Source of the DNA: Candidatus Thorarchaeota archaeon | GTDB taxonomy: Archaea; Asgardarchaeota; Thorarchaeia; Thorarchaeales; Thorarchaeaceae | Assembly: GCA_963726195.1 (NCBI GenBank) | Contig: CAVSBO010000003.1 | Span: 288,001 to 352,000, forward strand | DNA length: 64,000 nucleotides | Direction of reading: 5' to 3' | Translations under genes and position numbers: made by a program | Shown here: positions 1 through 64,000 of the stretch, piece by piece | How positions within the stretch are numbered: position 1 is the first letter of the stretch | Layout: every line of letters begins with the position of its first letter | Notes under the pieces: model-generated | What the model was told of the DNA's origin: nothing | Database searches by the model: none | The model's input: the letters and a program-made list of their open reading frames with translations, nothing else

Positions 1-1
1 C

Positions 2-169
2 GATCCCAACCTGCTCGGCAGACTGCCAGACGTAATTGTTGCAGTAAAGAACGGCCAACTGAACATAGCATGGAAGAAAGGTGACGCGATTCTATCATCA
101 AGATTGAGCCAATTTGGGACTCAGATAGGGCCGTTTGAACCCTATTCAATCGGCGAAGAGAAGGAGTAG
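2..169 (+). CDS. 3' end of a gene entering from the left edge (unknown product)
   Basis: Open frame from base 2 (DPNLLGRLPDVIVAVKNGQLNIAWKKG...EEKE) ending in TAG at 167-169. Confidence 0.5.
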   Translation, partial: DPNLLGRLPDVIVAVKNGQLNIAWKKGDAILSSRLSQFGTQIGPFEPYSIGEEKE

Positions 170-277
170 CCACGGCACAATCTGTTTTAACATGAAGAGA
201 GAGGCCCACTTCTTCCAATTCAGCCGAAGTCTATAAGAGTCTCTGAGCCCGGTCGTTGCAGCGGATGGCACACAGCA

Positions 278-1148
278 ATGGAGATAGATGTTCAGCTTCT
301 CAAGGAATTCGAAGACCAACTCAATCCTCTGAGACCCGAGAAATCGAGTATACCTGCAAAGCTAGTGGGACTTGGTCGAATAAGTGCAACCTACGAGATT
401 CTTGAAGAAGGCCAGGAACTCATTCAATACACTAGGATGCCGTTCTTTGATACATTGGCTCGTCTCGAAGCCTACGAGAAGCTGTATCATCGATATAACC
501 AGCAGATCAAAGAAATCGGCCTGGACCTTCCAGACTACGGAACAACGCGAATTGAGAAGAAAGGAGGACAGACGTATCTGTACCTCTATCGAGAAAAACA
601 ACCCCCTACCGCGACAGCTATTGGGATCATCTCTCGTGCCACCAACGCCGAATGCTTTGCTTTTGCCCGGCAAATCCTCAGAGAGATGAACAAGGTGTGG
701 AAATTCAACAGCAAGAACCGGTCGAAGCTAGAGGTGTCAACCGATGGCAGACTATCTAACTGGTCTATGCCTGGCATAGGACCTGATACTTCTCAGGTAG
801 GCACGAAAACGAAACTGCAGTGTATACCGAATGGCACTCCAATGATGAGGCAGGAAGAGAAGGAACTCCTCGATAGTGATGTGTTCTTCCTTCGAGCAGG
901 GGAAGTCTCAAAGCCCATATCGAAAAGACGTCACATACATGATCTACTTGGCAGATTCTATGACATTAGACGGGTGTGTCTGGACATGTTGGCAGACTTC
1001 GAACAGACACGCGGCAAACTCATCAGTGGTGTCGTCGATGTGGCAAACCAGTTCCTTTTGGAGGAAGCAGTCTGTCGAGCACCTCCTCGTTATCACTCCG
1101 GAAGAGGTCAAGCATTACACAGCTGATGCGTTGTCATGGAAACTCTAG
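278..1148 (+). CDS. DUF6206-like hypothetical protein (frameshift near 1065)
   Basis: N-terminus IDVQLLKEFEDQLNPLRPEKSSIPAKLVGLGRIS and DGRLSNW resemble DUF6206 as recalled; tail continues in the 876..1148 frame (ITPEEVKHYTADALSWKL). Confidence 0.5.
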
Positions 1149-1244
1149 CTTAATGATTTGCTTGGCCGAGAGACTTTATTCTATGCACTTGCACAAGGGT
1201 TTAAGAATGGCCAAATTGAGCAAATTCAAGAGACGGAGACTCCA

Positions 1245-3688
1245 ATGAAGGACAGTGTTGGTCTTTCAGCGGCTGAAGCTGAAAAGAGACTAAGACAGTA
1301 CGGGCCAAACCAAACTGCAAAGCCCAGAGGAGTAAGCTTTCTTGGCATTGCTAAGGAGGAGGTAACAGAGCCCCTAATCCTCATGCTTATCGTCGTTGGT
1401 ATTCTCTACTCGATTTGGGGCAATCTCGAAGATGCTCTGACGATTTTCAGCGTCATTACTGTCTTGGTTCTCGTGGAGATACTGAATGAATACAGAGCCA
1501 AGAAGGCCATATCTGCTCTCTCAAGGATGGCCGCACCGAAGACCAAGGTCCTTAGAGACGACGAGGTTGCCGAGATTGAAACTGAGAACGTGGTCCCGGG
1601 CGATGTTCTCGTGTTCACCCCGGGCACCCGCATCGCTGCCGATGGCAAGCTTCTCGTGTCGTTGAGCCTTCACGTCGACGAGTCCTCGCTGACTGGGGAG
1701 TCTATGCCTCAGGAGAAGAACCGCGGCGACGAAATCCTTGGTGGGACACTAGTTGTTGCGGGAGAGGGACAGGCAGAAGTCACCGCTACTGGCAAAGATT
1801 CGAGGTTCGGAAAAATCTCGGCTCTGGCACAAGAGATCAAGGAACCTATGACGCCTTTGCAGGAAGCGATGGAGTCCCTAGCAGAGAGATTGGTTGTATT
1901 GGCTTTGGTACTGAGTTTGGTAATTCCTCTCTTGGGCTACTTGCGCGGCCAAGATTTCAGACAATGCTACTCACCGGACTTGCCCTTGCTTTTGCGACCG
2001 TTCCTGAGGAGGGACCCATCATCATTACCATGATTCTGGGACTGGGTGCGTACAAACTCTCCCAACATAACTTCCTAATCAAGAAGATCAAGGCTGCCGA
2101 GGTTCTCGGAGATGCGACTGTCATTCTCACAGACAAGACTGGAACCATTACTGAGAACCGGATGAGTGTCGTTTCTGTTTTCCCTGAGGAGCAAGAACTG
2201 AGCGTCATCAAAGCCGCACTAGCAACAATGACGGAAATGTCTCTATCACCTACTGACAAAGCCATCAGGGAAAAGGCGTCGGAACTACACATTGAGACAG
2301 AATCTCCGCAGCTGCTTCGTGAGCGCAGTTTTGGCGACGGCAGGAAAACGAAGAGTCTCCTGTGCAACGTGGATGGTGGCCTACAACTTACCGTAAGCGG
2401 AGCACCCGAAGAGGTACTAGGTCTGGTAGGTAACGACCACACAGAGGTTCTGGATGAATTGGGAAAGCAGACGACAAGGGGAAGAAGAGTCATAGCTGTT
2501 GCCCAGAGAAGTGTTTTGTTCACTGAAAAGGACTCGCCGTTTTCATCGTTGGAGAAGGACCTAGATTTCATTGGACTAATCTCGCTTGAAGATCCGCCCA
2601 GAAACGGAGTCAAGGAAACGATAGAACAAGCCAAGCAAGCTGGGATTAGGACCATCATGGTTACTGGCGATCATCCTCAGACTGCCTCATTCATTGCAGA
2701 GACTGTGGGTATTTCATCGGAGAGAATCATGACTGGCAATGAACTGGATGGTTTGTCCGACGAGAATCTGGAGGATGTGGTAAAGGAGGTATCTGTGTTC
2801 GCGAGGACAAAGCCAGAGGACAAGTATCGTCTTGTGAAAGCACTGAGAGCTAACAATGAAGTCGTGGCAGTGACTGGGGATGGTGTTAACGACACTTTGG
2901 CTCTCAAGGCTGCAGACATAGGCATCGCCATGGGACTGAAAGGCACAGATGCGGCGAAAGAGGCGGCTGATGTCGTCCTAGCTGATGATAACTTCGTGAC
3001 TATTGGGAGTGCAATCTTCGAGGGTCGGAAATTCTTCGACAACCTCAGAAAGGGATGGAAGTATTACCTGTCTGCCAAGATGGCACTCATACTGATTTTC
3101 CTTTTGCCACTTGTGCTCAACATCCCATTTCCCATGGCTCCGATTCAAATCATAGTCCTCGAATTGTTCATGGATCTCGCTGCTTCAGCTGCGTTCGTCA
3201 GTGAGCCCCCGGAGAAGGCAATCTACAGCAGACCCCCGAAAAGCCCTAAGACACGCCTTCTCGGTTCTAAAACCATCGCGAGGATCACTGTTTCAGGGTT
3301 GAGCCTTTTTGCTGCAGTCTCAATCTCCTACATGTACGCGCGATGGCAGAACCTATCCCTTGCTCAGACACAGACGTACGCCTTCGCGGCTTGGATCATG
3401 GGTCACGTAATCTTGGCCTTCGTCTCTCGTTCGGAAGGCGAGCCGCTATACAAGTTAGGATTCCTTTCGAACAGAGTGATGGATGCTTGGGCGTTTGCCT
3501 CCTTCGCTTTCTTGTTCATCGGGATATTCGTGCCCATTGTGACCATTCAGCTCAGACTGTCTTCAATCTCCGTTGTTGAAATCGGCCTCGTGTTCGTGAT
3601 TTGCTTTCTCGTCATAGCATGGCAGGAGCTTGGCAAGATTCTGATGTTCAACAGGCGGAGTCATACTCTTCAAGAGAAGATGCCCTAG
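1245..3688 (+). CDS. Cation-transporting P-type ATPase (type II), split by one frameshift near 1963
   Basis: YGPN, TGES, PEE (PEG-like), DKTGT phosphorylation site, DPPR, TGD and GDGVND motifs across ORFs 1158..2033 and 1964..3688; ATG at 1245 after TATA-like TTTAAGA. Confidence 0.93.
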
Positions 3689-3813
3689 CGATCTTTCCGC
3701 AACTGCAGAGAAGCCCTATTCGACCAATCTCTCTGAGCTATACATGGTGCCGCAAAGCAATGCTTAAGTCCTGACCGCCGCCGAGCGTGATGCCTTATTG
3801 TGGTGTCCTTGTT

Positions 3814-5418
3814 ATGGTGGCAAGCAAGCCGTTCACTCCGGGTACTCAGAGCAGACCACAGGTCGTCGGACCATACAGGATAGTGTTCGCTACTGGCTTC
3901 GGAGTATTGCTCAGCGCGCTTGACTCATCCGTCGTTAACGTCTCGCTTGATACGATGTCCCGAAACCTCGGCGTAGGAATTGAGCAAGTGGCATGGGTTG
4001 TTCTTGCTTACGTGCTGATTCTGACATCCACAATGCCGCTCATGGGAAAGCTCGGCGACAGGCACGGCAAGAAGCGCGTGTTTCAGGCCGGAATGGTCCT
4101 CTTCATAATTGGCTCTGCCGCCTGTGCTTCTTCGCCCACTCTTGAGATCCTGATCATGTTCAGGCTGTTTCAAGCAATAGGTGCTAGCATGATGACTGCG
4201 AACGGACTCGCAATCGTCACCTACTTTACTACCCCACAGAATCGTGGCCGAGCCATCGGACTCAACTCGGTAATCCTCGCGGCCGCACTCGGTGCTGGTC
4301 CAGTTGTCGGAGGAATCCTTAGTGAGTTCTTCGGATGGCCAAGCATCTTTCTGGTCAATATTCCCGTAGGCTTGGTCGGCCTGATCGTTGGAGCGAAGAT
4401 AATCCGTGAAACTGAACAGGTCAAGGAGAGCCGATTCGATATCCTAGGAGTGACCCTGTTTTTCTCTGTGCTGTTCACGTTGGTGCTGCTAGTTTCAGAG
4501 GTCGGCACTGTTGTAGCAGTTGGAGCCGGCACTGTAATCAGCGACGTTAATCAGACGTTGTTGGCAGTACTAGGCGTCGCCAGCATCATCATGTTCATCG
4601 CTTTCGTACAAAGGGAAAGGACCTTTGTGTCTCCAATGATCCCGGTTCGAGTACTCGCAGACAGGAGAATCTCATCAGGGTTCTTCTCTGCATTGCTCGC
4701 ATTCATGGCCAGCAATCCAGTCACCTTTCTGTTGCCTTGGATGTTGCAGGATGTTCTCGGATACAGTCAGTTTCAGACGGGTCTATACCTGACGGCGTAC
4801 CCCTTGACAATATCAGTAATGGGACCCGTTGCTGGCATCATATCTGAAAGAATGGAGGCACGGAAAGAGACAGTGATTGGACTCTGCATTCAGCTCGTCG
4901 GGTATGTTCTCCTCGCCTCCGCAATTCCGAATGTCACACTCATGTTTCTTTCCGTCATAGTCACAGCCATTGGCGGGGGACTCTTTACAGTCGCCAACAG
5001 CAATTACATAATGACTGCAGCTCCGCGAAGCTACATGGGAGTAGTAAGCGCACTCACTCAAGTCGCGAGAACCAGTGCAATATCAATCGGAACCGCGCTA
5101 TCCGCGGCTCTATACACAGCCTATTTCCTCGCGTTCAACCCCACCGGTGTCACCTCGGGACCTGTCTATGCAAATGCCTACGTAACCGCAGTGCGATTGG
5201 TAGTCTCGGCGTTCTGTTTCCTGACCGTCGGTGCGGTAATCGTTTCGGCCGTTAGAGGAACGAACCCACACGAACGCGAGAGAGCCGCAAGACGTGCCGA
5301 AGGAGTTGTGACCGTTGAAGTCCACAGTGAAGCGACTGAGATCCAAGCTGATCCTAGCCCATCAGATACAAACGCCGAGGACGGAAATCTGGCGCACGAC
5401 GAGTCGAACAACAGCTAA
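3814..5418 (+). CDS. MFS drug:H+ antiporter, DHA2/EmrB-like (14 TM)
   Basis: LDSSVVNV, GKLGDRHGKK motif A, GPVVGG, WPSIFLVNIP. Confidence 0.9.
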   Translation: MVASKPFTPGTQSRPQVVGPYRIVFATGFGVLLSALDSSVVNVSLDTMSRNLGVGIEQVAWVVLAYVLILTSTMPLMGKLGDRHGKKRVFQAGMVLFIIGSAACASSPTLEILIMFRLFQAIGASMMTANGLAIVTYFTTPQNRGRAIGLNSVILAAALGAGPVVGGILSEFFGWPSIFLVNIPVGLVGLIVGAKIIRETEQVKESRFDILGVTLFFSVLFTLVLLVSEVGTVVAVGAGTVISDVNQTLLAVLGVASIIMFIAFVQRERTFVSPMIPVRVLADRRISSGFFSALLAFMASNPVTFLLPWMLQDVLGYSQFQTGLYLTAYPLTISVMGPVAGIISERMEARKETVIGLCIQLVGYVLLASAIPNVTLMFLSVIVTAIGGGLFTVANSNYIMTAAPRSYMGVVSALTQVARTSAISIGTALSAALYTAYFLAFNPTGVTSGPVYANAYVTAVRLVVSAFCFLTVGAVIVSAVRGTNPHERERAARRAEGVVTVEVHSEATEIQADPSPSDTNAEDGNLAHDESNNS

Positions 5419-5534
5419 GCCCTGATTCGTTGAAGGCTTGAAAGAATCAACGGTATCGCGATGTAGTGATACTGGTTTAGGAGCCTTTATCTTCTGCTTG
5501 TTTCGGGATGTCGTCAGGTGTTAGGAGCTGAACG

Positions 5535-6958
5535 ATGGCAAAGATCTAGTCGAGCACTGCATCGAGTTTGGTCGCGGTTTGGGCTCGAGTTATGTAGAGG
5601 CCCGGTATGTTCGAGAGCGCGCAAAGGGACTCGGCTATCGAAACGGTGAGATATTCTCCGGGGGACAACAGCCTTCCTCGGGCATCGGCGTCCGCATGGT
5701 TGTGGAAGGAAACGTGGGATTCGCATCATTTGATAGGATGGACAAGCAGCTGGCTGATGATGCTGTCCGAGCGGCATTCCGAATGGCCAAGAATGCTAAG
5801 CGCAAGAAGAAGATTGACTTTGGGAAGCCGATTAGCAATCGTGCCACATGGTCAGTGAAGGTTAAGCAGCCTCTCGAGGACGTTGACTTAGACACAATGA
5901 TGGCGACAGCAGACGAGCTCAACAAACAGCTAGCGGGCCTTAACTACTACGTAATGCTGCTCGCGCCCACTAAGATAGAGAAATACTTAGTGACCAGCGA
6001 AGGAACGGAGATAACCGGTGACGTCTCTCTTACTCGGGTTTTCATTCAGCTTACTACAGAAGGGAAGATGGGATCGGAGCAGAGAACCGTAGACATGACC
6101 CGAAGTGGGGGATGGGAAGCGTTCAAGGAGTCCAAGTTGGTCGAGATATTTGGTGAAGAGGCAACACACCTGAAGAGGGTCGCGCAAGAAGCACAGAAAG
6201 TTCCAGAACTCCTAGAAGGACCGATTGACATGATTGTCGGCTCAGAGGTGGCAGGCATAATCAGCCATGAGAATGTTGGTCACCCCAGTGAGGGAGACAG
6301 AATCATGGGAAGAGAAGGTGCTCAAGCAGGCGAGAGCTTTTGGAGAGACCTGAAAATCGGAGAATCCAGAATTGGCTCGAAGGCTGTGAATGTTTCGGAC
6401 GATCCCACCGTTCCGCAGTCGAGTGGATACTACCTGTACGACGACGAAGGGGTCAAGGCAAGAAAACGCCGCCTCATAAAGAATGGAATTGCGAACGAAC
6501 CCCTTCTTAACAGGGAATTTGGTGTCAGGTTTGGAAAAGAATCAAACGGGGCAGCAAGGTCCTCCAGTTTCGACAGAGAACCAATCATTCGGATGTCAAA
6601 CACGTTTTTCGAGCCAGGTGACTATTCTTTCGAGGAGCTGATTGAAGATGTCAAACTTGGAGTGTACATGAGAAGCTTCAAAGAATGGAACATCGACGAC
6701 CGAAGGTTTCAGTCAAAGTATACTGGCTCTGAAGCATACTTGATCAAAGACGGCGAACTCACTGATACACTAGTTCGTAGACCAGTACTTGAAACAACAA
6801 GCGTGGGTCTCCTCAGTGCGATGGACGGGGTCTCAAAAGAGTTTAGTCTCGACTTTGCCGGAACGTGCGGCAAGGGCGACCCAATGCAGGGTGTCCCAGT
6901 ATATGCAGGCGGCGGACAGATTCGTATTAGAAACATTCGACTGGGAGGGATGGGTTGA
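5535..6958 (+). CDS. tldD: TldD/PmbA family metalloprotease, catalytic subunit
   Basis: HENVGHPSE (HExxGH) and CGKGDPMQ motifs; true start ATG 5535 after AGGAG needs one extra A in the run at 5540-5542. Confidence 0.9.
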
Positions 6959-8337
6959 TGGCAGATTTCGATCAACTGAAGTCATTTGCGGACGCGGCGA
7001 TAGAGAAGTCGAAAGACAGAGCCAGCTCTGTGATTGCCAATGTTGTTCGCTCAACAGGATCACAAGTCAGGTTCTCGCAGAGCCAAGTGGACATATCCAA
7101 CAGATGGGAATCCCTCACGCTTCAGCTTTTTGTCGTCGTGGGACAGGCTAAGACATGCGCATCTCAGAGATCAGTCAGATCCGAAGAGGAAGCCCAAGAA
7201 GCCGCTGAAGAAACCATCTCATACGCTGAACGCCTTCCTGCGTCTCCGTTTTTCGCGGGGGTTGAAGAATCTACGAGCCATTATGATAGCTTGGAAGGTC
7301 AATTCGATGAGCGTATCGAGGAATACGTCGATAGGGCACCCGGAATAATCAACACGGCAATTGATGCTGCGTTGAAAGAAGGAGCAAAGAGAGTAGCAGG
7401 GGCTCTCAAGTTCTCTCAGGACACATCTTTCATGCGGTCGAGTCTTGGACCTGAAGGAACAACACGAAAAACTGGATTTGATTTCAACGTCAGAGCTTTC
7501 CAGAACGAGCTCGACTACTCCGGCCAAGGTCTGTACTGTGGCGTGAAACTCCTCGACTCAGAACGACAGATAATCGAGGCTGGTGCTGAGGCAGGCAGGT
7601 TGTCAAGACAAGCCTCGGGGGCCAAGCAGGGTGAGCCTGGTATATATGACCTTGTGCTCAGCCCGACCGTAGCCGCCAACCTGATCGGCTATCTGCCCCA
7701 GACAGCTAACCCATTCCTGATAATGATAGGAGACTCTCCCCTAGGTGACAAGATGGGTCAACTGCTCGCTCCTGAGGAAGTCAACGTGGATGATGACGCA
7801 AGATTCCCCGGAGGTCTGGCCTCTGCATCCTTCGACTTTGAGGGGACTCCCACGAGAAGAACAACGATATTCGAGAGGGGAGTTTTGAAGTCTCTTGTGC
7901 ATAACACCAGTACAGCCAAGATGCACGAAACGCAATCAACCGGTAATTCTCAGCTCGTCTCAATGGCGTCGGGTTTGATGATGCTAATGCCAGGACCAAC
8001 GAATGTTGTCTTTGACAACGGTCGCAGTTCAATCGATTCGCTGTTTGATGGCAATAAGCCCACAATCTACGTCACATCGAACTGGTACACACGATGGCAA
8101 AACACCCAGACTGGCGAATTCTCAACGATCCCTCGAGATGCAATGTTCTTGGTTAAGGGCGGGCAGATGAAACCGATAAAGAATCTAAGAATCAGTGACA
8201 ACATCCTCCGGATGTTCGCGAACATATCTGAGCTTGGAAACGACAGAAAGCAGGTCTATTGGTGGGAAGTGACCACCCCAACTATGATTCCATCAATGAA
8301 GATTGCCGATTGTAGGATGACTGCAGCGACACTATGA
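6958..8337 (+). CDS. tldE: TldE/PmbA family protein, non-catalytic subunit
   Basis: Overlaps tldD stop; FDFEGTP and STGN motifs; lacks HExxH. Confidence 0.85.
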   Translation: MADFDQLKSFADAAIEKSKDRASSVIANVVRSTGSQVRFSQSQVDISNRWESLTLQLFVVVGQAKTCASQRSVRSEEEAQEAAEETISYAERLPASPFFAGVEESTSHYDSLEGQFDERIEEYVDRAPGIINTAIDAALKEGAKRVAGALKFSQDTSFMRSSLGPEGTTRKTGFDFNVRAFQNELDYSGQGLYCGVKLLDSERQIIEAGAEAGRLSRQASGAKQGEPGIYDLVLSPTVAANLIGYLPQTANPFLIMIGDSPLGDKMGQLLAPEEVNVDDDARFPGGLASASFDFEGTPTRRTTIFERGVLKSLVHNTSTAKMHETQSTGNSQLVSMASGLMMLMPGPTNVVFDNGRSSIDSLFDGNKPTIYVTSNWYTRWQNTQTGEFSTIPRDAMFLVKGGQMKPIKNLRISDNILRMFANISELGNDRKQVYWWEVTTPTMIPSMKIADCRMTAATL

Positions 8338-8369
8338 CCGATTTGGCAGAAGAAACCGAATCTCCGGGT

Positions 8370-8915
8370 CTACGTGCTCTTTCTCAGAGATTGCAATGCC
8401 ATTCGACACGTAACCGCGGGATGCAGGAAGATCTCGCTCACGTTCTGCCCGGTCTTGGCGCTTGCTTCGAAGTACTCCATGGACAGGAGCTTTGCCAAGT
8501 CTATTCCCTCCTCTGTCGTGACCACGAGCTTCTCAGCCACGTCTGCCTTGTTCCCCACTAGTGATCCGGTTAGATGCATTCCGGCGGAAGGGCAAGCTCC
8601 CTTCGTGATAGCGTCGTACCATTTGGGCACCTCCTCGAAGGTCGAACGGTCGGTCTTGTCAAAGACAAGAATGAGATGGTGCGTTCCCTGGTAGAAGCGA
8701 TTTCTTAGCGACACAAACGATTGCTGGCCTGCGAGATCGACAACATCGAGAACTACTCGCCCGTCAGGGAAGTCAAGAGTGGCCACGTTAAGATTGACCC
8801 CGACTGTGGCAGTGTAGTGTGGTTCAAACTCTCCTGAAAGATACCTGCGAAGAAGAGATGTCTTGCCCACATTTCTCGGGCCTGCAAGTATTATCTTGAA
8901 GACTTCGATGGACAA
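8370..8915 (-). CDS. Rab/Ras-like small GTPase
   Basis: G1 GPRNVGKTS, G2 TVG, G3 DLAGQ, G4 NKAD, G5 EASAK. Confidence 0.93.
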   Translation of the reverse strand: MSIEVFKIILAGPRNVGKTSLLRRYLSGEFEPHYTATVGVNLNVATLDFPDGRVVLDVVDLAGQQSFVSLRNRFYQGTHHLILVFDKTDRSTFEEVPKWYDAITKGACPSAGMHLTGSLVGNKADVAEKLVVTTEEGIDLAKLLSMEYFEASAKTGQNVSEIFLHPAVTCRMALQSLRKST

Positions 8916-9140
8916 GACGCTGAACCACTCCTAGTTAACAGAAGGGAAGTGTTTTCACTTATGAGAGTTCGCACGATGTCTCTTCGGGAGGAAGACATCC
9001 ACGGGCGCCATGCCGGACACAGAAAACCTGGACGCTGAATGATAAAGGATTCAACTCAACAAACGCCGTAAGTCTAAGTGGCCGCGGCCGACCATAAGAA
9101 AGGGTTTTAGCCTGAAAGACCCGGCAACCGTCGACTGAAA

Positions 9141-9647
9141 ATGGTCGACCTCGGCAACATCAGAAGCAGGACAAAATCAGCAAGTGAGTACGTCCAGACT
9201 CTTCCGGAGAACGAAAAGCAAGGCTTCCTTGACGTTTACGAAGACTACAAGATGGACTTCGGAAGCGTGGAAGCATTGAGGGATCTGGCGAAGGGTGTCA
9301 CAATTGTGGTTCTCAGCGCAGGCTGGTGCAAGGACTGCAAGAACGCTATCCCTGTGCTCGCGCATCTGGAGGAACAGATTGACCTCGATGTGAGAGTATT
9401 CGGCGGCATGAAGACGGCTCCGCTCGACCCCAACCACAAGTGGGCTGTTCCTCCTTCGCCGCCCGAGGCTGAGGAATGGAAAGTCAAAGCTATACCGTGG
9501 ATTGAGATCTTCGACAAGGCCGGGAACAAAATCGCAACAATCATCGAAAAGCCTACTGTCAAGAGCACCCTCGAAGCAGAGCTACTATATGTTTTGGAGA
9601 ACCAGCCATGGCCGTCTCCGAAGCGGGAGACTAAGAAGAAGCAGTAG
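9141..9647 (+). CDS. Thioredoxin-family protein
   Basis: WCKDC active site; cis-Pro motif AIP. Confidence 0.85.
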   Translation: MVDLGNIRSRTKSASEYVQTLPENEKQGFLDVYEDYKMDFGSVEALRDLAKGVTIVVLSAGWCKDCKNAIPVLAHLEEQIDLDVRVFGGMKTAPLDPNHKWAVPPSPPEAEEWKVKAIPWIEIFDKAGNKIATIIEKPTVKSTLEAELLYVLENQPWPSPKRETKKKQ

Positions 9648-9996
9648 TGAGTAGCCTTTGCCGCTTGTTTGCCAATCAGATTGGGCTGATGTGAGACTTG
9701 AAGAGAATAGATAGAAGGGCTTGCTGTTCTGGTTTGTTCGCACTTGCCAACAGCGTTGTGCTACCTCCAACACATGGCGTTCTTTCTGCAAAGAGCTTGA
9801 TTTCCGAGGGGCTTTCAGTCAGTATCTCTGCGAGTCAGAATCCACAGATGTTGAAGCATGCTGTCCTTCCCTTACATGGCGGCTTACATAAGGAGAAGCT
9901 TCATATAGAAACCCTGAGATAAGGCGGCAGTCCTAGTGGTTTGTAAGGCACAGAATGTCGACAGACCACAGACTTCTTTTCAAAGGAGAAGAATTG

Positions 9997-12413
9997 ATGA
10001 AAATCAGAACGAAGTATGCGCTCCTTGCTGTATTCATCGCAGCTACTCTTGTGCTGCCCATGTACGCTGGGAGCAATATAAGCACGCCCCGTCTGATTCC
10101 TTCTGTTCATGAGTCGACCGCCACTTCAGAGACTGATGTTCAGGCTCTGGAGGTAATGGATTCTTACGTGGATCCATTCGGTGGGGTGTACAACGTGATT
10201 GGCGGCGCATACAATGCGACGCAATACGGATTCTCCCACATAACGGCCCTCGAGAACATAGTGAAGGATCAGATGCAAAATAAGAACGGCTTTGTCCGGT
10301 CATCGGCATTCAGTTTGAGCGCGAGCGTTCCCTATCCCAACGGTGTCGTTGGTGCGCCTCTGGCTGTCCTAGAGCTCGATGTTTTCCCAGTGCTAGTGAT
10401 TCCTACAGTCAGAGCCAGTGCACACTATGCGAACCTCACGCAGACTGACGCCATCAGTATCGCTGATCAATTTGCATCCGTCTACGACACTGCCCTCTCA
10501 ATCAGCCTGACACGATTCATGATTAGCAAGACATCTACGTCTTGGCTTTTCCACTATGGCATTCCCACCTACACCTCGTGCTATGGCAAAGAGTATCATT
10601 TCGTCTACCTAGCAGTTCTGACGGCCGACCAAGGTGTAGCGGCCATGAAGACCCTGCTCAATAGGCTTGCCGGCCTAGGTGGCTTCATGTCCATTCTCGG
10701 AGGGACTAGTTGGCCCTACCTGCTGACCACTGCAGTAGAGCGCTACATCCCCTATTACATCATGCCTCACTTTCAGGGCACGAGTTATAGCGTCATGGAC
10801 ATGCTTAGCTCCCGCGGGTATCCTTACTTCAGATCCAGTAACGCAACTGACACTGAGGTAATTGAGTCGTCCGTTATGGGTGGAGCAGCTTTCGATTACC
10901 CAGGTTACGTCAATGCAGTAGCTGGCAATGAGAGCTATTCATTGAAGACACTGGTCGGCTACACTGGCAGCATTGAGAACAAGATGCAGCAGGATAGCAG
11001 CGCCGATTCATTATCGATCATTGGTGGAGAGACACCAGGTTCTCTCACAATGTACGGCATTCCTTCAACATGGATGACCATCAATGACCAGTTCGAGATA
11101 CCGGGCGCAATCGACATCGACGGTGTCCATCTCCCATCAGGCACAACGATTTCAGACGCCATGCGCACGATACTCTCAGTCATGCCCGGAGAGGCTGCTT
11201 ACGAAGTGAACGCGATGATTGGAGGTCTAAACAGTTCGTCACTTGATTTCATTGTCGACCACCTATGGGGTGTGCCGGGATACACTGATTACAAGACACT
11301 GCTATTAGCCGAAAACTACTCGGCTATCACGACCTCGGTCACCGAGATGAACTTCGACCTGCTCGCGACAGTGATGAAGAGCGCTGGTTTGACACCGGAT
11401 ACTCTCATCGCTGACATTGACCCAACGGTTGCAGCCATCTCACCAGTCGGTGCGCTGGCCAAGGCTTTTGTTCTCGTTCTTCGATAGCTACCACATCCTC
11501 GACATCCTCCTCCCCGCCAACTACAACACGGCATCGGGTATGGCTGCATACCTGAATACCTTCATCCAAGGTTTCGAGAAAGCCCTCCACGATTTGACTG
11601 GCTATGATGTGACAACCACTTTCGAGACCAAGGAAGGCATTGCTACATTCGTCCAAGCACACTGGGGCATTGCGCTTCAAGCACTCTGGACGGCAATGGC
11701 GGCTGAGCGATCTATCGGGTGTCAAGGTTGCATTCCATAACATCCTAAATGCGACAAACTTCCAGGAGCACATCACTCCATATCTTAAAGCAGACCTTGG
11801 TGCCTCGCTTCTGGCTGGCATAGGCTTCGAGTTCGCTGTGAACTTCAACGGAACAGCCTTCAAGACTATGTCAGCCAACGACGTGACCTTTGCCTTCGAT
11901 TCGGATCCCTCAACAATCAAAATCACTGGTCCATATCTAGCAGTCGTCAAGAGTCCTAACTCGAGAACAGTCAATCTCGGAGACACTATCAACTACACCA
12001 TGAACGTACACAACTATGGTGACGCAACGGCCTATGATGTCAAGGTCCTCGACGGAATCTCTGCTGGTCTCGATGGAGAGCGGCAGTACTACTGGACCAA
12101 GTCCTCGTTGACTGCGGGTGAAACCTGGGAATTCACATATCTGGTAAAGGCTAACTCCGCAGGTCTTTTCATGGACATGCCCGCAATCTGTGTTTACTTC
12201 AACCAGAGCCTAAGCACGTTCAATCCTGCTTTGAACTGGACAGGCACTGCCCGATACACCTTCTCAGCGATGGGCTTTCAGATGAATGTAGCCGGACCAG
12301 GTGGGTGGCTCCCATCTACGCTGTTTGGCATCCCGACACTCTATGTGATTGCAGGAGTTGGTGGAGTCGCTGCACTCGGTGTGGCTTTGCTCATCATCAG
12401 AAGACGAACGTAG
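9997..12413 (+). CDS. Large secreted/cell-surface protein with DUF11-like Ig domain and C-terminal membrane anchor (frameshifts near 11475 and 11700)
   Basis: Signal peptide MKIRTKYALLAVFIAA; many NxS/T sequons; GDTINYTMNVHNYG repeat-type domain; C-terminal TM followed by RRRT; joins ORFs 9955..11487, a bridging frame and 11640..12413. Confidence 0.7.
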
Positions 12414-12432
12414 TTCTTAGAGTCTACACATG

Positions 12433-12480
12433 AGGTCGTGCGCCATTGCATATGACGCAGCGACCTTTCTCCCTTTTTTT
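12433..12480 (+). terminator. Hairpin plus T-rich tract after the surface protein gene
   Basis: AGGTCG-TGCG...CGCA-G-CGACCT stem followed by TTCTCCCTTTTTTT. Confidence 0.6.
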
Positions 12481-12739
12481 CTCTCGCACCTTGTTTTGAC
12501 AGACAGGAGACCGCTTCAGGACCTCATGTACGCTGCATCTGCGGACACTCAACTTGGACGGCCTTGCGCGAATCTGAACAAGCTCGTTTTCATACTCTAA
12601 GATTCCGCCCAAAACGTGCCAGAATATGCCGCTCTGGGATGACTCACGCGATGCCTTTTTATTGCGACAGCCGCCAGCTCCCCTTCATAGGACGACTCAA
12701 GAAATCGTTCTAGACCTTCTAACATTAGGAGATTTCGTA

Positions 12740-13070
12740 ATGTCCAAGAAAACAGATAAGAAGCCAGCTGAGCCAGCAAAGAAGCCCGCTCCAGCCCCGG
12801 CAAAGCCTGCCCCGGCTGCTCCTGCAAAGCCCGCTCCAGCTCCAGCTAAGCCGGCTCCTCCTCCAGCGAAGCCAGCTCCCGGTCCGGCTCCAAAGCCAGC
12901 CGGTGCATTCGAGAAGTGGGAGTGCCAAGTCTGTGGATATGTCTACGATGAGGCCAAGGGGAGACCCTGACGGCGGAATCAAGCCTGGCACAAAGTTCTC
13001 AGCACTGCCGGATGACTGGGTATGCCCAATGTGCGGTGCTTCCAAAGAAGACTTTGAGAAAGTCAAGTAA
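12740..13070 (+). CDS. Rubredoxin with N-terminal Pro/Ala/Lys-rich repeat extension (extra G at ~12960)
   Basis: [15 protein letters not shown] + [35 protein letters not shown] after removing one G from GGGG; AGGAGA RBS upstream. Confidence 0.9.
12761..12903 (+). repeat. Imperfect coding tandem repeat (KPAP/PAKPA units)
   Basis: Recurring AAGCC(A/C/G/T)GC(T/C)CC units encoding [47 protein letters not shown]. Confidence 0.85.
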
Positions 13071-13079
13071 GACACAGCT

Positions 13080-13115
13080 GTGGGGCTTTCCGGCCCCACT
13101 TGCTCTTCTTTTTCT
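13080..13115 (+). terminator. GC hairpin plus T tract after rubredoxin
   Basis: GTGGGGC-TTTCCG-GCCCCAC then TTGCTCTTCTTTTTCT. Confidence 0.7.
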
Positions 13116-13129
13116 AACAACGCCTCGGC

Positions 13130-15734
13130 TCATCTGTTGCGTCCAGATTCGCGTAACAGATGAACAACGTCTGTGTTGACAGTCCTCTTCGTGACGTAGT
13201 ATACGGCGAGGAGTGACGCAATGAGAGAGAAAATCACCAAGAACAAGGTCCTGTAGTCAGCCAGGATGAAGAAGCCGCCGCTAAATCGAATCGCCAAGTC
13301 TCTCAGCGCGAGTTCGGCTCCAATCCCCGCAAGGCAACCGACAATCACGCCTGATATCATCGGAGCGGAACTCTCTGCCGCAAGCGTGCGTGCAATCTCT
13401 TTGCCACTCATCCCAAGTGATGAGAGCATTCCCAGCTCTCGTCTACGGGATGAAGAGACAGCCCAGCTGCTGATTAGCGCACTGACCAAGGTGGATATGA
13501 AGAGAGACGTCAATGATGCATTAACTAGCAGCTGGATTGACTGTAGTGCTGACACATAGTCTGCTTCGAGAGACGAAACCAGAGCGGGGTATGCTCCAGG
13601 CAACGATAGAAGCTCCGTAAGGACTGCTTTCGGGTTCGATGCCTCGATTAGCAAGCTGCTTGCCTTGAAGGCTTCTCCTTGCATGCTTGCCCATGTCTGC
13701 GTGCTGACAATGACGAATACTGGCTCGACAGACGAAAACATGAAGACCGGTACTGATGATTCACAAATCCCGACGATTGATAGATTCGCAGTCGGACCAA
13801 CGTTTACCTTGCCTCCGAGGTTGAGATTCAACGTGTTAGCCGCATACTCAGAGACAACACAAGACATGGGTTCCGAAATGACATCGAGACCACGTGTCAG
13901 ATTAACGGATTGTTCCATGCCCAGCGAAGCCATTTGCTCTAGGCCGTGGGGATCTACTCCCATCAGAAGACCATCTCTCGAGAGGGTAGACTGCCAAATG
14001 ATTTCTACAGCTTGATTCATTGGCACAACAGCCGTGATGTTGGGCATGTTCTCTATCTGCGTTATGACCGCCGAGTCTGCAGGAGGGTTCATGTAGACGA
14101 CCACGTTTGCTGATGTGGTTTGTCCAGCGACGTTCCTCTTCCACGACTCAGTGATTACGTAGCCGACGTTTGTAGACGCGAAGTATAGAACCGTGGCGGC
14201 AGCAAAGAGATTGAACACAACAAGACTCGCAAGAGTGTTTCGTTTCACGTTCTTTCTTGAGAGGGTCTTCACGACTTCTGATGCATGAACGACTAGGGGT
14301 CGGAGCGCCCTTCGTGAACTCGCCAGCTTGGGCGAAACGGCTGCCACTAGCAGAAGCAATGCAGGCACTGACATCATTCGTATCACGTCTAATGTAATGA
14401 TGTGCAGTTCGAAGATGTCAGAGACCATCTGGACCATGACCAATCCTGTGAGCGTAGCAGCAATGATTCCAAGCGTCGCTTGAATCTTCCTTCGACCCGA
14501 GGCTGAAAGAGTCCTGCCTACCTGAGCAGTCGGCAATGCTCCTGACCCAAGGCTGCTTGCAACTGACTCTCTTGATGCCCGCCAAGCGGGCAGGTAGCCT
14601 GCCATGAGCGTCAAAGCAAGACCGAAGGCGCATGAAATCAGAATGCTCACAGGGTCTCACTGTTGCAAGATTCTGGAAGTACTGACTCGTCGTGCCGACA
14701 AATGTGATTCGCGACAGAAGGACCAAGAAGTTCAGTACGACTGTTCCGATTGTGAGCCCAAGACAGATTCCTAGTCCGGCTCCGATGATTCCGATTGTGC
14801 CAACCTCGGCAAGAAACAGAGCGAGCACCTGCGATCTCGAGGACCCGAAAGCAAGGACAACCCCCGTCTCATAGCGCCGCTGGGCGAATATCATCGCGAA
14901 TGAAGAGAATACCCTGAATATTGCTGTGAAACAGGATGCTGCTACCAGCGCCAGCAAAACGGTCCGCGCCTGAGTTAGGAACAATGACGAGAGTCTGAGT
15001 GGATAGACCTTGAGGTTGTTGACCGAGAAGCCTTCGCCGCATACGGCCTTTATGAAGTCAGTCGCCGCCGGTGCGGCGAAGATATCATAGAGCTCAACCA
15101 TCAACTTGTTGGTTGACTGTGCTTCGTATTTTATTCTGTAGATATCCCATGCACGTTCGAGCGATATGAACACCACAGGACCAATAACGCCTTTGTCAAT
15201 TGCGGGACCGTATCCTGTCATATTGAATGAAGCCCAGCCAGCACTTGTATAAAGGGTGAGCGGGTCCCCCAATGAAACGTTCAGGAGTTTGAAGGCTTCT
15301 CTCGTCAGGAAGCATCCATTGCCTGAGACATCCACAGAACCTGCTGTCGCATATAGGCTGCCTATGTCGGACTCAAGCTGTGGGTCAAAACCTACGAGGA
15401 ACACAAAGACCCAGCTGACTGTCTCGTTAGGATATACAAACCGCGCGTATTCCTCGATTCGCGGAATGACTTTCATTACGCTAGGTCCGTTTTCTATGGC
15501 TGTTCTCATGTCGGTGGTAATCGGTACGTACTCTTTGGTAGCTGATACCGAAATATCCACCGGAGATAGTGTAGCCTTCAGAAAGAGGTTGGCGCTGTTC
15601 TCCAGACTGCTGCTAGCAGAAAGGGCAGTATAAAGAAGGCTCACTGAAATGGCAATCGAAAGCACCGTGACAGCGGCGACTCTTTTTCGCCTCAGTGCGT
15701 TCCTGAAACCTATGTGAGCCAGTTCCCGTATCAA
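13130..15734 (-). CDS. FtsX/MacB-type ABC transporter permease with two repeats (frameshift near 14650)
   Basis: RNALRRK...AISVSL, RRYETGVVLAFG, PAWRASR, RRRELGMLSSLG; no adjacent ATPase gene; start codon uncertain. Confidence 0.85.
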
Positions 15735-15887
15735 GGTCTTCTTGGTTCCGTGATGGTGATAACTAGGAACGTACTCGAGTACCTTTTCAAGATTCCACTT
15801 ACCAATCACCACAGTTTGCGCGGCGTTGTCGAAAGGTCCATAGGGACCGTTACGTGCATTCGAGACCCACTATTCGTAGAGGGTTCT

Positions 15888-16445
15888 ATGAGCATGCAAT
15901 GGAGCAAGAGACTGACTAAGATTGCGACGAATCGGAACATACTGCTGGGTCTCATGCTAGTCCTAATCCTAGGTATCATTATGATGGCTGTAATCCAGCC
16001 CCAGATGATGGCGTTGAGCGGAGGTCTGCCAATTCTGGACTCGCGCCTCTTCTATACTACGCCGGATGTGAACCAGCTGTTCACAGCACTGGGGGGCACT
16101 GGGCGCCTTCTGTACACTTATCATCAGGTTTTCGACTCGCTCTTTCCGGCTACCTACGGGATTGCTATTGCCCTCGCAATCGTGAGACTGGTGAACAGAG
16201 TCTCGCCCGGCGAAAGTCGGCTTAGGTTGACTGTGTTCATACCCTTCATTGCTGCCCTCACCGATTACGCTGAGAACTGCCTAATCGCCTCACAGCTTGC
16301 TTCTTTTCCAACTCTTTCTAGCGGAATCATCATGGCCGCTGCTATCATGACTCTCTCCAAGTGGATGCTGATCGTGGTGGCCTTTGGGATTCTGATTGTG
16401 CTCGGCATTGTGACAATGGGAAAAGGAAAGCAAACTCACGCATAG
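15888..16445 (+). CDS. Hypothetical membrane protein (4 TM)
   Basis: Hydrophobic segments; LDSRLFYT, DSLFP and DYAEN motifs. Confidence 0.7.
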   Translation: MSMQWSKRLTKIATNRNILLGLMLVLILGIIMMAVIQPQMMALSGGLPILDSRLFYTTPDVNQLFTALGGTGRLLYTYHQVFDSLFPATYGIAIALAIVRLVNRVSPGESRLRLTVFIPFIAALTDYAENCLIASQLASFPTLSSGIIMAAAIMTLSKWMLIVVAFGILIVLGIVTMGKGKQTHA

Positions 16446-16535
16446 TGCTTTCGAGCGCGCTCCAATGGTCAAAGCAAATGCTTTTGAACCGTTCATAACG
16501 GGTGAACAGATACCAGCAAACAGGGCTTGGTCAAC

Positions 16536-18272
16536 ATGGACGAGAAGCTGCTCAAGCTTAGACACTCGTTGTCTCACGTGATGGCAGAAGTAGTGCTCAA
16601 GAAGTTTCCAGATGCTCTGCTGGGAATAGGACCGGCTATAGAGGAGGGATTCTATTACGACTTCCTCTTGTCCCGAACGCTGACTCCTGAAGACCTTGAC
16701 GAAATAGAACAGGAAATGAGAAGAATCGTCAAGGGCAACTTCAAGTTCGTTAGAAAGGAATTGTCACGAGCTGAGGCAAAGAAGGCCTTCAAGAACCAGA
16801 GGTTCAAGCTCGAACTGATCAACGAACTACCCGAAGGAGAGACCATCTCCACGTACACGAGTGATACGTTTACGGACCTCTGCAAGGGGCCTCATGTTGA
16901 AAGTACGAAGGACATACCAGCCAATGCCTTCAAGCTTCTTGAGACATCAGGAGCCTACTGGCGGGGTGATGAGAAGAATCCTCAGATGCAGAGGATTTAC
17001 GGAACCGCTTTCTCCACGAAGACCGAGCTTGATGAGTACCTCAAGAGATTGGTAGAAATCAAGGAGAGGGACCACCGCAAGCTAGGGAAGGACCTTGAGC
17101 TATTCCATTTGTCAGACGACGTCGGGTCAGGCTTGGTGCTCTGGCTGCCGAAAGGCGCTGCTGTCAGAGCTGCCCTTGAAGAATACTGGAGGTCTGCTCA
17201 CTTCAAGGCGGGCTACCAAATTGTCTACTCACCCCACATAGCCAAGCTCGACTTGTGGAAGACGAGCCATCACTGGGAGTTCTACAGAGAAAACATGTAT
17301 TCCCCAATGACGATTGAGGAACAGGAGTATGAACTCAAACCGATGAACTGCCCATTTCACATAATGATGTACAAGATGCGCAAGAGAAGCTATCGCGAGC
17401 TCCCATTGAGATGGGCCGAACTCGGAACCGTCTACCGATATGAACGGTCAGGCGTGCTTCATGGTCTGATGAGAGTTAGAGGGTTCACACAGGACGATGC
17501 GCATATATTCGTGGCGCCCGAACAGCTCGACCAAGAACTTGTGAACATCTTGAATCTGAACCTACAGATCCTGAGAACCTGCGGTTTCTCGGAATACGAC
17601 ATCTATCTGAGCACAATGCCCGAACACCACGTTGGTTCAGATGAGAATTGGAAGAGAGCAACTGATGCACTCGGGAATGTCCTTGAGAAGTTGAAGCTCT
17701 CCTACAAGATCGACCCAGGTGAGGGCGTTTTCTACGGTCCAAAGATTGACATCAAAATAAAGGATACGCTCGGCAGGTCATGGCAATGCACGACCATCCA
17801 GGTCGACTTCAATCTTCCAGAGGCTTTCCAAGTGACTTACATCGGAGAAGATGGGCAGGAACACCAGCCAATCATGCTGCACAGGGCCCTCATGGGATCA
17901 TTAGAACGGTTCTTCGGTGTACTAATCGAGCACTACAAAGGCGCATTTCCGGTCTGGATGGCCCCTGTCCAAGCAAGGCTCATTCCTGTCACGGACAAGC
18001 AGCTCGAATACTGTCGCAAGGTCGTAGCTGAGTTGAGGGACATGGGAATACGCGCCGAGCTAGACGATGCACCTGAGCGAATGCAAAAGAAGATACTGAC
18101 TGCTCAGCAGGAGAAGGTTCCATACCAGCTTGTCGTGGGAGAGAGAGAGGCGGGACAAGAACAGGTGGCAGTGAGACTAAGAACAAATGAGGACTTGGGA
18201 CCAATGCCACTCGCCGATTTCAAGCAAATGATAAGGCGGATCGTCGACCAGCGTTCGGCTTTGCTTAAGTAG
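16536..18272 (+). CDS. thrS: Threonyl-tRNA synthetase, bacterial type, without N-terminal TGS domain
   Basis: RHSLSH, DLCKGPH editing motif, GAYWRGD, RDHRKLG, KPMNCP, RVRGFTQDDAH, FYGPKID, HRALMGSLERF. Confidence 0.97.
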   Translation: MDEKLLKLRHSLSHVMAEVVLKKFPDALLGIGPAIEEGFYYDFLLSRTLTPEDLDEIEQEMRRIVKGNFKFVRKELSRAEAKKAFKNQRFKLELINELPEGETISTYTSDTFTDLCKGPHVESTKDIPANAFKLLETSGAYWRGDEKNPQMQRIYGTAFSTKTELDEYLKRLVEIKERDHRKLGKDLELFHLSDDVGSGLVLWLPKGAAVRAALEEYWRSAHFKAGYQIVYSPHIAKLDLWKTSHHWEFYRENMYSPMTIEEQEYELKPMNCPFHIMMYKMRKRSYRELPLRWAELGTVYRYERSGVLHGLMRVRGFTQDDAHIFVAPEQLDQELVNILNLNLQILRTCGFSEYDIYLSTMPEHHVGSDENWKRATDALGNVLEKLKLSYKIDPGEGVFYGPKIDIKIKDTLGRSWQCTTIQVDFNLPEAFQVTYIGEDGQEHQPIMLHRALMGSLERFFGVLIEHYKGAFPVWMAPVQARLIPVTDKQLEYCRKVVAELRDMGIRAELDDAPERMQKKILTAQQEKVPYQLVVGEREAGQEQVAVRLRTNEDLGPMPLADFKQMIRRIVDQRSALLK

Positions 18273-18335
18273 ACTCGATTCTGATGGGTCGCAAAGAGGT
18301 TTTTGTTGCCCTCTGTGGCTTGATGAGTTGGAACT

Positions 18336-18345
18336 ACTTATATAG
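18336..18345 (+). promoter_or_regulatory. TATA box upstream of the peptide ABC operon
   Basis: ACTTATATAG about 85 bp before the GTG start; GGAGG RBS at ~18415. Confidence 0.55.
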
Positions 18346-18427
18346 ATGTACAGCTATCCGGGTTGAGCACACCGCAATTGCTTTGCGATTGCGCTGGTAA
18401 GCTTGGTTAGTAATGGAGGATTCATAA

Positions 18428-20068
18428 GTGCAAAGAAACCAAATGATAGCGCTTGTGGTCATTGTCGTCATCGTTGCTGGAGCGGTGGGCGCATACTACG
18501 TGTTTACGCCACCAGTTAGAGGTCAAACCATTATCATTGGTACGACTGACTCCGTCGAAGCATCGCTCGACAATGCCCTTGCGTATGACTACTTTGGCTG
18601 GGAGATCATAACATCGGTCTCCTCCGGCCTTGTTGACATAGCGCCGGGATCACAGGCTGGAGCTTCTGACATAGTTCCCGCCTTGGCAACCTCATGGATC
18701 ATGAGCGGAGCCGGCTTGATTTGGGACTTCCAGCTAAGAACTGGGGTAACGTTTGATGGCGTCAGGCCATTCAACGCAGCAGTGGTCAAGTACACCTTCG
18801 ACAGGAACTGCAACTTGACTGGTTTGGGTCTGGCAGAGCCAGACGGCCCTCAGGTCAACATAGGTTACTCAGACATCATAAAGAACGTCACAGTAATGGG
18901 AGATTACTCAGTCAGGTTCAACCTCAAGATCCCATTTGCTCCGTTCCTGCAGCTCATGGCCTGTGCTGCATCGTACATAGTCGACCCGACAATTGCCCCA
19001 ATGCACACCCTTGTACCATACACGGCGGGCAACGCCACTGCAAGCAATCCGTGCGCACTGGGACCCTACCTGCTTCAGAAGTGGGATCGTACAGGTACCA
19101 GCGACGTGCAGATATGGCTGATCAAGAACCCCAACTACTGGAACATTTCCGCTGGCTTCCCGAAGACGAACCAAATCAAGATAATAATGTACTCGGATGC
19201 TACTGCATTGGCAACGGCCATGTCTGCCGGTGAGATTGACATCGCCTACAGACAGCTGCTGCCTACAGCAATCGGAGCATTCAAGACCAACACCAATGTC
19301 AAGGTCTGGGAAGGTGTCGGAGCACAAATCCAGTATCTCTGCTTCCAGCAGAGAATCTTCCCGTTCAACAACACTAATGTAAGAAAGGCCATCGCTGCAT
19401 GTCTCGACAGAACCAACGTCTGTAACACCGTGTTCTTGGGTACTGCCTCTCCACTGTATAGCATAATCCCCAATGGGATGGCATACCACAAGGACTCCTT
19501 CCTTCCGTACGGTTCAGCCAACTACAGCTATGCACAGAGTCTGCTGGCACCACTCGGGTATAATGCGACCCACCCACTCTCATTCAACTTCTGGTACGAG
19601 AGTTCGGGACACTATCCGTCAAGCCCTCAACAGGCACTTGTCTATCAGTCCGACCTCGAGGCTAGTGGCGTCATATCAGTGACCCTCAAGACTGCAACTT
19701 GGGCTGATTACAAGAAGTGCAGAGACAACGCAACAATGCCAGTGTACGTCTATGGTTGGTACCCGGACTACGTGGACCCCGATGACTATGCATTCCTGCC
19801 ATTTGCTGCTTGGCTCAACATGGGATACAACAACACGTACCCAGCTGGCGGCGTAGCCCAGTACAACTACTGGGTTGGTGGTCGAAGTGCCACAACCGGA
19901 GCTGGTCGCCTCGGCAACTACACAGCTCTGCAGAACCTGCAGGCATCTGAGTGCTCAATGGTTCCACTTTGGCAGAAGAGCACAGAGGCCGTGACCAAGC
20001 TCGACATAAAGGGCATAGTCTTTGACATTACCGTAAACTGGCGCAACTGGCTGTTGTACATAGGGTAA
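18428..20068 (+). CDS. Peptide/nickel ABC transporter substrate-binding protein (family 5)
   Basis: N-terminal TM anchor; VPALATSW, LRTGVTF, GPY, NPNYW, VRKAIA, WYPDYVDPD. Confidence 0.92.
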   Translation: MQRNQMIALVVIVVIVAGAVGAYYVFTPPVRGQTIIIGTTDSVEASLDNALAYDYFGWEIITSVSSGLVDIAPGSQAGASDIVPALATSWIMSGAGLIWDFQLRTGVTFDGVRPFNAAVVKYTFDRNCNLTGLGLAEPDGPQVNIGYSDIIKNVTVMGDYSVRFNLKIPFAPFLQLMACAASYIVDPTIAPMHTLVPYTAGNATASNPCALGPYLLQKWDRTGTSDVQIWLIKNPNYWNISAGFPKTNQIKIIMYSDATALATAMSAGEIDIAYRQLLPTAIGAFKTNTNVKVWEGVGAQIQYLCFQQRIFPFNNTNVRKAIAACLDRTNVCNTVFLGTASPLYSIIPNGMAYHKDSFLPYGSANYSYAQSLLAPLGYNATHPLSFNFWYESSGHYPSSPQQALVYQSDLEASGVISVTLKTATWADYKKCRDNATMPVYVYGWYPDYVDPDDYAFLPFAAWLNMGYNNTYPAGGVAQYNYWVGGRSATTGAGRLGNYTALQNLQASECSMVPLWQKSTEAVTKLDIKGIVFDITVNWRNWLLYIG

Positions 20069-20096
20069 AAGTCGCAATCTAGATTGTAGACAAAAG

Positions 20097-20201
20097 TGTG
20101 CTACTAAGCTGAGTGGTCTGTTCTCGGTCTCTATCCGCAGGCCTTAAGAACAGCTACGATTCTGGGAACAGCTTGGTAGCACATCGATTTCTTTCCCAGA
20201 A
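20097..20201 (+). ncRNA. Candidate structured intercistronic RNA element
   Basis: 15-bp outer stem 20097-20111/20169-20183, nested stems, and a bulge complementary to 20193-20201. Confidence 0.45.
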
Positions 20202-20212
20202 AGGTGAACTTG

Positions 20213-21229
20213 ATGTCTCTCAGGTCCTACATTGTAAGCCGTGTTCTAATGACCATACCAATGGTGATGCTGCTCCTCACCTTGGTCTTCATAGTCCTTA
20301 GATGGGTACCCGGTGACCCGGCTTCACTCCATTTCGAAAAGAACGTCAACCCTCAGGTGCTGCAGGCGTTTCGACACGAGTTTGGGCTTGACGTGCCGCT
20401 ATGGCAGCAATACTTCAACTACCTTGCTGCGCTATTTCATGGTGATCTGGGCATATCGATGTCTGACCGTACGCCCGTAATTCAAGGCATAGCCTCTGCT
20501 TTTCCTGCCACCCTCGAGTTGGCAATCTACTCCATGACATTCGCTGTTTTGCTCGGCATCGCGCTGGGCATTAAGTCGTCGAAGAAATACGAATCTCTTA
20601 CTGACGTATCCGTGAGACTCTTCGGTATCGTCACCTATGCGATTCCTGTCTTCTTTCTAGGTTTGGTGCTTCAGATAGTCTTTGCCGTCTGGCTTCATTG
20701 GCTCCCGACTTCCGGACGCTTCGAGAATCAATTCCTTGAGTACCAACCTGCGCACATCACAGGCCTTTACACAATCGATAGTATTCTAACAGGTAACTGG
20801 TTCGCTTTTGCAGTATCACTCAGATGTCTGATTCTGCCTTCCATTACACTTGGTACTGTCTTATGTGGTGTTTTCATCCGTCTAACTCGTACAAACATGC
20901 TTGAGACTTTAAGACAGGACTTCGTCGTCGCTGCCGAGGCCAGAGGTCTTCCCGAGAGTGTAGTCACAATGGGTTATGCTTTCAAGAATGCATTCTTACC
21001 AATTCTTACGATGATAGGTCTGCAATTCGCGGCTCTTCTCGCAGGGGCAGTGCTTACCGAGACTACGTTCAACTGGCCGGGCATAGGAAGGTTTCTTATT
21101 CAAAGCATAAACAACCGAGACTACACCTCAGTTCAAGGTGTTGTTGTAGTCTTCGGACTCTTGGTTACGGTAGTCAGCCTGTGTGTGGATATACTCTACG
21201 CCTACCTTGATCCTCGGATTAGGCTTTAG
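20213..21229 (+). CDS. Peptide ABC transporter permease (DppB/OppB-like)
   Basis: PGDPA, GDLGIS, FPATLEL, EAA-loop AEARGL, ETTFNWPGIG, DILYAYLDPRIR. Confidence 0.93.
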   Translation: MSLRSYIVSRVLMTIPMVMLLLTLVFIVLRWVPGDPASLHFEKNVNPQVLQAFRHEFGLDVPLWQQYFNYLAALFHGDLGISMSDRTPVIQGIASAFPATLELAIYSMTFAVLLGIALGIKSSKKYESLTDVSVRLFGIVTYAIPVFFLGLVLQIVFAVWLHWLPTSGRFENQFLEYQPAHITGLYTIDSILTGNWFAFAVSLRCLILPSITLGTVLCGVFIRLTRTNMLETLRQDFVVAAEARGLPESVVTMGYAFKNAFLPILTMIGLQFAALLAGAVLTETTFNWPGIGRFLIQSINNRDYTSVQGVVVVFGLLVTVVSLCVDILYAYLDPRIRL

Positions 21230-21289
21230 GAGGCGCAGGGAACGACCAGTAACACATCTGTTCGAGGAGTCTTCCTTAGGCTGAAGTCT

Positions 21290-22507
21290 GTGAAGGGCGA
21301 TCTTAAGAATCGTTCACCCCGTTGGTGGGTGGCCTTCATCATTGTCGTAGGTCTCTCGCTTTCTTTCTTAGGTGCTCTCTTCGTTCTTGCACTGCACTCC
21401 AACAGTAACTACGGACTGCCCGTAGTGGGCGGGACGTTCGTTATTGCCTGTGTTGTACTGGTTGCATACAAGTTTCAGAAGCAGAGTGTTGCCATCGGTC
21501 GCCTGAAGCGCACGCAAGGTCGCATGCTCTTTGTAGGTGCCTGCCTAGCAAGTAGCGTTGCTGTCTTCCCGGGAGCGTGGGTCCTAGTTCCTGCTCTAGT
21601 CGGCAGCTTTTCGTTTTCAGTGATTCTCGGGGGTCTATTGCTCGGAGTCATCATGCTTTTGATTTTTGAGATTCGCCCGCTTCTGACTATCCGTGGATCA
21701 CCAGGCTATATCGCAGAAGCGGGGCTACTCATGGTCTTCACCATGACTTACATGACCGTGGTTTCTTACTGGATAACTCCTTACCCAGCCACCAAGATCA
21801 ATGTAGGTCCAATACTCGTGCCACCAAGTGCTGCTTTTCCGCTTGGAACAACATCCTTGGGTCAGGACCTTCTTAGCAGAGTTCTCACTGGTGGAGCAAT
21901 CATGCTTCAGGTCGCCATCATCTCTGTTACTATATGTTTCTCGATTGGCGTGCCTGTGGCCCTCGCAGCCTCGTACAGGGGCGGAATTGTAGACCGTGTT
22001 ACAGCTCTAGTAATGGATAGCATATACGCGTTCCCGGGGTTGGTGCTAGCAATTGCCATTGCTGCCATGCTTGGTCCGGGAGCTGTAAACATGGCACTTT
22101 CTATCGCAGTGGTTTACATACCATCATACTTCAGAGTTATACGGAGCCAAGCGCTGACAATCAAGGAGCTGCCTTACGTAGAAGCGGCAGTGGCAATGGG
22201 TGCACGTAGCCGCGACATACTGTTCAGGTACATCCTGCCCAATGTCTTGCCCTCAGTCATGGTAGTCATGACTATCAATTTTGCAGATGCCATACTGACT
22301 GCAGCTGGACTGACGTTTGTGGGGCTTGGCCTTCCAGTTAGCGTACCCGATTGGGGTTGGGACCTTACCTTCGGACGCCAACTGGCCATAAGCGGTTATT
22401 GGTGGGTGATAGCGTTCCCCGGTCTCATGATAGTACTGCTGGCTCTTGGATTCACCCTTGCAGGGGAAGGTCTGAATGAGATAGTAACACCGAAGCTCAA
22501 GGAGTGA
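21290..22507 (+). CDS. Peptide ABC transporter permease (DppC/OppC-like) with extra N-terminal TM region
   Basis: PLGTTSLGQDLLSR, YVEAAVAMGA, PDWG, WWVIAFPG; about 140 extra hydrophobic residues N-terminally; start uncertain. Confidence 0.9.
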   Translation: MKGDLKNRSPRWWVAFIIVVGLSLSFLGALFVLALHSNSNYGLPVVGGTFVIACVVLVAYKFQKQSVAIGRLKRTQGRMLFVGACLASSVAVFPGAWVLVPALVGSFSFSVILGGLLLGVIMLLIFEIRPLLTIRGSPGYIAEAGLLMVFTMTYMTVVSYWITPYPATKINVGPILVPPSAAFPLGTTSLGQDLLSRVLTGGAIMLQVAIISVTICFSIGVPVALAASYRGGIVDRVTALVMDSIYAFPGLVLAIAIAAMLGPGAVNMALSIAVVYIPSYFRVIRSQALTIKELPYVEAAVAMGARSRDILFRYILPNVLPSVMVVMTINFADAILTAAGLTFVGLGLPVSVPDWGWDLTFGRQLAISGYWWVIAFPGLMIVLLALGFTLAGEGLNEIVTPKLKE

Positions 22508-22514
22508 ATATCGT

Positions 22515-23525
22515 TTGGGGACAGTTCTGAGTATCCAAAACCTGACAGTGGCCTACAAGACCCGAAGAGGAACTGCCTGCGGCGTTAACAATGTGTCACT
22601 CGACCTAGAAGAGAACAAGACGCTTGGACTGGCCGGCGAATCTGGCTGTGGGAAGTCCACTCTTGGCAGGGCAATAATGCGGCTTGTTCCATACCCAGGA
22701 CGGATAACCAGCGGGGACATAATCCTGGACATCGATAGAGAAATCACTTACCCGTCGGGTACAATCAGCAAGGGCTCAACAAACCTCATGGATCTTACGG
22801 AGGACGAAATGAGAGCCCTTCGCGGCGAGGAAATCGCCTACATATTCCAAGACCCAATGACCTCACTCAACCCTATGAAGACTATCGCCAGTCACTTCTT
22901 AGAACTGATGAAGGCTCATTACCCGACCATGGACAAGGAGACGGCGATTTCACGTGCCGAGGAGATCCTTGAGAGTCTTGGCATTCTGTCCACACGTGTG
23001 AATGACTATCCTCACCAGTTCAGCGGAGGAATGCGTCAGAGAGTCATGATAGGGTTGGGTTTGGCTCTTCGGCCGCGATTGTTGATTGCTGATGAGCCCA
23101 CGACTTCTCTCGACGTGATTGTGGAGGCACAAATCCTTCAGCAAGTAGCTCAACTCAAGGAAAAGTTCAACCTCACAATGATGCTTATCACACACAATCT
23201 GGGTGTACTTGCTCAGACTGCCGACAGCATAGCTATTATGTATGCAGGAAGAATCGTTGAAGTGGCCGACACCCTTTCATTGTTTGAACACCCGCGGCAC
23301 CCATACACTAAGGCTCTCCTCGAGTCTGTGCCTGATGTCACTAAACCCGAGAAGCGTCTCTGCTGCATTCCAGGAGTGCCACCCGACCTCGTACAGCCCA
23401 TTTCTGGTTGTCCGTACGGTCTTAGATGCACACAGGCGATGGAGATATGCTCAAGGGTGGAGCCCTTGCTCGTTCGAACCGACGCCGGGGGACTCGTGGC
23501 CTGCCATGCGTACCAAGGGGATTGA
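22515..23525 (+). CDS. Peptide ABC transporter ATP-binding protein (DppD-like)
   Basis: GESGCGKS, FSGGMRQR, IADEPT, C-terminal Cys-rich oligopeptide domain. Confidence 0.95.
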   Translation: MGTVLSIQNLTVAYKTRRGTACGVNNVSLDLEENKTLGLAGESGCGKSTLGRAIMRLVPYPGRITSGDIILDIDREITYPSGTISKGSTNLMDLTEDEMRALRGEEIAYIFQDPMTSLNPMKTIASHFLELMKAHYPTMDKETAISRAEEILESLGILSTRVNDYPHQFSGGMRQRVMIGLGLALRPRLLIADEPTTSLDVIVEAQILQQVAQLKEKFNLTMMLITHNLGVLAQTADSIAIMYAGRIVEVADTLSLFEHPRHPYTKALLESVPDVTKPEKRLCCIPGVPPDLVQPISGCPYGLRCTQAMEICSRVEPLLVRTDAGGLVACHAYQGD

Positions 23526-23528
23526 TAG

Positions 23529-24506
23529 ATGAAGCTCGTCCAAGTTGATCATGTCAAGAAGTACTTCCCGGTTCAGAAGGGATTCTCTGCCTCTCTCTTT
23601 TCGAAGCAGAAGGAGTACGTAAGAGCAGTGGATGATGTATCGTTCGAAATAGAAAGGGGTGATGTCCTTGGACTTGTCGGCGAGAGCGGATCTGGCAAGA
23701 CAACGATAGGTCGGCTGTGTGTGAGACTGCTGATCCCAACAGAAGGTAAGATCCTGTTTGATGGAAATGATATCTCCACACTGAAAGGTCATGCCATGAG
23801 ACTCATGCGCCGTCGGTTTCAACTCACGTTTCAAGACCCCAGTTCTTCACTAAACCCTCGAATGTCGATTGGCAATGCCATTGCAGACGCTATGAGACTA
23901 CAGGGTCTCAACACGCCAAAAGAAAGAAGAGAGAAAGCGGAGGAGGTACTTGAGAGAGTTGGGCTGTCCCCAGCCCAAACCTTCTATGACAGGCTGCCTC
24001 ACCAGCTAAGCGGTGGACAGAGGCAGAGGGTTGTCTTCGGAAGAGCGATAATCCTGAAGCCCGAGTTTGTTGTGACTGACGAGCCAGTGGCAATGGTTGA
24101 TGTGTCAATTAAAGCCCAGATACTGGACCTTATGATGGACCTGAAGAGAGAGTTCAACCTGACCTACTTGTTCATCTCACATGATCTCGCCACAGCCCGC
24201 CACGTGTGTGACCGTATCGCGGTAATGTACCTTGGTAGGATTGTGGAAATAGCTGATAAGGACCGAATCTACGAAGATCCTCTACACCCATACTCAAAGG
24301 GTCTGATGTCTGCAATACCTGTGCCAGATCCAAGAATCAAGAAACCCGCAGCAATCCCGCAGGGTGAGATTCCCAGTCCAATCAATCCTCCATCAGGATG
24401 TCGTTTCCATCCTAGGTGCCCACAAGCATTCGACAGGTGTCCACTGGAAGAACCTGAACTGCGGGACATCGGAGACGACCGTCAGGTGGCTTGTCACCTT
24501 TACTGA
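23529..24506 (+). CDS. Peptide ABC transporter ATP-binding protein (DppF-like)
   Basis: GESGSGKT, LSGGQRQR, TDEP, GCRFHPRC...VACH. Confidence 0.95.
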   Translation: MKLVQVDHVKKYFPVQKGFSASLFSKQKEYVRAVDDVSFEIERGDVLGLVGESGSGKTTIGRLCVRLLIPTEGKILFDGNDISTLKGHAMRLMRRRFQLTFQDPSSSLNPRMSIGNAIADAMRLQGLNTPKERREKAEEVLERVGLSPAQTFYDRLPHQLSGGQRQRVVFGRAIILKPEFVVTDEPVAMVDVSIKAQILDLMMDLKREFNLTYLFISHDLATARHVCDRIAVMYLGRIVEIADKDRIYEDPLHPYSKGLMSAIPVPDPRIKKPAAIPQGEIPSPINPPSGCRFHPRCPQAFDRCPLEEPELRDIGDDRQVACHLY

Positions 24507-24585
24507 ACTCCGTTGGGGTTAAGCTTGGGTTGTCGCAGTCCAGTCTTGACCCTCACTGATGGCGCCAAAATCCATTGGCAATCAG

Positions 24586-25185
24586 CTACTCATTCTCTTT
24601 CTTGCCCTCGTACTTGTGCAGAGGCAAGAAGGCATGTACTCTCTCCTTGTACCTGAGAAATTCCGCTCCGAATGTCGCTGCAAGAATGCGGGTTTCACGC
24701 CTTGCCGTGATAGCAAGTGAGCTCATCACAAAAACGGACACAGCCACGAGAAGGAGAGAGAGGCACCACGCTAGATGAGCAACCATGGTCAGGAGACTGC
24801 CGACCAGGAACAAGGAAGCCCCAGTGTAGAGAGGGTGTCGAATGTACGAGTAGACCCCTTTCACGATGAGCTTCGTTGACTCCAAGTGATACCCAGCTGG
24901 AGTGTGAGCTGCAGAAAGGTCCCATTTTGCTTTCACAAATAGAAACGTGCCAAGCGAAGTAAGAGCGAGAGCAACTAAATCAGGAATTGAAAGCCACTCG
25001 ATATCAATCAAAACATATGCGTAAACTGATATCAAGAAGAGATAGAAGAGTTGGAAGGCGCGAGTCACTTTTCTGTTTATTAGAGGTACTGCCTTCTTCT
25101 TTCCGCCATCGTCTATGATATCCGCTGTGAGATATGTTAGGAGAACGACAAGCTGGAGTACTTGGAAAAGAACGACCCAGTCCAT
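24586..25185 (-). CDS. Isoprenylcysteine carboxyl methyltransferase / PEMT family membrane protein
   Basis: LIVKGVYSYIRHPLY motif; RETRIL...FGAEFLRY...FLP. Confidence 0.85.
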   Translation of the reverse strand: MDWVVLFQVLQLVVLLTYLTADIIDDGGKKKAVPLINRKVTRAFQLFYLFLISVYAYVLIDIEWLSIPDLVALALTSLGTFLFVKAKWDLSAAHTPAGYHLESTKLIVKGVYSYIRHPLYTGASLFLVGSLLTMVAHLAWCLSLLLVAVSVFVMSSLAITARRETRILAATFGAEFLRYKERVHAFLPLHKYEGKKENE

Positions 25186-25252
25186 GACCCGGTTTGCCTC
25201 CGAAACGTCCGTTGACCAACTCTGGAAGACTCGCTGTTCTTCCTTCCCGACT

Positions 25253-25426
25253 CTAGGGCTTACCTACTGATCCGAAGGCGATACCGATACCAATCGTGAT
25301 TGTGAAGACGCCCACGAACACTATCGACATCATAGACGAGGACACCCAAATGACGGTGGAAAGGATTCCTGCACCTGCAGCGACGAGCAGTGATCCTATC
25401 AAAAGCCGTGCAACCCCTACTGCCAT
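25253..25426 (-). CDS. Small 2-TM hypothetical protein
   Basis: MAVGVARLLIGSLLVAAGAG... two hydrophobic helices; start uncertain. Confidence 0.5.
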   Translation of the reverse strand: MAVGVARLLIGSLLVAAGAGILSTVIWVSSSMMSIVFVGVFTITIGIGIAFGSVGKP

Positions 25427-25653
25427 GCGCTCATTATCAGCTGTCATGAAATCATTAGCAGCTGCGTAGGCTAAAAAACCATTGGCCATTTGAAATGGCC
25501 CAAAGCCAAATCGAGATGGTGTTAGTTCCAAAGGTACCAGAGAGGCTGTATGGCATTTGATCGTCCTCGCAGGCGACAGTCGAGAAGGAAGAGAATGCCG
25601 GGAGACACTGAAAGGATATATGTAGGCTCTCAGACGACTCGTAAGGGATTCTC

Positions 25654-27254
25654 TTGACAGAGTTACGCACAGAGATTTCGCGGGTTACCATCTTCAGGGA
25701 CGGTGCCCGCGTCACTCGGACTGGCAAAATGACTTTGGACTCCGGGACTCAGAAGCTGTTTGTAGCAGGCATCACTGAATACGCACAGGAAGATAGCTTC
25801 AGAGTCAAGGGTTCAGGACCGGCCTCGCTATCAGCCATTGATGTCAGAAGGACAGTCTCAACCTACGAACCGAAAAGCGACTTGAAACCATTGCTTGACG
25901 AGCTCAAGAAGCTCATTTCAGAACGTGAAGCCACTGCCGACGAAATCGCGATATACAGCGGTCGGCTGTCATATCTCGAAGCCATGAATGCGGCGTTCGC
26001 TGGCAACTTCGGTCTACTCTTTGCCGCCAGCGAAGCAGAGATCTCTCAACTGACCGAGATGGACGCGGTCTCTGGCCGAAACACAGTTGAGACCAAAGGA
26101 AAGATTCGCGAGCTCGAGAAGAAGCTGAAAGATATTGATGAGAAAATCGATCTAGTCAAGAAGAATCTCGGAAGAATCGAATCGGAGAAGAAGACAGAGG
26201 GGTTCTACGAGGTCGAGATTACAGTAGATGTAACGAAGAGGGCGCAAGTTGAGCTTGAGGTTACATATCAAGTCTCAAACACTGGATGGCGCCCAAGTTA
26301 TGACCTAGACCTTCTTTCGAGTTCAGCGAAACTGAGGAGAGTCAGCTCTTCTCAACAATCAGACACGCGAACCCTGGGAGAAGGTGAGCCTCACAGTTTC
26401 GACTGCAACTGCGCAGCCGGTCGAGGCAGTCGAAGCCAGTCCACTCTACCTTACAGCATATGACCCCGAAGAGGAACGTCGGAGGATGGCGGGTATGAGA
26501 AAGGAAATGGGAGCTGCCAAGGCGGAGACCCCCTCCTCCACCAATGGCAATGCCATCTCCCGCACCTACGACGTCAATGGCACCCCCCGCTCCGAAACCG
26601 ATGATCTCGGAACAACTGGCACAGGTCTCTGAATTGGCATCAGGCATCTCGGTGTACGAGCTGCCCGGCAAGGTCACTGTGCCTTTCGATAATGACGAAC
26701 ATCCGTTTACCCTTCTCGAAGAGGAACTGAAATCAACGACCATCCATTACTGGTATGCCGATGGCATGTCTGAGCCTGTGGCCCAGGACGAAGTCAGAAA
26801 CGGGGACACAGTCGTTTTGCCCGGGAAGGTCAAAGTCTACGCTGAAGGGGACTACATTGGAGAATCGAGCGTTTCGCAGATTTCGCCCCGCGAGAAGTTC
26901 AAGATTGGAACCCGGGTTGCTTATGACGTGAAGGTAAAGAAGAAGCTCACCGCCCGAGAAGTGGAGAAGGCCGGCATTACCCGCGGCAAGCTGAGAAGAG
27001 CCTACTCCTATCGTCTCGAGATCGAGAATTTCGGAAAGCGGCCCATTCAGATTGAGGTATACGACAGAGTGCCGCATAGTCTCAATCCATCAATTGAAGT
27101 CAAGACCAACTGGGATCAGCTTCAGCCGGAGAGCAATGAGCTCGGTGTCACAAAGTGGACTCTGGCAGTTGAGGCCGCTAAGAAAAAGCTAGTTGACTAC
27201 AGCTATGAAGTATTGTGGGAGCGAGGCATTACAATCACCCCGCCATTGCCATGA
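25654..27254 (+). CDS. DUF4140/DUF4139 (MuiA-like) protein, copy 1 (frameshifts near 26345-26385 and 26520-26545)
   Basis: VTIFRDGARVTR, DSFRVKG, coiled coil, TYQVSNTGWRPSYD, LTVSTA, VLPGKVKVY, C-terminal PPLP. Confidence 0.85.
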
Positions 27255-27264
27255 GGTGACAAAA

Positions 27265-28857
27265 GTGACAACGAATCTGGACACAAAGCCAACGACCGTG
27301 ACTGTGTTTCGAGATGGAGCAAGAGTCACAAGAACCGGCTTGACTCATGCAGCTCTAGGCGAGCAATCCTTTGTCATTTCAGATATAACGGGCTATGCAC
27401 AAGACGACAGCTTCCGTGTCAAGGGCACTGGCTCTGCGGCGCTGAAGGGAATCGATGTCAAGAAGAAGCAATTGACATTCGAACCTGCAGGAAGCCTGAA
27501 AGAGCTAAAGGCGGAGCTCGACAAGATTGAGAGACGAAAGATAACTCTGACAGACCTTATCGTGTACCAAGAGTCCCGCGTTGCCCAACTCGCTTCTATC
27601 AGCAAGCAATTCTATTCCGAGTTCGGCAAGTGGTATGCCGCCAAGGAGTCTAAGATGGATCAGATGACTGCCATGGACAAAGCTTCAATGGAGCTTCTGC
27701 GCGACGCAAAGAAGAAACTCAGAGACTCAAGAGAAGAACTCAAGGAAGTAGAAGCTAAGTACAGTGCAGTCCAATCGAACATCAATAGAGTGCAAGGTGA
27801 GCGTCGCACTGAAACAATCACCGAAGTGACGGTGGCTCTCGAGGTATCCGAGGAGACGGACATACGCTTGGATATCACATACCAGCTCAGCAATGCGGGA
27901 TGGGAACCCAACTACGATATAGACATAGGAGACAAGAAGGCTCGTATCAGAAGAATCGCCATGATTGCGAATCAGAGCATGGAAGACTGGAATGACGTGG
28001 CCCTCACCGTGTCAACGGCATCTGCAAGACCCGTCGAGGCAGTCAAGCCTGAACCATTTTACGTTGATGTCTACCAACCGGTCGTTCTTCGTGCAATGGG
28101 TGCTCCGGGAGGTGGGGCTGGACGACCTATGCCGCGAGAAGCAGCCGAAAAGGATCTCATGTTTGAACAAGAGGCAGAAGAACAAGCACCAGAAGCTGCC
28201 GAGGAAATGGCTCAGCGTTACGCTGAGACCGCGGAATCAATTAGCGGCACGGTCATGTATGAGCTGCCTGGCACAGTGAGCATTCTCTCAACGGTCGAAC
28301 CACACCCCGTCACTCTAACAGAGGAAGCCTTCGAAAGTAAGAGGCTTCATTTCTGGAATGCTTACGCCATGCGAGAGGTGGTAGCTCAGGACGAAATCAC
28401 AAATGGCGACTCTGTCTTGCTCCCGGGACCAACAAAGGTCTATTCTACTGGCGACTTCATCGGTCAGACTTACCTAGGAATGGTGGCGCCCAGAGAGAAG
28501 TTCCGTTTGGGCACGAGAAGTGCGTACGACATCAAGGCGGAGAAGAAGCTTCTAACAAAGGACACAGAAAAGGCTGGCATTTCCAAGGGCAAGAGAAGAC
28601 GCGAGTACAAGTATCGTCTAGCTTTCAAGAACTTCGCAAAGGAGAAGATAGAGGTCAAGGTCGTAGACAGGATTCCGTATAGCAACACAGAGAAGATTAC
28701 TGTATCCCTCCAAACACCTTCCCTTCCTTATGACAAGTCTGAGCTCGGAATCATCGAATGGAATGCAGCCATCGAGCCAGCAAAGGAACTCAACATAGAC
28801 TACGGGTATATAGTTGAGTGGGAGCAGCAAATCGAGATACGGCCGCCTTTGCCATAG
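27265..28857 (+). CDS. DUF4140/DUF4139 (MuiA-like) protein, copy 2
   Basis: Same motifs as copy 1 (VTVFRDGARVTR, AGWEPNYD, NQSMEDW, LLPGP, PPLP); GAGGTG RBS before GTG 27265. Confidence 0.9.
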   Translation: MTTNLDTKPTTVTVFRDGARVTRTGLTHAALGEQSFVISDITGYAQDDSFRVKGTGSAALKGIDVKKKQLTFEPAGSLKELKAELDKIERRKITLTDLIVYQESRVAQLASISKQFYSEFGKWYAAKESKMDQMTAMDKASMELLRDAKKKLRDSREELKEVEAKYSAVQSNINRVQGERRTETITEVTVALEVSEETDIRLDITYQLSNAGWEPNYDIDIGDKKARIRRIAMIANQSMEDWNDVALTVSTASARPVEAVKPEPFYVDVYQPVVLRAMGAPGGGAGRPMPREAAEKDLMFEQEAEEQAPEAAEEMAQRYAETAESISGTVMYELPGTVSILSTVEPHPVTLTEEAFESKRLHFWNAYAMREVVAQDEITNGDSVLLPGPTKVYSTGDFIGQTYLGMVAPREKFRLGTRSAYDIKAEKKLLTKDTEKAGISKGKRRREYKYRLAFKNFAKEKIEVKVVDRIPYSNTEKITVSLQTPSLPYDKSELGIIEWNAAIEPAKELNIDYGYIVEWEQQIEIRPPLP

Positions 28858-28931
28858 CTCTTGATCGCAGATTCGAAGAACCAGCAACAGATAGTAAGAT
28901 ATGAACCTACAACTTGTCAGTACTTCAACTG

Positions 28932-29180
28932 TCAATCAGGATTATCGAGTGGACCGTGTCCTGCGGGATAGACGCTCTGTCTTTTGTACGTCACCCCGCA
29001 CCCGAACGCTATCACGCAGACGCTGACGAGCGCAGCCAAATGCACAACAAGGTTCGCACCACTATTGACAACTAGGTCGCGAATCATCGATGTAAAGATG
29101 AAAATCAAAATGACAAATACAGGCAGCATGATATAATAGTAGGCACAAGGGTAGTCCCTTCTCAAGTCGTGTTCGGTTAT
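28932..29180 (-). CDS. Small 2-TM protein, paralog of 29465..29716 (ATA at the position of the paralog's start codon)
   Basis: Shares DLV-N-GANLVV-LA, FGCGV-Y-R and GPLD-PD with the paralog. Confidence 0.65.
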   Translation of the reverse strand: MTEHDLRRDYPCAYYYIMLPVFVILIFIFTSMIRDLVVNSGANLVVHLAALVSVCVIAFGCGVTYKRQSVYPAGHGPLDNPD

Positions 29181-29309
29181 GCCTTCCCAACCCCTCGTGT
29201 CGTCTACGATCCAAACGAGTGGAGCAAGGACCCATGCCCAGTGACTCGCTCAATTCGCAGGTGGAAATCGTATGCTATTAAGCTCTTGCACTCCCCGAAG
29301 GAATGCATT

Positions 29310-29428
29310 GTACGAGTGTGCCATTTCATCGACTCGGTACACAACTCGTTTCATCGACCTAAGATAGTTATCAACGATGATGCTCTCTTGGGCGAATGGG
29401 CATGCGAAGAGACGTCATCTCATCCGAA
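29310..29428 (-). pseudogene. Decayed copy of the last ~40 codons of the M20 peptidase
   Basis: Reads FG*DDVSSHAHSP-ESIIVDNYLRSMKRVVYRVDEMAH versus VGCGDFFSRVHSPNESIIIDNYLKSMKRIVFLVDEMTH; offset about 534 bp. Confidence 0.85.
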
Positions 29429-29464
29429 GGTCAGCATTTGACCTTCAGCTCGTGACCAAAGCGA

Positions 29465-29716
29465 CTATCTGTCAGGGTCATCGAGTGGACCGCGGACGGC
29501 AGGATTGATGCCCCGTCGGTTGTATCCCACGCCACACCCGAACACCGGGACAGAGTAAAAGACGAACGTAGCCAATAATACGACAAGATTCGCACCAGCA
29601 TTGAACACTAGGTCATAAGCCATTTCTGCGAAGATGAGAATCACGGGAATCAGTATGAGCGCCATGAATGAGTAGTAGAAACGAGGATGCTCTCTTTTCC
29701 CATATCCATTGGTCAC
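29465..29716 (-). CDS. Small 2-TM protein, paralog of 28932..29180
   Basis: GTG start after GGGGTTGTGA; two TM helices; shared motifs with the paralog. Confidence 0.7.
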   Translation of the reverse strand: MTNGYGKREHPRFYYSFMALILIPVILIFAEMAYDLVFNAGANLVVLLATFVFYSVPVFGCGVGYNRRGINPAVRGPLDDPDR

Positions 29717-29843
29717 GTCTCACAACCCCTAGCTTCGCGCACGATTCAGACGAGTCAACCCAAGTCCTGTACCCGGTAACTCTCCCAATCCCATAGCTCA
29801 CTTCGGATGCTATTAAACTCTTGCCACCCCCGAAGCAGTGTGC

Positions 29844-31187
29844 TCACCAATGCGTCATCTCATCAACTAGGAATACAATTCGCTTCATTGACTTCAGGTA
29901 GTTGTCAATGATTATGCTCTCGTTGGGCGAGTGAACACGTGAGAAGAAATCTCCACAGCCAACAGACACCATCGGGACTTTATCCTTGAAAAGATACAGC
30001 GGACCCGACCCCGGTGACGTGATATGTATGTCAGGGTCATGCCCGAATGCTCTTCGGTTCGCTGCCGCGACTACCTTCACAAACGGATGATTGACCGGTA
30101 CCTTGGCCGCAGGGTAACCCTCGTGCCAAAGTATGTTGACTTTCGAGAAGCCGTTCTGATCCAGGTGAAGCCTGAGCTTCCTCAGTATGTCTTCCGGGTC
30201 CATTCCTTCGATGAGCCTGAAATCCACTTTGGCGGAAGCCTTCGCTGGTAGAACGGTTTTGGACCCTTCCCCTTGCCAGCCGCTGTCAAGACCACATATG
30301 TTGCATGTCGGCTTGTTATAGTAAGCCTCTTTTACTTCCATCCCTGACATGCCGTTCAGGAAATCCTCAATTCCGTAGTGTTCTTTGAATACTTGCTCTT
30401 GAAGGTCCATCTTTGTGACTGCCTCGACTTCTGGTGCTGACAGAGGCCTTATGCCGTCATAGAAACCCCGAATCTGAATGCGACCATGCTGGTCTTTGAG
30501 AGACGCAAGAGCGTGTACAAGAGTGTAGGCCGCAGAGGGGAGTACACATGCGTTGGCAGAATGCGCATCATGAGAGAGAAGCTGGCTTTCCAGCTGGACG
30601 TACAATATGCCTTTCAAACCCAGCCAAGCTTCTTGTGTTCCTCCTGGTCCAGAGCCCCCGAATTCCCATATCCCGCCATCAGCTCTCAAAAAAGATGCAT
30701 TGTCACGTACGAACTCTGGAAGGTGGGGGCTACTGATTTCCTCCTCACCCTCCACGAGGAACCTCACGTTGATTGACAGCTCGTGACCGGTTTCCTTGAG
30801 CGCCTTCATCGCCCATATTCGAGTCATGAGGTCACCCTTGTTGTCTGCCACGCCACGGCCAAAGATACGTCCGTTTCGTATCACTGGATTGTAAGGTGGC
30901 GATTCCCAGAGGTCTAGTGGCTCGGCGGGCTGCACATCATAGTGATCATAGAAGAGCAGAGTCCTTCTAGCGCCTGTGTTCAGCTCTCCCGTGACAACTG
31001 GCCAGCCTGATGTCTCATGCATCCGCGTTTCAAGACCTGCTTCGCTCAGCATCCTCTCGGCAAGCTCTGCGGCCTCGGTCATGCCCTCGCCCTTTGCGGC
31101 TACTGAGGGGATACGACAGAGCCTCTTCAGATCCTGAATGGACTTGCCCAAGGTTCTGTCTACATAAGTAATGGCGTCTTCAATCAT
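29844..31187 (-). CDS. M20/M25/M40 family metallopeptidase (dipeptidase-like)
   Basis: HYDVQP, GRGVADNKG, EGEEE, HSPNE. Confidence 0.93.
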   Translation of the reverse strand: MIEDAITYVDRTLGKSIQDLKRLCRIPSVAAKGEGMTEAAELAERMLSEAGLETRMHETSGWPVVTGELNTGARRTLLFYDHYDVQPAEPLDLWESPPYNPVIRNGRIFGRGVADNKGDLMTRIWAMKALKETGHELSINVRFLVEGEEEISSPHLPEFVRDNASFLRADGGIWEFGGSGPGGTQEAWLGLKGILYVQLESQLLSHDAHSANACVLPSAAYTLVHALASLKDQHGRIQIRGFYDGIRPLSAPEVEAVTKMDLQEQVFKEHYGIEDFLNGMSGMEVKEAYYNKPTCNICGLDSGWQGEGSKTVLPAKASAKVDFRLIEGMDPEDILRKLRLHLDQNGFSKVNILWHEGYPAAKVPVNHPFVKVVAAANRRAFGHDPDIHITSPGSGPLYLFKDKVPMVSVGCGDFFSRVHSPNESIIIDNYLKSMKRIVFLVDEMTHW

Positions 31188-31267
31188 GATGCCGCCCGAT
31201 TAGTTGGGTATGAGACCCCAGTCAAATATACTGCGGTCATTCAATTGCGGCTGTCCGAAACACCGAA

Positions 31268-31309
31268 TGAAAGAAAAGAAGTGAGAGGCTAGTCCGGAAG
31301 GGCTAGCCT
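31268..31309 (-). terminator. Hairpin plus U tract downstream of the small Cys/His protein
   Basis: Minus strand AGGCTAGCCC-TTCC-GGACTAGCCT then CTCACTTCTTTTCTTTC. Confidence 0.65.
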
Positions 31310-31378
31310 GCTGCCACTGTTGCTTGTCGCAATGAACATCAGCAACAGCAGTTGCCGGTAAGACCGGTTCCCCAGCTC

Positions 31379-31531
31379 TTAGAGACTAACTGGCCGGCAG
31401 AGGTTATCCTTCTTGTTCGCCGATCTGCCACAGACCTCACAGATGAACTGCGGGTTCTTGACCAACTTTCTCATGTCATCGACGCCATGGTGCTTGGCGT
31501 ACTCGCAAAGATGTTGACTGTGTTCACTCAT
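31379..31531 (-). CDS. 50-aa Cys/His-rich putative metal-binding protein
   Basis: MSEHSQHLCEYAKHH...FICEVCGRSANKKDNLCRP; AGGAGG RBS; own terminator. Confidence 0.8.
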   Translation of the reverse strand: MSEHSQHLCEYAKHHGVDDMRKLVKNPQFICEVCGRSANKKDNLCRPVSL

Positions 31532-31645
31532 GCTTTGTCCTCCTGACAAGCAATCAGATGGAGAGCACGCCGCACTTCTAATAAGGGTTGGCAAATGATA
31601 CCGCTAGATATGCATATATATTGGCTCCGAGGCTGACAGCAATCC

Positions 31646-32917
31646 ATGCAGAACACGCCGGCTACGAGTGATTGGCCGAGGCTTGGGTCGGTATACCGTT
31701 CTGCTTTCTTCTGTAGCTTCGGCTTCTTTGTCGTCTCCTTTCTCATCCCGATCATAGCATATAGCTACATGGGCGCCTCAGGCACAGAGGTCGCCCTTGT
31801 CTTCTCTTTGCTCATATTGGGATCGGCTGTATTCTCTCCTGTTGCCGGTAGGTTTGCAGCAAGAGGATTGAGACGCCAGTGTATTTCTGCAGGAGCAATC
31901 GTGCGTGCTGCTGCCTACCTTGGCATGGCCTCGGCTATTGCGCTTGGCTCACTCAGTAACCTGATTGTGAACAGCCTCTTGTGGGGTCTCGGTGCAGCGT
32001 TCTACCAAGTCGGCAGTGATTCTGAAATATCAGAGATGGTTCTTCGCGAGAATAGAAGTGAGGCATTCGGCCGCAGAGAAGCTGCTAACGGACAAGGAAG
32101 CGTGATTGGAGCTTTTGTCGGGTTCACCGTGTTGGCTTTCTTCGGCATCGGGTCTGTGTTTCTCCTGTACGCAGCCATGAATCTAATTGGAGGTCTAATA
32201 GTTCTGCAGAAGGGGCCATCGCTGGAGCCAAGGGCTGAAAGAGCAAGAAGCAGAGATGCTCAGTTTCTTGTGGGAGCCGGTATACTCGCTTTGGTCTTAG
32301 CGGCATCTCTTGACGCATTCATTACGGCCTTGATGGGACCCTTTGTGGAGCTCTTCATAATCAACATGTTCAATCCTTCACTCGAGATGCTGGCCTTCGT
32401 ATACCTGCCCGGGGGTATTATGTCAGCGATATTGGGCGGATCGATGGGACGGTTGGCCGACAGGAAGAACAGAATCGCCATAGTCTCACTCGCGGTCGTA
32501 GTCAGCTCATCGTCATCTCTCTTGCTTGTGGCAATTCCGTGGATAGTCGCTGCGCTTAGAGCAGTGATACCGCCGCTTGCGGCCTTATCAGAGACCGACC
32601 TGGGACTGATACTCATTGCAGTCCTGTTCACAATTCAGAGTGTGACCGCAGTGCTCGCCTATACCGTAATGTCTGCCATCTTCGGCACCGCCTATGAGGG
32701 TAGAGCAGGCCAAGGCTTCGGGATATTCGAAGGGGCGACAGCCTTCTCTAGGTTTGTAGGACCGATAGCAGGCGGTGTTCTCTGGGACACTGTGAACCCA
32801 ACGGCCCCATTCGTCCTTGTGGGTGTGGCCGGCTATCTCGTGATCCCGGCATACCGTATAGGAATGCGGCGCTTTGAGCAATTCTCGCGCCAGCAAAGCG
32901 AAGGCCGGGTGAACTGA
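31646..32917 (+). CDS. MFS transporter (12 TM)
   Basis: GRFAARGLRR, GRLADRKNR, GPIAGG. Confidence 0.88.
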   Translation: MQNTPATSDWPRLGSVYRSAFFCSFGFFVVSFLIPIIAYSYMGASGTEVALVFSLLILGSAVFSPVAGRFAARGLRRQCISAGAIVRAAAYLGMASAIALGSLSNLIVNSLLWGLGAAFYQVGSDSEISEMVLRENRSEAFGRREAANGQGSVIGAFVGFTVLAFFGIGSVFLLYAAMNLIGGLIVLQKGPSLEPRAERARSRDAQFLVGAGILALVLAASLDAFITALMGPFVELFIINMFNPSLEMLAFVYLPGGIMSAILGGSMGRLADRKNRIAIVSLAVVVSSSSSLLLVAIPWIVAALRAVIPPLAALSETDLGLILIAVLFTIQSVTAVLAYTVMSAIFGTAYEGRAGQGFGIFEGATAFSRFVGPIAGGVLWDTVNPTAPFVLVGVAGYLVIPAYRIGMRRFEQFSRQQSEGRVN

Positions 32918-33060
32918 GTAGTAGCGGACTTGCAGGTCCCCGCCTAGCGAGTGCTTGATCACAAGCTTAGTCACACCGAAATAGGCATCTAGTATTCACT
33001 GCGCAAGAGATATAGCAAAGGTCCAAGACCTGAGTACTAGGTAACTAGAGGTGCGTTAGA

Positions 33061-34059
33061 ATGGCACGCGTTGCTATCAATGGTTTTGGTCGGACTGGCC
33101 GCCAATTCATGCGTCAAGTCCTGTTGAAGAAGAACTTGGAAGTAGTCGCAATCAATGACCTCACGGATGCGAAGACCTTGGCCCATCTGTTCAAGTACGA
33201 TACGGCCATGCGTCAGTTCAACGGCACGGTCACTGCGACGAAAGATGGGATTGTCATCAATGGCAAAGAAATCAAGATCCTGTCTGAGAAGGATCCGACG
33301 AAATTGCCTTGGAAGCAGATGACTATCGATATTGTCATTGAATCTACTGGTGTCTTCAAGGACACAGCTGATTGCCAGAAGCATATCGCGGCAGGAGCCA
33401 AGAAGGTTATCCTGACTGCACCGGCAAAGGGAGAAATGCCCACCTTCGTAATGGGAGTGAACGAATCAACTTACGATCCTGCAAAGCAAAACATCGTATC
33501 GAATGCATCTTGCACAACGAACTGCCTAGCGCCCATGGTGAAGATTGTCGACGAGAACTTTGGAATAGTGAAAGGCATGATGACGACGGTACACGCCGTT
33601 ACGAATGACCAGAGATTGCTCGACCTTCAGCACACTGACCTCAGGAGAGCAAGAGCAGCAGCATGGAACATAGTGCCCACATCCACCGGGGCGGCAAAAG
33701 CAATTGGCCTAGTATATCCAAATGCGAAAGACAAGATGAATGGCATAGCAATCAGAGTGCCGGTGCTGGATGTCTCGCTCACAGACCTCAGCGTAGTTGT
33801 CCAGAAGCCGGCCACAGTCGAGACAGTCAATGCGGCATTCAAGAAGGCAGCCGACGGAGCACTAAAGCCGTATCTGCGCTATACAGACGAGGAGCTCGTC
33901 TCATCAGACTTCATCGGCGACACTCACTCATGCATCTTCGATTCGCTTCAGACCATGATTGTTGGTGACATGGTGAAGGTTTTGGGCTGGTACGATAATG
34001 AAGCGGGCTACTCTACCAGACTGACTGACCTTGCCGCCTTCATGGCACAAAAGCTGTAG
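33061..34059 (+). CDS. gap: Type I (bacterial/eukaryotic-type) glyceraldehyde-3-phosphate dehydrogenase
   Basis: INGFGRTGR, ASCTTNCLAP, PTSTGAAKA, WYDNE. Confidence 0.97.
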   Translation: MARVAINGFGRTGRQFMRQVLLKKNLEVVAINDLTDAKTLAHLFKYDTAMRQFNGTVTATKDGIVINGKEIKILSEKDPTKLPWKQMTIDIVIESTGVFKDTADCQKHIAAGAKKVILTAPAKGEMPTFVMGVNESTYDPAKQNIVSNASCTTNCLAPMVKIVDENFGIVKGMMTTVHAVTNDQRLLDLQHTDLRRARAAAWNIVPTSTGAAKAIGLVYPNAKDKMNGIAIRVPVLDVSLTDLSVVVQKPATVETVNAAFKKAADGALKPYLRYTDEELVSSDFIGDTHSCIFDSLQTMIVGDMVKVLGWYDNEAGYSTRLTDLAAFMAQKL

Positions 34060-34078
34060 AGCTTTCAGATTTCCAATT

Positions 34079-34120
34079 GGCGGGCTGCTGCGCTGGCCGC
34101 GTCACCCGTCTCGTTTTCTT
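34079..34120 (+). terminator. Possible hairpin terminator after gap
   Basis: GGCGGG...CCCGTC stem then TCGTTTTCTT. Confidence 0.45.
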
Positions 34121-34318
34121 AGTACTGACATCATGTCTCCTTCTTCTAATGTGAATTATGCCTGTTCTAATGGTTCAGCCATGTCTTGGCTCCATAGTGT
34201 GGATTCAGGGAACCAAGAAACGGATCGGGCTTGCCAGTATCCTGTCATGCCAATCGTTTGTACGAAAACTGACTCTTCAGAGGTTCGTCAAAAACAGCCA
34301 CTCATGTTGGCAAACAAA

Positions 34319-35161
34319 TCATTTGCGCGCTTCAAGGACTTGGGCGAACAAAAACCCCTCCAAGTTCTGCTCTGCGTGAGCCCATTTTGTTCTTGCCATG
34401 AGTTCCTTGAGTTCTTCTGACGTGTATGCTGCAAGCAGTGATCCAAGTGGTTCTCGTACTTTACGCAATGGCTTTGGTACAACAACGCGCGTTGCGAACC
34501 TGAGAAGCCAATGCCAGATTCTCCTACAGTCTCGCCTCATATCGAACAGGACTAGAAGTCCCTCTGGCTTCAGAACACGATAAATCTCGTCAAGAACACG
34601 CAGTGGCTCAATCCAGTGATGCAATGATAGTGAAGTCACAACAATATTCATCGATTCGTCCGAGTAGGGCATGTCCGCTCCATCTCCCTCCCTCAAATCC
34701 ACCTCAGTGATATTTGCTGCCTCAAGCTTTTCGTGACAAACCCGAATGGACTCCACTCCGATATCTATGCCATATAGCTTAAGCCGTGGTAATCTTTCAC
34801 GGGTGCTTTCGTCGTGGAATGCCTTCAGGAGGTGACCAGTTCCACATCCAAGGTCTAGTAGTGACATCCCATCTGATGCGGGCGCTCCGATACTTGGAGT
34901 AGCTACATGTTCAACGATTTTTCTCCGCAGCATTTTGAATTGTGGCAACTCTTGTAGCGAACCAAACGCATCTGCCACACCTGCATCATCGATTCCTTCA
35001 GCAAATCCGACCTCCCGTGATGCCTTGCTCCTAGTTAGTCCAAAGAGTATGCAGCCTGCGAAAATGAGTATCAAGGCAAGGATGTACCATTCAATTATGG
35101 TTAACACATTACAGATGCGGCATGACTTTCGTATAAACAACATGCCTGAAGTCCGCTGCAC
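34319..35161 (-). CDS. Class I SAM-dependent methyltransferase with N-terminal TM helix
   Basis: LLDLGCGTG, GDGADMPY, SLHHW, RVLKPEG; start uncertain. Confidence 0.88.
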   Translation of the reverse strand: MQRTSGMLFIRKSCRICNVLTIIEWYILALILIFAGCILFGLTRSKASREVGFAEGIDDAGVADAFGSLQELPQFKMLRRKIVEHVATPSIGAPASDGMSLLDLGCGTGHLLKAFHDESTRERLPRLKLYGIDIGVESIRVCHEKLEAANITEVDLREGDGADMPYSDESMNIVVTSLSLHHWIEPLRVLDEIYRVLKPEGLLVLFDMRRDCRRIWHWLLRFATRVVVPKPLRKVREPLGSLLAAYTSEELKELMARTKWAHAEQNLEGFLFAQVLEARK

Positions 35162-35232
35162 AAAGACAGGTTGCTGAAGAGAAGCCTCATATCATCCGTG
35201 CTATTGCGTGTGTTTGCAGCGAGTGACAGAGT

Positions 35233-36279
35233 ATGTCGTATCATCCGCCCATTAGCGAAATCGATCCTATCAGAGGGCAGCTTTTGTTTAGAGGAGCGGA
35301 CGTCACGGTACTGGCTGGCAAGGAGAGCTACGAGAGCGTCTTGCACCTTTTGATTCATGGCCACTTGCCCACAAAGGCACAGCTTACGACATTGATGACC
35401 TCGATGAACAAATACAGATATCACGGCCCCGATGTGCTGGACTCCCAGTCCCCAGAGAAGTCAAACGACGCCAGTCCGCTCATTGCGTTAGCCAGTCGGC
35501 TCGATGAATATGCTGATAGGTGGGGGTTTGATACTAGCGGCTCCTTGCTTTTCTTTGTGAGTCTGACGCCGATGGTGATTGCATCTCAATGGCGTCTGAC
35601 ACATGGTGAAGAGACAGTCTCGCCCCGAATCGATCTCGGGCAGGCAGCCAACCTACTCCGAATGCTCGGAATTCAGGCAGATCAGGAATTGGTGAAAGAC
35701 TTCCAGACTTGTCTCATTCTTCACATGGACGACCCGCAGAACCCGTCCCTCAATGCCCTAGAAGAGAAAATCAAGTCCGGCGCTTCTCCATCAGAGTCAC
35801 TCATCGCCGCGTTGAACGAACATTCGAAGCCACTTCACCATGGCGCAGGGTGGGAAGCATTCAAGACCATCAGCGCAATCCACGATTCGTCAGAAGTTGC
35901 CGAGGTCCTTCGAGAGAGAATGGAGCGCGGCGACCGGATATTCGGCCTCGGTCATCGAATATACCGAACCATTGATCCAAGAGCCGTGGTACTGAGAGAG
36001 ATACTACGTCGAAGGACGGCAGGCACTCCTCAGGAGTCACTCTTCCAAGTCGTCGAGGCAATAGCGACTGAGGGGAGTCGTATGATCATGGAACGTAAGG
36101 GCTTCACGGTGTACCCCAACGTTGACCTGTACAATGCTGCCGTCTACTCGGTGCTTGGTGTACCCGCAGAACTCAATACACAGATGTTCGCTGTTTCGCG
36201 CGTGTGTGGCTGGATCGCTCATGTCTTGGAGCTGACGCAAGATCTTGGGCGTGAAATAAGAAGAGGCACGTATTACTAA
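35233..36279 (+). CDS. Citrate synthase-family protein (citrate/2-methylcitrate synthase or citryl-CoA lyase-like)
   Basis: GQLLFRG, PLHHGA, GLGHRIY, DPRA, YPNVDLY, FAVSRVCGWIAH. Confidence 0.85.
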   Translation: MSYHPPISEIDPIRGQLLFRGADVTVLAGKESYESVLHLLIHGHLPTKAQLTTLMTSMNKYRYHGPDVLDSQSPEKSNDASPLIALASRLDEYADRWGFDTSGSLLFFVSLTPMVIASQWRLTHGEETVSPRIDLGQAANLLRMLGIQADQELVKDFQTCLILHMDDPQNPSLNALEEKIKSGASPSESLIAALNEHSKPLHHGAGWEAFKTISAIHDSSEVAEVLRERMERGDRIFGLGHRIYRTIDPRAVVLREILRRRTAGTPQESLFQVVEAIATEGSRMIMERKGFTVYPNVDLYNAAVYSVLGVPAELNTQMFAVSRVCGWIAHVLELTQDLGREIRRGTYY

Positions 36280-36350
36280 GGTCTAGCTGACAAATCTAGC
36301 AGGACCGCAGAAGGAGAAGGGCACCCAGTAACGATTCTTGGCCTTGCCTA

Positions 36351-37254
36351 TCACTGCATAGACCACGCTCGCTCAATGATGAACCCTCCAATTGCGGCGA
36401 ACAACTCCAGCATCAAGAGGCTATACCACGTCATCGCAGCCGCGGGTGACCACCAGTCCCATAGAGGAGGAGGGCGAAACGGGAATGCCCAATAGACATA
36501 CAACGAAAGCGGAGCTGATGATGATCATGAGCCCACAAACGACAAGACCCACTTTGGTCAGCAATCTTGTCTTGGCGACGTCTACTCTTTCTCTATGGCC
36601 AAGTGCCAATAGCAGTATTGCAACGCCGAATCCCACCATTAGGAGGCTCAATACGCTGACGGCGAACATAAACTCTGAAGTACCAAGTGCCGACAACAGT
36701 ATTGCAGTGCCGAATCCCAGTACTAGGAGGCTCGATAGGCAAACGGTCAGCATAACCTCTGAAGTACTCTGAGGCATCGAGTGGTCACCCTCAGAGTACA
36801 CTGATGACGACGCTCGCTCAATGATGAGTCCTCCAATTGACGCAAATAGCGCCAGTACTAGAAGGTGATACCAGCTCATCATAGCAGCGAGAGACCAGAA
36901 GTCCCAATCCAGAGGGGAGCGCCATGAGAATGCCCAGTACATGTTCAAAGAAAGCGGAGTTACAGTAATCATGAGCCCACAGAGGACAAGACCCGCTTTG
37001 GTCAGCAGTCTTTTCTTGGCGATGTCTTCTTTTTCTCTGTAACCAAGTGCCAACAGCAGTACTACAACGCCGAACCCCACCATCAGGAGGCTCAATACGC
37101 TGACGGCGAACATGAACCCTGAAGTGCCAAGTGCCGACAACAGTATTGCAGTGCCGAATACCAGCACATCCAGGCTCAATATGCTGACGGTGAATGCAAC
37201 CTCTGAAATACTATGAGGCATCGAATGCACGCCCTCGAGATATATCGATGGCAT
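36351..37254 (-). CDS. Membrane protein made of two ~145-aa tandem repeats (frameshift near 36480-36500)
   Basis: ORF 36421..37254; second repeat completes in another frame (WDWWSPAAAMTWYSLLMLELFAAIGGFIIERAWSMQ*). Confidence 0.7.
36362..37235. repeat. Tandem duplication of ~440 bp, each unit containing an internal 84-bp duplication
   Basis: CCAAGTGCC(G/A)A(C/T)A(A/G)CAGTA(T/C)T(G/A)CA occurs four times (~36599, 36684, 37043, 37127). Confidence 0.85.
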
Positions 37255-37414
37255 CTATCCGCATAAACATATCGTCCGAAGGCATCTGTGTAATGACTTA
37301 GCTCTTGGAAAGCAGCCTGGTGTGACAGACATCGTGGAGGGGCTTGAGCCATCCTCCAACTTAACAACACCGTCCGCCGGGAGCGAGCGCAAGAGCGCAA
37401 CACTCCAAAACGCT

Positions 37415-38311
37415 CTACTTGAGTCCCCAAGTGGAAACCGCATCAACTGCAGCCTTCCTCTCAGCAACACTAAGCGACTGGATTGGCGGCCTACATTCTC
37501 TACCAACGAGCCCGAGATGATCCATTACAGCTTTCACTACCGGCACGTTATTCGCAGTTCCTTTGCCTTCTCTCAGGTTCTCAAACGGTGTAATCATCGC
37601 TTGGACTTTCATCGCCTCGGCGTAATCATTTCGCTTGAGTGCATCGTACATTCGCTGTGAGACCTTAGGGGCGAAATTGCCCAGGCCGGATGTGAACCCT
37701 TCAGCGCCGGCGAGCCAATAGAATGGAGCAAATCTCTCAGCGGTGCCACATGACCAGATAACGCGCTTGCCTAGTGTCTGAACGCTATATGCGCAGTCGA
37801 CGACTCTTCCAAACGCATACTTTACTGCGACAACATTCTTGTGATTGAAGAGATCCCTGAGAACGGCGTCTGTGAGCAGGGGTCCCTTCTTGTACAGCGC
37901 AACACCAATCTTGGTCGCATCGAGTATCTTTCGATAATAACCAACGACTCCCTCTTCTGAACTGAAGACATGCTGGGGGTAGAGTATCATGACTGCCTCT
38001 GCACCCAATGATTCGGCCTGATTGACCATGCTGATGGCGGTGGTCACGCTATTGCCCACACCGGGCATCACGATCATTTTGCCAGAAGATGCTTCAATTG
38101 TGGCCTTGACCACTTGAGTCCATTCTGCTTCTGAAAGCGAGTAGAACTCTCCAGTATTGCCGCAGGGTATAACAAGCCGGACACCATTCTTCTTCAGGTG
38201 AGCCATGTTCGTTGATATGGCACTGACATCTACCTTCGCCAAGTCCTTGCTGAATGGTGTAGCCGTGGTCACCGAGAAACCACGAAGAGCATCTCGAAGG
38301 GTTTCAGACAT
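37415..38311 (-). CDS. Dihydrodipicolinate synthase family aldolase/dehydratase
   Basis: TPF, GNTGEFYSLS, catalytic Tyr (ALYKK), Schiff-base Lys (VAVKYA). Confidence 0.9.
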   Translation of the reverse strand: MSETLRDALRGFSVTTATPFSKDLAKVDVSAISTNMAHLKKNGVRLVIPCGNTGEFYSLSEAEWTQVVKATIEASSGKMIVMPGVGNSVTTAISMVNQAESLGAEAVMILYPQHVFSSEEGVVGYYRKILDATKIGVALYKKGPLLTDAVLRDLFNHKNVVAVKYAFGRVVDCAYSVQTLGKRVIWSCGTAERFAPFYWLAGAEGFTSGLGNFAPKVSQRMYDALKRNDYAEAMKVQAMITPFENLREGKGTANNVPVVKAVMDHLGLVGRECRPPIQSLSVAERKAAVDAVSTWGLK

Positions 38312-38327
38312 CTTATTGTGATCACTC

Positions 38328-39173
38328 CTACGGAAAGTCTTTGACAATTCTCTCCTTGTCACGCGCGGAAAGGTCGAAATCAATGCGTATTTCCTTGAAC
38401 GGGTTCGAGCATGGGTTCCCACGAGACACATGCATCTTGAAGGCGAACTTCTTGGGTTCGACTCTGTGCATTTCGATTATGTATGAGTACGTGGTCTCGC
38501 CCATCAGAGGATTCTCGTGAGGCTTGACCGCCCTGTGACGACATATCGAATCGAAGCCCTTGCTGTCGCTATGATTACTCAGTATCGCAGTCATGTCACG
38601 CAATGAAGAAGCGGAGTCGAGCATTTTGGCCGCGACCTGGCGTCTCTTCTCACTGGTAGGCAGCGGCCCACCAGCTTCCCGTTCTTCTTTTGACGCCTTT
38701 AGTAAGGCATCTTTTGTCGGGAGCTTCATGTGATGGTTAGCACGGGTTATAATCTTTGGATTCTTCTCCAACTCGCAAACGCCTTCGCCGATTTCAATCG
38801 CACCGACTCCTTCGAGCGTACCAACGACAAAGTTGCACCATTGGTAACGCTTGCCGCTCCGAAGTGAGTCGGATACCATATCATGGGCCTTGTCCACTGT
38901 CTTTGCGTTCCTTAGTATCTCTTCAAGAAGGAAGTCGTAAGCATCCGCTTGTTTAATCAGGACAGTTGAACTGCATGCCGCGAGACCCCACTTGTTGACC
39001 CCTATTGAGACACCGGCCTTCGTGCCTGTTCCGATATTCACACCCGTGACTGCAAACAGAGTATCATCAAACAGTGCGGAGTCTTTGAAGTTCTCGTAGA
39101 CCAAGTCTCGGTTCTTGAGCAGGAACAACCCGTTGCCTACTCTCTTGGCAGCTATTGTGCAGCCATCTGACAT
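38328..39173 (-). CDS. Ntn-hydrolase, peptidase C45/NRDE-like
   Basis: N-proximal nucleophile GCT, KNRD, GVNKWGL, RANH, SICRH. Confidence 0.8.
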   Translation of the reverse strand: MSDGCTIAAKRVGNGLFLLKNRDLVYENFKDSALFDDTLFAVTGVNIGTGTKAGVSIGVNKWGLAACSSTVLIKQADAYDFLLEEILRNAKTVDKAHDMVSDSLRSGKRYQWCNFVVGTLEGVGAIEIGEGVCELEKNPKIITRANHHMKLPTKDALLKASKEEREAGGPLPTSEKRRQVAAKMLDSASSLRDMTAILSNHSDSKGFDSICRHRAVKPHENPLMGETTYSYIIEMHRVEPKKFAFKMHVSRGNPCSNPFKEIRIDFDLSARDKERIVKDFP

Positions 39174-39287
39174 GAAGCAAGAACTGATATTGTGGTATTT
39201 CTACCTGACGCACAGAAGCCGGTCAGCGTCATTTAGTGCGATAGACTTATTCGGACCCGTCTACACAAAGACAGGCGTGGTAGAGAG

Positions 39288-40260
39288 ATGTGCCCTCCTG
39301 TTTACGAACACGACTTACCCCTAGAGACGTCAGCCACTCTGCTAGGTTGGACTTCACCCAACGGCTTCTTCATTTTGGGTTGGCTTTGGGGAATCACGAG
39401 CTCATTCTTCGTGGGTATCGATAGCATTCTCGTCTCCTTTCTTTTGTTCACGTTCGTCATCGGTGCCCTATCTCACCTGCTCTGGCTAAAGACGCTGGCA
39501 CATAGATACAAGCGCCCAATCACCGACGCTCGTTTCTTGGGACTGCTTGCGAATGCGGAAGAGCGAACAGGTCAAAGAGGAATTGAGGCCTGGAAGAGTT
39601 ACCTCGGACAAGATAGTACTCGAGAACCTCCAGATCAGTCTTGTTCAAAGCATTGCTTGTATCAGAGTCTGCTATAGGGGATATCCTAGCATCACCAGGC
39701 GACGGAGAGGTGCTGCTTGCCGGGTGTGTCACTAGCACAAGAGGAAGAGTCTACGCAGTGTTTCCCTTGGTAGCGGGCTCCAACTTGATGATCATGACGA
39801 TGAGCGAACTGGCGATATTGGTCGCCCCTTTGCATGAAGGCTGGTTTCCGCTCTACTATGTCGCTTGCCTGCTTCTTTTCGCTGTCGGGCTTGTCACGGC
39901 TGTTGCTCATTCACGGCGCCGTGTCCCGGATTCTGGGCTTGTTGAGAGACTATACAACTTGCCCGCCTGCTGTGGCCAAGATGAGAGTATTCGATCACAA
40001 AGTGATGACCGAGTCGGAAATCGATCAATACCTAAGGGAACGCAAATCGAAGACTGAGAAAGACAGTGTCCGACTTAGACTAGCATTGATTGGAAGCCTT
40101 TTCGTATTTGCCCGCTGTTCTGTTCGGCGTGTTCCTGGGCACAACTCTGTTCAAGGCAGAGTACATTGCAGCGATGCCGATTCCATCTGTATTGTCCATA
40201 TTTGCCATCGGTGGCTGCGTCGCGCGATTTGTACCTGAGGCGACAGCCGTGACCCAACTA
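39288..40260 (+). CDS. Hypothetical multi-pass membrane protein broken by several frameshifts
   Basis: Overlapping ORFs 39288..39677, 39547..39735, 39641..40057 and 39834..40238 give contiguous protein-like segments. Confidence 0.5.
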
Positions 40261-40284
40261 TGATGTGCCCGCATTCTCCGTTAG

Positions 40285-41512
40285 TCAGTCTTCAGCAAGT
40301 GCTGCACCCTCAGACGATGTCATTGCAAGCTCAGGAATCTCTTCTCTTTTTCTTGTTTGCGTCTCCACCCTGAAGAGAGTTGCACAGACGACCATTGCAG
40401 CAAGATTGAACACAAGAGTGACCCATGCCACGGGTTGAAAACGAAGGAAGACGAACGCGGCGAACAGACCTCCGACAATCGGACCTAGTGCATTCCCTGC
40501 GTTCTGTGCACCATTGACAATGCCCATTGCGCTACCACGTTCGGCATCTGCAGACATCCGAGCGACAAACGCATAGGATCCCGTTTGGGCCAGTGCGTAG
40601 ATGGGCAGCATATAGAGCACTGTTGCAAGGAACGGATCCGTGACTAATCCCCAACCGATGGCGTAGAGGGAATATGAAACATATGCAGTGAACATTATGG
40701 GTACAGCACCGTGCCTGTCGGCGAGGATTCCTATGAAGCCAGTAATCAAGACTGCAGCGAGGGTTGCGCCAGAGTTAGCATAACCTACGTATGCGGCAGG
40801 ACCGCCGAGCTCGTCCACGACAACGATTGCCATGACGAATGATGTGGCATAGATGCCGACCGTACTGAGAGTGACCATAAGAGCGAGCCTTGCCATCCCA
40901 GGTTTCCGAATCATGGTCCGAAATCTGACCCTGACACGCACTGTCGGCTGGACAATCGGCAGGTCTTTGACAAGAACCGCGCTTACGCCCACGGCGACCA
41001 GGCAAATCGCTGCGGAGATTCTGAACATTGTGAACATGCCAATCATATCGTGGAGCAGCCCGCTAGCCAGCGCTCCAAAGAACCAGCCTGCTGAAGTAAC
41101 TACCATATAGAAACCCAGGCGTTGGCCTTTCTTCGCTGTCTTGCTCGTCAGGTATGCTTGGCCTGCAGGAATTGCTGCTGCCGAACACGCAGCTCCGCCA
41201 TAGCAACCAGTACGAATTGGAAAACATCGGTCACGAAGGAATAGAGAAAGAAAGTGTAGGTATATCCTATGAAGCCCACCACCATGAAGGGCTTCCTCTT
41301 CCTACACGGTCTGACAGAGAACCCCATAGATACACGGCTATCATCGTCACAAAAGCGGGAATGGCCCAGACAAAGGCCAGGACGAGCTGCGAACTCTCAC
41401 CTAAGTCGTGCTTAGCAAAGAATGTGATGAATTGCCAAGCCATCGCCTGCCCCATGCTTTGACTCGCATATGCAAGATACACTGCGAACCTTGACCGGTC
41501 AATGTCAACCAT
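40285..41512 (-). CDS. MFS transporter (frameshifts at 41150-41300)
   Basis: WGSLSDRVGR, GILADRHG, GPIVGG; joins 41267..41614 and 40285..41106. Confidence 0.85.
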
Positions 41513-41678
41513 GGAGTGGCGCCCCTGGCTAGTCGGCGACCGATTCTGATTAGGTAATAACGTTTGGCTTTTTGGTGTTGAGGAAAGTGAGAAAGCATGA
41601 TATATTAGCACCAAATGACCAAAGCATCAAAAACCTAGAACCATTGAAGAGTAAAATGAGGTCTGGAAAACGGGAAAC

Positions 41679-42002
41679 GTGGCGAAGAAACCAATCTACG
41701 GGCTCGTTCTCAGCCTCGTCGGCGGCATAATCATGATAGTCTCTGTGGCACTGCTACTCTCGAATATCAGCTATATGCCGTACAGGCTGTTTCCGGATTC
41801 AAGGATTAACGAGATTCTTGGACTCGTCCTTGGAATACTCACAGTGCGGTTTGGCTTCCAGGGTTATGTCGGAAATGGAAAGACGTGGGGTATTGTCGTC
41901 TTGATATTCGGCATAGTCAACTTGATTGCGGGCGCTGACGTCTACTTCATCGGAAGCATCCTAGCAATCCTAGGCGGCGTTCTTCTTCGCACTGGAAAGT
42001 AG
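41679..42002 (+). CDS. Small 4-TM hypothetical protein
   Basis: Gly-rich TM segments LSLVGGII and IGSILAILGG. Confidence 0.75.
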   Translation: MAKKPIYGLVLSLVGGIIMIVSVALLLSNISYMPYRLFPDSRINEILGLVLGILTVRFGFQGYVGNGKTWGIVVLIFGIVNLIAGADVYFIGSILAILGGVLLRTGK

Positions 42003-42008
42003 GGGGCA

Positions 42009-42047
42009 GGCAGGACCAGCAGTGCAGGCTCCTCCTGCTATTTTTTT
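42009..42047 (+). terminator. Hairpin plus T7 tract
   Basis: GCAGGA...TCCTGC then TATTTTTTT. Confidence 0.6.
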
Positions 42048-42137
42048 GTATCTCAACCACGCGGGTTAGGGTCGCAATACGTCTCTCGATGCGCTGTTCG
42101 GAGGATTCTTCAGTCGTTCGCCGCGAGAGGTTCTATT

Positions 42138-43267
42138 GTGACCTCCAGCGATAACGAACCAGTTCTTCGGCTTGAGAATCTCCGAGCATACTACACTTCA
42201 AAGAAAGGAATTGTCCGAGCAGTTGACGATGTATCATTCAATATCAGGAAAGGCGAATCTGTAGGGCTTTTCGGCGAGTCGGGATCGGGGAAGACTTCAG
42301 TGGCGCTGGCAATCATGGGCGTTTTCGACAGAATGTCGAGATACTATGCCTCTTCCTCGGGCGATGAAACGACAAAGCGCTTGTGGGAGCTTCGTGACCA
42401 AGCGAGAAAGAAAGGGCTCACATCAGCAGATATGAAAGAGGATCTGCCTGGAGTTGAGGGACATATTTGGTTCAAGGGCAAGGACCTGCTGGCTCTCGAT
42501 GAAAAGGAGTACAGAAAGATACGTGGCAACGAAATCACTTACGTGCCTCAAGGTTCGAAAAAGTCGATGAATCCCTACATGACTATCGACTACCAGACAG
42601 CTGAGTCCCTATGGGTGCATGATGAAAAGAGAATCCTGCAGGAGCGCCAAGTCATGCGGCGAGTCCTTCAGGTACTTGACCTCGTTGAACTTGCAGATGT
42701 TGATATCAGGAAGGATTTCAAGCCAGCCCAATTCAGCGTCGGGCGAAGATCAGCGCGTACTCATTGCAATGGCTCTCATCACGAAACCCGCCTTGATGAT
42801 TGCAGATGAACCGACCACTGGATTGGATCCGGGAGTACAACACAGAGTCCTTGCCGCGATTGACATCGTTAGAAAGGAACTCAGTATATCAATGCTCATC
42901 ATAAGCAATGACCAGAGACTAATGGAATGGGCCACTGACAGAGTCGGTGTCATGTCAGCAGGGCAGATCATGGAGTTTGGGCACACCGACAAAGTCCTGA
43001 GAACGCCCGGTCATCCGTTCACTAGAGCCTTCGTGATGAGCAATCCGACAATGGAGGCCCTCCGGAGAATTCGAGAGAAGGGATTGGTCGATTCGCGGCA
43101 TACCTGGCAGTCCCCCGGATATGACTAATCCGCCAAGTGGTTGTAGGTTCCATCCTAGATGTGAATACGCAGTAGCACAATGCAAAGAGAAAGTCCCTGA
43201 ATATCGGGAGGTAGAACCAGGTCACTGGATCTCATGTCACAGATACGAAGAACTGCCCGAGTTCTAA
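42138..43267 (+). CDS. Stand-alone peptide ABC ATP-binding protein (DppD-like; frameshifts near 42742 and 43090)
   Basis: GESGSGKT, QFSVG+EDQR signature, IADEPT, GCRFHPRC...ISCH tail ending TAA 43267. Confidence 0.88.
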
Positions 43268-43334
43268 TTCCACTAGTAAAATTGGGATTGCAGTCCCTGA
43301 AAGGAAAAAGAGAGGAATCTCAGCTCCAGCCCAT

Positions 43335-46119
43335 TCAGTTCCGGAGCTGAGTTTTGGTGATTATTCTTCGCGCGCCGGGCTTCTTCGCCCTGATTGCGGC
43401 CTGCGCTGCCGCTAGACGAGCTATGGGCAGTCTGTAAGGTGAACATGACACGTACTGGACCCCGATACCGTAGAAGAACTCGATTGAACGCGGGTCTCCA
43501 CCGTGCTCACCGCATACTCCAATCTTGAGGTTTGGTCTCCTAGACTTTCCCCTCTCAATTGCAATCTTCATGAGCTCTCCGATTCCACGTCTGTCAATGC
43601 TCTGGAAAGGATCATTCATGAGAATGCCTTTCTTAAGATAGTCAGGCAGGAAACTCCCGATGTCATCTCTGGAGAATCCGAAGCCCATCTGGCTGAGGTC
43701 GTTCGTGCCGAAGGAGAAGAACTCTGCAGTCTCGGCCATGTCATGTGCACGCATACAGGCACGGGGGACTTCAATCATGGTCCCATAGGCATAGTCCACC
43801 TTGAAGCCGTGCTTCTTGGTCGCATCTTCACTTGCCTTATCCACGATGGACTTCATCACCCGCAGCTCCTGCGCTCCAATCGTTACAGGAATCATGATTT
43901 CGAGCTTTACCTTCTTGCCTTCTTTGATGAGTTCAGATGCCGCATCTAGAATGGCATGCATCTGTGCCTGTGGTATCTCAGGGTAGGTGATGCAAAGTCG
44001 TACGCCTCGGTGCCCCATCATTGGGTTACTCTCGTGGAGACTCTCGCCTCGCTTCCTGACCTCATCAACACTGATGTGAAGCGCGCTTGCGAGTTTCTCT
44101 TGGCCAATCTTGCTCTGTGGAACGAACTCGTGTAGTGGTGGGTCCAACAACCTGATTGTGACAGGACGACCATCCATTATTTCTAGGGTGCCCTTGATGT
44201 TCTCCTTCATGAACGGTTCGAGCTCATCGAGCGCATGTCGTCTCTCTGCCTCATTGGCGCTCATGATCATCTTGCGAAGAAGGAACAGCGGTTCATCAGA
44301 GCCCTCTCCGTAGAACATGTGCTCCGTCCGATAGAGACCGATTCCCTCTGCTCCGAAGTCGACTGCGTTCTTCGCATCCTTCGGAGTATCTGCGTTAGCT
44401 CTGACACCCATCTTCCGATGCTTGTCAACAATCTTCAGGAATTCCTGCAGTCGGGGGTTGTCTTTTGCACTGATAGTAGGCAACTGACCAGCGTAAACTA
44501 GTCCCTTCGTGCCGTTCAGACTGAGCCAAGTGCCTTCGATGTAAGTCCTGCCGCCGACAGACAGTGTCTTATCAGTGGCACTAATCTGAAGCGCGCCCGC
44601 TCCAACTATGCAGCACTTGCCCCAGCCACGCGTGACGAGCGCAGCGTGGCTTGTCATTCCACCACGTGCGGTAAGCACACCGGCTGCAGCTCTCATTCCC
44701 TCTATATCCTCAGGGCTGGTCTCTTCTCTGATGAGAATTGCGCTCTTTCCTTCTTTGGACCACTTGATTGCATCAGCGGATGTAAACACAATTTGACCAA
44801 CCGCTCCACCGGGTCCTGCAGGCAGTCCTTGAACGATTGGGTTCGCCTTAGCCTCCGCTGCGGGATCTATAATCGGGTAGAGAAGCTGAGTGAGCTGTTC
44901 CGGCTGAATTCTCAATACTGCGGTCTGTTCATCAATAAGCCGCTCATTGAGCATGTCTAGTGCAGTATTCAGCGAAGCAGTGGCCGTGCGCTTTCCAACT
45001 CGGTACTGCACCATCCAGAGCTTGCCGGATTCAATCGTGAACTCGATATCAAGCATATCATGACTGTCATGTTCAAGGGTACTGCGAATGTCCCAGAGCT
45101 GCTGGTACACCTTGGGCATCTCTTCCTGAAGGGAAGGAAGAGTCTTGTTCTGGTCTGTCTTGCTTTCTTCGTTCAACGGGTTAGGTGTCCTCAATCCTGC
45201 CACGACGTCTTCGCCCTGAGCATTGAACAGAACCTCACCGTAGAAGATGTTCCGACCTGTCGCAGGATCTCTTGTGAAAGCAACACCGGTCGCAGAGTCG
45301 TCACCCATGTTGCCAAAAACCATGGACTGTACGGTACATGCTGTACCCCAGTCATCCGGTATGTTCTCAATCCGACGGTAGGCAACAGCACGCTTTCCGT
45401 ACCAGCTCTTGAAGACTGCACCAATGGCACTCCAGAGCTGCTGGTCCGGGTCGTCAGGAAACTCCTTCTTGAGAGCTGATTTCACTTCAGCCTTGAACTC
45501 GTCACAGAGCTCCTTCAAATCAGTGACCGTAGAGCTCTGTGTCAGACTTCGCTCCTCGTTTCTTCTTCTTGACGTCCATAAGCTTCTCCATTCGCTCACG
45601 AATGCCTTGGCCCTCCTCACGCTCAATACCCTCGGCTTTTTCCATTACCACATCAGAGTACATCATGATGAGCCGGCGGTAGCTGTCGTAAGCGAACCGC
45701 TCATTCTTCGTCGTTTGAATGAGACCCTTGATTGTCTTGGAAGTGAGGCCCACATTGAGGACCGTGTCCATCATACCCGGCATTGACATTCGTGCACCAG
45801 ATCTGCAAGACACGAGCAGTGGGTTCTTCGAGTCCCCGAACTTCCGTCCCATTAGCTTCTCAGTTTCCTTTAGGGCGTCTCGGATCTCCTGCTTGAGGTC
45901 CTCAAAGATGACTCCGCCCTGTTTGAAGTAGTCCATGCACGCGGAGGTCGAAATCGTGAATCCTGGGGGCACGGGCAAGCCGAGCAAGACCATTGATGCC
46001 ATGCTAGCTCCTTTTCCACCGAGCTCATCGCGCATGCTCGCTTTGCCGTCTGCGTTGCCGCCTCCAAACTTGTAGACGCGTTTTGGCCTAGCGTCTGCCT
46101 TGGATAACACTGTAGACAT
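43335..46119 (-). CDS. ppdK: Pyruvate, phosphate dikinase (one frameshift near 45530)
   Basis: LGGKG, VPPGFTI, SMPGMMDT, GGMTSHAA phospho-His, FSFGTNDL, GVCGEHGG. Confidence 0.96.
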
Positions 46120-46397
46120 TCCGAATAACCACCTCGGTCTAGAATCTCGCAATAAATGCAAGACAACCAGCGGCGCTTCAACAAAGGAAGCCGCCTCGTC
46201 GGTCGCTCTAGACTCTTGTTTTCGCCTTGTTTATCACCAAAGAGGCCTGCGACTACGCTATTATACCTTCGGTCTGGTCCGTATTTCAGGCGCAATGCTT
46301 TTCAAATCGGGCCATGTTAGCATTCTACACTTGGTCTGATGCTGTTTCATGTAAGCACACCCTCATTGTAGCATGACCAGTAGACGAGGAAGCGTCC

Positions 46398-47862
46398 ATG
46401 ATCGACCTAACAAAAAACGATGCTCAGCTCAAGCGGAATATCCAGCGCTGCAAGGAGCGCAGAATAATCATACCAACATTCGGTCAACTCAAGGACCCGA
46501 AGACAGTTCCTGAGAAAGTCAAGTCGCGGCTCAAGACCATAGGACTGTGGGATATTGCTCCCGAGAATCTGTTCAGGATAACTTGGAAAAACGAGCCGGT
46601 CGAGAAGGGCGGATTGTTCACTACTTCACCGAACTTCCTTGAGATTCCCACCTGAGCTGACAGGGGTTGAAGCAAGAATCATTGCATTGATTGGCAAGTG
46701 GTTCCCCACAGGGTCGCACAAGGTGGGCGCCACCTTCGGCTGCTTGGTTCCTCGTCTCGTTACAGGTCAGTTTGATCCTACAAAGCACAAGGCTGTTTGG
46801 CCCAGCACTGGTAACTTCTGCAGAGGAGGGGCCTACAATGCAACTCTTCTCGGGTGTGACAGCATCGCCATCCTCCCACAGGGTATGTCAAAGGAGAGAT
46901 TCGACTGGCTCAAGACAGTTGCAGGTGAGATTATCACCACACCCGGCAGCGAGAGCAACGTCAAGGAAATCTATGACAAGGTCTGGGAGCTGAAGAGAAC
47001 GCGAAATGACATATTCGTGTTCAACCAGTTCGCTGAGTTCGGCAACTACCTGTTCCACTATGATGTCACTGGTCACGCCATGGAGGAGCTGATTAAGAAA
47101 GAGTCAGGCAGCAGTCATTACAGAGGCGTGTGTCTGACTACCGGCTCCGCAGGCACAATCGCGTGTGGAGACTATCTGAAGCAGGCATATCCGACTTCCA
47201 AGATTGCGGCAGGGGAAGCCGTTCAGTGTCCTACCCTCTGGTTGAACGGCTATGGGGCTCATCGTATCGAGGGCATAGGTGACAAACACGTTCCTTGGAT
47301 ACACAACGTACGGAACACTGATATGATCATCGCAATCGACGACAACGACCCGCTGAATCTCATCAGATTGTTGAATGAGCCTGCAGGCCGCGAGTATCTG
47401 GTCAAGCAAGCGGGAGTGTCTGAAAGTCTAGTCTCGAAGCTAGACCTGCTGGGAATATCAAGCGTTGCCAATGTTCTGATGGCCATCAAGTTCGCCAAGT
47501 ACTATGAGCTGACTCGAAAGGATACTGTGCTTACAGTCTTCACTGACTCGATGTCGATGTATCAGTCCAGACTCAAAGAGGCGACGGAGTCTCATGGTGC
47601 CTATACCGAGAAAGATGCCATCAAGGACTATCACAGACATCTCATGGGACAGAAGACAGATGCCATGACTGAGCTCACATTCCCCGACAGAAAGCGTGTT
47701 CACCATCTGAAGTACTTCACTTGGATTGAGCAGCAGATGTTCGATCTCGAGGAACTGAACCGTCAATGGTACGATGAAACCTACTGGACCGGTAATCAAG
47801 AACTGACTCCCAAGATAGACCGGCTAATCGGTGAGTTCAACGAACGAGTCGGTTTGGCCTAA
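46398..47862 (+). CDS. PLP-dependent fold-type II enzyme (cysteine synthase/TrpB-like; frameshift near 46648)
   Basis: FPTGSHKVGA (PLP Lys), PSTGNF, TGSAGT, HRIEGIG. Confidence 0.88.
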
Positions 47863-47958
47863 GCAGTTGCTTAGCTGTGAGCGGACAGGACTCACCATAT
47901 CCCAACGGACGTCGTCCACTCATGTCACGGTAGTCTACAGATGCCGCTGGTCTTGATC

Positions 47959-48388
47959 TCATCCCTTGAGGAGCTGGCGAATGACAGAAACGAACTCAGT
48001 GGCATCAGCGATTACATTCGGAATCGCTTCGAACAGCAACTGGTAGTCGACCTCAAGATACTGGTGAACAAGTAGGTTGCGCATCGAAATCATGTTCTGA
48101 AGGCTCTTCGACAAACGAGAGTCCAACACACCGTTCTGTTCAAGAATTGCAATCATTTCCCTGTATGAATCAGGAATCCCCAATCGCCTTTGGGCGACGA
48201 TATGACTAGCCACATCCACGACTGACTGAGCTACTCAGCTCGAATGACCGAGCAGTCGCCCGGAGAGTCTTTGCATCCGCGATGAATCGTTCATAGTTAG
48301 GAATGCGGACCGTCTTGAGGAATTCAACTTCCTTGATGATCATGGCCAGTCGTTTGTTTAGCAGTTTTGCATCAATTGCCACAATCAC
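47959..48388 (-). CDS. HEPN/DUF86 RNase toxin (HepT-like; frameshift near 48220-48240)
   Basis: RNLLVHQY (Rx4H-Y) motif; start overlaps MNT stop. Confidence 0.85.
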
Positions 48389-48784
48389 TCGCCGCCCAAG
48401 AACTCATTCAGAAACCTGTCCTCGGAGACCGACCAGTCAGGATAGTTGATCAAGACCTGCTCGACAAATCGATTCCAAAGACCCTCCTCCCGCTCGTAGA
48501 GAACGAGCCCGTCGTGTGCAATTCTGTGAGCCAGTGACCAATTGACATCCTCAATTGTGACGAAATCGAAGGCGCGCTCAGGACCTGTGAACTCGCCAGT
48601 CAGGACAACCCTTAGTTGCGATCTCTCTAGCCTCGATAGTGAAGGTACTGATACTGCGACGTCGTGGTCACTTCTTGGTCCTGATTCGTCCCTCAGCTCT
48701 GGACCCAAATAGAACTATGAAGTCAATCGGACAATTCGCGCTTGACAAGACTCGCCTCACGATGTCTTCCGAATCCAAGTGCAT
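48385..48784 (-). CDS. Minimal nucleotidyltransferase antitoxin (MntA-like; frameshift near 48690)
   Basis: MHLDSEDIV...IVLFGSRAEG then PRSDHDVAV (GSx10DxD); GGTGA RBS. Confidence 0.85.
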
Positions 48785-49130
48785 GATTAATCTCACCAAG
48801 CTGTCACGTGGCTGCCTTGAGCCCTGTCCGATAACGAGAATTAGCGTCAGTCCATATAACGCTTGGGACTCGCGTGTTTTTCCACATAGGATACCATCTG
48901 TCGTTTCTGGTTCTCTTCTTCTCCAAGCCTATCTTGTGGGGCCAGAGTAAGCATCGGACCAATCTCGAACGTCCTTCTTCTTGCCCCACGGCGTATTTTC
49001 TGTATTATACTCTGCTATGACTTTCCTTCAATTGCCGATAGCAGGTGCTTTTCGCAGGTAATTCTTGTCCACAACTTGCTTGAGAATGAAATCCGCCAAA
49101 TCTGCTCTTGAGATGGCTGTTCCTACTTGA

Positions 49131-49319
49131 CCGTTCATTGTTAGTTGGACAAAGTTGGACACAGGAGTCTCTGTCCGCCCAGAAACGGCACTGGGCTCAA
49201 ACTCCTTGAGGTCAAGTTTGTGTCGTTTCAACCTCGAAGGCTGATTCCTTATCAGGGCATATAAGCTCCTACGAGGAGGTGTCCAAGTTTGTCCCAGCTT
49301 TCTGCAGCTGCCGCGTGCC
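49131..49319. mobile_element. ~185-bp non-coding inserted element, copy L (MITE-like, IS607-like core)
   Basis: Flanked by CC on both sides; paired TTGGACA/TGTCC(A/C)A subterminal motifs; homologous to copy R in inverted orientation. Confidence 0.75.
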
Positions 49320-49529
49320 CTGAGTGCGAGAGCTTCAATTGACGCGCTCAATTTCAGAGCGAAAGCAACGATTGCGCTGGTAAAACTCATGATGCGTCCA
49401 GCATACGAAGAGATTGTCCACGTTGCAGAAATTGTCCGGGGCTCCGATCGCGATCGGACGATAGTACGCTTATCATTACTCAACAATAATCCCAAATCCG
49501 GTAACGTTAGAGTCGGCTACATAAGCAAG

Positions 49530-49716
49530 GGTTGACAACAGCTGCATAGAAGTTGGACAATCTTGGACATTCTGGAGTAGGAGCTTAAATAGCTCGGACC
49601 AGACTTCTCTTTGAGGTTGACTCGACACACTCCAGCCTCAAGGAGTACGACCCCAGTGCCGTTTCTGGGCGGACAGAGACTCCTGTGTCCAACTTTGTCC
49701 AACTAACAATGAACGG
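49530..49716. mobile_element. ~185-bp non-coding inserted element, copy R (inverted relative to L)
   Basis: Flanked by GG(T) on both sides; 49652-49717 is the exact reverse complement of 49130-49195. Confidence 0.75.
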
Positions 49717-50111
49717 TAGATGTTATGATGAGCTGGCGTACGCCCTGACTCTCCATCGCGGCAAGTATGTTTCGCATTCCTTGCGCAAGTGGCTTTCCCT
49801 TCTTTCGGGCGCGCGGACCAAGCGTGCTAATGACCGCATCCGCGGCGTTCATTGCGGCCGCAATTGCCTCTTGATCTGACAATTCGCCTTAGACAACCTC
49901 CAAGTGTTCGTTCTGCATGTTGAGCTTGGAAGGGTTGCGAACGTATGCAACAATGTCATTTCCTGAAGCAAGAGCTTGTTCTACAACAGGTCTTCCTGTG
50001 CGTCCGGTTGCGCCAAAAACCAGCAGTTTCATCTTTCATCCTCTTGTATGTAGTACTTCAAATTCCCGTCACATTCATCGATAATCTAATGTCTTCCAAA
50101 GAGCTATCAGT

Positions 50112-50848
50112 CTAGAGGTAAGCAACGATTACTACACTGGCAATCATCAAGAGCAGCGTCATGAGCCCGACCTTCCATGAAAGAGTGGTGCTCTCCTTTT
50201 CAACGATAAGGTCAGAGATTACTCCGACGCCGATAAAGAAGGGGAAAATCGCGAGTGCGGAATTGAAGACTCTGAAAGTGATTGAATACATGAGACCCAC
50301 AAAGAAGAGTTTGCCCAGTTCTTGACCGGGTCTTGTATCCTTCATCTGTTCTTCCAACCCGATGTGATGCAAGCTGTAAAAGATGGAGACCAGCAAAAGC
50401 GCCGGGATTATGCCGAATGCTTCCTCGAAAAGCTGTCTCAAGAAGCTGTAGAAGAACAGAGTTTCGAAGAGCACTCCCACCATCAAATAGAAGATTGTCC
50501 CGGATTTCCCAGAGAGATCGGGTCTGTGTCCCTTGTTCTTTGCTTCGGAGTAGAACATCGCAGCAAGCAGGGCCGCCAGTATTATGTCAGCCGCCATTGC
50601 CCATACCAGATTATCTCCCGGCAAACCAAAATCGTTGAAGGAAAGACCGTTTGTCTTCACCCACCATGTCGGGAGCAAGACACCCAGTCCAACAAGGGTG
50701 ATGACATCACGAAGGGCTACTCGGGTTGCTTTGCTGTTCCTAAACACCATCAGCAGACCACTCAGGAGCACGCAAGCAATGGCCGCCAAGAAAGCGACCA
50801 ATGTCCCTTCGGTCACAGACAAGTTGAACAGCAATACAACCGTCGCAT
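50112..50848 (-). CDS. CPBP (CAAX protease/Abi) family intramembrane protein
   Basis: FETLFFYSF (EExxFR-like) and FYSLHH motifs, multiple TM; probable ATG 50848 after AGGTGA requires a frameshift. Confidence 0.7.
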
Positions 50849-51035
50849 TGTCACCTGAGTTGTCCGAGGGATTGAGCCTTCCTCAAATGCGTTTCTCTAT
50901 CGTGGATTCGAGACTATCTGAGCCGCAAACCGCAGGCAGACGCTAGGAGCCTTTCATTTCAGCTTCTGGTTTGATTGAAACTCGCAAACAGACCGTCCGT
51001 CTTGGCTGCCAATCAGCAACCAAGATGGATTCTCA

Positions 51036-52475
51036 TCAGCTTCTTGAACGGTTCTGACGGACTTTGTAATACTGGCAGGTCCGTGACAACGCACCCACGG
51101 CTTCTCCGACATTCCTGAACACAGGCAGTCCCTCAGTGACGAACGTGTTCCAAGTGGCAGTCCTTTGTTCGGGGTATGCTACCTCCGGCACAGCAACGAG
51201 AAGGGGCTTCTGCTGTACCTCGACCACTTCTTTCGCGGCTTTTGCCAAAGCCTTCCAGAAGTCAGGCATTACATCGAGTGCATCCATGATTGTGGCGACT
51301 TGGTGTATGTTGTGCACATCCGCCTCAACGATTATCGAATCGAAAGCCGGGTCCGCCCCAACGAGCCTGATTACCTCGGACGTAGTCTGATCCTCGTAAT
51401 AGTCTGCCGCCATGTCCACAGGGTTACCGAAGCCTGTCCCGACATCCCTTATGATTTCCCTTAGCTTCGTCACGGTGTCTGGTGAAGTTCGAGGAACCTT
51501 GAGTCCCCTTTCAATACAGAGGTCCGTGTAGATGACGCTTGTTCCACCGCTTATCGTAACCATGCCCACGTTGTTGCCACGAGGAACCGGACACTTTGAG
51601 AAGACACTGAGAGTCGCCTCGAGGTCCTCCAAGGTTGTGACAGTAGGCACGTTCGCCTGTCTGAAAGCGGCAGCCCATAGCTCGTTGTTTCCTGCCAAAG
51701 CCCCAGTGTGGGAAGAGACAACGCGAGTTCCCTCCTGAGACCGTCCGCCTTTGAGAATGACAACCGGTTTCTTGGCCGCGAAGCGCTTGAGCGACTCAAC
51801 CAGAGCTCTCCCATCCTTGGCGCCTTCGAGGTACGCTCCAACAGCTTCTGTTTCGCTGTCGGTCTCGAAGTAGTCGAGAATCTCTGAGGCAGTGATATCT
51901 ATCTGATTGCCAAAGCTGAAGACCTTACTAAACCCAAGACCAGACTCGACTCCGCCGGTATAGGTCGCAATTGCGACTCCTCCTGACTGAGACAAAAACC
52001 CGACATTGCCCGGACCTCTTTTTATTGTCGGCATGAACGCGAATCCAAGCTTCGGATAAAGCAGACCCATGCAGTTCGGACCTAGGACCCTCATCGGGAG
52101 GTTTCGAACAATCTGAGCGAGCTCCTTTTCTCTTTGCCTTCCTTCCTCAGTGCCGAGTTCCGAGTAGCCGCTTGTGAAGATAGTGACGCCCTTGGCACCC
52201 TTGGCTGCACACTCTTTGACAACATCTGCAACATACTTGTACGGTACTGAGATTATCGCATAGTCAATCTTCTCTGGGACTTCAGAAAGGCTTTGGTAGA
52301 CTTTGCGCCCGAGCGCCTCTTCTTCTCCTTTCGACACGAGCCATAGCTTCAGATCATGCGGCCATTGAATCATCGAATGGACCCAATAGTAACCCATCTT
52401 CGAGGAGATTCCGACGATTGCTACGGACTTGATCTTGAGAACGTCGGCAATTGTGGGTCTAGCCCGCGTGCTCAT
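51036..52475 (-). CDS. NDP-forming acyl-CoA synthetase alpha subunit-like (CoA-binding) protein
   Basis: GPNCMG, SQSGG, SFGNQID, SHTGALAG phospho-His, NPVD. Confidence 0.9.
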   Translation of the reverse strand: MSTRARPTIADVLKIKSVAIVGISSKMGYYWVHSMIQWPHDLKLWLVSKGEEEALGRKVYQSLSEVPEKIDYAIISVPYKYVADVVKECAAKGAKGVTIFTSGYSELGTEEGRQREKELAQIVRNLPMRVLGPNCMGLLYPKLGFAFMPTIKRGPGNVGFLSQSGGVAIATYTGGVESGLGFSKVFSFGNQIDITASEILDYFETDSETEAVGAYLEGAKDGRALVESLKRFAAKKPVVILKGGRSQEGTRVVSSHTGALAGNNELWAAAFRQANVPTVTTLEDLEATLSVFSKCPVPRGNNVGMVTISGGTSVIYTDLCIERGLKVPRTSPDTVTKLREIIRDVGTGFGNPVDMAADYYEDQTTSEVIRLVGADPAFDSIIVEADVHNIHQVATIMDALDVMPDFWKALAKAAKEVVEVQQKPLLVAVPEVAYPEQRTATWNTFVTEGLPVFRNVGEAVGALSRTCQYYKVRQNRSRS

Positions 52476-52611
52476 CTAATTCTCACCGGATCCCGGTGCC
52501 GCGGGATGTGGGCATGATTTAACTGTACCGAAAGAAGAAACTTTAATCAGAGACCGAATATGCCGGGCTAACCACGGCCTTGATACCCGAGGTCTTGTGA
52601 GAGCTGCGCGA

Positions 52612-53760
52612 ATGTCAGAAGAACTCAGCCTCGCAGGAGTGTTTCGCCGCTTCAGGAGATTCATTATCCTGTCATTGCTGGTATCTCTGTTGCTGGTACC
52701 TGTTGCGGATGCCCTGATTGTTCAACGAGACCGGAACAGAAGTATGGTCTACGGTGATCTCTTCTGGCAGGTCGGTCTTGGGGTCTACAACATCAGCGAC
52801 CATGACCTAAACGTCACCTATCACGCACCAGCTGACCACATGCTGACAGGTGTCCTGAACGTCACGTACGAGTACCCCATTGTCACACTCCTCTTCTATG
52901 CAGTCTTGGCCGGGATTGAGCCCGGGATTTTCGGTCCAAGTCACTACATCGCGAACTGGGCCCTCGTTCTCTTGGCTCACCTAGATGTGCTAGCGTTTCT
53001 GTATCTCTCGCAAGGCTATTGGGACAAACGGTGGCTGAGACAACTCCTTGCGCTGTTCTACTTCTTTGAAGTTACATATGCTATTGGGTTCGGCAAGATT
53101 GAGCCCCTAGCTGATGCGTTCATGTTGGGAGCCTTTGTTCTCTTTAAGCGGGGTGCGCTTTGGAAGGCGAACGCGCTCTTAGGAGTCGCCGTTCAGACAA
53201 AGGTGTATCCGGGGCTTGCATTTCCCATCTTCTTTGCAGCGGGACCCTTGGCCTCACTCTCGTTTGTTGTAACAATAATAGGTCTATCTCTGCCTCTGCT
53301 CGCGACGGGCATGGGCTATACTTCCCTGATTGCACATCTCACGAACAGTCCGAGCTATGCCAGCATCACGACAAATCCATTCTATCTCGGACTTGCCGCA
53401 GCCAACCCGGTCGCCATAATTGCACCTGCAATACTCGTGGTTGTGCTGTTGTATTCGGTGCTCGTGACAAAACGTTTGGGTCCGATACGAGTTCCTACGC
53501 TCAAACTCAAATCCAAGAGCTTCATGGGACTGTTCATCTTTTGCGTGCCGCTGGTTCTCATGTTCTTCTCGTGGGTTCTAATCTGGTACTACTCTTGGTT
53601 TGTACCTATGGTGTTACTCTTGAAGACACCAGATGAGATGATGAGATACCGATGGATGATTGTCGCGATATGGGTCGCGCATTTTGTTGGAATTGCCCTG
53701 AATCTGCAGTATTTCCTTGTGGGGCCAATAGCTGAGTTCTTCGGCCACCTCAAGCTGTAG
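52612..53760 (+). CDS. Polytopic GT-C-fold glycosyltransferase-like protein (GT87-like)
   Basis: YEYP loop, GKIEP, GVAVQTKVYP, about 10 TM, WYYSW. Confidence 0.6.
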   Translation: MSEELSLAGVFRRFRRFIILSLLVSLLLVPVADALIVQRDRNRSMVYGDLFWQVGLGVYNISDHDLNVTYHAPADHMLTGVLNVTYEYPIVTLLFYAVLAGIEPGIFGPSHYIANWALVLLAHLDVLAFLYLSQGYWDKRWLRQLLALFYFFEVTYAIGFGKIEPLADAFMLGAFVLFKRGALWKANALLGVAVQTKVYPGLAFPIFFAAGPLASLSFVVTIIGLSLPLLATGMGYTSLIAHLTNSPSYASITTNPFYLGLAAANPVAIIAPAILVVVLLYSVLVTKRLGPIRVPTLKLKSKSFMGLFIFCVPLVLMFFSWVLIWYYSWFVPMVLLLKTPDEMMRYRWMIVAIWVAHFVGIALNLQYFLVGPIAEFFGHLKL

Positions 53761-53835
53761 CCAGTGAGCTGCCATCACGCAGACTTTGAAGAGCCTGTTC
53801 ACAGCCCCAGACGAACTGCGGGCCTCTACAGATAC

Positions 53836-54012
53836 CTATGTAGAATAGAAGCATCTCTTAGGAGATTTGACTTTGCCATCCTTCATTAGGACTGTGACAA
53901 TCTTCGTCACTTCTGTGCTGGGAAGGCCTGTTGCTTCTGCAATCTCTCCAGCCTTCATGGGCTTGCCTGCGCCCTTAATCGCATTGTAGACTTTCGTCGC
54001 TTTGTCGTCCAT
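53836..54012 (-). CDS. Small winged helix-turn-helix protein
   Basis: PMKAGEIAEATGL...EVTKIV..LMKDGKVKSPKRCFY; CAGGAG RBS. Confidence 0.8.
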   Translation of the reverse strand: MDDKATKVYNAIKGAGKPMKAGEIAEATGLPSTEVTKIVTVLMKDGKVKSPKRCFYST

Positions 54013-54246
54013 GTGGTTCTCCTGGCACTTGTTGGCAGAATCCGGAGATAAATAGTTTCCAACTAAGGCTAATGATGGGTTGAAACTCACCTTGTTCGTC
54101 ACTAGTACGTTGATATGCGAATCTCTGCAAGGTTCATGACTCGATAGGCGAAGCTAATCGTAATGCGCAATAGGAACCTTTTTCCCCTCGACGGAAGGTT
54201 CCTTCTGAACTAGCGACAGCCGCAGCAAGTGGAGCGGAATAGAAAC

Positions 54247-56076
54247 ATGCGCGCATACCTCGATGCGAATTTCTTCATCAGCGGATTCAGTGAAAGGCCG
54301 AAAGATGTACAACTCATCAAGGAGGCGTGTGACCGTATCGGTCTGGAGGTATGGATGACGCGCCAAGTTTTTCAAGAACTCAGATGGTATCTGCGGCGCG
54401 AAGTTGAGCAGATAATCCAGATCGACGAAACACTCATGAAGGACATCAAGGCATTTCTCGAGAGCTTTGGCAAACCTGAGTCCGCTCTGCCACAGCCCAA
54501 TGACATGTCCATGGTGCTCGCTGCAATAAGAGTCAAGCAATCGCAAATCGTGACAAGTGATCTGAAGCTGCTGAATACACTGCAAGAGTTCAAGATAGAG
54601 GTTGAGGGAATAGTAGGCTCAGCCTTTGTTCTCGAACTGATAGAATCAACAGAGAATCCCGAAGAGAAAAAGAAGCTTGAACCAATCCACGACAGAATCT
54701 ATGCCGAGGAGGTCCGCTATAGCATCTCGAGGCAAGAGGCCTACGACCCTGTTACAAGGATTCGCATCATTGAAGACCACGCCATGAAAGTCATGCGCAC
54801 AGTGAGGCGGCCTGCAGGTGGACTGGATAAGAAACTGTCCAAGGGGCAATCACTGTTTGTTCTTGACTTCCTCGAAGACATCAAGGCTGGAATACCCGCG
54901 ATGTTTGATGATTTCAGGGCGGGCAAGTATGACTCGTTGGCAGATGAAATCGAGGCAGTCCAGAACGAAATCGAGCGGCTACTGATTGTCTCGACTCTTA
55001 CAGATGATGCCGAGACTCACAGAAAACTGGTCGAGCATGCATCTGACCTTACGCTGTTCCTTTACTATCTCGAGATGATTTGTCATCTGTATCGAGGCAC
55101 TCGCCAAGGCGTCGAGGATGCTAAGGCTCTCAGCGAAGAAGCGTTCCGGCTCTTGATGTTCGCATCCGTCTCAAACGAGGAACTGAAGGCATCGACATTC
55201 TTCGTCAGGATCGTTCTTGCAATCATTCGTCAGGACTATGAAGAGATTGATTGGTTCTACTCTCTCTACGATAGCATGCTGGAGCGGTTAGGGCTCGAAG
55301 ACATGAAAGCAACTTCCGAAGGCCTCTACGTCACAATGCAGATCCTGCGCAAGTTCATGGGCGGATTCTCACTGGCCAAAAGCAAGCTACAGTACCCGGA
55401 TGCCACTATATCTATGTTGAACGACCTTGCCAAGTACTATTGCCAATTCGATGAACATGACACGGCTTGGCAGATGTCGGTGAATGCCTACAAGATTGGA
55501 ATTGCATACGGCAAGGAAGAGGGATCTCAGTCATCATTTCTGATGCTGTACAAGATATCCTCCTCATCCGGCGACAAACTGAAGCCGAGCCTCGAGAAGA
55601 TAGCAGAGCACGCCTTGAAACTCTTTGTCAAGAAAGGTTGGAGTACAACCGAGATTACACCAATCCTCAATGAGATTCAAGGGAACTACCCGCCAGTGGC
55701 GATACGGGTCTCGTCCGAGACAGTCGACTTCAACGACTTGCCTCAGGAACTCACTGGTTGGATGGATGTGCTCTCTGTGCAGAGTCTGAGCGGCATTGAG
55801 ACACTCATTGTGAGAAACAACAAACTCCACATTCGCGTCGGAATCATCATCACGGACCGTCCGGAACTCAAGACTCTCAAGACGGGACATAAGGTCGCTC
55901 TCGCGAGAGGCAAGTTCAGGGTTGAAAAGGCCAGTTCTGTTGCGTTGCGCGATTACTCTGTCATGTTTGTCATTACACCCAGCGAAGGGTCTGAGGTCTC
56001 ATACGAAGGGGAGTATGGTTTTAGCTATCTCAGAATAGCCCAGCCGCAGGCCGAAGTCAGAGAAATAACATCCTAG
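54247..56076 (+). CDS. PIN-domain protein with long helical region and beta-rich C-terminus
   Basis: YLDANFFI, VFQEL, NDMSMV and VTSDLKL supply the four acidic PIN positions. Confidence 0.75.
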   Translation: MRAYLDANFFISGFSERPKDVQLIKEACDRIGLEVWMTRQVFQELRWYLRREVEQIIQIDETLMKDIKAFLESFGKPESALPQPNDMSMVLAAIRVKQSQIVTSDLKLLNTLQEFKIEVEGIVGSAFVLELIESTENPEEKKKLEPIHDRIYAEEVRYSISRQEAYDPVTRIRIIEDHAMKVMRTVRRPAGGLDKKLSKGQSLFVLDFLEDIKAGIPAMFDDFRAGKYDSLADEIEAVQNEIERLLIVSTLTDDAETHRKLVEHASDLTLFLYYLEMICHLYRGTRQGVEDAKALSEEAFRLLMFASVSNEELKASTFFVRIVLAIIRQDYEEIDWFYSLYDSMLERLGLEDMKATSEGLYVTMQILRKFMGGFSLAKSKLQYPDATISMLNDLAKYYCQFDEHDTAWQMSVNAYKIGIAYGKEEGSQSSFLMLYKISSSSGDKLKPSLEKIAEHALKLFVKKGWSTTEITPILNEIQGNYPPVAIRVSSETVDFNDLPQELTGWMDVLSVQSLSGIETLIVRNNKLHIRVGIIITDRPELKTLKTGHKVALARGKFRVEKASSVALRDYSVMFVITPSEGSEVSYEGEYGFSYLRIAQPQAEVREITS

Positions 56077-56088
56077 GACTTGTCAGGA

Positions 56089-56517
56089 ATGGACCCTGTC
56101 ACACTCGTCATCATCTTGGCTGGCATAGTCCTCGCAGGCGCGTTTAACTACGTGCTCAACCGTGCCTCGGGTGCAGAACCAGAAGACTTCGAATTCGGTC
56201 CGAGCGGCATGGCGATCCAATGCGATTGTTTCATCAACATTCTGATCATTGGGGCCATCGTTACTCTCGCAGTAGCATTGTCATCGGCAGCCTTCTCTTC
56301 TCCGCTAGAACTGTATGCCACAGGTGCCTTGGCATTCGCTGCAACAACAATAGCTGGTCTCCTAGGCAGAAGACGTAGGCACCGCGAGTGGGGGGAGATG
56401 GAAGACGTTCTAGAGCGAGTCGTGCCCGATGACTATCTTGACGTCAGAGAACAGGATTTCGCAGACCTCCCGCCTGACGATGACGATGAAGACTCTGATG
56501 ACGATGTGCTGTTCTAA
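56089..56517 (+). CDS. Small 3-TM protein with acidic C-terminal tail
   Basis: Three hydrophobic segments, RRRRHR stop-transfer, DDDDEDSDDD tail. Confidence 0.75.
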   Translation: MDPVTLVIILAGIVLAGAFNYVLNRASGAEPEDFEFGPSGMAIQCDCFINILIIGAIVTLAVALSSAAFSSPLELYATGALAFAATTIAGLLGRRRRHREWGEMEDVLERVVPDDYLDVREQDFADLPPDDDDEDSDDDVLF

Positions 56518-56630
56518 CTATTCAGTTGATGATTCGGCCTTCTGGAAACTTTCGGGGGCAAGAAGCAGCGAGATTCGGATTGTGTTCTGCAACCAATACA
56601 GTTTAGTCGGATGATGACCTTGTTCAGAGC

Positions 56631-57785
56631 GTGGCTACGGCTAATTCTGCTGTGGGACAGGTCCGGCTCATATACAAGGTTCTCATACTAGGAAATCGAC
56701 CGTCTTTGCAAGCTGGATTCCTGAACCAAGCATCTGGAAGCTGCCTGTCTTACCAACTCTACACCGCACTCGGGATTGGGATCGGAGTCGCAAGAATGCC
56801 TAGCCCGATTGGAACCGTCACGCTTCAGCTTTGGCTGATTCCTTCTCAGGAACGATTCGTTGGCATAACTAGAGGACTCATGAAAGGAGCTCGTTCGTCA
56901 ATTGTGGTTGTCAGAGAGGACGATCTTGCGAATCTCTCTGATATGTTGCTCGAGCTCGCTCCTGAGCAGAAGGACTCGCTGTCAATCGTAGTTGTCGGGT
57001 CCCTACTCGACCGCGAGAGTGTCAGGGTCTCAGTTGAGGATGCGCTCCGTCAAGAGTGCAAAATACACCGGGCAGATTCGGTGCAGCAGACTCTTCGAGC
57101 CGTGTCCGAGCTCATGGTTTTGCAGCTAAGCGAAAGACCGCAGCCTATCCGGGTCATGCTGTTGGACGAGAGATACTGCCCGGAGTTTCAGTTCCAATTC
57201 AACCCTCCGACCCCGCAGCCAAACACACGAGAAGAGATACAGGCAATCAGGAGGTTCGCCTCATCATTGGGCCTAGAAGTCTCAGACAGTGCGTGTATGA
57301 TCAATCTTGAAGAAGGAGTAGCACAGCTCGAGCTGGCCACTGGTGCTCTTGTCTTTCGGTCTCGACTTTGTGAAGAATGCAGGAAGGACTGCAAGAAGGA
57401 GGAAAGAATCTGCATCGTGGGTCAAGACAAGGGGTGGTCCAGCGAAGGCATGGGTCCGAGAGCACTACTAACCATGGCGAAGCTCCAAGCACTCAATGGA
57501 AGAAGACTCCCAGAAGACGTACGGCTGCAGATTGATAGAGCTGTTGCTTGTTCACGTTTCACACCGAAGCCCGGCTCAGATATTAGCAGGTGCTCCCATG
57601 ATCCACGTCCATCGAATCAAATCGTTGGGCGAGAACGAACCACACTTCTGGAAGAAGCGCAGAAGAGAGTGATGCAGGGGAGACTCCCGTCTTCGGTCTA
57701 CAACATGCTAAAGAGCAAGCTTCAACGTGCCGAGGGAAAATTCAATCGTGCCGAAGGTGCTGATAGTCCATGCCGCTTAGAATGA
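56631..57785 (+). CDS. Degenerate Rab-like GTPase domain fused to a Cys-rich C-terminal domain
   Basis: YKVLILG, TLQLWLIPSQERFVGITRGLMKGA (Rab LQLWDTAGQERF...YYRGA pattern); CEECRKDC...C cluster. Confidence 0.65.
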   Translation: MATANSAVGQVRLIYKVLILGNRPSLQAGFLNQASGSCLSYQLYTALGIGIGVARMPSPIGTVTLQLWLIPSQERFVGITRGLMKGARSSIVVVREDDLANLSDMLLELAPEQKDSLSIVVVGSLLDRESVRVSVEDALRQECKIHRADSVQQTLRAVSELMVLQLSERPQPIRVMLLDERYCPEFQFQFNPPTPQPNTREEIQAIRRFASSLGLEVSDSACMINLEEGVAQLELATGALVFRSRLCEECRKDCKKEERICIVGQDKGWSSEGMGPRALLTMAKLQALNGRRLPEDVRLQIDRAVACSRFTPKPGSDISRCSHDPRPSNQIVGRERTTLLEEAQKRVMQGRLPSSVYNMLKSKLQRAEGKFNRAEGADSPCRLE

Positions 57786-58273
57786 TTTCAGTAGTTGGAA
57801 GCTCTGAAGCCGACGAAGCAACTCTGAAACTAGCCGAGAATCTGGGTCAAGAGATAGCCAGAAGGGGGATCGCGCTTGTTTGCGGCGGTCTCGGGGGCGT
57901 CATGGAGGCAGCATGCCGTGGTGCAAAGAAGCGCAACGGGATGACCATAGGTCTGCTTCCTTCGGACAACAAGAAGGACGCAAATCAGTTCGTTGACGTG
58001 GTGATTCCAACCGGTTTCGGCCACGCAAGGAACTTCCTTGTCGCAAGAACTGGAGACGCCCTAATCGCAGTAGGTGGTCAAGCCGGCACCCTCAGTGAGA
58101 TGGCTATTGGGTGGTTCTCGCAGAAACCCGTCGTAGCGATGGCCCATTCAGGCGGCTGGGCAGAGAAACTCGCTGGCACTAGAATCGATGAGAAGAGAGA
58201 GGACAAGGTACATTCAGCAGAGACCCCCGAACAGGCCGTTGACATTGTGTTCAAAGTGCTGGGCTGGAAATAG
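57770..58273 (+). CDS. LOG-family nucleotide-binding protein (TIGR00725-like)
   Basis: CGGLGGVMEAACRGA, ARN, GTLSE. Confidence 0.9.
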   Translation: MPLRMISVVGSSEADEATLKLAENLGQEIARRGIALVCGGLGGVMEAACRGAKKRNGMTIGLLPSDNKKDANQFVDVVIPTGFGHARNFLVARTGDALIAVGGQAGTLSEMAIGWFSQKPVVAMAHSGGWAEKLAGTRIDEKREDKVHSAETPEQAVDIVFKVLGWK

Positions 58274-58333
58274 TGTTACCTGTGTTGCGTTATCGAGTGA
58301 CAGCCGCACGAAAGGCGAATAACAACAACTGCG

Positions 58334-59200
58334 TTGCATATGGACACCCGGAACGGAATTTCCATGAACAAGACTGGCATCCCAGAGTGGCGCGAGAACC
58401 TTTCGCGTGAAGATGTTCAGGAACTGACCTCACTGATTTCCGACAGGTACCGAAAGCTTCCAAACTTGATTGTTACGCCAGACGATGATGTGTTCTATGT
58501 GGGCGATCTTCACGGTGAACTAGAATCAGCTCTCGCTGTTCGTGACCTACTTCTCGGTAATCCGGAGAGTTCCATGGTTTTTCTGGGGGACTATGCGGAC
58601 AGGGGCCCTCAGCAGACCGAGACATTCAATCTAGTCTTGTCGCTTGCAGAGGAGTATCCGAATAGAGTCTTCATGCTCAGGGGAAACCATGAATCATCTG
58701 AGATCGCGAAAGTGTACGGCTTCTATTCGGCGGTCTCGGAACGTTATTCACGCGACCTATTTGAAAGCTATTCCAGAGTATTCGAAGCCCTGCCCTTGGT
58801 CGGGCTAAGCCCAGACGGAGTGTTTGCCTGCCACGGTGGTGTGCCCGAGCATGTCACGAGCAGCGAGCAGATAGATCGCATAGATAGGTTCGATGTCAAC
58901 TTCCCCGATGACATTGCATTCCAGCTGGCGTGGAACGACCCAAGGGAGGGAAACTTCCATTTCAAACGGAGCTACCGCTCAGACCGAGCTCGAGAGTTTG
59001 GCCGCTTGGCCTTTGAGGAGTTTGCATCAGACCTCGGAATTCGGCTCATGATTAGGGGTCACGAGGCCTTTGAAGATGGATGCATGGACTTCTTTGACGG
59101 GAGGCTCTTGAGCGTCTTTAGTGCTTCTTATGCAGGCGCAGTGAATCCGAAAGTGATTAGAGTACGAAAGGGTCTCTCGCTTGAGGTTGTCAGTATTTAG
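58334..59200 (+). CDS. PPP-family Ser/Thr protein phosphatase
   Basis: GDLHG, GDYADRG, RGNHE, HGG, WNDP, RGHE, SVFSA. Confidence 0.92.
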   Translation: MHMDTRNGISMNKTGIPEWRENLSREDVQELTSLISDRYRKLPNLIVTPDDDVFYVGDLHGELESALAVRDLLLGNPESSMVFLGDYADRGPQQTETFNLVLSLAEEYPNRVFMLRGNHESSEIAKVYGFYSAVSERYSRDLFESYSRVFEALPLVGLSPDGVFACHGGVPEHVTSSEQIDRIDRFDVNFPDDIAFQLAWNDPREGNFHFKRSYRSDRAREFGRLAFEEFASDLGIRLMIRGHEAFEDGCMDFFDGRLLSVFSASYAGAVNPKVIRVRKGLSLEVVSI

Positions 59201-59299
59201 GCCGCCTACCTAGGAGCAGCTTGATAAGGTCGTGCTAGACGACCACGCTGCTCTTGGCAAGAATAGGGCAGTCCTGCGCCCAAGGGTGGATGTAGCGAA

Positions 59300-60381
59300 A
59301 TGACCAAGGTGGCAGTAGTAAAGACATCGCCAAAGACGGTCAAGGCAGATATCGCTCGTCTTATGGATCTCAGCTGACTATGACAAGTCAGTCTCGAAGG
59401 ATGTTGCCACCACTATCAAACTCAATCTCTCTTGGAGCAAGTTCTATCCTGCCTGCTCAACCAACCCTTACATACTGGATGGTGTACTCAGCAAGCTAAT
59501 CGCTGATGGATTTGACCGTCACAGGATACAAGCAGTTGAAAATGAGACTGTTGTGACGAACATCTATCATGGAGTCCACAACAACAACTGGTACCCCGTT
59601 ATGAAGAAGCACGGCATCAAATTCCTCCCTCTCATCAAGGCCACATATGTTGATGTCAAGTTGCCACGAGAGACACTGGCCCTTAAGCAGATTTTCGGGG
59701 AGACCGTTGCGCCCAAGGAAATCTTTGGCACAAACATAATCCACTTGCCTACTATCAAGACACACGGTCACACTTTGATGACCGGAGCGATGAAGGACTC
59801 GTTTGGTCTTTACTTGACAAAGAAGCGGCACTTGGCGCATTTGCGTCTCCATGAGGTACTGACCGATCTTCTGTTACTTCAGAAGACAATTTCCCATTCT
59901 GAATTCGTCGTGACCGATGGGTCTGTTATGGGCGACGGAGCCGGACCGCGTACAATGGTGCCCAAAATCGGCAATATCCTTCTTGCGACTAATGATATGG
60001 TTGCTGCGGATACTGTTCAAACAAGACTGATGGGCATCGACCTCAGATTGGTGCATAAGCTCCGAATCGCAAATCAGCTTGGCCTTGGCGAAAGCAACCC
60101 AGAGAGAATCGAGATAGTCGGTGACTACGAATCTTGGAAAGATCTCCCGAATTTCCACCTCAAGCCCGCAAAAAGCCCGGTCATCATATGGAACCGAGGC
60201 TTCCTCCGCTTCCCGGGTATGGAGATGTTCCTCTTCAGGTCCCCTCTGATGTGGCTACCAACCCAGCTTTCTGGTCTGTATCATGATGGAATCTGGTTGC
60301 CGCTACGAGGAAAGAAGTGGGTCAAGTGGTTCCTCAACGGAGACAGATTGGGGACAGCTTTGGAAGTCCTATTCGAACTAG
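59300..60381 (+). CDS. DUF362 domain protein (frameshifts near 59370 and 60340)
   Basis: ATG 59300 MTKVAVVKT; IKLNLSW, HLPTIKTHGH, TGAMKD, DGAGPR, DMVAAD. Confidence 0.8.
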
Positions 60382-60423
60382 CAAAGGAGTGGTGAGAAAA
60401 CGGCAGCACGTGATTATGTTCAC

Positions 60424-61362
60424 TTGATGCGACCGCACCAGTGGTACAAGAACATACTCGTGTTTCTTGCGATCATATTCGTCGAAGTGCCAAAGGAATG
60501 GCCTTGGGAAACGCTGCCCGCCATATTCAACTGGAGATACTATCCTCCGCTTATAGTCGGATTCGTGGTTTTCTGTTTAGTGTCCTCCTCCGGATACATA
60601 TTGAACGACATAAAGGACATAGAGAAGGATGCAGCTCATCCTGAGAAGAAGAACAGACCTCTGCCCTCTGGCCGGGCTACTGTGCGAAAGGCGGCCTCAC
60701 TGGCGGTCGTTCTTGCCGGACTCGGCCTCTTCATCGGGTACATCTTGAACACTGTCTTCTTTTTGATTGTGGTACTCTACCTTATCAATTCACAATCTTA
60801 CAACCTCTACTTGCGGAACCGAGCAATTATCGATGTGGTGGCGATTGCAGTCGGCTTCGTATTGAGGGCTGTTGCTGGAACATTCCTGATACACGTGCCA
60901 TTCACATCATGGCTCGTTGTCGGTGTGTTCTTTGTGGCGCTCGTGTTGGGATTTGGCAAAAGAAAGAACGAACTACAGCTGCTCGGAGAAATGGCCCCAC
61001 AACACAAGAAGGTTTTCGAGAAGTACACAGATGAGATGCTCAATCAAGGCATCATCATGTCTGCGACTTGGGTTGTCCTCTTCTACGCTCTTTACTGCTA
61101 TGAGAACTTTAAGGATGTCATAGTCAACCAGCCAGTCATGATTACGGTTCCCATTGCCGCGGGCCTCGTTTTGAGATACGTCTATTTGATTGAGTCGGGT
61201 TCTCCAATCGGAAGAAAGCCCCATCTTGTCCTTGGAGATTCAGGTATGCTGGTTGGGGTGCTTATCTTCGCGATTGCACTCCTTTGGACACTGTTCTTTT
61301 GGATCCCTGTGATGGACTTCTTCCGCAACCTGTTCCCGCCGCTGTTTCCGACATTTCCTTAG
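60424..61362 (+). CDS. UbiA-family polyprenyl-phosphate phosphoribosyltransferase-like protein
   Basis: RPHQWYKN, YILNDIKDIEKDAAHPEKKNRPLPSG, GFVLRAVAG, FGKRKNE. Confidence 0.88.
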   Translation: MMRPHQWYKNILVFLAIIFVEVPKEWPWETLPAIFNWRYYPPLIVGFVVFCLVSSSGYILNDIKDIEKDAAHPEKKNRPLPSGRATVRKAASLAVVLAGLGLFIGYILNTVFFLIVVLYLINSQSYNLYLRNRAIIDVVAIAVGFVLRAVAGTFLIHVPFTSWLVVGVFFVALVLGFGKRKNELQLLGEMAPQHKKVFEKYTDEMLNQGIIMSATWVVLFYALYCYENFKDVIVNQPVMITVPIAAGLVLRYVYLIESGSPIGRKPHLVLGDSGMLVGVLIFAIALLWTLFFWIPVMDFFRNLFPPLFPTFP

Positions 61363-61371
61363 GTGCGCCTT

Positions 61372-62045
61372 ATGAACGACCGGCTTTCTGCATTTGACCT
61401 ACACAGTCACACCATTCACTCCAAGGATGGCCTCAGCAACCCCAAGTCGCTTTTCACTTGGATGAAACGCAAAGGGCTACGGGGCATGGCAATCACAGAG
61501 CACGTGACGCCTTCCATACTCCATCCCGTCGTCAGAGATGGCCATTTCTTGATTAACGCGTGCGAACACATGTCGACAGACTACGGCGAACTCATCGGCC
61601 TCTTCATAACTGAACCAATCAAGAACAGATCCTTCGCAGAAATCGCTGACGACATTAGGGGTCAGGGCGCCCTCAGAGTCCTGCCTCATCCGAGAGACCC
61701 ATTGAGAAAGGAGAGTGCTCTCAGAAGGCACTTGCCAGACGAAATGATAGTGCGCCATGTTGACCTCGTTGAGGGCATCAATTCGAGGTGTGTGGTCAAT
61801 CGTTTCAACGTCTGGGCACAGGAACTGGCACACCGGACAAACAAGCCCGTGACTGCAGGAAGTGACGCGCATTCGTTCTTAGAGATGGGTCATGCGAAGA
61901 CTTGGATTCAAGACATAGATGACGTAGAAGACATTCGCAAGGCTCTGAGACTAGGAAGGACGCAGATAACAGGCCATCCTTCATTCTGCTTGTGGCAAAT
62001 ACCGACGATGGTCTGGCAAAGAGCTGAGGAGGATAGGTCATTGAC
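61372..62045 (+). CDS. PHP-domain phosphoesterase
   Basis: DLHSHTIHSKDG, AITEH, PHP, EGINSR, GSDAH; in frame with the next gene as given, probably through an indel. Confidence 0.85.
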
Positions 62046-63078
62046 AGAAGGTCAGTGCGCTCCGGAGGAAAAAAGGGGTTCTCTAATCAGCATCCGTAGG
62101 CTGCTCGTGTTTGTTTTTCTCGGCGTCATCGTCTACATGCTTCTGGGCCTATATGCTCGAGTGGACCAAATTGCTGCGGCGCTTGTCTCTATGCCCTTGT
62201 GGGTATTGCCTGCCATGATGATACTGTCCTTCTTCAATTACGCAATTCGTTATGGCAAATGGCAGTACTATCTTCACCGCATCAATGTCCGACTATCAAA
62301 TGCCGATAGCTTCAGAGTGTTCCTTGCGGGCTTCACGCTAACAGCAACACCGGGAAAGATAGGTGAGGCAATCAAGGGTTACTTCATCAATGACCTGAAT
62401 GGTACACCCGTGGCTAGGACAGCACCACTGGTGGTCTCAGAACGAGTCACAGACTTGCTCGCAATGGTGATTCTCGCTCTTGTTGGGTTCGGTTTTGGCA
62501 CTGAAAGCAACGAACAAATGGAGACACTCATGCTTCTCACTGGCATTGTCCTAGTTGCGGCGGTGATTCTGAGCCGCCGTTCATTCTACAACAGACTGCT
62601 GAAGAGACTCACTTCCGTTGGACCGTTGAAAAGGTTCAGTGATAGCTGCGATCTCATCGAGGACACTATGGCTCGAAGCTTGGGCCCGAGACCAATGCTC
62701 GTCAGCACGGCCATAAGCCTCCCGGGGTGGTTCATGGAGTGTCTTGAACTCTGGCTCTTGCTGAGTATTCTATCCGGCGCAGGCTTGCCATCACTGCAAC
62801 CTTCATCTCTTATCCTGCTTCTCCAATCCACCTTCATCCATTCTGCAGCATCGGTCATAGGTGCAGTGACGTTCATGCCGGGCGGTCTTGGGACCTACGA
62901 AATTACGTCCATGCTTCTGATGACGAAGGTCATTGGATTGAGCGATGCCGTCGCGGGCGCTGCGACAATCCTCATAAGGTTCGTCACACTCTGGTTCAGC
63001 GTCATCGTTGGGTTCATCGCGCTTGGACTTCTGACCCGCAGAATCAAGGGAGCACGGGCACAAAAGGGTCAACCTTAA
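62041..63078 (+). CDS. UPF0104 / lysylphosphatidylglycerol-synthase TM (flippase-like) protein
   Basis: RYGKWQYYL, TPGKIGE, ERVTD, PGGLGTYE, LIRFVTLW; GAGGAGG RBS before TTG 62041. Confidence 0.85.
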   Translation: MTEGQCAPEEKRGSLISIRRLLVFVFLGVIVYMLLGLYARVDQIAAALVSMPLWVLPAMMILSFFNYAIRYGKWQYYLHRINVRLSNADSFRVFLAGFTLTATPGKIGEAIKGYFINDLNGTPVARTAPLVVSERVTDLLAMVILALVGFGFGTESNEQMETLMLLTGIVLVAAVILSRRSFYNRLLKRLTSVGPLKRFSDSCDLIEDTMARSLGPRPMLVSTAISLPGWFMECLELWLLLSILSGAGLPSLQPSSLILLLQSTFIHSAASVIGAVTFMPGGLGTYEITSMLLMTKVIGLSDAVAGAATILIRFVTLWFSVIVGFIALGLLTRRIKGARAQKGQP

Positions 63079-63167
63079 AACGCGGACCATAGTGTTGCCG
63101 CCGGTTAGCCTCACTCCGGAAGAAGAACTGGATACGGGCTGATCCCCCATTACTTGGGTGATGACAC

Positions 63168-64000
63168 ATGAGTGGGATAGATGAACAGAAAGCGAACACA
63201 GCTTTGATGAAAGCATCTAGTAATGCCGAAGAAGTGGTTACACCAGAGGAACTCAAGACAGTTCTGCAGAAGCCAACATTCAACTTCTATTATGGTACTG
63301 CTCCCTCTGGACCATTCCATTTCGCGTATATGATTCCCCTTAACAAATGCATTGACCTTGCTAACCTCGGGGGGAAGGGCACGATGCTGCTCGCCGACTA
63401 TCACGCTCATCTGGACGATCAGAAGACGTCTTTCGAGCAGATGGATATCAGGTCGAAGTACTATGAAGAAGCGATGAAGGGTGTGCTCGGTCCTTTCGCG
63501 AAGAAGTTCAAGTTCGTCAGAGGGTCCAGCTACCAGACAAAGCAGGAATACGTTGAGGACATCTTCAGACTGTCGGCCAAGATAACGACGACCAGGGCAA
63601 CGCGTGCCGCAAGCGAAGTTGTCAGAATGAAGGACGAACCAAAGGTTTCCGAGCTACTCTACCCTGTCATGCAGATTCTCGATGTCAAGTACCTCGAAGC
63701 CGACATAAGTGTGGGCGGCCGGGATCAGAGGAACATCTACATGCTTGGGCGTGAGTACTTGGAGGACTTAGGCTTCCAGAAAGGAGTCTACATCTTCATG
63801 CCTTTGCTCCCCTCGCTGAAAGGCGGCGGCTCTAAGATGTCAGCCAGCGACCCACTGTCACACATCAGGGTCACCGACAGTCCCGAGAGAATCAAGGTCA
63901 CGATGTCAAAGGCATACTGCCCTGCGGGTGTGCTGGAACAGAATGCAGTGACCTCGACAGTGTCTCTGATCATCCTCCCGAGATACGGTAAGTTCCTGAT
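63168..64000 (+). CDS. tyrS: Tyrosyl-tRNA synthetase, archaeal/eukaryotic type (runs off the window end)
   Basis: Manual translation: YYGTAPSGPFHFAY, LADYHAHLD, LYPVMQILD, GGRDQR, KMSAS, KAYCP. Confidence 0.93.
   Translation, partial: MSGIDEQKANTALMKASSNAEEVVTPEELKTVLQKPTFNFYYGTAPSGPFHFAYMIPLNKCIDLANLGGKGTMLLADYHAHLDDQKTSFEQMDIRSKYYEEAMKGVLGPFAKKFKFVRGSSYQTKQEYVEDIFRLSAKITTTRATRAASEVVRMKDEPKVSELLYPVMQILDVKYLEADISVGGRDQRNIYMLGREYLEDLGFQKGVYIFMPLLPSLKGGGSKMSASDPLSHIRVTDSPERIKVTMSKAYCPAGVLEQNAVTSTVSLIILPRYGKFL

Follow-up and report, generated by a model that had tools for sequence, protein, structure and literature searches.

The window analysed here, a stretch of 64,000 nucleotides from a Candidatus Thorarchaeota genome (C3:288001-352000), carries an NAD(P)H-binding oxidoreductase gene that lies in three pieces, with the middle piece on the opposite strand from the two ends and a short insert at each junction. 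The question is how the gene came to be divided in this way, and whether its middle piece is a switch that could still flip like an inverton, as had been proposed in a preliminary description of this DNA. The features are listed below by their positions in the window, where P0001 and P0002 are two intact homologues of 210 amino acids.

49028..49132, minus strand: C-terminal 34 codons and stop of the pseudogene (GQVGTAISRADL...), 88-100% identical to P0001/P0002
49130..49195, no strand assigned: left arm of a perfect inverted repeat of 66 nt, in which ACC precedes the outer 63 nt of element A; likely recombination substrate
49133..49319, minus strand: element A (187 bp), from subfamily A of the IS607-type miniature elements, reading from left to right end along the minus strand
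49320..49529, plus strand: apparently inverted middle 70 codons (LSAR...YISK), exactly 210 bp, Pfam profile positions 106-156, 87-90% identical to P0001/P0002 over all 70 residues
49530..49714, plus strand: element B (185 bp), from subfamily B of the IS607-type miniature elements, reading from left to right end along the plus strand
49652..49717, no strand assigned: right arm of the same 66-nt repeat, in which GGT follows the outer 63 nt of element B; likely recombination substrate
49715..50032, minus strand: N-terminal part of the pseudogene (106 codons; NAD(P)H-binding family PF13460), Pfam profile positions 1-98, 90-93% identical to P0001/P0002

The oxidoreductase gene begins with a minus-strand ATG at 50032-50030 and runs for 106 codons to 49715, ending in ...RQLIITST. 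Bases 49715-49716 (GG on the plus strand) are shared by the end of this piece and the core dinucleotide of element B. For all three gene pieces the coordinates and strands first proposed agree with ours, including the 210 bp on the plus strand. The gene was rebuilt by joining 50032-49715 (minus), 49320-49529 (plus) and 49132-49028 (minus), which gives a sequence of 633 nt, i.e. 210 codons and a stop. That a seamless frame of 210 codons would result from flipping the middle and keeping one CC/GG core per element had been foreseen, and it matches the DNA of three more distant homologues (L049, L050, L002), which is continuous at both sites (TCTACC-CTnAGT and AAGGG-G/T).

The proteins give the same order. 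The Pfam family NAD_binding_10 (PF13460) is colinear on the pieces, with profile positions 1-44, 46-98 and 106-156, and the 70-residue middle piece used as a query finds full-length proteins of 210, 210 and 207 amino acids at 90, 87 and 76% identity. Alignment of the rebuilt protein to homologues, which the preliminary description had set as a check, is continuous across both junctions. It is gap-free against P0001 and P0002, with identities in the N-terminal, middle and C-terminal pieces of 93, 90 and 88% to the former and 90, 87 and 100% to the latter, and the residues at the junctions are the same as in both proteins (ITST|LSAR and YISK|GQVG). The gap-free alignment over both junctions, the continuous homologue DNA and the colinear Pfam coordinates establish the ancestral arrangement, and this comparison of sequences supports an inversion of the middle segment relative to the ancestral gene.

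As it stands, the gene is a decayed pseudogene: it has been interrupted by two insertions and rearranged by one inversion, and it carries a premature stop as well as several non-conservative substitutions. The premature TAA is codon 48 of the pseudogene (49891-49889, minus strand), where the homologues have Gln, and a conserved Trp in the middle piece has become Arg (CGG at 49455-49457); both had been taken earlier for signs of decay, a reading that the homologues bear out. Besides these two, there are about five more changes at positions conserved among the homologues, including DPND to ASID (window 49332-49343), just inside the element A junction, and two others. The change from DPND to ASID comprises three consecutive residue changes 12-20 nt inside that junction; these are clustered, while the pseudogene's other changes are scattered, and the cluster could be a repair scar or chance. 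Gene callers overlook the pseudogene and output a chimeric ORF in its place: the ORF calls contain a chimeric ORF of 155 amino acids at 49028-49495, the only product that the ORF track had been said to give.

The inserts had been described as two inverted repeats of about 185 bp flanking the middle, and we find them to be 187 bp and 185 bp long. They are mutually inverted and about 81% identical overall (blastn); the mean column identity of their alignment is 85%, a figure that takes in flanking DNA, and a repeat search reports inverted-repeat arms of 82 nt at 96% between them. The core copies of element A are at 49318-49319 and 49131-49132. Element B has its GG core at 49530-49531 and two TTGGACA motifs at the left end, and its right end is a guide-RNA scaffold tail finishing at 49714. 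A TATA-like box is present in each element. When folded as RNA together with 20 nt of flank, element B gives a good structure (z = -4.1), and an Rfam search of 48900-50100 with E up to 1 matched no family. A 23-nt direct repeat at 48726 and 49874 (83%) was also considered and looks like chance.

Whole-genome searches with blastn (2.9 Mb, 19 contigs) returned about 18 short copies and five long elements, whose similarity to the short ones is confined to the first 63 nt. Since the two inserts are part of a repeat family, with about 18 short copies here and dozens in genomes of the same genus, they are not chance. Flanks and ends were tabulated for 33 copies, taken from this genome and from two others of the genus. 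Before the left end stand A (in 31), C (in 33) and C (in 32); at the right end most copies read ...ACC and continue with CT. The element tips, GTTCATTG... and ...GTTGTCAA, are not inverted copies of one another, and two TTGGACA motifs lie 12-28 nt inside each element end. The two subfamilies are separated by the inner 120 nt or so, where elements A and B differ at about 40 diagnostic columns.

Copies of the family in two genomes of the same genus (G001 and G003; loci L063-L082) were also inspected. They number in the dozens, are of type B with about 90% identity, and nearly all are flanked by ACC...ACCCT. Several of them lie at contig ends, which implies that the mini-element family fragments short-read assemblies.

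Both ends of the mini-elements can be traced to larger elements. The end that is common to the long elements is the 3' tail of genes for TnpB-like proteins of about 720 amino acids (PF07282) with a Cas12f1-like TNB domain and a visible RuvC triad; the 3' ends of these TnpB genes match element B over the 63 nt of its right end. The left end of element B matches, at 39 of 40 nt, L056:472-511, which lies directly upstream of tnpA, the only Resolvase-domain gene in the genome. Its coding sequence lies at L056:550-1176, and the product of 208 amino acids has an N-terminal HTH_17/MerR domain followed by a serine-recombinase (Resolvase) domain.

IS607-family elements have a GG core at the termini and in the target, no target duplication and no terminal inverted repeats; their subterminal motifs are repeated, and their TnpA has its DNA-binding domain at the N-terminus (PMC6188088). 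The copies studied here have a GG core at both termini and in the target and no target-site duplication, with CC before the element in 32-33 of 33 copies. They have short repeated subterminal motifs and no terminal inverted repeats, and they share their ends with an autonomous element encoding a TnpA of the HTH and serine-recombinase type. The GG core, the subterminal motifs, the lack of terminal inverted repeats and the HTH-serine-recombinase TnpA identify the inserts as gene-less IS607 derivatives, which have retained both ends and the guide-RNA tail. An origin from IS200/IS605, with its Y1 transposase, was considered because the elements end beside TnpB genes; it was ruled out, as no Y1_Tnp match was found in the genome and the left end is that of the serine-recombinase tnpA.

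An element of 8.1 kb (C3:854970-863116; L056) has the same left and right ends as the mini-elements, and carries tnpA (208 amino acids), reverse-strand ORFs of 312 and 1223 amino acids without a Pfam match, and a frameshifted TnpB of about 700 amino acids. An intact TnpB-like ORF of 722 amino acids is found at C16:26999-29169 (L051:1500-3668); Pfam recognises only its C-terminal TNB domain, and the N-terminal 600 residues or so are without a family match.

The target in the TnpB reading direction is AGGGT. Of the three AGGGT/ACCCT sites in the rebuilt gene, two read ACCCT (nt 98 and 316) and one reads AGGGT (nt 527); those at nt 316 and 527 are occupied and lie on opposite strands. We propose that the oxidoreductase gene was struck twice by non-autonomous IS607-family miniature elements, each of which would have entered an AGGGT site by exchange over the GG core, presumably mobilised in trans by the single serine-recombinase TnpA of the genome. 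Because the two AGGGT sites are on opposite strands, the target rule leads directly to the head-to-head position of the elements, with left ends inward and 210 bp apart. This accords with the earlier proposal of two related elements inserted 210 bp apart in opposite orientation, and the subfamily difference between A and B (inner 120 nt, about 40 columns) shows that these were two independent insertions.

Two inverted copies bracketing an inverted segment are also the textbook outcome of replicative DDE transposons, in which an element that transposes to a nearby site of the same molecule in inverted orientation is copied while the DNA in between is turned round, all in one step. A one-step replicative inversion of this kind is refuted by the copies themselves, which are only about 81% identical and belong to different subfamilies, and IS607 moves by serine-recombinase exchange, not by replicative DDE chemistry (PMC6188088). 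We give this explanation practically no weight.

In the preferred reading, homologous recombination, or replication template switching, would have taken place between the near-identical right-end portions of A and B, and the exchange would have inverted all DNA between the exchange points, including the 70 middle codons. Inverted homologous repeats are present at both breakpoints as a perfect 66-nt repeat, and the ancestral order is verified externally by the colinearity of the homologues. That recombination between the elements inverted the segment was also the earlier view, and with the outer 66 nt identical it is the most economical cause. The historical interpretation in the preliminary description is supported.

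How far the identity of the two arms speaks for exchange between them was judged from the other copies. The outer 63 nt of A and B are identical, and they form the only pair with zero mismatches when the short copies of the genome are compared two by two (153 pairs, median 8 mismatches), and again when each pair joins an A with a B copy (200 pairs, median 6). Position 45 of element B is G, the A-type base, where 21 of 24 other B copies have T, and C at position 39 is common to A and B and found in just one other copy. The outer 63 nt are conserved throughout the family, with 1-3 mismatches among young copies, so the perfect identity of A and B is only moderate evidence for an exchange. Just one other A/B pair is physically adjacent (C8:162254 and C8:162523, in direct orientation with 85 bp between them), and it too has an A-type outer part in common, with one mismatch, which indicates that neighbouring copies of the family exchange sequence. 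After a simple crossover, one of the two elements would be expected to carry a B-type outer part, which is not seen, and an extra conversion step must therefore be assumed.

At the same place on contig C8 (162254-162707), two direct mini-elements break a plus-strand gene (ORFs 160932-162125 and 162653-164932). The A-type outer 85 nt or so of the B-type copy there are nearly identical to those of its neighbour, which suggests gene conversion between the adjacent copies. A second inverted pair (C8:160933, minus, and C8:162254, plus) was examined as a possible similar flip and rejected, as the surrounding gene pieces are all on one strand and show no inversion.

The TnpA serine recombinase of IS607 might itself have inverted the segment, through a strand exchange of the Hin/Gin kind at the GG cores where the two left ends face each other (or at those of the outer right ends). 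Both breakpoints are element ends with identical CC/GG cores in inverted orientation, the genome has an apparently intact tnpA, and subunit rotation in a paired-end complex would give an intramolecular inversion (PMC6188088). Any exchange between A and B gives an identical final sequence, be it homologous at some point of the shared part or catalysed by TnpA at the GG cores, facing or outer, so that nothing in the sequence favours TnpA over homologous recombination. A synapse of left end with left end would place the binding arms differently from the normal left-right pairing, we found no published report of TnpA inversion at GG cores, and the homogenised outer 63 nt favour a homology-based exchange. 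We therefore regard the TnpA route as unlikely. If it were true, the segment could still flip whenever TnpA is expressed. It is similarly doubtful that head-to-head pairs of IS607-type mini-elements form natural, reversible TnpA-driven invertible cassettes that are independent of homologous recombination; it would mean a side activity of the invertase type, which has not been reported for serine transposases. The likely route of the flip is homologous recombination or a template switch from one arm to the other.

A different objection is that the insertions are real while the middle is in its original orientation, with the assembler having taken a wrong path through the 66-nt perfect inverted repeat. 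The genome is metagenome-assembled (88.9% complete, 3.9% contamination), de Bruijn graphs are classically ambiguous for a segment with a perfect inverted repeat at its borders, and either orientation gives structurally normal elements. However, the repeat of 66 nt is shorter than usual reads and than the largest k-mers of common assemblers. All of the approximately 18 short copies lie inside contigs here (the longest being 916 kb), unlike in G001 and G003, where several end contigs, which argues that the present assembly resolves the mini-element repeats. An assembly artefact is accordingly improbable, and the orientation of the middle segment, which we take from the assembly, is presumably correct.

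With the inversion taken as real, the remaining question is whether it is a functional inverton, i.e. a reversible switch turning a gene or promoter on and off. A segment between inverted repeats has the architecture of an invertible element, and the TATA-like box in each element would be compatible with a promoter switch. No dedicated invertase was found beside the segment: the sole Resolvase match in the genome is at C3:855244, about 500 kb off in the 8.1-kb transposon, and the sole tyrosine recombinase (Phage_integrase) match is on another contig, C17. Nor would flipping alter expression or coding output, as either orientation leaves two inserts of 185 bp and the TAA at codon 48 in the gene, and the pseudogene locus is without an orthologue in the 40 relatives searched. 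With no invertase nearby and a gene broken in both orientations, the suggestion that the segment could still flip like an inverton is not supported, and we consider a functional switch highly improbable. Any low-level flipping by recombination would have nothing to regulate, and the inversion is without function. Taken as a whole, two insertions of IS607 mini-elements, followed by a homology-based, functionless inversion within what is now a pseudogene, is probably the correct explanation.

The surroundings of the gene were compared with those in relatives. The flanking genes encode a PALP enzyme (46639-47862) and a CoA ligase (51036-52475) and are conserved in relatives; they are 0.2-1 kb apart in three of these genomes (G002, G003, G007), where the gaps between them have nothing in common with the 3.2-kb segment found here. 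A search with the middle piece in 40 related genomes gave no match. Judging from these comparisons, 47863-51035 is a variable spot of the chromosome that is absent from the relatives compared. Besides the pseudogene, this 3.2-kb segment holds a weak remnant of a Polbeta nucleotidyltransferase (48385-48708) and an Rce1-like membrane protein (50112-50834). Among named genomes, the nearest for a flanking gene are Candidatus Thorarchaeota MAGs, at 78% identity, and the best species-level genome match of the oxidoreductase is a Bathyarchaeia MAG, at 60%. This match, in a segment without a counterpart in relatives, suggests that the oxidoreductase gene is probably accessory and possibly transferred.

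Three events, two targeted insertions and one inversion, would thus be recorded in 1 kb of an Asgard archaeal genome. From the locus, an IS607-derived mini-element can be defined to the base in its ends, its core and its AGGGT target rule. That neighbouring copies of such elements exchange sequence and rearrange host DNA is useful for the annotation of Thorarchaeota genomes. It is a well-resolved case of a known kind of event, an inversion between inverted copies of a mobile element, with no new mechanism and no regulated switch.

Among known systems, the elements resemble IS607, IS1535 and ISC1926 (PMC6188088) in their GG cores, the absence of duplication and of terminal inverted repeats, the subterminal motifs and a TnpA with HTH and serine-recombinase domains. 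Unlike IS607 transposons, the copies here are gene-less and about 185 bp long, with only two ends, a TATA-like box and a guide-RNA tail; the target preference extends to AGGGT, and the partner TnpB has about 720 amino acids. As in the Hin/Gin or tyrosine-recombinase invertons of phase variation, a segment lies between inverted repeats in the 'wrong' orientation; in contrast to these, the segment has no invertase beside it and neither a promoter nor an alternative coding output, and either way round the gene is dead. The MITE-associated inversion in Neisseria is likewise linked to a MITE, but there the element itself inverts and changes the direction of a promoter, whereas here it is the host DNA between two separate elements that appears inverted. 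A further likeness is to inversions by homologous recombination between inverted copies of an IS or a MITE. MITEs are known as hotspots of such recombination (PMC10969869), and copies of IS605, IS606 and IS607 are found at inversion breakpoints in Helicobacter pylori (PMC8002640). In these cases, as here, inverted copies of a mobile element bracket the segment and flipping it back recovers the ancestral order; the present case differs from them in that a 210-bp segment within a single gene is bracketed by IS607-derived repeats of 185 bp, with a 66-nt substrate, in an Asgard archaeon.

Follow-up and report, generated by a model that had tools for sequence, protein, structure and literature searches.

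The window, meaning the whole stretch of 64,000 nt of Candidatus Thorarchaeota DNA that was analysed, contains a gene coding for a NAD(P)H-binding protein (NmrA/SDR-like, 49028-50032, minus strand) within which two related short repeats are found in opposite orientation, with 210 bp between them. Both have a CC/GG dinucleotide as core, and what a previous sequence-only reading of the region had noticed was confirmed. The features of this region are:

49028-49130, minus strand, C-terminal 34 codons and stop of the interrupted gene (Pfam mapping)
49131-49319, minus strand, mini-element copy A (subfamily 1), ~188 bp, with LE at 49319 and RE at 49131
49131-32 and 49318-19, core dinucleotide CC of copy A, included in its limits
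49145-49161, plus strand, RE heptamer pair TTGGACA of copy A, with 10-bp phasing, 13 nt from the end
49259-49272, minus strand, GTAGGAGC + TTATAT box of copy A, archaeal TATA-like, ~25 nt upstream of stem 1
49280-49296, minus strand, LE heptamer pair TGGGACA / TTGGACA of copy A, ~22 nt from the end
49320-49529, plus strand, middle 70 codons of the interrupted gene, on the opposite strand to its remainder
49530-49716, plus strand, mini-element copy B (subfamily 2), ~188 bp, with LE at 49530 and RE at 49716
49530-31 and 49715-16, core GG of copy B, included in its limits
49553-49569, plus strand, LE heptamer pair of copy B (motif search)
49577-49591, plus strand, GTAGGAGC + TTAAATA box of copy B, centre ~49588, 25 nt before the stem-1 GAGG (49613)
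49686-49702, minus strand, RE heptamer pair of copy B (motif search)
49717-50032, minus strand, N-terminal 105 codons of the interrupted gene (Pfam mapping)

When both copies are excised with one CC kept at each site, and the 210-bp segment between them (49320-49529) is flipped, a frame of 210 codons with one TAA is recovered, and this frame is broken if zero or two CC are kept per site. The four pieces of the gene are collinear on the Pfam profile NAD_binding_10 (positions 1-44, 46-97, 106-156 and 164-183), the third one being strand-reversed. The in-frame TAA (49889-49891, minus strand) is found at codon 48 of the gene, position 45 of the Pfam profile, and represents a third independent lesion. 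The gene is a pseudogene by two insertions, a flipped segment and a nonsense codon. With the segment flipped both reconstructed targets read A-CC-CT, the ACC^CT sequence that had been proposed for them. The orientation of this segment may reflect a real inversion between the inverted copies or an ambiguity of the assembly, which are indistinguishable here because the arms are nearly identical inverted sequences of 65 nt, and assembly from short reads can set a segment located between inverted repeats in either orientation. If the inversion is real, it may come from a homologous or a recombinase-mediated exchange between copies A and B. No orthologue of the middle 70 amino acids was found in 40 relatives at E<=1e-5, which leaves copies A and B without an empty allele for comparison. 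Inserts of ~190 bp such as these account for split or rearranged genes in the annotation of Thorarchaeota.

A repeat search detected the outer arms at 49130-49211 and 49636-49717 (82 nt, 96% complementary). The outermost 66 nt of copies A and B are identical at 65 of the 66 positions and the remainder shows 45-70% identity, so that they belong to two different subfamilies. The window copies are gene-less and lack terminal inverted repeats, and nothing more than CC is duplicated. The lack of inverted repeats and of a long duplication noticed in the sequence-only reading agrees with the junctions described below. The heptamer pairs, putative TnpA binding motifs, appear where they had been placed (four matches at 10-bp spacing against 0.02 expected, one reading TGGGACA). 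The same applies to the TATA-like box of both copies, with two matches of GTAGGAGCTTA(A/T)AT, at 49577-90 (plus) and 49259-72 (minus), against 0.01 expected. A cognate transposase, which the reading had stated to be lacking in the window, is indeed absent from all of its 64,000 nt.

The genome (2.92 Mb in 19 contigs, 88.9% complete) is archaeal, scoring 1320 bits with the archaeal SSU model and 996 with the bacterial one. Further copies, for which the same reading had advised a search, do exist in it: a BLAST search with copy A gave 23 matches, ~17 of them short. The short copies all begin with CC-GTTCATTG and end with (A/G)(A/C)CC, followed mostly by CT. Three of them are clustered within 2 kb at C8:160765-162704, two in tandem 269 bp apart, forming a local insertion cluster. 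Another five matches consist of the 65-nt end only, each overlapping the 3' end of a tnpB-like gene, and in the long elements of contigs C3, C16, C8 and C13 this end adjoins the 3' end of tnpB. In C3 two ends identical in kind to those of the mini-elements are located 8.1 kb apart, and positions 148-184 of copy B (its LE end) are 97% identical to the LE of this element over 37 nt. The 8.1-kb element contains a 208-aa protein with MerR-HTH and resolvase domains, a split tnpB and two genes on the opposite strand (312 and 1223 aa). The C16 copy has both an intact 722-aa TnpB and an intact protein of 1708 aa. The main genes outside the window are:

C3:855049-855672, TnpA, 208 aa, Pfam HTH_17/MerR + Resolvase
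L025:2944-6615, minus strand, giant-protein gene of the C3 element
C16:21689-26815 (L026:1690-6816), minus strand, giant protein P0001, 1708 aa, carried between tnpA and tnpB

By its sequence the 208-aa protein is an IS607 serine transposase: it scores 174 bits against NCBIfam NF033518 transpos_IS607 (cut-off 110), aligning to positions 3-183 of 187, and among PDB sequences it is closest to ISC1904, ISC1926 and IS1535 (E 1e-25 to 1e-17). The 722-aa TnpB retains the RuvC motifs and the zinc finger (GVDRG at 487, YFEDL at 596, HADINAARN at 689 and two CxxC). The longer relatives with tnpA and tnpB that had been expected were thus found in the form of an 8.1-kb element coding for serine TnpA and TnpB between the same ends, and the assignment of the window copies to a non-autonomous IS607-like type stands. 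This genome holds ~17 gene-less copies, four or five elements with tnpB and a single tnpA, the only one found. We believe that both repeats are quite probably protein-less, non-autonomous derivatives of IS607 (MITE-like) that carry the scaffold of a TnpB guide RNA.

An IS200/IS605-type (Y1 HUH) palindrome-associated element, or one of IS110 type with a 2-nt core, would account for the absence of duplication, the fixed motif beside one end and the hairpins near the ends, and protein-less derivatives of IS605 carrying omegaRNAs are known in Geobacillus stearothermophilus (PMC10055086). However, neither the Y1 (PF01797) nor the DEDD (PF01548) transposase was found in the 88.9%-complete genome, the same ends bound an element with serine TnpA, and GG is present at both junctions, as crossover by a serine recombinase predicts. 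The probability of this alternative is negligible. A PATE of the IS200/IS605 type was rejected, given the missing PF01797 and the association of the ends with serine TnpA, and the IS110-like option that the sequence-only reading had considered fell with PF01548.

Four junction sets indicate a precise insertion at a single GG, without target duplication or inverted termini. A methyltransferase ORF was restored when the two flanks of the 8.1-kb element were brought together around one GG. For the copy located at C10:39218 the orthologous site is empty in the genome of a sister species (G002), reading CATCGA-CC-CTTCGG, and the copy is also missing, with the same reading of the site, from C9, a contig of the same assembly that represents a strain with 99.8% identity. 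Recombination at the GG/CC core, as first suggested, fits with the single GG held by the empty sites. Contig C9 (4878 bp) is a strain variant of C10:38799-45002 without the mini-element found at C10:39224-39399. It also has 50 bp at the place where C10 holds an unrelated, non-repeated segment of 1.4 kb (C10:40861-42261). Since the insertion is present in C10 and missing in C9 it is polymorphic within one population, and from this one polymorphic insertion the system is probably still active.

Read in the tnpB sense, the empty allele has AAGGG and then the 20 nt that follow the RE in the occupied allele, which gives a TAM-like motif followed by a would-be guide. The junctions have the form 5'-(A)G-GG-[LE ... 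RE]-GG-T and the target is 5'-AGGG^T. Base -3 is G in 13 of 15 LE flanks, with A-GGG as the most frequent form, and a T is the first base beyond the RE in 43 of the 47 short copies and in 25 of the 30 TnpB-linked ends. Tabulated in this way, the flanks bear out the ACCCT/AGGG consensus that had been read from two sites, AGGG being the most frequent. The RE terminates in ACGG, and all the short copies except one (46/47) end in GG. A GA core instead of GG was found in five of the 30 TnpB-linked right ends, three of them in relatives and the other two at L026:9168-9172 (in C16, the sole intact tnpB copy of the genome) and C8:59432-59493. Such GA-ended copies may have lost their mobility.

The giant gene accompanies tnpB in the C3, C16 and C8 copies. 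Homologues of its product were found in Thorarchaeota only, have 1,342-1,904 aa (mostly 1,530-1,900) and lack Pfam domains. Searches with the giant protein in Pfam, NCBIfam, PDB sequences and Atlas features were blank. A structure model was obtained for residues 1-860 (mean pLDDT 72), in which residues 3-260 resembled Cas1 catalytic domains. Cas1 4n06_B aligned over 195 residues with an rmsd of 4.4 A (VIA Z 12.4); another eight Cas1 entries had Z values of 9-12, and a casposase reached Z 10.5. A RecA/KaiC-like domain was detected at residues ~590-840 (Foldseek E ~1e-5, VIA Z 10-12), and residues 861-1600 gave no Foldseek match at E<=0.001. Furthermore, the protein has an invariant D...ExK motif (D400, E422 and K424) that looks like the one of PD-(D/E)xK nucleases. 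A profile of residues 70-290 retrieved no Cas1 among the PDB sequences and the Pfam Cas1 was not found in a six-frame search of the genome. In this model the protein can be called Cas1-like by structural likeness only, a Z of 12 being near the noise range for helical domains.

Integration by Cas1 or casposases proceeds through staggered cuts that result in long duplications, and makes use of inverted termini. A casposon-like element was rejected, as all four junction sets lack inverted repeats or a long duplication. More generally, the Cas1-like giant protein could be what mobilises these elements, and not the serine TnpA. It travels with tnpB in the three contigs mentioned, its first ~260 residues resemble Cas1 catalytic domains, and in a description of Asgard aCas1-TnpB loci (clades Cas1H-Asgard-1 and -2) aCas1 was proposed as the likely transposase (PMC10691335). 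Against this, the four junction sets have a single GG with neither duplication nor inverted termini, the ends have IS607 anatomy with an IS607 TnpA at the LE, some relatives have tnpA beside tnpB with no giant gene, and the likeness to Cas1 is structural, the sequence searches being blank. We consider this possibility very improbable. The published aCas1-TnpB loci are probably the parent elements of the short copies: they too occur in Asgard hosts, combine a large TnpB with an adjacent giant Cas1-like gene, and have flanking repeats and a conserved T right after the tnpB-proximal end, while serine TnpA, GG junctions and short gene-less copies are not part of that description (PMC10691335). The junctions found here, of serine-recombinase type, bear on the published idea of Cas1 as the mover of Asgard TnpB elements and speak for the serine TnpA.

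The conserved end of the copies corresponds to a structured RNA, which was identified in both with a covariance model (R1) built from 17 copies of this genome:

49131-49240, minus strand, scaffold of copy A, omegaRNA/reRNA-like (R1, 133.5 bits)
49608-49716, plus strand, scaffold of copy B (R1, 127.6 bits)

This RNA of ~105 nt, located at the right end, is made up of stem 1, P2, hairpin 2, P3 and a terminal pseudoknot, and it finishes on the very last bases of the transposon, model matches ending at the GG and the flanks being unrelated. The RE heptamer pair of copy A falls, as RNA, within stem P3. The pseudoknot is formed between the loop of hairpin 2 (CCGUUy) and the terminal rAACGG, which includes the last five bases. 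We carried out a pair test of the five helices with 47 sequences from many genera. In 94% of the cells the bases were paired and 17 of 31 pairs varied on both sides; none of 500 shuffles was as high and sliding the partners by 1-3 columns gave 37-50% paired. P2 and the pseudoknot were outside the search model, so that the alignment is unbiased towards them. For the pseudoknot, double-sided changes were found in three of six pairs among the 30 TnpB-linked ends and in one of five in the short copies. The frequent G-U pairs indicate that the RNA strand is that of tnpB sense, reading outward over the RE. That all five helices show compensatory change from genus to genus points to selection acting on the fold of this RNA. 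The ~100-nt scaffold and the covariation that the sequence-only reading had foreseen at the conserved end are therefore both present, in an RNA that stops at the boundary of the element. No match to Rfam was obtained at gathering thresholds in the whole window.

The TATA box directed towards the conserved end, also part of that reading, is kept ~25 nt upstream of the RNA. This is the usual spacing of archaeal TATA boxes. In short copies of many genera a similar box (TTATATA, TTAAATA or TTTATAT) is found ~20 nt before the start of the model, and the sequence between box and scaffold is variable at a fixed distance. The TnpB-linked ends have no such box, that stretch being coding. An origin of the short-element promoter in that of tnpA is not supported, since nothing comparable precedes tnpA in the 8.1-kb element. 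Relatives do have an AT-rich box ahead of tnpA, but it directly follows the second heptamer, unlike the box of the short elements.

We have surveyed 61 genomes of the family, belonging to 16 genera. The scaffold model, which recognises short copies as well as TnpB-linked right ends, was matched more than 700 times, in 43 of the 61 genomes and 13 of the 16 genera. Actually, the scaffold, counting both kinds of match, is present in more of the searched genomes than the large TnpB (33/61) or TnpA (21/61). At least six other genomes have tnpA, ~5-6 kb of cargo and tnpB arranged on one strand. Some relatives have tnpA adjoining tnpB without the giant gene. Ten genomes, including G013, G003 and G055, have scaffold matches (up to 45 per genome) and gave nothing with the 722-aa TnpB at E<=1e-30. 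In G013 one scaffold match follows a different TnpB-like coding end.

If the short elements act as guide sources, reading through the RE would give the following guides:

49111-49130, minus strand, predicted guide of copy A, the restored site being AGGG + guide
49717-49736, plus strand, predicted guide of copy B, the restored site being AGGG + guide

Elsewhere in the genome, matches to the guides were limited to the empty allele of C9 and one 14-nt match without TAM, likely due to chance. By analogy with CboIStron and ISXfa1, from which scaffold transcription, TnpB loading and cutting are extrapolated, the cycle could be as follows. The serine TnpA (C3:855049-855672) would bind the phased TTGGACA heptamers and mobilise the mini-elements in trans through a circular intermediate and GG crossover. 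The TATA box would drive a transcript of the ~105-nt scaffold continuing ~16-20 nt into the flank, and this short-element RNA would load TnpB in trans. Once the element has left, the nuclease would cut the restored AGGG + guide site and the element would be copied back, the ACGG of the RE shielding occupied sites from TnpB.

Along these lines we propose tentatively, as a possibility well short of even chances, that each short element is a guide-RNA gene standing alone with its own promoter, and that dozens of them per genome feed one or a few large TnpBs in trans. If so, a single TnpB gene would guard many protein-less elements and guide supply would be uncoupled from the nuclease gene. They would be the equivalent of a guide array, dispersed on transposons, in a lineage related closely to eukaryotes, the parent transposon of these self-promoted guide genes would also carry a Cas1-like protein, and RNA-guided transposon retention would extend beyond nuclease-encoding elements.

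The part common to the short copies and the TnpB-linked scaffold of the genome is limited to ~65 nt at the 3' end, comprising hairpin 2, P3, the pseudoknot and the terminus, and the five TnpB-linked ends of the genome score 34.9-57 bits with the scaffold model. The sequences of stem 1 and P2 differ between short elements and TnpB-linked scaffold, so that binding of the short-element RNA by the TnpB of this genome is not assured. In addition, the shared ~65 nt also hold the TnpA motifs and part of the conservation could serve transposition alone. By eye, a positional counterpart of P2 (AUGUYC / GGRCAU) can be recognized in the TnpB-linked ends. Also in these ends (e.g. L024:1001-1125, minus strand) the third positions of two Ala codons in H-A-D...N-A-A co-vary (UGCNG ... 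CN'GCA), which suggests, again by eye, that a stem of the guide-scaffold RNA lies inside the tnpB coding sequence.

The difference in stem 1 and P2 would also fit IS607-type mini-transposons whose conserved RNA is no working TnpB guide. Such an RNA would be a decaying remnant, a means of transposition control or a read-out into neighbour genes, and the outward TATA box would work equally well as a mobile promoter. The ten genomes with scaffold and no large TnpB point in the same direction. However, strong compensatory change in five helices across genera indicates selection on the fold and not decay, the RNA fold ends precisely at the transposon boundary, the loop-to-terminus pseudoknot is kept, as needed by the TnpB of ISXfa1, and the TnpB-linked ends have the positional counterpart of P2 (seen by eye). 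All in all a conserved RNA without guide function appears rather unlikely, and protein-less IS607 derivatives with a TnpB guide-RNA scaffold are the reading that we retain.

Both IS607 with its guide RNA and protein-less derivatives of IS605 with omegaRNA are already known, and in the literature we found no description of gene-less IS607 derivatives with their own promoter, nor anything treating TnpB and Thorarchaeota together. The ends of IS607 have no inverted repeats and no duplication, carry phased direct motifs and have a GG core in ends and target (PMC6188088). In the CboIStron the target/TAM is TGGG, the scaffold ends in UCGG and discrimination takes place at -3 (bioRxiv 10.1101/2023.11.20.567912), and in ISXfa1 the GGG TAM is cut and CGG is spared, a pseudoknot with the guide-flanking bases being needed (bioRxiv 10.1101/2023.08.09.552727). 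With this family (IS607 of H. pylori, IS1535, ISC1926/ISC1904, ISXfa1 and the C. botulinum IStron) the elements described here share the serine TnpA with its N-terminal MerR-like HTH (found in the 8.1-kb element), the direct motifs phased by ~10 bp at unequal distances from ends that lack inverted termini or duplication, and GG at both junctions with a single GG in the empty site. They also share an NGGG target/TAM with an RE ending in CGG, and a scaffold whose end coincides with the RE and whose pseudoknot involves the guide-flanking bases. The differences are that the window copies are gene-less, have an archaeal TATA box of their own and reside in an Asgard host. The scaffold has ~105 nt against ~144 nt in ISXfa1, with a 5' half unlike that of the parent, and the parent itself reaches 8 kb with a 722-aa TnpB and 1,200-1,900-aa cargo, compared with ~2 kb and a TnpB of ~400 aa in known IS607.

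The PATE-like elements of IS200/IS605 (PMC10055086) are also gene-less and mobilised in trans, as we suppose here, and provide a scaffold for a TnpB encoded elsewhere. However, a Y1 HUH transposase moves them as single strands and their hairpins are subterminal, whereas the thorarchaeal elements have the double-strand GG-crossover anatomy of IS607 and a dedicated promoter.
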